32,000 nucleotides of DNA. Source: Pirellula staleyi DSM 6068 (GTDB lineage: Bacteria > Planctomycetota > Planctomycetia > Pirellulales > Pirellulaceae). Below, piece after piece: positions 1-32,000 of this stretch (position 1 is the first letter of the stretch; the number at the start of each line of letters is the position of its first letter). Location of the stretch: the NCBI GenBank assembly GCA_000025185.1, contig CP001848.1, forward strand, positions 3,360,001 through 3,392,000. The letters are read 5' to 3'. Both the position numbers and the translations under genes were made by a program. The notes under the pieces were generated by a model. That model saw only the letters and a program-made list of their open reading frames with translations. It had not been told where the DNA came from and searched no databases.

Positions 1-416
1 GTGTTAAGTTGCGAGCCGAGCTCGTCGACGCTCTCAAAGCCGCTGGCAACGAAGTGGCCGACGAAGGCACGTTCCAAACCGAAAGCATGGACTATCCGGA
101 TGTCGCCGAGGTGGTCGCTGGCAAGGTCTCCAAGGGGGAGGCTGAGCGCGGGATTCTGATTTGCGCCACCGGTGTAGGGATGTCGATTGCCGCCAACAAA
201 GTGGCCGGTGTCCGAGCTGCGGTGATTCAGGACGAAGCAGTCGCCAAGCTCAGCCGCCAGCACAACAACCTAAACGTTCTCTGCCTGCCGGGCGATGCAC
301 TTTCGACCGATGCCGCCACCAGCTTGGTGAAAACCTGGCTCAGCACCGAGTTCGAAGGGGGGCGTCACGCTCGCCGACTCGAAAAGATCTCGCACCTCGA
401 GCAGCACCAAGGCTAG
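1..416 (+). CDS. rpiB: Ribose-5-phosphate isomerase B (RpiB/LacAB family), 5' end cut by window edge
   Basis: The frame of ORF 9..416 stays open back to position 3. The translation carries RpiB hallmarks: GILICATGVGMSIAANKV, NVLCLPG, TEFEGGRHARR. About a dozen N-terminal residues appear to be missing. Confidence 0.9.
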   Translation, partial: VKLRAELVDALKAAGNEVADEGTFQTESMDYPDVAEVVAGKVSKGEAERGILICATGVGMSIAANKVAGVRAAVIQDEAVAKLSRQHNNLNVLCLPGDALSTDAATSLVKTWLSTEFEGGRHARRLEKISHLEQHQG

Positions 417-474
417 CTCCCAGCAATTCGAGCGTCAGCAGTTCGGCGCACTCGTGCGAACTCAAGAAACGACC

Positions 475-520
475 AAAGGCTGTGAAGATCGATTGATCCT
501 CACAGCCTTTGATTTTGTAC
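475..520. terminator. Bidirectional intrinsic-terminator-like hairpin between convergent rpiB and the 561..1136 gene
   Basis: Perfect 11-bp stem AAAGGCTGTGA (475..485) / TCACAGCCTTT (500..510). It is followed on + by GATTTTGT and on - by GGTCGTTTCTTG. Confidence 0.65.
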
Positions 521-560
521 TTCGCAGTTACTCGCAAACCCCTGAACCCCAACCCCGTGG

Positions 561-1136
561 TTAGAAGTTCGCTCCGGCACCAGTGTCAACGTTACCCACC
601 ATGTGGAAGTGGTTGTGATCGATGTAGATCACTTCCTGAGCATCTTCGTCCACCAGGGTGTGAGGTACTGGCCAGCCTACGCGAGTGGTTTCGCTGTAGT
701 AAATCGTGCATTTGTAGTGAGCATGGTGCAACTGCACAGGACCGAGCAGCGGCACAACGCGTGGGGGATCGACATAGTCGGCGATCTTCTCTTTCACGAT
801 GCGAACGTTGTTACGCGAACGTTCGTGAAGGAAGGGGAGGCCACCTTGGATGGGATTGGCCTTCTCCCAAGCGCGAACCACTTCGTCGTCGCTGGGTGGG
901 TCGAGAGCGACCGCTGGGCCACCAGGAAGAATCGGGCCCAGAATCGGAGCACGCTCGTAGCGCTCGTGATTCCAGAACTCATCTTCCTTCTTCTTTTGGA
1001 AGTAAGGGCTGACAGGAATGGGTATTCCAACTAGCCCCAATTCGACGCCACTTGTCATGCCAATGCATCCTGTTTGGCAGAGCGATAACGCTGCCATCAT
1101 GATGCAGACTGCTGCTAGGGCGATCCTGTGAAACAT
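561..1136 (-). CDS. Secreted (possibly lipoprotein) hypothetical protein with His clusters
   Basis: 191-aa ORF. N-terminal hydrophobic signal MFHRIALAAVCIMMAALSLCQTGC with Cys residues that could form a lipobox. His-rich motifs VQLHHAHYKC and IDHNHFHM. No family recognised. Confidence 0.7.
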   Translation of the reverse strand: MFHRIALAAVCIMMAALSLCQTGCIGMTSGVELGLVGIPIPVSPYFQKKKEDEFWNHERYERAPILGPILPGGPAVALDPPSDDEVVRAWEKANPIQGGLPFLHERSRNNVRIVKEKIADYVDPPRVVPLLGPVQLHHAHYKCTIYYSETTRVGWPVPHTLVDEDAQEVIYIDHNHFHMVGNVDTGAGANF

Positions 1137-1290
1137 GACACTGATCCTCGGTGATCGGGGCCGGCCTGGAAGCTCGACGATGCGGAGTAACTGGTGCGAA
1201 TCCCAACATTCTCGCGATGCCTGATAACCAGCCGGCGGATGCCTGCTCGTTATCCGAAACTATTTATCGTGTGAATCTGGGTGGAACTTG

Positions 1291-1320
1291 CGGAATTTTC
1301 CGGATGTAGCGGAAATTCCG
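1291..1320. promoter_or_regulatory. Inverted repeat CGGAATTTTCCG-N7-CGGAAATTCCG upstream of the 561..1136 gene
   Basis: The arms 1291..1302 and 1310..1320 pair over 11 bp with one bulge. The repeat lies about 155-185 nt upstream of the minus-strand start at 1136. Confidence 0.35.
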
Positions 1321-1420
1321 ATTCCTCACGCGAGCTTGTATCGACCTCCCACCCCGGCGAGTTGAATTAGTTTCAAGTTTTTGGGCAATTTCATGTTCCG
1401 TCGAGCTAGTTCGACCTGCA

Positions 1421-1464
1421 ATCACAAACTGCTAGCAGCAAATCGTTAAACGGAGCCTAGTTCC
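1421..1464. repeat. Copy of intergenic motif ATCACAAACTGCTAGCAG ... GGAGCCTAGTTCC
   Basis: The 16-mer at 1421..1436 differs at one position from 9182..9197. It contains the perfect 10-bp palindrome CTGCTAGCAG (1429..1438). The trailing GGAGCCTAGTTC matches GGACCCTAGTTC at 9198..9209. Confidence 0.7.
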
Positions 1465-1497
1465 ACAGCTCGCGGGCACCGATGAAAGCGGGCTCAA

Positions 1498-1538
1498 GAA
1501 AACGAAAAACCCCTGCTAGATCTGGGTTCTAGCAGGGG
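1498..1538 (-). terminator. Intrinsic terminator of the BON-domain gene
   Basis: Perfect 11-bp stem CCCCTGCTAGA (1510..1520) / TCTAGCAGGGG (1528..1538) with a 7-nt loop. On the minus strand it is followed directly by TTTTTCGTTTTC. It lies about 65 nt downstream of the stop at 1603. Confidence 0.8.
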
Positions 1539-1602
1539 TCTGACGTTACGAACTTCGGTTTTTCAGCTGGCCACTCGTCCGCCGTGAAGCGGGCGATGTT
1601 TT

Positions 1603-2409
1603 TTAGTGGCGGCGGTCTTTGAAATCGAGGAACCACCAACCGTCGTCCCATTCCAGGGTGACTTTACGCCATCCGAGTGGAACCTGTGGATAGGGGTAGA
1701 ATGGGCCGATGTAAGGCCAAGCGGTAGGCGAGTACTGCTTGGGGTAGGTTACAGCTGCATAGTTAGGATGCGAAGCGTAGCTCGGCCAGGCATAACCAGG
1801 CATCGAGGGATGATCGTAGCGAGCGGGAGCCACGCCCATGCCGGTGCCGGCAGTGTGCATTGGCATTGGCTGGCCAGGCATGCCCATTGCTTCGCCTTGG
1901 TGCGAAACGGTCCGAGCTGGTGCAAAAGCCATCGGAACGGCCGAGCGAGTGCCAGCATAAACTGGAACTACAGCGCGAGGCTGAGCTTGAGCTGGTGCGT
2001 TGTAAACCGGCGTGGTGTTCGAAACTGGGTGAACGCCAGTTCCAACAGCCGATTCGCGGGTCATGGCTTGGCTCATCGAAGGAGCATCTTCGTAGCCACT
2101 GGCGGGTTGAACTGTCGAGGCAGCAGCACCGATCGAGAGATCGTTGACCACTTGCACGACACCAGGAATACGACGAGCCACGTCGAGGGCTCGGGCTTCC
2201 TGATCAGCCGAGGCCACGCGGCCCGACAGCCAAACGGTGCCATCTTCCACTTGCAGATCGATGCTGAAACCCTTCAGCGATCCCTGCTTTTTCTCTTCTT
2301 GCAGTTTTTGAACAACTGCTTTGGCAATCTGTTGATCGTCGCCGAAGGCCAGCGACGGTCCCAAGACCGTCATGGCCAATACGGCCAATCGAAACACGTA
2401 ACGTCGCAT
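1603..2409 (-). CDS. Secreted BON-domain protein with Pro/aromatic-rich C-terminal tail
   Basis: ORF 1603..2475. The preferred start is the ATG at 2409 (MRRYVFRLAVLAMTVLGPSLAFG signal peptide), preceded by GGAGG. BON-like segment FSIDLQVEDGTVWLSGRVASADQEARALDVARRIPGVVQVVNDL. Tail: YPKQYSPTAWPYIGPFYPYPQVPLGWRKVTLEWDDGWWFLDF. Confidence 0.8.
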   Translation of the reverse strand: MRRYVFRLAVLAMTVLGPSLAFGDDQQIAKAVVQKLQEEKKQGSLKGFSIDLQVEDGTVWLSGRVASADQEARALDVARRIPGVVQVVNDLSIGAAASTVQPASGYEDAPSMSQAMTRESAVGTGVHPVSNTTPVYNAPAQAQPRAVVPVYAGTRSAVPMAFAPARTVSHQGEAMGMPGQPMPMHTAGTGMGVAPARYDHPSMPGYAWPSYASHPNYAAVTYPKQYSPTAWPYIGPFYPYPQVPLGWRKVTLEWDDGWWFLDFKDRRH

Positions 2410-3091
2410 GGGTCCCCCTCCTGAGGTAAGAATCCGTGTCTTGTCGATTTCTCGCAGGCTATCGCGGCCAATCACCGCAGCCCGGAGTCATCGTTTCGCT
2501 TTTGGACAACTGCCACCGCGAGTGTGGCAGCCGCCACAACAATGCTTGGAACATCCCAGAAGCACTGTCGGCGGCAGTTTGTCCGCAGGAGGGAAAAACG
2601 CGATGCATCTGTCCGCCGCACCACCTGAATCAGGTCGCGTGGCAGACAGACGTCTGGATCGAACTCGCTTGCTTGCCCCCCCCGGGCGCAAACTTCTCGG
2701 GCATCATCTGCCCGCTATTAGTTGTCGGTATCCGGTCGTGCGGAAAGGTAGCTTTTTTCCGATTTTGCCGGACGCACTAGGGCCAAATTGGGCCTAAAAA
2801 CAGGGATGTACGACGTTTCTTGGTAAGCTTTAACGGTAGCGCAAACCTTGATTTCGCCCCGCAAACGCTATCGGTATGCCGCTAGCGAGTTCGAGCCGGT
2901 TCTCAAGCGACATCAGCCCGCCTGATCATCCAGTTGAAGGTGGGCGAGCTCACTGGACCGAAACTGCGCGGTAATAGAAGGCCGCCTGCTGTCGATTGGC
3001 TCACCAGGTAAACGGCAGCCGCTAGCAACGAGGAGGGAGGCGATCTCCGTGAGGAATCGCCCCCAAATCAGATACCCGACGAAGCCCGCAA

Positions 3092-5308
3092 TTACGGCAA
3101 CAGCGCCTTGGTATCCCCCTCGTGGAAGCTTCGTACAAAACGCTTTCCTTGGTAGTCGAACCAGATCGTGTAGAAGTTCTTCGAGCGATTCCACGGGTTC
3201 TCGTTCGTGAGGCTCCATTTAATCGCTTGCGTGGGACTGGTGATGATCCGCTGTCCGGTCGCGGTGAGATCAATCCAGTTAAGCCCTCCCCCTAAGTACA
3301 TGGCGACAATCTTGAACTCTTGCCCCGCCTCTTTATAGGCGATACCTGTGTTAGGGACCGCCGGGGCCGAAATCACTTCGGTAGCGACAGCCGTTTCCGT
3401 TTGCGTCTTCCCTTCGAATTCCCACTCCACTTCGAGTGTCTTCTCGACTCCTGGTTCGGGATCGCCAAAGAAGCGATCGTCGGCATGCAGCGCCGCAAAC
3501 GGATGCTGCGCCACTTGAGCCTCGAAGTACTTCGTGACGTCGATTCTCTTAGTCGGACCGCCGTAGGTCGCCTTCTTCACAATCACCGGCGAGCCGAGCG
3601 GGTGCGATTTGCTTTCAGGCTTTCGCTCTCCATCGACGCTGGCAGTGCCGTTGAGCATCGTGAGTTTCAGTGTGTGGAATGCGACTCTCGCTTTGTGGGC
3701 GGTGAGGGCCATGTGATCGCGGCTGCGCATTTTCCGCACACCATCGATATTCTGCGAGCCAACGCCACGCCAGATCCCCAAGAGCTTGTCATCGAGGTAG
3801 ATCTCGACCGTGGAGACGTTGGAGTCGCTCTTCACTCGAGCAAAAAAACGATAGCGCCGACCATTCTCGAGTTGATTGGGGGCGACGCGAACGAGAGTGG
3901 GAGTATCGACGCCGAGTAAAGCATGTTGACCCGCTTGGGCAGAAAGGAGCAGGGCACAATAGCCGCGCGGTGTTGGAAGCACCATCGAGACGATATCGGC
4001 ACCTTGTTCACGCGTGAACTCGGTGTAGACCTCATAGTCCCCGCGGATGGTGACAGGGACATCGAGCAGTGCAGCATACGAAAGTGGTGCCAAAATGCTC
4101 CCGTCGTCGCGCCGTTCCCACTGCTGATTGAGGCAGTCGGTCTTCAGGTTGACGACCTCGAGCAATTCCTCGGGCAAATCCTTGGCTCCAGCGGCTGGTT
4201 TAATAGTTGGAGCAAACGGGTCTGCAGGCATCGCGGGGCGAGTCGTGGGGCTGGGAACGGCCGGGACCACCGGCACCACTGGAACATTGGATGCCACGGC
4301 TGGCGGTGTCACCGGGGTGGGAGTTCGTGAGGCTATATCGGAAACGACACCCGCCTTGCGAAGTTGCTCGATCCGCAATTCGGCCTTGGCAGCGGCGAGC
4401 CCTTTAAGCTTCGATTTCACTTTTGTGTACCACAACAGAGCTTGGGCACGCATCACTTCCTTGCCCACTTTGCTGGTGTCTTTTTGCGAGGCCTCCCACC
4501 ACAAATCGGCCACTTTCTCCTGCTGAATGAGATCGTCGGTGGCAGCGACTTCTGCTTGCACCGCAGCACGCAGAGGGGAATCGCTCGCTTTCAGCAAATG
4601 CTCGAAGCCGAGGCGGAAGTCCTGTTTCATCAAGAGATAGAATCGCCCCAGTTCGTCGTTTGCAACCGGATCGTCGGGAGTCGTTTCGAGTGTTTTACGA
4701 GCGACCGCGATTTTCTCGGAAGCGGCTGCAATCTCTTCGATCGCGCGAGCCCGATCGAGCAGCTGTTGTGCGGTTTCTACATCCCGTCCACGTCTGGCAT
4801 AGTCGGAGAGGCCGGTGAGCAATTTGGAGGCATCGGTATAGCGGTCTTTCAAGCACAGCGACTCTGCCAGCTTGGTTCCCTCTTGGATGGCGATTTTTTT
4901 CTGCTCAATCGGAACAGAACTTTTGAGAGCCAAGCCAATGGTGGCGATGCGAACCGCCTCGGCATCGAATTCAAACTCCGATTCCAAAACATCGATCGCC
5001 TTCATAGCGCTTGGCACATCGGCTGCATCGGCTGCCACTTCGCGGCACAAATTGAGCAGCACAAAGCGAGCGGCTGGATCGTCGCGCGTTTCGAGAGCGA
5101 CTCCCATCAAACGCGTTGCGAGTTGGGCTTTGGCGGTGGAAGTGGTGGCTTTCGAGACCTCGAAGATCGAATCGATCTCTTCGCGGCGCGAATCGCGATC
5201 CTCTTTCGATGGAATGGCCTGCTTGGAGGCAGCAGCGGGTGCAGGCTCCTGAGCCTGGCAAAGATGGGGGAAAAGGAGCAGTAAAACGTAGATTCCGAGG
5301 CTCGCCAT
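3092..5308 (-). CDS. Large secreted modular protein, paralog B: helical N-module, Pro/Val linker, one beta-sandwich-like module, two small C-terminal domains
   Basis: ORF 3092..5446. The ATG at 5308 gives a signal peptide MASLGIYVLLLLFPHLCQAQE; the upstream 46 codons are Arg/Ser-rich and not protein-like. The N-module is clearly homologous to the 5642..8548 protein. Confidence 0.85.
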   Translation of the reverse strand: MASLGIYVLLLLFPHLCQAQEPAPAAASKQAIPSKEDRDSRREEIDSIFEVSKATTSTAKAQLATRLMGVALETRDDPAARFVLLNLCREVAADAADVPSAMKAIDVLESEFEFDAEAVRIATIGLALKSSVPIEQKKIAIQEGTKLAESLCLKDRYTDASKLLTGLSDYARRGRDVETAQQLLDRARAIEEIAAASEKIAVARKTLETTPDDPVANDELGRFYLLMKQDFRLGFEHLLKASDSPLRAAVQAEVAATDDLIQQEKVADLWWEASQKDTSKVGKEVMRAQALLWYTKVKSKLKGLAAAKAELRIEQLRKAGVVSDIASRTPTPVTPPAVASNVPVVPVVPAVPSPTTRPAMPADPFAPTIKPAAGAKDLPEELLEVVNLKTDCLNQQWERRDDGSILAPLSYAALLDVPVTIRGDYEVYTEFTREQGADIVSMVLPTPRGYCALLLSAQAGQHALLGVDTPTLVRVAPNQLENGRRYRFFARVKSDSNVSTVEIYLDDKLLGIWRGVGSQNIDGVRKMRSRDHMALTAHKARVAFHTLKLTMLNGTASVDGERKPESKSHPLGSPVIVKKATYGGPTKRIDVTKYFEAQVAQHPFAALHADDRFFGDPEPGVEKTLEVEWEFEGKTQTETAVATEVISAPAVPNTGIAYKEAGQEFKIVAMYLGGGLNWIDLTATGQRIITSPTQAIKWSLTNENPWNRSKNFYTIWFDYQGKRFVRSFHEGDTKALLP

Positions 5309-5641
5309 CAAGAGTGATCGCTGTCCGCTGGATCGGGAAGAGCAACGGTTGCTTGAAGTCTCACGCGACGCTGCTGGTTGCCACGAGCAAACGCTCCGCC
5401 ATTGCAGGTTGCTGACCAAAGCCGATCCCAGTCTGATCGCTATCATGATGAGTTTGCTCCCTGGATAGTGGTGAAGAGTGCACTTGATTATGGGGTATCT
5501 CGTGACGGTCGCCTATCACGACGGGCAAAGAATTTTTGGGGGATCAGGGGGCTCATCGTGCACTCTGTCTAGCCCTGATGCCCACCCACTGGTGAACGAG
5601 AAAGTGAGGTGCATTTCCAGCAGTGGCAAGTGGCGAGGAAG

Positions 5642-8548
5642 TTAGTCGGCCACGGCTGTTCCATCGAGCACGCGCAGCTCGAGCGAATGAAATACCACCT
5701 TGCATCCGTGAGCAAACAGACTCGGATGTTGCCCATCGATGATCGTGCGGAACTTGTCGACCACCTCGATCGCAGGCCCTTTCCAGTTGGCAATCATTTC
5801 GCCACCGAGGAACATCTGCGCGACAGTATTGTCCCCATCGGACGCAACACGAATGGCCAGCTGATATCGCTTGCCATTCTCGATCGGCTCATGCACGCCG
5901 AAGACTCGGTTTTCGGAGAAGCCGATAACCGATTCCCCTTTTTTTCGATGACTGATCAGCAGTTCGAGAAATTTTCCTTCGACTGGGACCACCATGCCGA
6001 GCGCATTGGCTCCCTCTTCGCGAGTGAAGTCGAGAAACAGCTCATATTTTTTCGGGAGCTTTACAGGGAGATACAAACGTGAATCGAGTTCCCCTCCCGA
6101 GACAATGGTGGTGTCGACGCGACTCCATTTTTTGCTCGATGGGTGGACTTCTGGGTTGGCAAGTTCGAGCAAGTTGCGGGGCAGTGGTCCGCCTGGTTTC
6201 GTGGAGGATTTGGTCGGGGCTGCTGGGGACGAATCGTCGACCGTGACAGAGCCATCAATCATTTTGAGATCGGATGAGTGAAATACCACGCGTGAAAGAT
6301 GGGCGTAGAGGCCGATGTGGTTCAGCTTTCGCATCGTTCGAGTACCACCGTTTTCATTGAGTGTCCCTGCTCCGGTCCATTTGCCGAGAACAGCTCCGTC
6401 GAGCGTGATCTCGACGCTCGATTCCTCCTGACCTGCGGTCACCGATGCGATGAGTTTGTAGCGATGGTTGTTCTCGAGAGTCGATGGTGTGAGTCGAACC
6501 GCCTTGGGATCGCCGATGCCGATGTAGCCAACATCGCCACCCCGCGCTGAGAGCAGGACCGAGCAAAAGCGGTCGTTCACCGGCAAGATCAGACCGACGA
6601 CTTCGTCCTCGGTTTCACGGGTGAACTCCATGGTGAAGACGTAGCTGCCGGTGATGGTCAGGGGCAACTGCAGCAAAGGAGCTTCTGCTGGTAGCGCGAT
6701 GATCTCTTTTTCGCGACGCTCCCAAACTTGGCTGATCGCATCACGTTTGACATCGACGAGGTCGAGAACATTTTCTGGCACCTTGGCGACAACGGGGTTG
6801 GAACTGCTAGGGAGGCTGCTCGATGAAGAGTCCCCCGCCTCTTTCGCAGGTGGCTCGCGTCCTTCATCGAGGGTGAGTGTTGTCCCTTGCAGGAACTTTA
6901 CTTCAACGGAGTGAAAGACGACGCGCGACTCGTGAGCATAGAGCCCAAGGTGCTGCCGGGATCGCATCTTGCGATCACCATCGGTATTGGCAGTCCCTTT
7001 CCCTTTCCATTCGCCCAAGGTTTCGTCATCGAGTTTGGCCTCGACGCGCGTCCCCTCAGGAGTTTCCACCACCCTCAGCGAGAAATGATAGTTGTGGCCA
7101 TTCTCGAGCCGCGATGGTTCAAACTTTATGCGAGTTTCAGATCCGTTACCTAGGTAACCAGAGACTCCACCATCGGTTGAGAGGAGAACGTCGCAAAATC
7201 CGTCCGATGTTGGGAGGACCACCCCCACGATGTCGTTGCCTGTTTCGCGAGTGAATTTCACATGGACTTCGTAGGTTCCGCTGAACTCGAGCGGCAACTG
7301 GAGCAGCGCGCCGTAGCCGGGTGGGGCGGCGATGCCGTTCTCGACACGCTCCCACTTTTGATTCAGCGAGTCTTTGTCGACGTCCACCAGATGGATCAGG
7401 TTTTTGGGCAACTCGACCGTTTTGGCCTTAGTTGAGCTGCCCGATAGGTCCGGCATCGCCGGACGCTCGCCAGGAGGTCGCGAGAAAATGCCGAGATCGC
7501 CCTGGGTCGCTGCCGGCTGAACGCCAGCGCTAGTCATCTGCTTCATGCGCAGGTCGGCTTTGGCGACAGCGAGTCCCTTGAGGTAGGGCTTCGCTTTTTG
7601 GTACCAGGCCAACGATCGCGACTGGAATTTTTGCTGCGATTCCTTCGCCGGTTCCTTGGAGGCAATGTCCCACCACAGGTCGGCCAGCTTCTCTTGCTCG
7701 ATTGGATTCTGGGGATCGGTGAGTTCTAGTTTGGCGGCCGATGCCAGGGGAGTATCGCCCGACTTGGCGAGGTGCGGCAAAGCTTTGGAGGCATCTCCTT
7801 TGGCGAGCAAATAGTAGTTGCCTGCAGTCAAGTTAGCTGCGACGTCGTCGGGCGTTTGCTTGAGGACCTCGAAAGCGGGCTTCACCTTAAGAAAACCGAC
7901 TTCGAGGGTGTCGGCCAGTTTCCGCTGTTCCGCCAGGAGGTTGGCTGTTTTCAGATCGCGCGCTCGGCGAGCGACGTCCGACAGACCGACGAACAGCTTC
8001 GATGCATCGGCATAGCGGTCGTCGGCCATCAGCTTCTGGGCGAGCTGCGTACCGAACGTCAGCACCTCTTGTTTCTGATCAGGGGGAACAGCCGACTTGG
8101 CCCCTTGGCTGATCGTGGCGATTCGAACAGCATCGGCGTCGAACTCGAAATCTGGCTCTAGGAGCTCGATAGCAGCAAATGCGACCTGCATTTTGGCGGC
8201 ATCGCAGGCGAGTTCACGGGCCAGGTTCAGCAAAACGAACCGAGCAATGGGATCGCTGGTGGTCTCTTGTCCGGTGGTGAGGACCCGCTCGGCAAGTGCC
8301 GCTTTGGCTGCGGGGGTGACCGCCTTTGCCGGTTCAAAGATGGAGTCGACCTCGGCTTTGCGAGCATCGCGGTCGGCCTTCGGCGGGACGGGCTGTTTGG
8401 TCGATGCTGCTGGAGCCCCCACCTGAGTACACACATCGGCGTGAACTTGTGGACCATCAGGCTCCCCGGCCCGTAGGGATGCAGTGATCCCTAAGAGTAG
8501 AAAACCTAGGAGACGCGGGCTAAGCCGAGCGCTGGCTAGCGTGGTCAT
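5642..8548 (-). CDS. Large secreted modular protein, paralog A: helical N-module plus three tandem beta-sandwich-like modules
   Basis: 968-aa ORF with signal peptide MTTLASARLSPRLLGFLLLGITASLRAGE. Three internal repeats of about 175 aa at nt 6881..7414, 6251..6784 and 5660..6187. Confidence 0.9.
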   Translation of the reverse strand: MTTLASARLSPRLLGFLLLGITASLRAGEPDGPQVHADVCTQVGAPAASTKQPVPPKADRDARKAEVDSIFEPAKAVTPAAKAALAERVLTTGQETTSDPIARFVLLNLARELACDAAKMQVAFAAIELLEPDFEFDADAVRIATISQGAKSAVPPDQKQEVLTFGTQLAQKLMADDRYADASKLFVGLSDVARRARDLKTANLLAEQRKLADTLEVGFLKVKPAFEVLKQTPDDVAANLTAGNYYLLAKGDASKALPHLAKSGDTPLASAAKLELTDPQNPIEQEKLADLWWDIASKEPAKESQQKFQSRSLAWYQKAKPYLKGLAVAKADLRMKQMTSAGVQPAATQGDLGIFSRPPGERPAMPDLSGSSTKAKTVELPKNLIHLVDVDKDSLNQKWERVENGIAAPPGYGALLQLPLEFSGTYEVHVKFTRETGNDIVGVVLPTSDGFCDVLLSTDGGVSGYLGNGSETRIKFEPSRLENGHNYHFSLRVVETPEGTRVEAKLDDETLGEWKGKGTANTDGDRKMRSRQHLGLYAHESRVVFHSVEVKFLQGTTLTLDEGREPPAKEAGDSSSSSLPSSSNPVVAKVPENVLDLVDVKRDAISQVWERREKEIIALPAEAPLLQLPLTITGSYVFTMEFTRETEDEVVGLILPVNDRFCSVLLSARGGDVGYIGIGDPKAVRLTPSTLENNHRYKLIASVTAGQEESSVEITLDGAVLGKWTGAGTLNENGGTRTMRKLNHIGLYAHLSRVVFHSSDLKMIDGSVTVDDSSPAAPTKSSTKPGGPLPRNLLELANPEVHPSSKKWSRVDTTIVSGGELDSRLYLPVKLPKKYELFLDFTREEGANALGMVVPVEGKFLELLISHRKKGESVIGFSENRVFGVHEPIENGKRYQLAIRVASDGDNTVAQMFLGGEMIANWKGPAIEVVDKFRTIIDGQHPSLFAHGCKVVFHSLELRVLDGTAVAD

Positions 8549-8641
8549 TTTGCTACCTCTTTCTGGGGCTTCGAGAGTCGCCCAGATTATCTAGCAAATG
8601 TACGCCAATTGAAAGCCAGAAGCTTGAAGAACGGAGGGTTG

Positions 8642-8938
8642 TTACATTCCGCTCCAGCTGGCGCTCGAACCGAAATCGAACGTTGCGCCGACGGCCATGA
8701 TCGAGAAGGTTGTTCCGCACCAAGCCCAGCTGCCATGATTCATGCCGATGGCGGCGACGGTGGCGAGCCCCATGCCAATGAGGCAAAGCACAAAGAAGGC
8801 CTGGCAGTATTTGTGATGCGAAGCATGCTGAATGCGCGCCAAAAAGATACTCACAAGACCTGTGAGTTGCAGGGCGAGCGTCAGGGCAAAAAAGGTGGGA
8901 TCAGCAGCATCGAACATCGCAAAGACTCCAGAATCCAT
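8642..8938 (-). CDS. Small integral membrane protein (three predicted TM spans)
   Basis: ORF 8642..9055. Start uncertain: ATG at 8938, 8917 or 9055. Hydrophobic spans PTFFALTLALQLTGLVSIFLA, AFFVLCLIGMGLATVAAIGM and WCGTTFSIMAVGATF. Its stop lies 93 nt upstream of the paralog A start, on the same strand. Confidence 0.55.
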   Translation of the reverse strand: MDSGVFAMFDAADPTFFALTLALQLTGLVSIFLARIQHASHHKYCQAFFVLCLIGMGLATVAAIGMNHGSWAWCGTTFSIMAVGATFDFGSSASWSGM

Positions 8939-9181
8939 TCCGGAAGGGGGCAAACAAGTTCGCTTGTCGTGACAAACGGGCAGCATTCTCATCCATGAGT
9001 AGGCAGCCGAGCCCCACTTTAGCGATTCTTGTGCCAGCACGCGATTATTTTCCAAATCGCAACTTCCCCTCGTTTATTTTCGGCAGTTTCACTGCTTCGA
9101 ATGCAAGCCTGCCACTCGGAGCGGTAAATCTTTCCAAATCTGATTTGTAGATCTTACAACCGAGAGCCCGCCGGAGGCTAG

Positions 9182-9309
9182 ATCACAATCTGCTAGCGGA
9201 CCCTAGTTCTAAATGTTTGAGATCGCTTTCAGAAAGTGCTAGCAGATTCTCTTGGAACGAACATCACGAAACTGCTAGCATTTTTACATGTTGGGGTGTG
9301 CTAGCGATT
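9182..9309. repeat. Cluster of four TGCTAGC(A)-core motif copies in a divergent promoter region
   Basis: Copies: ATCACAATCTGCTAGC 9182..9197 (fwd); TGCTAGCAGATT 9237..9248 (rev); ATCACGAAACTGCTAGCA 9263..9280 (fwd); TGCTAGCGATT 9299..9309 (rev). GCTAGC core spacings are 46, 36 and 26 bp. Confidence 0.75.
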
Positions 9310-9332
9310 GATAAACTCAAGGAGACTGGCGG

Positions 9333-9950
9333 ATGGACGGTTCCGATGAACGCGAAGCGAGTGAGTGGTATGAGAAGAAGTCGGGCTGGATGTCGGAATT
9401 GCTCGGCGAAGAGCACGATATGGTGATGCATGCCATCATTCCCTACGCGATCGGTGGCGGGCTCGATCTGTACTACTATCCCAACCAGGTGGAAGGGACA
9501 GGTATCGCGACGAAGGAACTTTGCGAACTCCCGGGGCAAGGATCGTCGAGCAAGCTGTTTCAGAACTACGAAATGGTGATGTTCACACGGCATCCACTCG
9601 ACCTCGATCTTGCGCAAGATGAAACCACTCCTTTCGGCGCAGCCCACAAGAGCATCAACGCATTTTTGAACTTCATGGCTCCCTACAGTGCCGAGGCTTC
9701 ACTGAATCCCTTCGAAACTTGCGAGTTTCCGGCGGAGATGGATATCGTTGGTGGGCGTTGCTTGATTTTTGATTACTACGGGGCAACGTCGGAGGATTTC
9801 CCAGCCGAGTTTGGCATGCTGCTGCTCATCGAGATCTTTCCGAGCGAAATGGCTTTCGCACGTGAAAACGGTGGCGACGCACTCATCAAACTGCTGCGAG
9901 AGCGTGACCACCATCCGTACAGCGATCTCGATCGCGAACCGGTGGCGTAG
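9333..9950 (+). CDS. SUFU-like (suppressor of fused family) domain protein
   Basis: 205 aa, with AAGGAG 8 nt upstream of the ATG. The motif order resembles bacterial SUFU-family proteins: HAIIPYAIGGGLDLYYYP, GIATKELCEL, YEMVMFTR, then LLLIEIFPSEMAFARENGGDALIKLL...SDLDREPV. The assignment is from memory of the family pattern, not a search. Confidence 0.6.
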   Translation: MDGSDEREASEWYEKKSGWMSELLGEEHDMVMHAIIPYAIGGGLDLYYYPNQVEGTGIATKELCELPGQGSSSKLFQNYEMVMFTRHPLDLDLAQDETTPFGAAHKSINAFLNFMAPYSAEASLNPFETCEFPAEMDIVGGRCLIFDYYGATSEDFPAEFGMLLLIEIFPSEMAFARENGGDALIKLLRERDHHPYSDLDREPVA

Positions 9951-9998
9951 TTCGTCGAACAATTGAGACCCGAGTTTCAGGTCGGTTCCCGCAGTTTC

Positions 9999-10027
9999 AA
10001 ACCTTGCTGTTTGCGCAAGGTTTTCTT
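9999..10027 (+). terminator. Terminator-like hairpin after the SUFU-like gene
   Basis: 9-bp stem AAACCTTGC (9999..10007) / GCAAGGTTT (10015..10023) with a 7-nt loop, running into TTTTCTT. Confidence 0.5.
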
Positions 10028-10351
10028 GGCGATGCTGTACGCCTGTGAATCTGCTTGCGAGAGATTTCTTTTTTTCTAACTCTCGTTCAGTCAAGTGTTT
10101 GCGCAGCGGCTGCTGAAGCTTGTGACCTAACGTGTCCGAGCCCCCGCGATAAATCTAGCACCGGGGCTGATTGAGCTTCGGAGTGAAAGAATCTGCAAGT
10201 TGAAGTGTGGCGAAAAGCAAGGCGTCGTTCGAGTACGTCAGCCCGCGATCAAGCCCGCTTCGCAGATTCGCGCCGCACGACTTCAGGCAAGACCGCCTGG
10301 GATCGCGGCGCAGAGTCAACCGCAAGCCATTCCACAAAAGGGAGTTTGAAG

Positions 10352-10633
10352 ATGTCGAAGTTTCAAGTGCAGTCGGGTTCGCTGAAGATCACCATCGTTG
10401 CTGAAACCGCTTACGACGCTGCTATGGAAGCGGTCGCTTGGTGGGGCGATCGCACGTCGAACATGAATCGCGATCAAGACCGACCCTCGCTGGCTGCGGA
10501 CTTGGTGGTGAAAACCGAGAAGGGGCGCACCAGCCGATTTCCAACCTATCCGCTCGTTGCCCGCTCGCAAGGACAAGCAGGCCGCGACGCTTGGGCTTCG
10601 CTTCTCCAGCGTGCAGTGGCTGGTTGTGGCTAG
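10352..10633 (+). CDS. Small hypothetical protein (93 aa), paralog 1 of a tandem pair
   Basis: ATG at 10352 preceded by AAGGGAG. The N-terminus MSKFQVQSGSLKITIVAETAYDAAMEAVAWW aligns with the next gene's MAKYYVESGEFKLVCEAHTQRGAALWAVHRC. Confidence 0.6.
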   Translation: MSKFQVQSGSLKITIVAETAYDAAMEAVAWWGDRTSNMNRDQDRPSLAADLVVKTEKGRTSRFPTYPLVARSQGQAGRDAWASLLQRAVAGCG

Positions 10634-10651
10634 TCGGCTATTCAGTTGGTT

Positions 10652-10680
10652 CTTACAAGATCAATCAAGCACATATTAAT
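10652..10680 (+). promoter_or_regulatory. Candidate sigma70-like promoter for the second small gene
   Basis: TTACAA (10652..10657), a 17-nt spacer, then TTAATA (10675..10680), inside a locally AT-rich spacer. Confidence 0.3.
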
Positions 10681-10725
10681 ACATAACTTCTAACAGAATC
10701 TTATAACCGAAGGCGAAGGATTGTC

Positions 10726-11040
10726 ATGGCAAAATATTATGTGGAATCGGGTGAGTTCAAGTTGGTTTGTGAAGCTCACACACAGCGCGGTGCGGCACTT
10801 TGGGCTGTGCATCGTTGCTTGTCGCAGAGCCTGCCATTTCTAGGTGCCGACGAATCGGAAAACGATTTGCAACCTCGCAAGCGACTCGATGCCAAGATGC
10901 AGGTGAATGAAGTTGGCTTTCAGCGTGGTGATGCCAAGACTTACGATACTTTTGAACTCGTTACCGAATGGAACCACTTGATGGTGGCGCTGGGGCGACT
11001 TGAAGAAGAACTGGCAGCCCGTGAACCAGTGGGCGTGTAG
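10726..11040 (+). CDS. Small hypothetical protein (104 aa), paralog 2 of a tandem pair
   Basis: ATG preceded by GAAGGA. It shares N-terminal and central motifs with the 10352..10633 product (TY....LV segment). Confidence 0.65.
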   Translation: MAKYYVESGEFKLVCEAHTQRGAALWAVHRCLSQSLPFLGADESENDLQPRKRLDAKMQVNEVGFQRGDAKTYDTFELVTEWNHLMVALGRLEEELAAREPVGV

Positions 11041-11188
11041 CGCAGAGCGCTGGAGAGCGCGGGAGACCGATAAGCTTTGTTGCAGCGGACACAAAGGCTG
11101 AGCAGTAGAACCGGCCTCAGGTGTGGAGTAGATTGGCGAGCGGCCAGGAATCTGCTTCTCCCTTTGAATTTCGGAGTTCATCGCCAGC

Positions 11189-12088
11189 ATGCTCAGCCTC
11201 CTTCGAATTTACGTGTTGCCAGTCTTAGCGATCCTTGTTGCTTGCGGGATGTCGTGCCTCACCTCCGCAAAAGTGAGCGCGGCTGAAGAGTCGTATCCCA
11301 AACCGCCCGAAGCTGTTCGCAAAGAAGGTGTGCCGCAGGGGAAAATCACCAAGTTCGTCCACGAGAGCAAGGTTTTTGAAGGTACGAGGCGCGACGTTTC
11401 GGTCTACATTCCTGCTCAGGCCGATGGCAAGTCGCCACTGGCTGTGATGGTATTTCAGGATGGGCACACCTATCTCAAGGAAGGTGGAGATTTCAGTGCC
11501 ACCATTGTGATGGACAACCTGATTCACGCTGCTGAAATGCCGTTGACGGTCGGGATCTTCATCGATCCAGGGCACAAGGGTGATAGCAAGGTCGAGTCGC
11601 CGTGGCGCAACAACAATCGTAGCTTCGAATACGACACGCTAAGCGATCAGTATGCACGCATGGTGATCGACGAGATTTTGCCCAAGGTCGCCGAAATGCA
11701 TCCGCTGACCAGTGATCCCCAGCAGCGAGCGATTTGCGGCATCTCTTCTGGAGGAATTTGCGCTTTCACGGTGGCTTGGGAGCGTCCCGACGCGTTTCGT
11801 AAAGTGCTGAGTCACGTCGGCAGCTTCACCAACATTCGTGGTGGCCATGTCTATCCAGCACTCATCCGCAAGACGGAGAGAAAGCCACTGCGCGTCTTTT
11901 TGCAGGATGGCAGTAACGACGTCGATAACGAGCATGGCAGTTGGTGGCTAGCGAACCTCGAGATGGAAGCTGCTTTGAAATACTCGAAGTACGACTATAA
12001 ATTTGTCGGTAGCGAAGGTGGCCACAACGGAAAACATGGCGGCAGCATTCTGCCCGACTCTCTCCGCTGGCTTTGGCGGATGGAATAG
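11189..12088 (+). CDS. Secreted alpha/beta-hydrolase, putative esterase family (enterochelin-esterase-like)
   Basis: 299 aa. Signal peptide MLSLLRIYVLPVLAILVACGMSCLTSAKVSA. Nucleophile-elbow-like motif GISSGG. C-terminal GGHNGKHGG. Overall layout typical of 'putative esterase' proteins. Confidence 0.75.
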   Translation: MLSLLRIYVLPVLAILVACGMSCLTSAKVSAAEESYPKPPEAVRKEGVPQGKITKFVHESKVFEGTRRDVSVYIPAQADGKSPLAVMVFQDGHTYLKEGGDFSATIVMDNLIHAAEMPLTVGIFIDPGHKGDSKVESPWRNNNRSFEYDTLSDQYARMVIDEILPKVAEMHPLTSDPQQRAICGISSGGICAFTVAWERPDAFRKVLSHVGSFTNIRGGHVYPALIRKTERKPLRVFLQDGSNDVDNEHGSWWLANLEMEAALKYSKYDYKFVGSEGGHNGKHGGSILPDSLRWLWRME

Positions 12089-12617
12089 CCTCGCCCGGCA
12101 GCGCATTTTTCACACCTGCGGCAATCTGCTCTCGATTGCCGTATGCCCCGGCTTTTTTGCCTCCCGTCATTTTCTTCTTCGCGACGGCGCCTTGCTTTTA
12201 TTAAAAACCACCCATAAGGCGTAGTCTTCTTCATCGTTTTTTCACTGAATCTTCACGTGACGGGCGTGTGAAGATGGTTTGATGGGGAGCATGCAAGCAA
12301 GCGTTGTGCGTGCCGTAAAAGCTCCTGGCGACGGGAGTTCTCTACTGCCGACGTGATGCCAAATCGCCCTAGCTGGCGGCTTGGGACCCAGCGCTCGATG
12401 CTGCATTGCCGGGGATTGCGAGAGCTCGCCAAGCGCTCGATGATCGGCATGTTCTCGCCGGTCGAAAGCTGTTTGTGCCTCGTGGAATGTCGTCTCGTCG
12501 AATCGACTAACCCCCAACGATGGCCTGCAGCGGAATGGACGCCTGTATTTGCGGGTGGCAAGGTGCCTCTCGAAGCATGGCCGCGACTGGCAGTTACGTC
12601 GAAAGAGTCTTGGTTCC

Positions 12618-13298
12618 ATGAGCAAGCACTTGCAGCGCGATCTCGAAAACCTGAACACCGAACTCCTCACCATTTCTTCGATGGTCGAGGAAATGATCGA
12701 CAAGGCCACGCAGGCACTCGCCGAGCGGAAGCACGAGTTGGCCACGCAAGTGGTGGAGTCAGATTCGTTCGTCGATCAGCGCGAAGTGCATGTCGAAGAA
12801 GAATGCCTGAAAATGCTAGCCCTTCATCAACCTGTGGCGGTCGACCTGCGTCGGATTGCCACCGTGATGAAGGTGAACAACGATCTCGAACGCATCGCCG
12901 ATCTCGCCGTCAGCATTGCCCAGCGTGCTTTGGCGATGGACGAATATCCCGCGTTTCCGATTCCCGAACGGCTCTCGCGCATGGTGGTGCTCACCACGCA
13001 AATGGTGCGCGGCACGATGGATGCCTTCGTGAATGCCGATAACGCCGCCGCTCGTCGCATCATGGCGATGGACCATGAAGTCGACCAGTACAACTGCGAC
13101 ATCATCGCCGAACTCCAAAATTTGATGCAAAAGCGAAGCGAACTCGTTTCCCCCGCTTTGCACTGTTTTTCAGCGGTTCGACACCTCGAGCGCATCGCCG
13201 ATCACGCCACGAACATTGCGGAAGATGTGGTCTACCTCGTCGAGGGAGATATCGTGCGTCACCGCAATCATTCCTCCGAACAATCTCCGTCTAGTTGA
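12618..13298 (+). CDS. phoU: Phosphate signalling regulator PhoU
   Basis: Start taken at the ATG at 12618 (MSKHLQRDLENL...). Two PhoU repeats with NNDLERIADLAVSIA and RHLERIADHATNIAEDVVY. Confidence 0.9.
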   Translation: MSKHLQRDLENLNTELLTISSMVEEMIDKATQALAERKHELATQVVESDSFVDQREVHVEEECLKMLALHQPVAVDLRRIATVMKVNNDLERIADLAVSIAQRALAMDEYPAFPIPERLSRMVVLTTQMVRGTMDAFVNADNAAARRIMAMDHEVDQYNCDIIAELQNLMQKRSELVSPALHCFSAVRHLERIADHATNIAEDVVYLVEGDIVRHRNHSSEQSPSS

Positions 13299-13328
13299 TT
13301 CGCACAAAACCTGTAGCTGAGCTCTGTT

Positions 13329-14039
13329 ATGGCCAAAACGAAGGTTCTGGTAATTGAAGACGATCGATCGCTCGCCGAAGTGTTGTCCTACAACCTGAAG
13401 CAAGCCGGCTACGAAGTGCTGACCGCTTCCGATGGCCAAGATGGTCTACTCCAAGCTCAGTTAAAAACTCCCGATATTGTGCTGCTCGATCTGATGTTGC
13501 CAGTGATCGACGGACTCGATGTCTGTCGCCGCTTGCGGGCCGATTCATCGATGCGTGATCTGCTGATCATCATGCTCACTGCCAAAGCGGAAGAAACCGA
13601 CGAACTGGTTGGCTTTTCGCTCGGTGCCGACGACTATGTCGCCAAGCCTTTCAGCGTGAAAGTGCTGCTCGAGCGTATGAAGGCACTCCGCCGACGTCGC
13701 AGCGGCGAAGCAACTCCCGAGGAAGTGACCAGCCGCCTTGGAGTCACTGTCGACCGTCGTCGCCATCAGGCGATGGCCGACGGCAAGCCGCTGCAGCTCA
13801 CCCGCAGCGAATTCCGCCTCCTCGATACCCTCATTCGCCAGCCAGGCCGTGTGTTTCATCGCGCTGAGCTGATCGACGCTGCCCTGGGCGAGGACACGAT
13901 GGTGATGGAACGGACGATCGATGTCCATATTCGCGCGTTACGCCGCAAGCTCGGGCAATACGCCGACGTCATCGAAACCGTTCGGGGCGTGGGATATCGG
14001 TATCGCGACATCGAAACAACCAGCGAAGTTGCTAGCTAG
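13329..14039 (+). CDS. OmpR/PhoB-family response regulator (receiver plus winged-helix)
   Basis: Receiver motifs VLVIEDD, LLDLMLPVIDG, TAKAEE, GADDYVAKPF. C-terminal RTIDVHIRALRRKL...VRGVGYRY. Adjacency to phoU suggests a PhoB/PhoP role. Confidence 0.9.
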   Translation: MAKTKVLVIEDDRSLAEVLSYNLKQAGYEVLTASDGQDGLLQAQLKTPDIVLLDLMLPVIDGLDVCRRLRADSSMRDLLIIMLTAKAEETDELVGFSLGADDYVAKPFSVKVLLERMKALRRRRSGEATPEEVTSRLGVTVDRRRHQAMADGKPLQLTRSEFRLLDTLIRQPGRVFHRAELIDAALGEDTMVMERTIDVHIRALRRKLGQYADVIETVRGVGYRYRDIETTSEVAS

Positions 14040-14107
14040 AAGCTACTCGACGCGAATTTTTCTCCCCGCCGCTCGCCGTCCAAGCAGTGGTCTACTAAAC
14101 TTGTGGC

Positions 14108-14707
14108 ATGTTCACAGGACTAGTGGAAATGAAGGGGAAGGTTGCAAAGCTCGACGAGCAAGACGTCGGCGTGCGACTTTCCATCGAAGCCCCCGAAATC
14201 GCTAAAACCGTAGCGATCGGGGATAGCATCTGCATCAGTGGTTGCTGCCTAACGGTGGTCAAAAAAAACACGAAAACCATGGTTTTCGAAGCCGGGCGTG
14301 AAACGCTCAGCCGCACTAGTCTGGGCCGGCTCGAGATCGGCAGCAGCGTGAATCTCGAGCGCTCTTTGGCCGTTGGCGACCGCCTCGGCGGTCACTTTGT
14401 GACCGGCCATATCGACTGCACGGGAACAGTGATGAAAGTGCGGGAAGAGGGGGCCTGGTCTTATCTTACGTTCCGAATTCCCCGGCGAATTGCATCGCAA
14501 ATTGCCGCCAAAGGCTCAATCACGATCGATGGCGTAAGTCTCACGGTGGTCGACGCTGAACTCGATCGCTTTAGCGTGGCCCTGATCCCTCACACGCTGT
14601 CGATGACCACGCTCGGTGAGCTTGTGGTTGGCGATCTCGTGAATCTCGAGACCGACATCCTCGCCAAATACCTCGAGCGACAGCTACAATCGACGAAGCG
14701 TTTCTAA
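14108..14707 (+). CDS. ribE: Riboflavin synthase alpha chain
   Basis: MFTGLVE...GDSICISGCCLTVV, a second lumazine-binding repeat GSITIDGVSLTVV, and 199 aa length. Confidence 0.9.
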   Translation: MFTGLVEMKGKVAKLDEQDVGVRLSIEAPEIAKTVAIGDSICISGCCLTVVKKNTKTMVFEAGRETLSRTSLGRLEIGSSVNLERSLAVGDRLGGHFVTGHIDCTGTVMKVREEGAWSYLTFRIPRRIASQIAAKGSITIDGVSLTVVDAELDRFSVALIPHTLSMTTLGELVVGDLVNLETDILAKYLERQLQSTKRF

Positions 14708-14792
14708 CAGCTCCCGCTGTTGGGTCGCCCAGCTTCGTTTCTTTCCTTTGTAGGTCGGTGAGTCTGCTTGGCTTGCCGGCAGATGGACCATC

Positions 14793-15719
14793 ATGACATC
14801 GGCCCGCCAGACCGTTTCGTACCTCACCAGTCGCTTTCGCGAAGCGGGAATTCGGCCCGAAATTCGCCACGGGCAGAACTTTCTGGTCGACCTGAACCTC
14901 CTTGATCTGCTGGCCGATGCCGCCCAAATCACCGAGGACGACGTGGTGCTGGAAGTGGGGACCGGCCTCGGCTCCCTCACTTCCCGACTGGCTGAGCGTG
15001 CGGCCGAGGTGGTGACCATCGAAATCGACGAACGTCTGGCTGCCATGGCAGAGGAAGAGCTCGAAGATTTCGACAACGTAACCCTTGTCCTGCGCGATGC
15101 TTTGGAGTCGAAGCACAAGCTCAGTACCGAGGTGATGGACATCGTCCGCGCTAAGTTGGCGGAAGCTCCCGGTCGACGCTTCAAACTAGCGGCTAATTTG
15201 CCCTACAATGTCGCGACACTCATTATTTCGAACCTACTCGCAAGCGATCCGTGCCCCGTTTCGATGACCGTGACCATCCAGAAGGAATTGGCCGATCGAA
15301 TCGTCGCACCGCACGGAACCAAGGACTACAGCGGTTTGAGCATTTGGGTCCAGTCGCAGTGCGAAGCGAAAATTGTCAGAATAATTCCTCCGCAGGTTTT
15401 TTGGCCCCCGCCGAAGGTCCATTCGGCAATCTTACACCTCGAACATAGTCAGGCATTGGCCTCGCAGCTTCGCGATCCTGCCTACTTTCACTCCTTCATT
15501 CGGGCAATCTTTCTGCACCGCCGGAAGTTTCTGAGGGGTGTTCTGGCCAAGCTTTTCGATGGTCAGCTGACGAAGAACGATATTGACCAACTCTTTGTAG
15601 AGAAACAGCTTACGCCAGAAACCAGGGCCGAAGAATTGCCGGTGGCAACACTCGTCGAGCTGTCGCACTGGCTCCTCGATCGGGGGCTCAAAGTCGAGCT
15701 CGCCTCCGATCAGAAGTAG
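14793..15719 (+). CDS. rsmA: 16S rRNA (adenine1518/1519-N6)-dimethyltransferase
   Basis: HGQNFLVD, SAM-binding motif VLEVGTGLGSLT, NLPYNVAT. Confidence 0.9.
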   Translation: MTSARQTVSYLTSRFREAGIRPEIRHGQNFLVDLNLLDLLADAAQITEDDVVLEVGTGLGSLTSRLAERAAEVVTIEIDERLAAMAEEELEDFDNVTLVLRDALESKHKLSTEVMDIVRAKLAEAPGRRFKLAANLPYNVATLIISNLLASDPCPVSMTVTIQKELADRIVAPHGTKDYSGLSIWVQSQCEAKIVRIIPPQVFWPPPKVHSAILHLEHSQALASQLRDPAYFHSFIRAIFLHRRKFLRGVLAKLFDGQLTKNDIDQLFVEKQLTPETRAEELPVATLVELSHWLLDRGLKVELASDQK

Positions 15720-15753
15720 TCGAAGTGGAAGAGCCTAACGAAAACGCCGCAAA

Positions 15754-15764
15754 AATCGCTAGCA
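15754..15764. repeat. Copy of the AATCGCTAGCA motif upstream of the rpsJ promoter candidate
   Basis: AATCGCTAGCA is identical to the reverse complement of 9299..9309. It lies 46 nt upstream of the candidate -35 element. Confidence 0.5.
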
Positions 15765-15809
15765 GTGGCTCCGCTATCAAACTTTCAGCAAAATTGCGGT
15801 CCCCGGGTG

Positions 15810-15838
15810 TTGACGGTCTTGCCCGGGCTCTTTACACT
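15810..15838 (+). promoter_or_regulatory. Candidate sigma70-type promoter of the ribosomal protein cluster
   Basis: TTGACG (15810..15815), an exactly 17-nt spacer, then TACACT (15833..15838). This is about 110 nt upstream of the rpsJ start. Confidence 0.5.
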
Positions 15839-15949
15839 CCTCTGTTTCCCACCCAGGGAAAACTAAAAGCAAAGAGTTTCACAGCGGTGACCGATCTCTA
15901 GTGGATCGATTAAGCAGTGAGACGGTGCAGCACTTTTGGAGCTGGTATT

Positions 15950-16273
15950 GTGGCTGGACAGAAGGAAGTAATTCGCATTCGGATGGAAGCCTACGATCAC
16001 GCCATTCTTGACCAGAGTGCGCTGGAAATCGTGGACACGGCTAAGCGAACCCATAGCGAGGTTCATGGCCCCATTCCACTCCCCACGCGAGTCGAACGCT
16101 ACACCGTTCTCTCGGGTCCGACCATCGATAAGAAGGCTCGGCAGCAATTTGAAATTCGTACGCACAAGCGGCTGATCGACATCGTTCAGGCTACGGCCAA
16201 GACGATCGAAGCGCTCAATAAGTTGAGCTTGCCTGCTGGTGTGGATATCAAGATTAAAGCCTCCTCGCGATAG
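15950..16273 (+). CDS. rpsJ: 30S ribosomal protein S10
   Basis: [16 protein letters not shown]...GPIPLPT...[12 protein letters not shown]. The GTG at 15950 follows GGAG; the ORF-track ATG at 15917 would add non-conserved residues. Confidence 0.95.
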
Positions 16274-16550
16274 TTTGGTTTTAGCCAGTTTATCGCGAAG
16301 AATATCTTGGCTTTGGGCCCTGGTAACGAAGTGCTTGTTCTGCTTTAATGCGGGACTCCACTAAGTTAAGTTGAATCTTTAAGGCCCCGTTGAGTACTGC
16401 TCGGCAGGGTTTTGAAATATTGATTTGGTGTCGAATTGGTGTGATTTCCAATCTGCTTCATTGGGGCAGCAAATTGAATCGGAAGCTTCGCTGGTAAGAC
16501 GAAGGTTTCCTTCGCGCTCCAGTAAGCATATGACCACGGGACACATGGCG

Positions 16551-17249
16551 ATGACTAAGGGTATACTCGGCCGCAAGGTCGGGATGACGCAAATTTATGA
16601 TGAGGCTGGAAATGCAATTCCAGTCACGGTCGTCGAGGCAGGCCCTTGTCGTGTCCTCCAGCTTAAAACACTGGAGCGCGATGGCTATGAGGCTGTTCAG
16701 CTTGGCTTTCTTGATAAGCCTCGCCGCCTCGCCAGTCGCAGTGAACGTGGTCACGTAGCAGCACTCGAAAGCAAGCGTGCCAAGCGGCGTGCAGCTGCCG
16801 GTGTTGTTGCAGTTGCTAAAGCCGCTTGCGAACCTAAGCGATTTGTTCGCGAATTCCGCGGCTCCGCCGATGGCTTTACCGTCGGTCAAGATGTGACGGT
16901 CGAAGCACTCGAAGGCGTCAAGGCTGTTGACGTCACCGGCATCTCCAAAGGCCGTGGTTTTTCGGGTGCAATGAAACGGCATAACTTTGCCGGTCAGCGT
17001 GCGACGCACGGTGTGAAGAAGGTGCATCGCCACATGGGTGGTACTGGTGCCCTCGCTTCGAACCGCGGTGGTGGCCGTATGAAAAAAGGCAAGAAGATGC
17101 CGGGCCAGTACGGAAGTGCTCGCATCACTACTCGCAACATCAAGCTTGTGCGAGTCGACAAAGAAAATAATCTTCTGCTCATCAATGGTCCCGTCCCTGG
17201 TCCACAGGGTGCAATGGTGATCATTCGAGAGACCAACAAGGTCAGCTAG
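16551..17249 (+). CDS. rplC: 50S ribosomal protein L3
   Basis: MTKGILGRKVGMTQIYDEAGNAIPVTVVEAGPC. Alternative in-frame ATGs at 16545 and 16530. Confidence 0.95.
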   Translation: MTKGILGRKVGMTQIYDEAGNAIPVTVVEAGPCRVLQLKTLERDGYEAVQLGFLDKPRRLASRSERGHVAALESKRAKRRAAAGVVAVAKAACEPKRFVREFRGSADGFTVGQDVTVEALEGVKAVDVTGISKGRGFSGAMKRHNFAGQRATHGVKKVHRHMGGTGALASNRGGGRMKKGKKMPGQYGSARITTRNIKLVRVDKENNLLLINGPVPGPQGAMVIIRETNKVS

Positions 17250-17314
17250 AGCAACTAATCGCTCCGGCGTTCAAGGTCTCAGGGCAAACACAAAGTTTTT
17301 ATTGGCATACGAAC

Positions 17315-17944
17315 ATGGCAACACTTCCTGTCTTTAATCGCTCGGGTGCTGAGGTCGGCAAGTACGAAATCGACCCTGCCGAAATCGCCCCGAAGATCAG
17401 CCAGCAGCTGCTGCACGACGTCGTAGTGATGTACCAGGCGAATCTTCGTCAAGGTACGCATCGCACGAAAGGTCGTGGTGAAGTAGCTGGTTCGACGAAG
17501 AAGATGTACCGTCAGAAGGGTACGGGTAACGCTCGTGCAGGTTCGCGCCGCTCGGGTGTTCGTCGTGGTGGTGGACACATTTTTGCTCTCCGCCCACGCG
17601 ACTACTCCTATCGCCTCCCTCGCAAGGCTGTGCAAGCTGCCACGCGTATGGCAATTGCCCATAAGCTCAATCAAAACAGCGTGGTGGTGATCGACGAATT
17701 GTCGATGGCCGCTCCGAAGACTAAAGAAGTTGCTACGATCCTGAAGACGCTCGGATTGGCTGGAGCCAGCACGCTGGTGACCACGGCCGGTCTTGACGTC
17801 AACGTTTATAAGAGTGCTCGTAACATCGACAAAGTGACGGTTTCCCCCGTCGCCGACCTCAATGCTCTCTCGGTTCTTATGCCTCGCAAGATGCTGGTCA
17901 CGAAGGCCGCTCTCGATGCCATCAAGACTCGAGCTAAGGGCTAG
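17315..17944 (+). CDS. rplD: 50S ribosomal protein L4
   Basis: YRQKGTGNARAGSRRSGVRRGGGHIFA. Confidence 0.95.
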   Translation: MATLPVFNRSGAEVGKYEIDPAEIAPKISQQLLHDVVVMYQANLRQGTHRTKGRGEVAGSTKKMYRQKGTGNARAGSRRSGVRRGGGHIFALRPRDYSYRLPRKAVQAATRMAIAHKLNQNSVVVIDELSMAAPKTKEVATILKTLGLAGASTLVTTAGLDVNVYKSARNIDKVTVSPVADLNALSVLMPRKMLVTKAALDAIKTRAKG

Positions 17945-18024
17945 TTGTTTGTTCGATGAAATGAGATGGCAGTGGCTGATGATGCCGCTGCCCCAAGATC
18001 TGCGAGTTGCCTGAGGATTATCCC

Positions 18025-18339
18025 ATGTCGACTGAAATTCAAACGACCGAAACACCTCGCCTGGAGTCTTACCAGGTGGTGCTTCGTCCGCTCGTGACAG
18101 AAAAAGGGATGCATCGCAGCACCCGCAACAACCAATATTCGTTCGAAGTCAATCCTCTCGCGACCAAGCACGACATCCGTCGCGCCGTCGAAGAGTTGTT
18201 CGAAGTCAAGGTAGAAAGCGTTCGCACGCAAAACCGCCTTGGCAAGAGCCGTCGCAACCGCACGAAGGCTGGTGTGACGAAGTCGTGGAAGAAGGCGATC
18301 GTAACGCTCAACGCTGAGCACCGTATCAACTTCTTCTAA
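18025..18339 (+). CDS. rplW: 50S ribosomal protein L23
   Basis: VLRPLVTEKGM...YSFEVNPLATKHDIRRAVEELFEVKV. The ATG at 18025 follows GAGGA. Confidence 0.95.
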   Translation: MSTEIQTTETPRLESYQVVLRPLVTEKGMHRSTRNNQYSFEVNPLATKHDIRRAVEELFEVKVESVRTQNRLGKSRRNRTKAGVTKSWKKAIVTLNAEHRINFF

Positions 18340-18411
18340 TCGTTTCGTTCGTAGTTTCGCAGCGGCTTGAGTCAAACAACTAAGGCCTCCATAACGGGGC
18401 GGTGAGCTGAA

Positions 18412-19269
18412 ATGGGCATTCGTCATTACAATCCGGTAACGCCAGGTCGCCGTGGTGCGAGCGTTAGCGATTTCAAAGAACTCACCAAAGGTGCAGTTGC
18501 TCCGAAGTCGCTCCTCAAACCAAAGAAGAAGACCGGCGGACGCAACAACCAGGGTAAGATTACCACTCGTCACATCGGCGGTGGCCATAAGCAGCAGTAT
18601 CGCGTTATCGATTTTCATCGCACCAAGGACGGAATCCCTGCCAAGGTTGATTCGATCCAGTACGATCCCAACCGCAACGCTCGTATTGCTCTGTTGTTTT
18701 ATGCCGACGGCGAAAAGCGGTTCATCATCGCTCCCGATGGTTTGCTCGCCGGCCAGACGGTCGAAAGCGGACCTGATGCACCTCCCACGGTTGGCAATTG
18801 CCTGCCGATGAGCCGCATTCCTGCCGGCGTGACAATCCACAATATTGAACTTGCTCCAGGTCGTGGTGCTCGCCTCTGTCGTAGTGCAGGCTCGAGTGCA
18901 GTCCTGATGGCACGTGAATCAGGCTGGGCACAAATTCAGCTTCCGAGCGGCGAAATTCGCCGTGTTCCTGCTACTTGCCGTGCGACGGTAGGTGCTGTGG
19001 GCAACTCGGACGCAATGAACGTTGTCATTGGTAAGGCTGGTCGTAAGCGTTGGATGGGCGTTCGCCCAACCGTTCGCGGTACTGCCATGAACCCGATCGA
19101 TCACCCGCACGGTGGTGGTGAAGGTCGTACCAAGGGTGGTCGCCATCCGGTCAGCCCGACGGGTATTCCGGCCAAGGGTGGTTCGACCCGCAAGCGTCGT
19201 AAGGCCTCGAATTCGGCGATTGTTCGTCGTCGCCGTTCGCGTCGTTATGGCGTCCTGAAACTGAAATAA
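18412..19269 (+). CDS. rplB: 50S ribosomal protein L2
   Basis: [26 protein letters not shown] and [13 protein letters not shown]. Confidence 0.97.
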
Positions 19270-19309
19270 TTGTTTGAGTTACCGTTTAAGCGAGTGAGTT
19301 GAGACTCCT

Positions 19310-19579
19310 ATGAGCAGGTCTACCAAAAAGGGTCCTTTTGTAGATTTCAAGGTCTACAAGAAGGTGCAAGCCACCCTGACATCAGGTTCGAAAGAACCGA
19401 TCAAGACGTGGGCTCGTGGCTGCACGATTGTTCCCGAATTTGTGGGCCTCACATTCATGGTTCACAACGGCAAGGCACATCTCAAGGTGTTTGTTACCGA
19501 AGATATGGTCGGTCACAAGCTGGGCGAGTTTGCTCCGACTCGTACCTTTAAGGGTCACGGCGGTAAGGCCAAGAAGTAA
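19310..19579 (+). CDS. rpsS: 30S ribosomal protein S19
   Basis: KKGPFVD...[17 protein letters not shown]. Confidence 0.97.
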
Positions 19580-19667
19580 AGCGTAGGAATTTGCTTGTAG
19601 TTTGACTGGACTTATAAGTGCTTCTTATAACGACCATCAAAGTCGCAAGAGATGAAAAGAGTTTAAT

Positions 19668-20024
19668 ATGGCATTCAAAGCAAGTCACCAACACGCCCGC
19701 ATGAGCGCCCGTAAGGTTCGCTTGATGGCGGACATGATCCGTGGCAAGTTTGCCGACGAAGCGCTCGACATTCTCAAGTATCAGCCCCATCGTGGTGCTC
19801 GTTTGCTGGAGAAGGTTTTGAAGTCGGCGATCGGCAATGCTCAAGATCCAGAGCAAAACCCCGGTAAGACGGTTCGCGTCGAGCAGTTGGTGGTGACCGA
19901 TGCCCGCGTTGATGGCGGCCCGATGTTCAAGCGAATTCGGCCTGTCTCGCGTGGTATGGCATACGGAATCAAACGTCGCACATCGCACATTCATGTGGGG
20001 CTCACCGACATCAGCGAGATGTAA
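19668..20024 (+). CDS. rplV: 50S ribosomal protein L22
   Basis: ARMSARKVRLMADMIRGK...RIRPVSRGMAYGIKRRTSHI. Confidence 0.95.
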   Translation: MAFKASHQHARMSARKVRLMADMIRGKFADEALDILKYQPHRGARLLEKVLKSAIGNAQDPEQNPGKTVRVEQLVVTDARVDGGPMFKRIRPVSRGMAYGIKRRTSHIHVGLTDISEM

Positions 20025-20104
20025 ATTTCGCAGTGAGGGTGATCTGCTTCACGGTTAGCAGCTAAGACTCGAGTACAGAGTTCAGTCAGAAGCGAGTAAG
20101 GCAT

Positions 20105-20818
20105 ATGGGACAGAAAGTTCATCCAATCGGCTTTCGAACCGGCATCATGATCGGTTGGAAGAGTCGTTGGTATGCGTCCAAGAAGGAGTATGCCAATCTG
20201 CTCCTCGAGGACAAGAAGATTCGCGAGTTCGTAAAGAATCACCCAAGCAAAACGCAATATCGCAGTGCAGGTATCGATCGAATCGAGATCGAACGTACTC
20301 GCGATGAAGTGAAGGTCGTTTTGTTCGTGGCTCGGCCTGGTGTGATCATCGGTAAGAAGGGTCAAGAGGTCGAGATCCTGCAGGAAGAACTGCAGAACCT
20401 GACCGGCCGTCGCATCAACCTTAAGATTGAAGAAATCGCTCGGCCTGAAATCCAGGCTCAGCTGATTGCAGAAGAAATTGCCCAACAGCTTTCCAAGCGA
20501 GCCAGTTTCCGCCGTACGCTCAAGCGTGCGATCGAGCAAACAATGGACGCCGGTGCTAAGGGTGTGAAGATTCAATTGGCTGGTCGTTTGGGTGGTGCCG
20601 AAATGGCCCGCTGCGAAAAGGCAACTGCTGGATCGCTGCCACTCAGTACGCTTCGTGCCAAGATCGATTATGGCTTCACCGAAGCGATGACCGCCCAAGG
20701 TCATATCGGTGTTCAGGTTTGGGTCAACCAAGGTATGTTTGAGGGAGATGCTTCCAATGGCGCTGATGCCCAAACGAGTGAAGCACCGAAAAAGCCAAAG
20801 AGGACGTATAAAAGGTAA
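20105..20818 (+). CDS. rpsC: 30S ribosomal protein S3
   Basis: [14 protein letters not shown], a KH-domain region, [10 protein letters not shown]. The Lys-rich C-terminal tail overlaps the rplP start. Confidence 0.95.
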
Positions 20819-21173
20819 AGCCCAACGCGGTAACCGCGTGGTCTTTGGCGATTACGGCTTGCAGGCTTTGCAAGGTGGCTGGATCAAAGCGACAACCATC
20901 GAATCGGGTCGTATTGCTGCACAGCAATATATCCGTGGTGAAGGTCGTTTGTACATTCGCGTATTCCCACACAAGTCGGTCACTTCCCGCCCACTCGAGA
21001 CTCGAATGGGTAAGGGTAAAGGTGAACCGGATCACTGGGTGGCTGTGGTTCGCGAAGGTACGATCCTATTTGAACTCAACGGCGTGACTGAACAGCAGGC
21101 AAAGCTTTGCTTCGCTCGTTTGGCTCACAAGATGCCGGTACGTGTTCGCATGGTTCGTCGTCGTCCTGCCTAG
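20757..21173 (+). CDS. rplP: 50S ribosomal protein L16
   Basis: [20 protein letters not shown]...[21 protein letters not shown] lies 9 nt upstream of the ATG at 20757. Alternative starts at 20748 and 20766. Confidence 0.93.
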
Positions 21174-21230
21174 TGCAGCGGTGTGTCGAACAGATAGTTT
21201 ACAGAACGTGATGCTACAGAGCGAAGGTAG

Positions 21231-21440
21231 ATGGCGATGAAGGCGACTGAACTTCGAGAGATGAGCGACGAGCAGCTGGGTCTCACGCTGAAGGAAACGG
21301 AACACAACTTGTTTCGTCTTCGGATGCAGGCTCAAACCGAGCGTCTTGATGCTCCTTCGGAACTTCGTCGACTGAAGCGTCTTGTCGCTCGCATTAAGAC
21401 GATTCAGTGCGAGAAGGCGAGCAAGGCAGTTGCTGCCTAG
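21231..21440 (+). CDS. rpmC: 50S ribosomal protein L29
   Basis: ELREMSDEQL...NLFRLRMQ. Alternative start at 21237. Confidence 0.92.
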   Translation: MAMKATELREMSDEQLGLTLKETEHNLFRLRMQAQTERLDAPSELRRLKRLVARIKTIQCEKASKAVAA

Positions 21441-21507
21441 TTTTGGTTTCGAGCTGATTCGTCATTAAACAAGTTTCCTTTGGTTTCACTGCAAAGTTGG
21501 TCAGGCC

Positions 21508-21786
21508 ATGCCCAAGCGAGTTGTTGTTGGACTTGTTACGCGTGATAAGGGTGATAAGACCCGTCGCGTGGAAGTGCCGCTGGTAGTTCGTCATGCTACG
21601 TATGGCAAGATCATGCGTCGCCGCACGATTTGCTACGCACACGACGAAGCCAACCTATCGAAGATGGGTGATACGGTCGAGATCGAAGAGTGCCGTCCTA
21701 TGTCGGCCACCAAGCGATGGAACCTGGTTCGCGTCGTTTCGGCTGCTAAGGTCGATACCAGTAAGCCAGCGGATGCAGCGGAGTAG
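21508..21786 (+). CDS. rpsQ: 30S ribosomal protein S17
   Basis: VGLVTRDKGDKTRRVEV...YAHDE...GDTVEIEECRPMSATKRW. Confidence 0.95.
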   Translation: MPKRVVVGLVTRDKGDKTRRVEVPLVVRHATYGKIMRRRTICYAHDEANLSKMGDTVEIEECRPMSATKRWNLVRVVSAAKVDTSKPADAAE

Positions 21787-21883
21787 TCCGCTACCTCGCA
21801 GTCGGCTGTAGACCAGTTTGCAGTTGAGACCGGACAACGCCTGATCCGTTTTGATCAGACGCCTAGAAGACAAGAGTTGAGTC

Positions 21884-22252
21884 ATGATTCAGCAAGAAAC
21901 TCGGATGGCCGTTGCCGACAACACCGGCGCCCGCGAAGTGATGTGCGTGAAGGTGCTGGGTGGTTCGCGTCGTCGCACCGCTGGCATTGGCGACGTGATC
22001 ATTTGCAGCGTGAAGAGTGTTATTCCGGGTAGCGAAATCAAGAAGAAGGCCGTCGTTCGGGCTGTGGTGGTTCGCACCAAGAGTCCTCAGCGTCGTGCGG
22101 ATGGTAGCTACGTTCGTTTCGATGCCAATGCTGTGGTGCTCGTGGATGCTGAAGGCAATCCACGCGGCACGCGTATCTTTGGTGCCGTTGCTCGTGAGCT
22201 GCGTGACAAGAATTACATGAAAATCGTTAGTTTGGCGAGCGAGGTGGTCTAA
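21884..22252 (+). CDS. rplN: 50S ribosomal protein L14
   Basis: [27 protein letters not shown]. Confidence 0.97.
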
Positions 22253-22587
22253 TGCACATCAAAGCAAACGACGTGGTGGAAGTAATCACCGGCGACGACA
22301 AAGGTGTGCGTGGCAAGGTGCTCTCGATCGATCGCGAAGCTGGTAAGCTCGTGGTTGAAGGGGTGAACCGTGTCTACAAGCACGTTCGCCGCAGCCAAAA
22401 GAACCCACAGGGTGGTCGCCTCTCGAAAGAGATGCCGATTCAGATCTCGAACGTGCTCCTGTTTTGCTCGAAGTGCAGCAGTGCTTCGCGAACTGGTTCA
22501 CGCGTCGCAGCTGACGGCTCGAAGGAACGCTTCTGCAAGAAGTGTGGAACTTCGGCTGGCGTGATCGCCCCTGCTAAGAAGAAGTAA
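22252..22587 (+). CDS. rplX: 50S ribosomal protein L24 (Cys4 variant)
   Basis: KOW-like N-terminus VVEVITGDDKGVRGKVL. TAATG overlap with rplN. C-terminal CSKC-x19-CKKC. Confidence 0.93.
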   Translation: MHIKANDVVEVITGDDKGVRGKVLSIDREAGKLVVEGVNRVYKHVRRSQKNPQGGRLSKEMPIQISNVLLFCSKCSSASRTGSRVAADGSKERFCKKCGTSAGVIAPAKKK

Positions 22588-22674
22588 CAACAGCCGTTAG
22601 GCTAGTATCGCTCAGGTCAACTCGATCTCAGCGGCATACGACTCAATCGAATCAGTTTGTAGCGAGTGACGGTT

Positions 22675-23232
22675 ATGACATCGCGAATGCAGGTCAAGTT
22701 TGAGAAAGAAGTGCTGCCTGCCTTGGCTGAAAAGCTAGGTCGCGCCAACAAGTTGTCGTTGCCACGCATCGAAAAGATCGTGGTGAGCATGGGTGTTGGT
22801 GCTGCAGTGCAGGATAAAAAATTCCTGGAAACTGCTGCAGAAGCGATGGGCCAAATCACCGGTCAACGCCCTATTATCACCAAGTCCCGTTCGGCTATTT
22901 CAGCCTTTCGTCTTCGTGAGAACATGCCGATTGGCTGCAAGGTTACGCTTCGTGGTCGGCGGATGTTTGAGTTCCTCGATCGCCTCATCTCGCTGGCGCT
23001 TCCTCGCGTTCGCGACTTTCGTGGTGTGAGCCGAACTGCATTCGATGGCAATGGCAGCTACAGTTTGGGTCTGTCGGAACAGTTGGTGTTCCCTGAACTC
23101 AACCCCGATAAATTCACCCGTCCGCAAGGTATGAACATCACCGTAGTGGTTCGCAATGCTACCGACGACGAGTCGCGTGAGATGTTGGCCGCTATGGGAA
23201 TGCCGTTCCAGACGGAAGGTGGCGACAAGTAA
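22675..23232 (+). CDS. rplE: 50S ribosomal protein L5
   Basis: LPRIEKIVVSMGVG...FRGVS...FDGNGSYSLGLSEQLVFPE. Start ambiguous: GTG 22666, ATG 22675 or ATG 22687. Confidence 0.95.
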   Translation: MTSRMQVKFEKEVLPALAEKLGRANKLSLPRIEKIVVSMGVGAAVQDKKFLETAAEAMGQITGQRPIITKSRSAISAFRLRENMPIGCKVTLRGRRMFEFLDRLISLALPRVRDFRGVSRTAFDGNGSYSLGLSEQLVFPELNPDKFTRPQGMNITVVVRNATDDESREMLAAMGMPFQTEGGDK

Positions 23233-23355
23233 CGTCGCCGATTTAATACAGTTCGTGATTCGTTAGGCTGACAAGTTGCGGTTTGGTGAGCCTCGAGAAT
23301 TCACCCATACTCCGCCTTTAGGAGTGTGAGATTTTCACAATAAGGCAGCAGAAAC

Positions 23356-23541
23356 GTGGCCAGTAAAAGCAAGATTGCCAAATCCAAATTGGAGCCCAAG
23401 TTTTCGACACGGCTCAATCGGCGCTGCCAAATGTGCGGTCGCCCACGAGGTGTGTATCGCAAGTTTGGTATCTGCCGCATTTGCTTCCGCAAGCTCGCCG
23501 ACCAGGGTTTGATTCCCGGCGTGCGTAAGGCTAGCTGGTAG
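23356..23541 (+). CDS. rpsN: 30S ribosomal protein S14 type Z (zinc-binding short form)
   Basis: 61 aa with a GTG start. [22 protein letters not shown]. Confidence 0.93.
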
Positions 23542-23652
23542 TAGTTTGGATGTTGGCGACGAAGGAATCCTCCTCAGCGAGTGCTTGAGGTGGTGACTTC
23601 TAGCGGTGGCCCAATGCTGAGAGCTGATTGGTAGTTAAGGGATTCGAAAGAC

Positions 23653-24048
23653 ATGCTTACTGACCCTATCGCCGATATGTTGACGCGGATTCGCAATGCC
23701 GTGCACGTGGAGCGTCCACATGTGGATGTTCCTGTGTCGAAGGTGAAGCGAGGCGTGGCCGACGTTCTTAAGCGTGAAGGCTACATTTGGGATTGGTCGG
23801 AAGTTGATGGCGAAGCGATCAAAACGCTCCGTCTCGAACTGAAGTACGGCCCCAACGGCGAGCATGTCATCCAGCACATCAAGCGTATCAGCTCGCCTGG
23901 TCGCCGTGTTTATCGTAAAGCCACGGAACTCCGCCCGGTTCTCAACGGCCTGGGTATCTCGATCATCAGCACCAGTGGTGGTGTACTGAGCGATCGCGAA
24001 GCTCGCCAAAAGAAGCTCGGTGGCGAAGTGTTGTGCGAACTCTACTAA
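23653..24048 (+). CDS. rpsH: 30S ribosomal protein S8
   Basis: MLTDPIADMLTRIRNA...GGEVLCELY. Confidence 0.97.
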   Translation: MLTDPIADMLTRIRNAVHVERPHVDVPVSKVKRGVADVLKREGYIWDWSEVDGEAIKTLRLELKYGPNGEHVIQHIKRISSPGRRVYRKATELRPVLNGLGISIISTSGGVLSDREARQKKLGGEVLCELY

Positions 24049-24162
24049 GCGATTTTGCTTCGCACGATTTCGCTGCTTTGCGAGATTGGGAGCTTGAAGC
24101 ATTCCTCGGGTGAGTGAGCTGTTTGATTCAAAGTTTGGTCCTTGTTTTCGGCGAGTGTGATC

Positions 24163-24708
24163 ATGTCACGTATCGGCAATAAACCAGTTCCCGTTCTCGA
24201 CGGCGTGAAAGTCTCGCTTTCGGGTCGGAAGGTTCTCGTCGAAGGTCCCAAGGGGAAGCTCGAGTGGGAACCAAGTAAGCCGATCTCGGTTGAAGTCGAC
24301 GCCGCGACTAAGGAAATTGTCGTTAAACGTGTCGATGATGAGCGTGAATCGCGTGCTTTGCATGGGCTTTCGCGGGCGATCATCAACAACATGATCATTG
24401 GGGTCAAAAACGGTTACGAGAAGCGTCTGGAAGTGGTGGGCGTCGGTTACGTGGTGTCGCTCAAGGGAACGATCCTGAACCTGCGCGTCGGCTTGGCCAA
24501 CGAACTCAAGCGTGAGATTCCCGCTGGCTTGACCGTTACCTGCCCCGATCAAACTCACATTGTGATTCAAGGTTGCGACAAGCAGAAGGTGGGCCAGTTC
24601 GCCGCCGAGCTTCGTTCGCTTCGCAAGCCTGAGCCTTACAAGGGCAAGGGTGTTCGTTATCAGGGTGAAACGATCAAGCTCAAGCCAGGTAAGGCAGCGA
24701 CCAAGTAA
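24163..24708 (+). CDS. rplF: 50S ribosomal protein L6
   Basis: MSRIGNKPVPV...KPEPYKGKGVRYQGE. Start taken at the ATG at 24163 within ORF 24142..24708. Confidence 0.95.
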   Translation: MSRIGNKPVPVLDGVKVSLSGRKVLVEGPKGKLEWEPSKPISVEVDAATKEIVVKRVDDERESRALHGLSRAIINNMIIGVKNGYEKRLEVVGVGYVVSLKGTILNLRVGLANELKREIPAGLTVTCPDQTHIVIQGCDKQKVGQFAAELRSLRKPEPYKGKGVRYQGETIKLKPGKAATK

Positions 24709-24840
24709 AGTTGCTCCGCCAAGTTTCTGTAAGCAGTACGCTACAGACTGCTTGACGCGACAGAAACTCTGTCGACGTCTCAGATAGCTTGGCACCGTGG
24801 CGATGAGAGAGTTACGAATTTTTAGGTTTGAGGTGCGGAC

Positions 24841-25209
24841 GTGGATAAGAACAAGATTCTGGGTGGTCGGCGGCAGCGTCGGAAATATCGCGTGCGTAAA
24901 GCGGTTCGCGGTACGACCGAGCGTCCTCGCTTGTCGGTCTATCGCAGCTTGCAGAACATCTCGGTCCAAGTGATCGACGATTCGCAAGGCAAGACCCTTG
25001 TCTCGGCCAGCACGCTCGACACCAGCGTTCGCGAACAAATTGCTGCAGGCGGCAACAAAGAAGCTGCTGCTGCCATCGGCAAAGTGATCGCCGAACGTGC
25101 GATTGCTGCAGGAATTAAGCAGGTCTGTTTTGATCGCGGTCATTTCCGCTATCATGGTCGTGTAGCTGCTTTGGCCGATGCTGCTCGTGAAGCTGGACTC
25201 AGCTTCTAA
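24841..25209 (+). CDS. rplR: 50S ribosomal protein L18
   Basis: GTG start. [20 protein letters not shown]...[24 protein letters not shown]. Confidence 0.95.
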
Positions 25210-25390
25210 GCAGTGCTGGCTTCTAGCGCTAAGTTGATCAGACCGAAGTCGACCTCGGTGAGGTCGCAAAGAATCACGATTGCAACTTGGATGAGTCGGG
25301 CGTTCATTCAAGCATGACAGGTTGAAAGCCGAGTCCAAACCGCTACTGCCTTTGGCAGTAACTTGAGTATGTATCACGGGAGGAGCCACT

Positions 25391-25876
25391 GTGGCTAACG
25401 AGACGACGCGAAGTGAGTTCATCGACAAGACCGTGCAGATCAAGCGCTGTGCCGCCGTTGTGAAGGGTGGTCGCCGCTTCAGCTTTGCTGCAATGGTGGT
25501 TGTTGGTGACGGTAAGGGACGAGTGGGCTGGGGCTATGCCAAGGCCAACGAAGTTCCCCCCAGCGTCGAAAAGGCTCAAAAGCAAGCCGCTCGTACCATG
25601 GTGAGTGTTCCACTCTCGGAAGGTACGATCCCGCATATGGTGCGAGCTCAGTTCGGTTCGGCTGACGTCATGCTCATGCCCGCTGGTCCTGGTACGGGCG
25701 TTATCGCCGGTGCGGCCGTGCGTGCTGTTTGTGAAGCAGCTGGTATTTCGAACATCATCACCAAAAGCTTCGGCACCGGGAACCAAGTTACCGTTGTCAA
25801 GGCTGCCATCAAGGCTCTTGGTCTCCTGCGTACTTCGCAAGACATCGAGCGGCTGCGAGGAGTTTCGCTGACATGA
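25391..25876 (+). CDS. rpsE: 30S ribosomal protein S5
   Basis: GTG start preceded by GGAGGAG. IKRCAAVVKGGRRFSFAAMVVVGDGKGRVGWGYAKANEVP. Confidence 0.96.
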   Translation: MANETTRSEFIDKTVQIKRCAAVVKGGRRFSFAAMVVVGDGKGRVGWGYAKANEVPPSVEKAQKQAARTMVSVPLSEGTIPHMVRAQFGSADVMLMPAGPGTGVIAGAAVRAVCEAAGISNIITKSFGTGNQVTVVKAAIKALGLLRTSQDIERLRGVSLT

Positions 25877-26382
25877 GCTTGCACGAAATCAATGTTGGGA
25901 TTGAAAAGCATAAGCACACGAATCGCCGCGGTCGCGGTACTGGTTCGGGCAACGGCAAAACCGCTGGTAAGGGTCACAAGGGCCAACGAGCTCGTGCCGG
26001 TTGGAAGTCGCTTCCGATTTTCCAAGGTGGTGGTAGCCCGCTGGTTCGCCGCGTTCCAAAGCGTGGTTTTACCAATAGCTTCGCTCAGAAGGTCATGATC
26101 ATCAATGTGGGTGATCTCGAGGCCATGTTCGAAGACGGCACCACAGTGACTCCAGAACTGCTCGCCGAGAATCGCATCATCAGCGGTCAGTACGATGTGC
26201 TGAAGGTTTTGGGCGATGGCGATCTGACCAAGAAATTTACGATCTCGGCTCATCGCTTCAGCGAGTCGGCCAAAGAGAAGATCGAAAAGCTCGGCGGCAC
26301 AGCAAACGTGCTACCCGGCAAAGTGACGGTCGCCGAGAAGCGAGCCGCCGCTGAAGCCGCAAAGCCCCCCAAGAAAAAGTAA
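25873..26382 (+). CDS. rplO: 50S ribosomal protein L15
   Basis: ATGA overlap with rpsE. RRGRGTGSGNGKTAGKGHKGQRARAG. Confidence 0.95.
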   Translation: MSLHEINVGIEKHKHTNRRGRGTGSGNGKTAGKGHKGQRARAGWKSLPIFQGGGSPLVRRVPKRGFTNSFAQKVMIINVGDLEAMFEDGTTVTPELLAENRIISGQYDVLKVLGDGDLTKKFTISAHRFSESAKEKIEKLGGTANVLPGKVTVAEKRAAAEAAKPPKKK

Positions 26383-26404
26383 GCTAGTCGAAAAAGACAC
26401 CCAG

Positions 26405-26430
26405 CCCGGGTCAGTGCAAGCTGACTCGGG
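26405..26430 (+). terminator. Hairpin just after rplO (attenuator/terminator candidate)
   Basis: 10-bp stem CCCGGGTCAG / CTGACTCGGG (one G-U pair) with loop TGCAAG, followed by CAGCTTGTTGTTGG, which is only moderately U-rich. Confidence 0.35.
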
Positions 26431-26844
26431 CAGCTTGTTGTTGGTAGCCACTTTTTGGTTGCATTTCGGCAAGCCACAGGCGATCATCACGGGCATTGCT
26501 CACCAGCCTTCCTTCAACCGCACGCTTCGCCTAACGAAACTGTCCGTAGAACACGATAGGTTGCAGGTCCTTCTCCCACCTTGTGCCATCTCGAAGTCGT
26601 CCGCGATTTCTGTTCTTTCTGGCTTCGCTCTCGCATAGCAGCGCTCGACAGGATTTGGTAAGTTGCCAGCTCTAGTGGATCTTTCGTAGAAGCTCAGTTC
26701 AGACTCTTTGTAGCCTTATGGGTTGCGGGTGCGGACGCTTCGAGCGATCGATTCCAGAAGCCTCGATCAGATAGACAAGTTGGTTGCTCGGGCAGGTAGG
26801 CCTTCGAGCGAGAACCGCAAGACCTTTCCCGGACGGATTACCTT

Positions 26845-28230
26845 ATGTGGCAGAAATTCAGGGCGATTTTCACTATCCCCGAACTGCGGCAGAAGATCAT
26901 CTTCACTGCCATTCTTCTCGGCGTGTTCCGCATTGGTTATCACATTCCACTCCCTGTGGTGAACCAGGCTCAGTTGGCTGCCAACATGGACAGCCAATCG
27001 AATGAACTTGCGAAGTTCTTCACCAATGTGGCTGTGTTCAGCGCGGCCGACCTGAAGCAAGTGACGATCTTTGGTCTCGGCATTATGCCGTACATCTCAG
27101 CCTCGATCATTTTGCAGCTCCTCGGAAGTGTTTGGAAGCCGCTCGAAGACCTTCGTAAGGAAGGGGAAACGGGGCGGAAGAAAATCAACGAATACACCCG
27201 CTATCTCACGGTGGCGATGTGTGTGGTCCAGAGCATGATGTTCCTTGGGACCATGCTATCTAGTGGTGATGGTCAAGCCTCGACGATTCACCCTGACTTT
27301 TTGTCAGGTAATTCGCTTCACTGGTCGTGGTATATCACCTGCATTCTCACCATGACCTGCGGCACGATGTTCGTGATGTGGATTGGTGAGCAGATCGACG
27401 AGTTCGGTATCGGCAATGGTATCAGCTTGCTCATCATGGCAGGCATTTTGGCCCAGATGCCAGTGGCACTTATCGACTTTACGACCAACATGAAGTGGTC
27501 GCTAACCGCATTCAGCGAAGTTGGTATTGAGCACATCGTCGTTCTGGCGATTCTGTTTGTGGCGGTGGTTTTTGGAGTGGTGTTTATCACCTTAGGACAG
27601 CGTCAGATCCCAACACAAAGCGCTAAGCATGTGCGTGGTCGTCGCCAGTTCGGTGGTGGTCGTCAGTACCTGCCACTCCGGCTGAATCAGTCGGGTGTGA
27701 TGCCGATCATCTTCGCCAGCAGCTTGCTGATGCTTCCCGCGTTCATCTTTGGTTTGATCGCCAGCTCGTTCGCCGGTTCGGAAAGCGATAGTGGACAGAC
27801 CACTGCCAAGTTCTTTTACGAACTGCAGGGGATGTTTGCCAGCGGAACGAGCTTCACCTACATCGTTTGCTACGTGATTCTGATCTACTTCTTCAGCTAC
27901 TTTTGGACCGCTATTACCTTCAACCCGAAGGAAATGGCTGACAACCTGAAAGACTTTGGAACGTTCATCCCCGGCTATCGTCCAGGTCGCCGAACTGCCG
28001 AGCATCTCGAAAAAGTGATGGTTCGCATCACTTATGTGGGTGCGGCATTTTTGTCGCTCGTGGCCATTGTTCCTACGTTTGTTTCGAGTGCTTTGAACGT
28101 GGCCCCGAACGTAGCGAGCTTTTACGGTGGAACTGGTCTTTTGATTGCTGTTTCGGTTGCTTTCGATCTGATTCAGAAGATCGACAGCCACTTGGTGATG
28201 CGAGACTATCGCGGACTCCTGGAACCTTAA
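26845..28230 (+). CDS. secY: Preprotein translocase subunit SecY
   Basis: 461 aa, multi-TM. IPELRQKIIFT, FGLGIMPYISASIILQLL, position after rplO. Confidence 0.96.
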   Translation: MWQKFRAIFTIPELRQKIIFTAILLGVFRIGYHIPLPVVNQAQLAANMDSQSNELAKFFTNVAVFSAADLKQVTIFGLGIMPYISASIILQLLGSVWKPLEDLRKEGETGRKKINEYTRYLTVAMCVVQSMMFLGTMLSSGDGQASTIHPDFLSGNSLHWSWYITCILTMTCGTMFVMWIGEQIDEFGIGNGISLLIMAGILAQMPVALIDFTTNMKWSLTAFSEVGIEHIVVLAILFVAVVFGVVFITLGQRQIPTQSAKHVRGRRQFGGGRQYLPLRLNQSGVMPIIFASSLLMLPAFIFGLIASSFAGSESDSGQTTAKFFYELQGMFASGTSFTYIVCYVILIYFFSYFWTAITFNPKEMADNLKDFGTFIPGYRPGRRTAEHLEKVMVRITYVGAAFLSLVAIVPTFVSSALNVAPNVASFYGGTGLLIAVSVAFDLIQKIDSHLVMRDYRGLLEP

Positions 28231-28311
28231 TCCTGACGCTTCTTCGGAGGCGGATTACTCGAAGTGGAAGGCCTCGCGGGGCGGATCGGCGGGGAATCTG
28301 GCGAGGCTGGC

Positions 28312-28902
28312 ATGCTGATAGTTTTCATCGGTCCTCCGGGTGCGGGGAAAGGTACTCAGTCCAAGCGACTGCTCGAGTACCTCGGCATCCCCCACCTTTC
28401 GACCGGCGAACTCTTGCGAGCCGCCAAGAGTCAGCAAACACCACTGGGTCTGCTGGCCGCCCAATATGTCGATCGCGGGCAACTTGCCCCTGATCCTTTG
28501 GTTCTGAGCCTGGTGGGGGAGTGCCTCGACCAGCCTGAGTTCGCGAAGGGGTGTTTGTTCGACGGTTTTCCTCGCACGCTGCAGCAGGCACGTTCGCTCG
28601 ACGTCACGCTCGAGGGTCGCAAGACCCCACTCGATATGGTGATTGAGCTGGCTGCTGATGAGGCGGAGTTGGTCGGACGTATGCTTCGCCGAGCAGCCGC
28701 TGAAAAGCGTGCTGACGACAATCCGCAAACGATCACACAGCGAATGGAAGTCTATAAACGGCAAACCTTTCCGCTGCTCGACTATTATCGAAAACAGGGC
28801 CTGTTGGTGTCGATCGACGCTTTAGGGACCGCCGACGAGGTGTTTGCCAAGATCAAGGCAGAGGTTGATCGCTGCCGGGAGCATCCTGTCGTACGAAGTT
28901 AA
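28312..28902 (+). CDS. adk: Adenylate kinase (short-LID type)
   Basis: Start at the ATG at 28312 (MLIVFIGPPGAGKGTQ). LFDGFPRT. No Cys4/long LID insertion. Confidence 0.93.
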   Translation: MLIVFIGPPGAGKGTQSKRLLEYLGIPHLSTGELLRAAKSQQTPLGLLAAQYVDRGQLAPDPLVLSLVGECLDQPEFAKGCLFDGFPRTLQQARSLDVTLEGRKTPLDMVIELAADEAELVGRMLRRAAAEKRADDNPQTITQRMEVYKRQTFPLLDYYRKQGLLVSIDALGTADEVFAKIKAEVDRCREHPVVRS

Positions 28903-29055
28903 GTGCTTTCACTGCCAAGCTGGCGATTCTGTAAGCTAGCGAGCCTGCGAGGGTTAGTTTGGTGTTGAAAGGGTGGATTTCGTTGTCTGGGTTCGAAGTC
29001 AAGTCGAACTGATGGCGAAAGACTCGAAAACATGAAAATTCCTCGCCGCCGCCCC

Positions 29056-29085
29056 TTGTGAGCAGTAGGCGAGTAGGGCTATACT
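29056..29085 (+). promoter_or_regulatory. Candidate internal promoter upstream of rpmJ
   Basis: TTGTGA (29056..29061), an 18-nt spacer, then TATACT (29080..29085). This is about 40 nt upstream of the rpmJ ATG. Confidence 0.35.
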
Positions 29086-29124
29086 TTCTCGCTTTCCTCT
29101 AGCGCAAGCATGTGTGGTGGTGAT

Positions 29125-29238
29125 ATGAAGGTTCGAACCAGCGTGAAAAAGATTTGCGAGAACTGCAAGATCGTTCGTCGCAAAGGTCGGGTTTATGTCG
29201 TGTGCAGCAATGCTCGCCACAAGCAGCGCCAGGGCTAG
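29125..29238 (+). CDS. rpmJ: 50S ribosomal protein L36 (zinc-binding form)
   Basis: Hand-translated; too short for the ORF track. [37 protein letters not shown] with stop TAG at 29236..29238. Confidence 0.93.
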
Positions 29239-29444
29239 CAGTTACGCTGCCTAGCTAACTTGCTTGGGCACGAAACTGAGCGAGCCTTGTCAAAGCTTGT
29301 CTTGATTTAGTTCGAGAGAGCAGCACGGCTCAAATCGCGATTTTATCCCTACTGCATCGCTGGACCTGTTGTCCGCGGCAGTTTGAATCAGAAACTAATA
29401 GACAAAATAGCCGGTGTGAGTTTTCGGTACTGGAGCATTGGGTT

Positions 29445-29828
29445 ATGCCTCGTTTGCTAGGTGTGGACATTCCGAACGATAAGCCCACGGTCATCTCGCT
29501 GGGGTATCTGTACGGTGTTGGCGATCATGTGGCCCGCGAACTTTGCCAAAAAGCTGGCATCGACACGGAAAAGCGTGCTCGTGACCTTTCGGAAGAAGAG
29601 TTGGCCCGCCTGGCCACGTTGCTCGAGCGCGACTACACGGTGGAAGGTCCTCTCCGTCGTCTCGTCCAGCAGAACATCAATCGCCTCCGCGACATCAAGT
29701 GCTACCGCGGTATTCGTCACCGCCTGGGCCTTCCTGTTCGCGGTCAACGTACCAAGACAAACGCACGCACCCGTAAAGGTCCTAAGAAGACCGTTGCTGG
29801 TAAGAAGGGTGTGAAGGACATGCGTTAG
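29445..29828 (+). CDS. rpsM: 30S ribosomal protein S13
   Basis: LGVDIPNDK...CYRGIRHRLGLPVRGQRTKTNARTRKG. Confidence 0.96.
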   Translation: MPRLLGVDIPNDKPTVISLGYLYGVGDHVARELCQKAGIDTEKRARDLSEEELARLATLLERDYTVEGPLRRLVQQNINRLRDIKCYRGIRHRLGLPVRGQRTKTNARTRKGPKKTVAGKKGVKDMR

Positions 29829-30011
29829 TTGGCCTTCGTGGTGGTATCGCTTCCTTGCGAAGTTGATTATCTGCCACAAGACCACATGCCATGTCGTCAA
29901 CGATCAATCCGGTGTCGCCTCGAGAGTGACACTGCGAGCTTAAGAATCACTTGTGAATCATTTCTGCTTCTCTCGAGCAGACCAAACTTGTTGACCTAAG
30001 GGTGAGAAGTC

Positions 30012-30392
30012 GTGTCGAAAGTTAAGAAGAAGAAAATTCGTCGCAATGTGACGGTCGCCATCGCTCACGTGAAAGCGACCTTCAACAACACGACCGTTAC
30101 TGTCACCGACACCAAGGGTGACACGCTTTGTTGGGCTAGCGCTGGCACCTGTGGCTTCAAAGGAAGCCGCAAGAGCACCCCGTTTGCCGGACAGTGCGCT
30201 GGTCAGCAAGCTGCCGAGAAGGCTTCGAAATATGGTGTGAAGGAACTGGAAGTTCGCGTGAAAGGTCCCGGTTCGGGCCGCGAAAGTGCAATCACCGCAT
30301 TGCAGACCGCTGGCATGACCGTCAAGACGATTGAAGATTGCACGCCGATCCCACACAACGGCTGCCGTCCTCCGAAGCGTCGCCGCGTGTGA
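30012..30392 (+). CDS. rpsK: 30S ribosomal protein S11
   Basis: GTG start. [16 protein letters not shown]...[12 protein letters not shown]...[16 protein letters not shown]. Confidence 0.96.
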
Positions 30393-30520
30393 TCTGGCGT
30401 TGTCTATGCTCGTCTGCTGAGTACCTCACAGAGTGTCTCGCAGTCGCTAGGCAACCTAAGCTCGCAACAGACCGTTCCCCCTGACGTATTTTTCGATTTG
30501 GTTCCTCGGGAGAGATTGCA

Positions 30521-31513
30521 ATGCATATTCGCTGGCGGGGATTCGAACTTCCCAGCATCGTCAACTGCGATGCCACCACACTCACTTCGACCTACGGCAA
30601 ATTCGTTGCCGAACCGTTCGAGCGTGGCTTCGGCACCACAATTGGCAATAGCTTGCGTCGAATCCTGCTGTCGAGCCTCGAAGGTTCCGCTATTACGCAG
30701 ATCAAGATTCGTGGCGCTCAGCACGAGTTCACCACCATCCCCGGTGTTCTCGAAGATGTCACCGACATCGTGCTCAACGTCAAGTCGCTGGTGGTGAAGA
30801 ATCACAGCGAATCGACCCGTGTGATCACCGTCGAAAAGAACACCACCGGTTTGATTACAGGTGCCGATGTTCAAGTTGATAGCGACGTTGAAATCATCAA
30901 CAAGAACCACGTTCTGGCGACCCTGACCGACAACGTTCCATTCATGATGGAAATGGTTGTTGAAAATGGTCGTGGTTATATTCCAGCAACCGAGCATAGC
31001 ACCGGCGATCACGAAATCGGCATCATTCCCATTGATGCCGTGTTCAGCCCGATCACCCGTGTTCGCTATGAAGTGGAAGAAACCCGCGTGGGTCAAAAGA
31101 CGAACTACGATCGCCTGACGCTTGAGATCTGGACCAATGGTTCGATCCATCCTGAAATGGCGCTCGTCGAATCGGCCAAGATTCTCCGCAAGCATCTCAA
31201 TCCGTTCGTGCAGTACTCTGAACTCGGCCCACGCGTGCATGCCCCATCTCGTGGTGGCAGCCCTGTGGTCGACGGTGCTCTCGACGGCAAGCTTGCCATG
31301 AGCTTGGCTGAATTGAAGCTGTCGGTTCGAGCCATGAACTGCCTCGAATCGGAAAACATCCACACCGTTCGCGACTTGGTGCAGAAGACAGAAGATCAAC
31401 TGCTTGAAGTTCGCAACTTCGGCGAGACTACACTCAACGAAGTCAAAGACAAATTGCACGACCTGGGTATGTACTTGGGAATGCGAGTTCCGCCAGCTTC
31501 GATGGCTCGCTAG
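30521..31513 (+). CDS. rpoA: DNA-directed RNA polymerase subunit alpha
   Basis: [35 protein letters not shown]-terminal domain [21 protein letters not shown]...[15 protein letters not shown]. Confidence 0.96.
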
Positions 31514-31573
31514 TCATCGATGATGCCTGATTTTGGAACTCAGATCCTCAGCCGCCCACTTTTTTGATATTTG

Positions 31574-32000
31574 CGAGTTTGCCATGCGTCACCGTCGTAA
31601 AGGCCGCGTCCTCGGCCGTAGCCCAAGTCACCGCAAAGCTTTGCTGAAGAATCTCGCTGCGGCGCTGGTTCTCACTGAACGCGACGCCGAGGGAGAAGAG
31701 AATGCTCCTAAGGTGAAGGGACGCATCGTTACCACGCTGCATAAGGCGAAAGAAGTTCGCCCGCTCGTCGAACGTTGCATCACCATTGCTCGTCGTTCGC
31801 TCAAGCACATTGAAGCTGCCAAAAAGCTCGGCACCGAAGCCAAGCGTGGCACCGAAGCTTGGAATCAGTGGCGAAAGAGCCCGCAGTGGCGCGATTGGGC
31901 CAAGGCAGTTGCACCAGCTGTTGCTGCTCGCCGCCAAGCGATTCGTATGCTTGGTGACAAGACGGCCGTTCGCATTCTATTCAACGACCTCGGCCCTCGC
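31574..32000 (+). CDS. rplQ: 50S ribosomal protein L17, 3' end cut by window edge
   Basis: Hand-translated; absent from the ORF track because no stop lies within the window. MRHRRKGRVLGRSPSHRKALLKNLAAALVLTER...TTLHKAKEVRPLVERCITIA. Confidence 0.9.

Follow-up and report, generated by a model that had tools for sequence, protein, structure and literature searches.

Three co-oriented open reading frames lie on the minus strand between positions 3092 and 8938 of the window, the 32,000-nucleotide stretch of Pirellula staleyi DSM 6068 DNA that was analysed, exactly where the original prediction had placed them. Gene A (Psta_2589, 5642..8548) encodes a protein of 968 residues, identical to ADB17258.1/WP_012911520.1, which comprises a leader, a helical N-terminal module (the N-module) and three predicted lectin-fold modules; its codon-usage score is positive. 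Gene B (Psta_2588, 3092..5308) encodes 738 residues arranged as a leader, an N-module, a Pro/Val-rich linker, one predicted lectin-fold module and a 177-residue tail. At these lengths the proteins are large, not 'giant' as they had been called. The third gene, Psta_2590 (8642..8938), is a small membrane ORF that is annotated from 8917 (91 residues), although its longest form extends to 9055, and it has a positive coding score. All three genes are annotated as 'hypothetical', and no description of them or of the N-module turned up when the literature was searched with locus tags, accessions and domain terms.

The longest reading frame for B extends to 5446 and would encode 784 residues. We dropped this start in favour of 5308 on three grounds: the upstream extension has a negative codon-usage score, it carries a dense set of changes relative to a 98.8%-identical strain (two synonymous and four non-synonymous), and the RefSeq form, WP_044181680.1, has 738 residues. 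Since the start at 5308 is supported in these three ways, the 333-nt spacer that had been described between A and B holds. A scan for promoters and terminators gave no signal beyond chance and did not settle the transcription units.

Both large proteins begin with a signal-peptide-like leader according to a hydrophobicity heuristic, in keeping with the cleavable-looking signal peptides noted earlier. In A the leader covers residues 1-27 (8468..8548, minus strand; MTTLASARLSPRLLGFLLLGITASLRA before G; KD(11) 2.42) and has recognizable n, h and c regions, with LLGFLLLGITA followed by LRA before the putative cleavage site. The leader of B, residues 1-19 (5252..5308, minus strand; MASLGIYVLLLLFPHLCQA before Q; KD(11) 2.55), is n/h/c-like, with SLGIYVLLLLF followed by CQA, and its n-region is without a basic residue. 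A lipoprotein reading of B was rejected because no lipobox precedes Cys17. Beyond the leader no segment of either protein rises above a KD(19) of 1.5. From these features A and B are probably exported.

The two proteins are diverged paralogues, as had been proposed. BLASTP aligned them at 44% identity over 548 residues (E 6e-141), and the N-modules alone share 48% identity, close to the 'roughly half' judged originally by eye. The single lectin-fold module of B also matched modules 2 and 3 of A (E 1e-42 and 5e-29, respectively). At the DNA level, a repeat search found nothing but echoes of this protein-level duplication.

As defined by HMM envelopes on the minus strand, the N-module spans residues 45-347 of A (7508..8416) and 23-324 of B (4337..5242; E 1e-131). 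AlphaFold2 modelled that of A as an all-helical solenoid of 14 helices with a pLDDT of 96.3. When this model was compared with the PDB using Foldseek, TPR-type solenoids were the only matches (alpha-SNAP, the kinesin light chain TPR domain, LapB and LGN), and all were weak (E >= 0.02); superposition on solved TPR domains gave a best E of 0.02 and TM scores no higher than 0.36. On these models the N-module would be a TPR-like solenoid, ordinary at the level of fold. By sequence, no TPR family in Pfam matched A or B at E <= 1 and no TPR model reached its gathering score; sub-threshold TPR matches occurred in single relatives only (TPR_19, 9e-4; TPR_MalT, 1.8e-4). The module has conserved motifs of its own, namely a P-V-P start, DDPxxRFVLLxxAR, PDDPxANL, WW and WY. 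Its most likely role is that of a protein-protein docking or stalk domain.

C-terminal to the N-module lies a repeated module of about 185 residues, present three times in A and once in B as originally predicted, although the 177-residue tail of B had been missed. In A the modules occupy residues 378-563 (6860..7417), with a variable patch at residues 503-513, 587-772 (6233..6790) and 787-968 (5645..6190), all on the minus strand; the third is the most diverged copy, being 27-31% identical to the remaining modules of A and B. In B a Pro/Val-rich linker (residues 325-375; 4184..4336, minus strand) leads into the module (residues 376-561; 3626..4183), which is followed by the C-terminal tail (residues 562-738; 3095..3625) on the same strand. 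Both the Pro/Val-rich and the Ser-rich low-complexity linkers reported earlier are present. The tail has a beta-rich, low-confidence model and a sub-threshold match to DnaJ-like_C11_C (E 0.048-0.12), and it is also found in one relative (P0032). Membership of A and B in the J-domain group was rejected: the J-like region is absent from both, and in their relatives it is sub-threshold and without an HPD motif.

Alignment of the four copies of the repeated module revealed 31 invariant columns, and in the AlphaFold2 model of the B copy the blocks mostly have pLDDT values of 90 or above. Foldseek returned 191 PDB matches at E <= 1e-3, and nearly all of the top 50 were lectin or carbohydrate-binding ConA-like sandwiches. 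Ranked first for the B module was the carbohydrate-binding module CBM66 (4b1m_C; E 2.5e-6, probability 1.00), with galectins and legume lectins next. On the strength of these models the fold is a concanavalin-A-like lectin beta-sandwich, likewise ordinary. Residues 669-737 of A, in module 2, gave a partial match to CBM_6 (PF03422; 22.1 bits, E 1.9e-4) that falls short of the gathering score of 28.9 bits. It is most likely that the beta-sandwich modules bind a ligand, which is probably a glycan. Protein binding and catalysis are among the other uses of the lectin fold, of which glycan binding is the commonest. Relative to the 98.8%-identical strain, the N-module carries one amino-acid change and module 1 of A carries eight, a pattern that fits a conserved docking part joined to a variable binding part.

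Sequence searches of Pfam, NCBIfam and the PDB yielded no above-threshold match for A, B or the small protein, so the proposed profile search of the modules placed them in no established family. An N-module profile (A1/A3), by comparison, matched A and B over positions 1-301 with 441.8 and 431.8 bits. Since both proteins were used in building this profile, the independent support comes from the other clusters that match it: an exhaustive HMMER search recovered 10,918 at E <= 1e-3 and 5,809 at E <= 1e-30, counts of clusters at 50% identity that set a lower bound on the size of the family. The view that the N-module lies outside every characterized family is thus correct as regards family thresholds, but with at least 10,918 clusters the module is no orphan. 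Neither the GTDB genomes nor the JGI metagenomes that were scanned with A or with the A/B-clade profile contained close relatives, a wider subfamily profile (A6) found four GTDB loci only, all in Planctomycetota, and no match to a typical family member was found among the PLSDB plasmids. The family is very large, unnamed and, so far, seen only in Planctomycetota.

We surveyed architectures in the 148 best representatives of the family. The typical member has a leader or membrane anchor, the N-module and then one head of about 200 residues (Laminin_G_3, C-type lectin, DUF1080-like or WD40), the median length C-terminal of the N-module being 195 residues. Signal-peptide-like leaders were present in 74 of the 148, J-like N-termini with a membrane anchor in 27, and in 21 the N-module is followed by the same repeated module as in A and B, in one to four copies. 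Those heads that Pfam recognizes are mostly binding domains (Laminin_G_3, NPCBM, WD40, PA14, Lectin_C and 3keto-disac_hyd). A and B, with their leader, N-module and three or one lectin-fold modules, conform to this plan. Arrays of tandem paralogues recur across the family, with six to seven genes at L012/L013, at least nine at L014/L024, and further arrays at L020 and L011. Tandem paralogues are a family habit and no sign of a special system; the locus in the window is that of an ordinary family member, with no new system evident.

Overall, the architecture of A and B is well supported, whereas their function is inferred. With modest confidence, we favour the view that they are exported, probably glycan-binding proteins built on a conserved docking domain, that they arose by an old tandem duplication, and that Psta_2590 is not their partner. 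A and B would be exported through Sec as soluble periplasmic or cell-surface proteins, in which the helical N-module of about 300 residues would serve as a docking or stalk domain for other proteins. A flexible low-complexity linker would join it to the ConA-like beta-sandwich modules, and these (three in A; one in B, together with a small beta-rich tail) would act as ligand-binding, probably glycan-binding, units. The pair, at its present 44% identity, would reflect duplication followed by module shuffling, which is common in the N-module family. An extracytoplasmic location is supported by family members in which the N-module lies C-terminal of a single membrane span, both in Ser/Thr kinases (P0020; L024:9861-12839) and in J-like proteins (P0002-P0005), a position that agrees with the finding that planctomycetal kinases bear TPR, WD40 and DUF1080 domains on their periplasmic side (PMC11032199).

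It is possible that A and B act in signalling, given that these kinases and J-like proteins carry the same N-module after their membrane span. A and B could then be co-receptors, soluble lectin-headed proteins that dock in the periplasm, through their N-modules, to anchored N-module proteins and so relay ligand binding across the membrane. In one tandem array a kinase member stands among soluble, lectin-headed ones, a J-like gene (P0005) lies directly downstream of a gene for a 1049-residue kinase, and conservation is much stronger in the N-module than in the heads. However, there is no kinase or J-like family member within the 32-kb window, and few family members are fused to a kinase, Pkinase falling outside the 25 commonest Pfam families (63 representatives). 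We consider a co-receptor role unlikely. Similarly doubtful, and a shade more so, is the broader proposal that the N-module serves solely for docking in the periplasm and links a large, diversifying set of soluble lectin-headed proteins to membrane-anchored, module-bearing kinases and J-like proteins, in what would be an undescribed, planctomycete-specific, modular network for extracytoplasmic ligand sensing.

Alternatively, the repeated modules might be catalytic, either as DUF1080/3-keto-disaccharide hydrolases or as other ConA-like glycosidases, in which case A and B would be carbohydrate-active enzymes that are secreted. A related module, in one relative only, matched PF06439 at E 0.011, and a member of a tandem array scored 26.6 bits against this family, just below the gathering cut-off of 26.8; comparison of the repeated module with the DUF1080-like head of that member by hhalign gave a probability of 47%. 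A and B themselves, however, have no PF06439 match in Pfam at E <= 1, and the closest structural matches are to lectins and to carbohydrate-binding modules without catalytic activity. Moreover, a chain with three copies in tandem is the usual pattern for binding modules and not for catalytic domains. An enzymatic role is improbable.

The original prediction went further in treating Psta_2590 as the membrane partner of a duplicated scaffold. Of the three hydrophobic spans attributed to this protein, two are strong by the hydrophobicity heuristic and the third is weak. A tblastn search (E <= 0.1) of 44 related loci found no homologue except in a near-identical contig of a strain of the same species (L001). 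The gene is missing upstream of P0032 and P0028, the nearest relatives that are not identical, whose neighbours differ, and elsewhere in the family the gene neighbourhoods are varied. Conserved synteny, which was to have linked the small gene with the paralogue pair, is therefore lacking across the two close relatives and the more distant loci that were compared, and the 'membrane partner plus scaffold' system is left unsupported; for the small gene, this is an outcome that the original prediction had itself named as refuting it. A three-gene envelope system, with Psta_2590 anchoring or exporting two paralogous secreted scaffolds, is thus very unlikely in spite of the co-orientation, the 93-nt gap between the small ORF and A, the positive coding score of that ORF and its hydrophobic spans, two or three in number, and the same arrangement in the 98.8%-identical strain, since a strain so nearly identical is uninformative on function and the 90%-identity cluster of Psta_2590 has just two member sequences. 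The best reading of these sequence comparisons is that Psta_2590 would be a neighbour of A and B and not a partner.

A domain family of more than 10,000 clusters without an above-threshold model in the Pfam and NCBIfam libraries used is well suited to become a new entry among the domain families. Planctomycetal genomes are rich in large 'hypothetical' exported proteins, two of which can now be described at the level of fold, and the N-module family is a tractable target for studies of polysaccharide or other ligand recognition at the planctomycetal envelope.

The closest parallel to the repeated module among known structures is CBM66 of the Bacillus subtilis exo-levanase SacC (4azz/4b1m), which has the same beta-sandwich fold (TM (target) 0.68 over about 167 columns) at an identity of only 11-12%. 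Like the module of A and B, many carbohydrate-binding modules occur in tandem copies attached to further domains, although the partner of CBM66 is a glycoside hydrolase and that of the A/B module is a helical domain. Within Pfam the nearest family to be considered was DUF1080 (PF06439); A and B do not match it, and elsewhere its profile matches are sub-threshold or partial. In many sister proteins Laminin_G_3 (PF13385) heads occupy the position of the A/B modules, which are not Laminin_G_3 domains by sequence, having no Pfam match to that family and an hhalign probability of 1.3% against five such heads. As modelled, the N-module shares its all-helical, hairpin-repeat architecture with TPR and TPR-like alpha-solenoids such as LapB, the kinesin light chain TPR domain and alpha-SNAP. 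TPR families, however, are built as variable arrays of 34-residue repeats, whereas the N-module is one fixed unit of about 300 residues. Finally, the N-module family shares its domain repertoire and membrane side with the planctomycetal single-pass Ser/Thr kinases that carry TPR, WD40, FGE-sulfatase or DUF1080 domains (PMC11032199), and some of its members are such kinases. Unlike these, A and B have neither a kinase domain nor a membrane span, and would represent soluble, leader-bearing versions of the same design.

The three open reading frames lie on the minus strand in the same orientation, and their coordinates in the ORF list match the original prediction: a small ORF at 8642..8938 (longest form to 9055), A at 5642..8548 (968 aa) and B at 3092..5308 (738 aa; longest form 784 aa, to 5446). 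Exact-sequence matches placed the window in Pirellula staleyi DSM 6068 and identified A as Psta_2589 (WP_012911520.1) and the small ORF as Psta_2590, a 91-aa product annotated from 8917; B is Psta_2588, with 784 aa in GenBank (ADB17257.1) versus 738 aa in RefSeq (WP_044181680.1). Each is annotated as 'hypothetical protein'. The span by which the two forms of B differ (5309-5446) was compared with L001, a contig of a near-identical strain (98.8% identity to the window). This 138-nt extension 5' of the Met at 5308 contains 2 synonymous and 4 non-synonymous changes, a substitution density more than twice as high, and its codon-usage score is negative, as is that of the small ORF's extension; the small ORF itself scores as coding. 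Codon usage and, for B, the substitution pattern favour the shorter forms; starts at 5308 for B and ~8938/8917 for the small ORF are therefore preferred, and the proposed 333-nt spacer between A and B is real. By a hydrophobicity heuristic, A and B each have a putative, signal-peptide-like leader, as originally proposed, with no membrane span after it. Two of the three hydrophobic spans described in the small protein are strong and the third is only weak by the same heuristic.

A and B share 44% identity across 548 aa (BLASTP, E 6e-141), and their N-modules, the helical domain common to both, are 48% identical, in agreement with the earlier estimate of roughly half. B's lone repeated module also matches A modules 2 and 3 (BLASTP, E 1e-42 and 5e-29), and an alignment of the four copies (A aa 378-563, 587-772 and 787-968; B aa 376-561) contains 31 invariant columns. 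Both analyses agree on three copies in A and one in B, the low-complexity linkers are as described, and overall the sequence observation (ORFs, paralogy, modules and linkers) is confirmed. Absent from that account was the 177-aa C-terminal tail of B (aa 562-738; window 3095-3625), which apparently comprises two ~80-aa beta-rich units ('ATYGG..DVT' and 'GDPxPG..K.L') and has a sub-threshold match to DnaJ-like_C11_C (DUF3395). The tail is kept in the relative P0032; its structure model is of low confidence.

The claim that these proteins belong to no named family is correct by sequence, but the predicted folds are ordinary. Neither Pfam nor NCBIfam gave an above-threshold match for any of the three proteins, and phmmer and profile searches of all PDB sequences gave no significant match. 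When 21 N-modules and 18 repeated modules were scanned one by one, matches were sporadic and sub-threshold (TPR_19 9e-4 and TPR_MalT 1.8e-4 for the former; CBM_6 0.0038 and 3keto-disac_hyd 0.011 for the latter). AlphaFold2 modelled the N-module (A aa 45-347, alignment of 21 sequences) as 14 helices with no strand of three residues or more (mean pLDDT 96.3, pTM 0.87). Foldseek against the PDB returned helical-repeat proteins only (alpha-SNAP, kinesin light chain TPR, LapB and LGN; best E 0.02, TM at most 0.36), and the model is that of a TPR-like solenoid without a specific solved relative. B aa 373-738 was modelled from 18 sequences; the tail was modelled poorly and the repeated module confidently (blocks mostly at pLDDT >= 90). 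With Foldseek the latter gave 191 PDB matches at E <= 1e-3, headed by CBM66 of B. subtilis (E 2.5e-6, TM 0.68) and followed by galectins and legume lectins; the predicted fold is the concanavalin-A-like lectin fold. This assignment is firm at the fold level only, since profile-profile comparison gave 47% probability against the DUF1080-like head (the domain C-terminal to the N-module) of a sister protein and 1.3% against Laminin_G_3 heads.

What stands out is the very large, unannotated family defined by the N-module. When 1.84 billion representatives were searched exhaustively with HMMER, 10,918 clusters matched at E <= 1e-3 and 5,809 at the stricter E <= 1e-30, and no Pfam model covers the N-module in 63 full-length relatives. 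The four GTDB genome matches are all Planctomycetota (Planctomycetaceae, Tepidisphaeraceae, Pirellulales). Among the 148 best representatives, 74 have a short hydrophobic leader immediately N-terminal to the N-module, 27 a J-like domain at the N-terminus and 29 another long N-terminal region; two or more N-modules occur in 13, and the A/B repeated module is present in 21, in one to four copies and always C-terminal to the N-module. The length C-terminal to the N-module has a median of 195 aa. No HPD motif is present in the J-like domain, which matches DnaJ models of Pfam only below threshold (E 7.6e-4 and 0.084); in the members inspected (P0002-P0005 and P0024) it is accompanied by a membrane span and a Pro-rich linker. 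The membrane-anchored members P0002-P0005 share a conserved J-domain-like start of ~90 aa (FDPYxxWLGI...). Pfam-recognised heads in the 63 relatives include Laminin_G_3 (11), WD40 propellers (6) and NPCBM (5); PA14, Lectin_C and 3keto-disac_hyd also occur in the family.

The cluster had been proposed to form a membrane partner plus scaffold system, and this is unsupported. Tblastn over 44 related loci found no homologue of the small protein except on the same-species contig. Members of the A/B clade are rare, with just 6 and 5 sequences in its 90%-identity clusters; the only other relatives are P0032 and P0028, at ~50% identity, from one sequencing run and on separate contigs. Neither locus has a small membrane gene alongside, nor a paralogue where the A-to-B order predicts one, and neighbours are unrelated at three more distant N-module members. 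A three-gene system of A, B and the small gene is therefore not supported. P0032 is a mosaic of an A-like N-module, an A1-like module, a B-like module (58% identical) and a B-type tail, which points to module shuffling among paralogues. The A-like P0028 (L007 6021-7666) appears to be disrupted in its lectin-fold module, with ~40 residues missing and the rest in another frame, either as a pseudogene or through assembly error.

Genes surrounding the cluster include housekeeping genes (rpiB, an esterase, PhoU, a PhoB-type regulator, riboflavin synthase and KsgA) and one for a BON-domain protein, and in L001 the neighbourhood continues with ribosomal-protein genes and Sua5. Two genes follow downstream of B in the same orientation, the BON-domain protein (1603-2475, minus; hydrophobic leader) and a 191-aa ORF (561-1136, minus; lipoprotein-like leader), giving a minus-strand run of five putative envelope genes with gaps of 0.3-0.6 kb except one of 93 nt (small ORF to A). 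The palindrome GCTAGC occurs 17 times in the window versus 5.3 expected, a count reached in 0 of 100 shuffles. Four copies (9192-9305) lie between the divergent Psta_2590 and an ORF at 9333-9950, two of them inside 17-nt inverted-repeat arms (9233-9249 / 9268-9284), and another is at 8535-8540; the palindrome may be an operator-type site.

Tandem N-module arrays were found at other loci, with 6-7 genes in L012/L013, at least nine in L014/L024, three in L020 and two in L011. Genes within an array carry different heads (Laminin_G_3, C-type lectin, DUF1080-like), and the L014/L024 array includes a Ser/Thr kinase with its N-module C-terminal to the membrane span. The long arrays are on metagenome contigs Ga0310811_10009297, Ga0310812_10000020 and Ga0310810_10000175. 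The A/B pair is a small case of this family-wide habit of tandem paralogues with varied binding heads.

Against L001, neighbouring housekeeping genes show mostly synonymous substitutions; the synonymous and non-synonymous counts are 32 and 23 for A, and 29 and 10 for B. The A N-module (303 residues) has one amino-acid change and the first lectin-fold module eight, a pattern that fits a conserved docking or stalk domain bearing lectin-fold modules. Within that module, residues 503-513 of A (window 7010-7042) hold 5 of the protein's 20 amino-acid differences from the 98%-identical strain orthologue; either a binding surface that varies or a short tract of recombination may explain this.

Overall, A and B are best read as exported proteins whose lectin-fold modules, one to three per protein, are borne on a conserved helical domain for docking or as a stalk; the N-module would bind a partner and the lectin-fold modules a ligand. 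In a more speculative reading, soluble proteins with lectin heads might be coupled, through the shared N-module, to kinases in the membrane or to J-like proteins. Some family members are Ser/Thr kinases with the N-module C-terminal to the membrane span, a placement that puts it outside the cytoplasm. This agrees with a survey of planctomycetal kinases, whose accessory TPR, WD40, FGE-sulfatase and DUF1080 domains are on the periplasmic side (PMC11032199).
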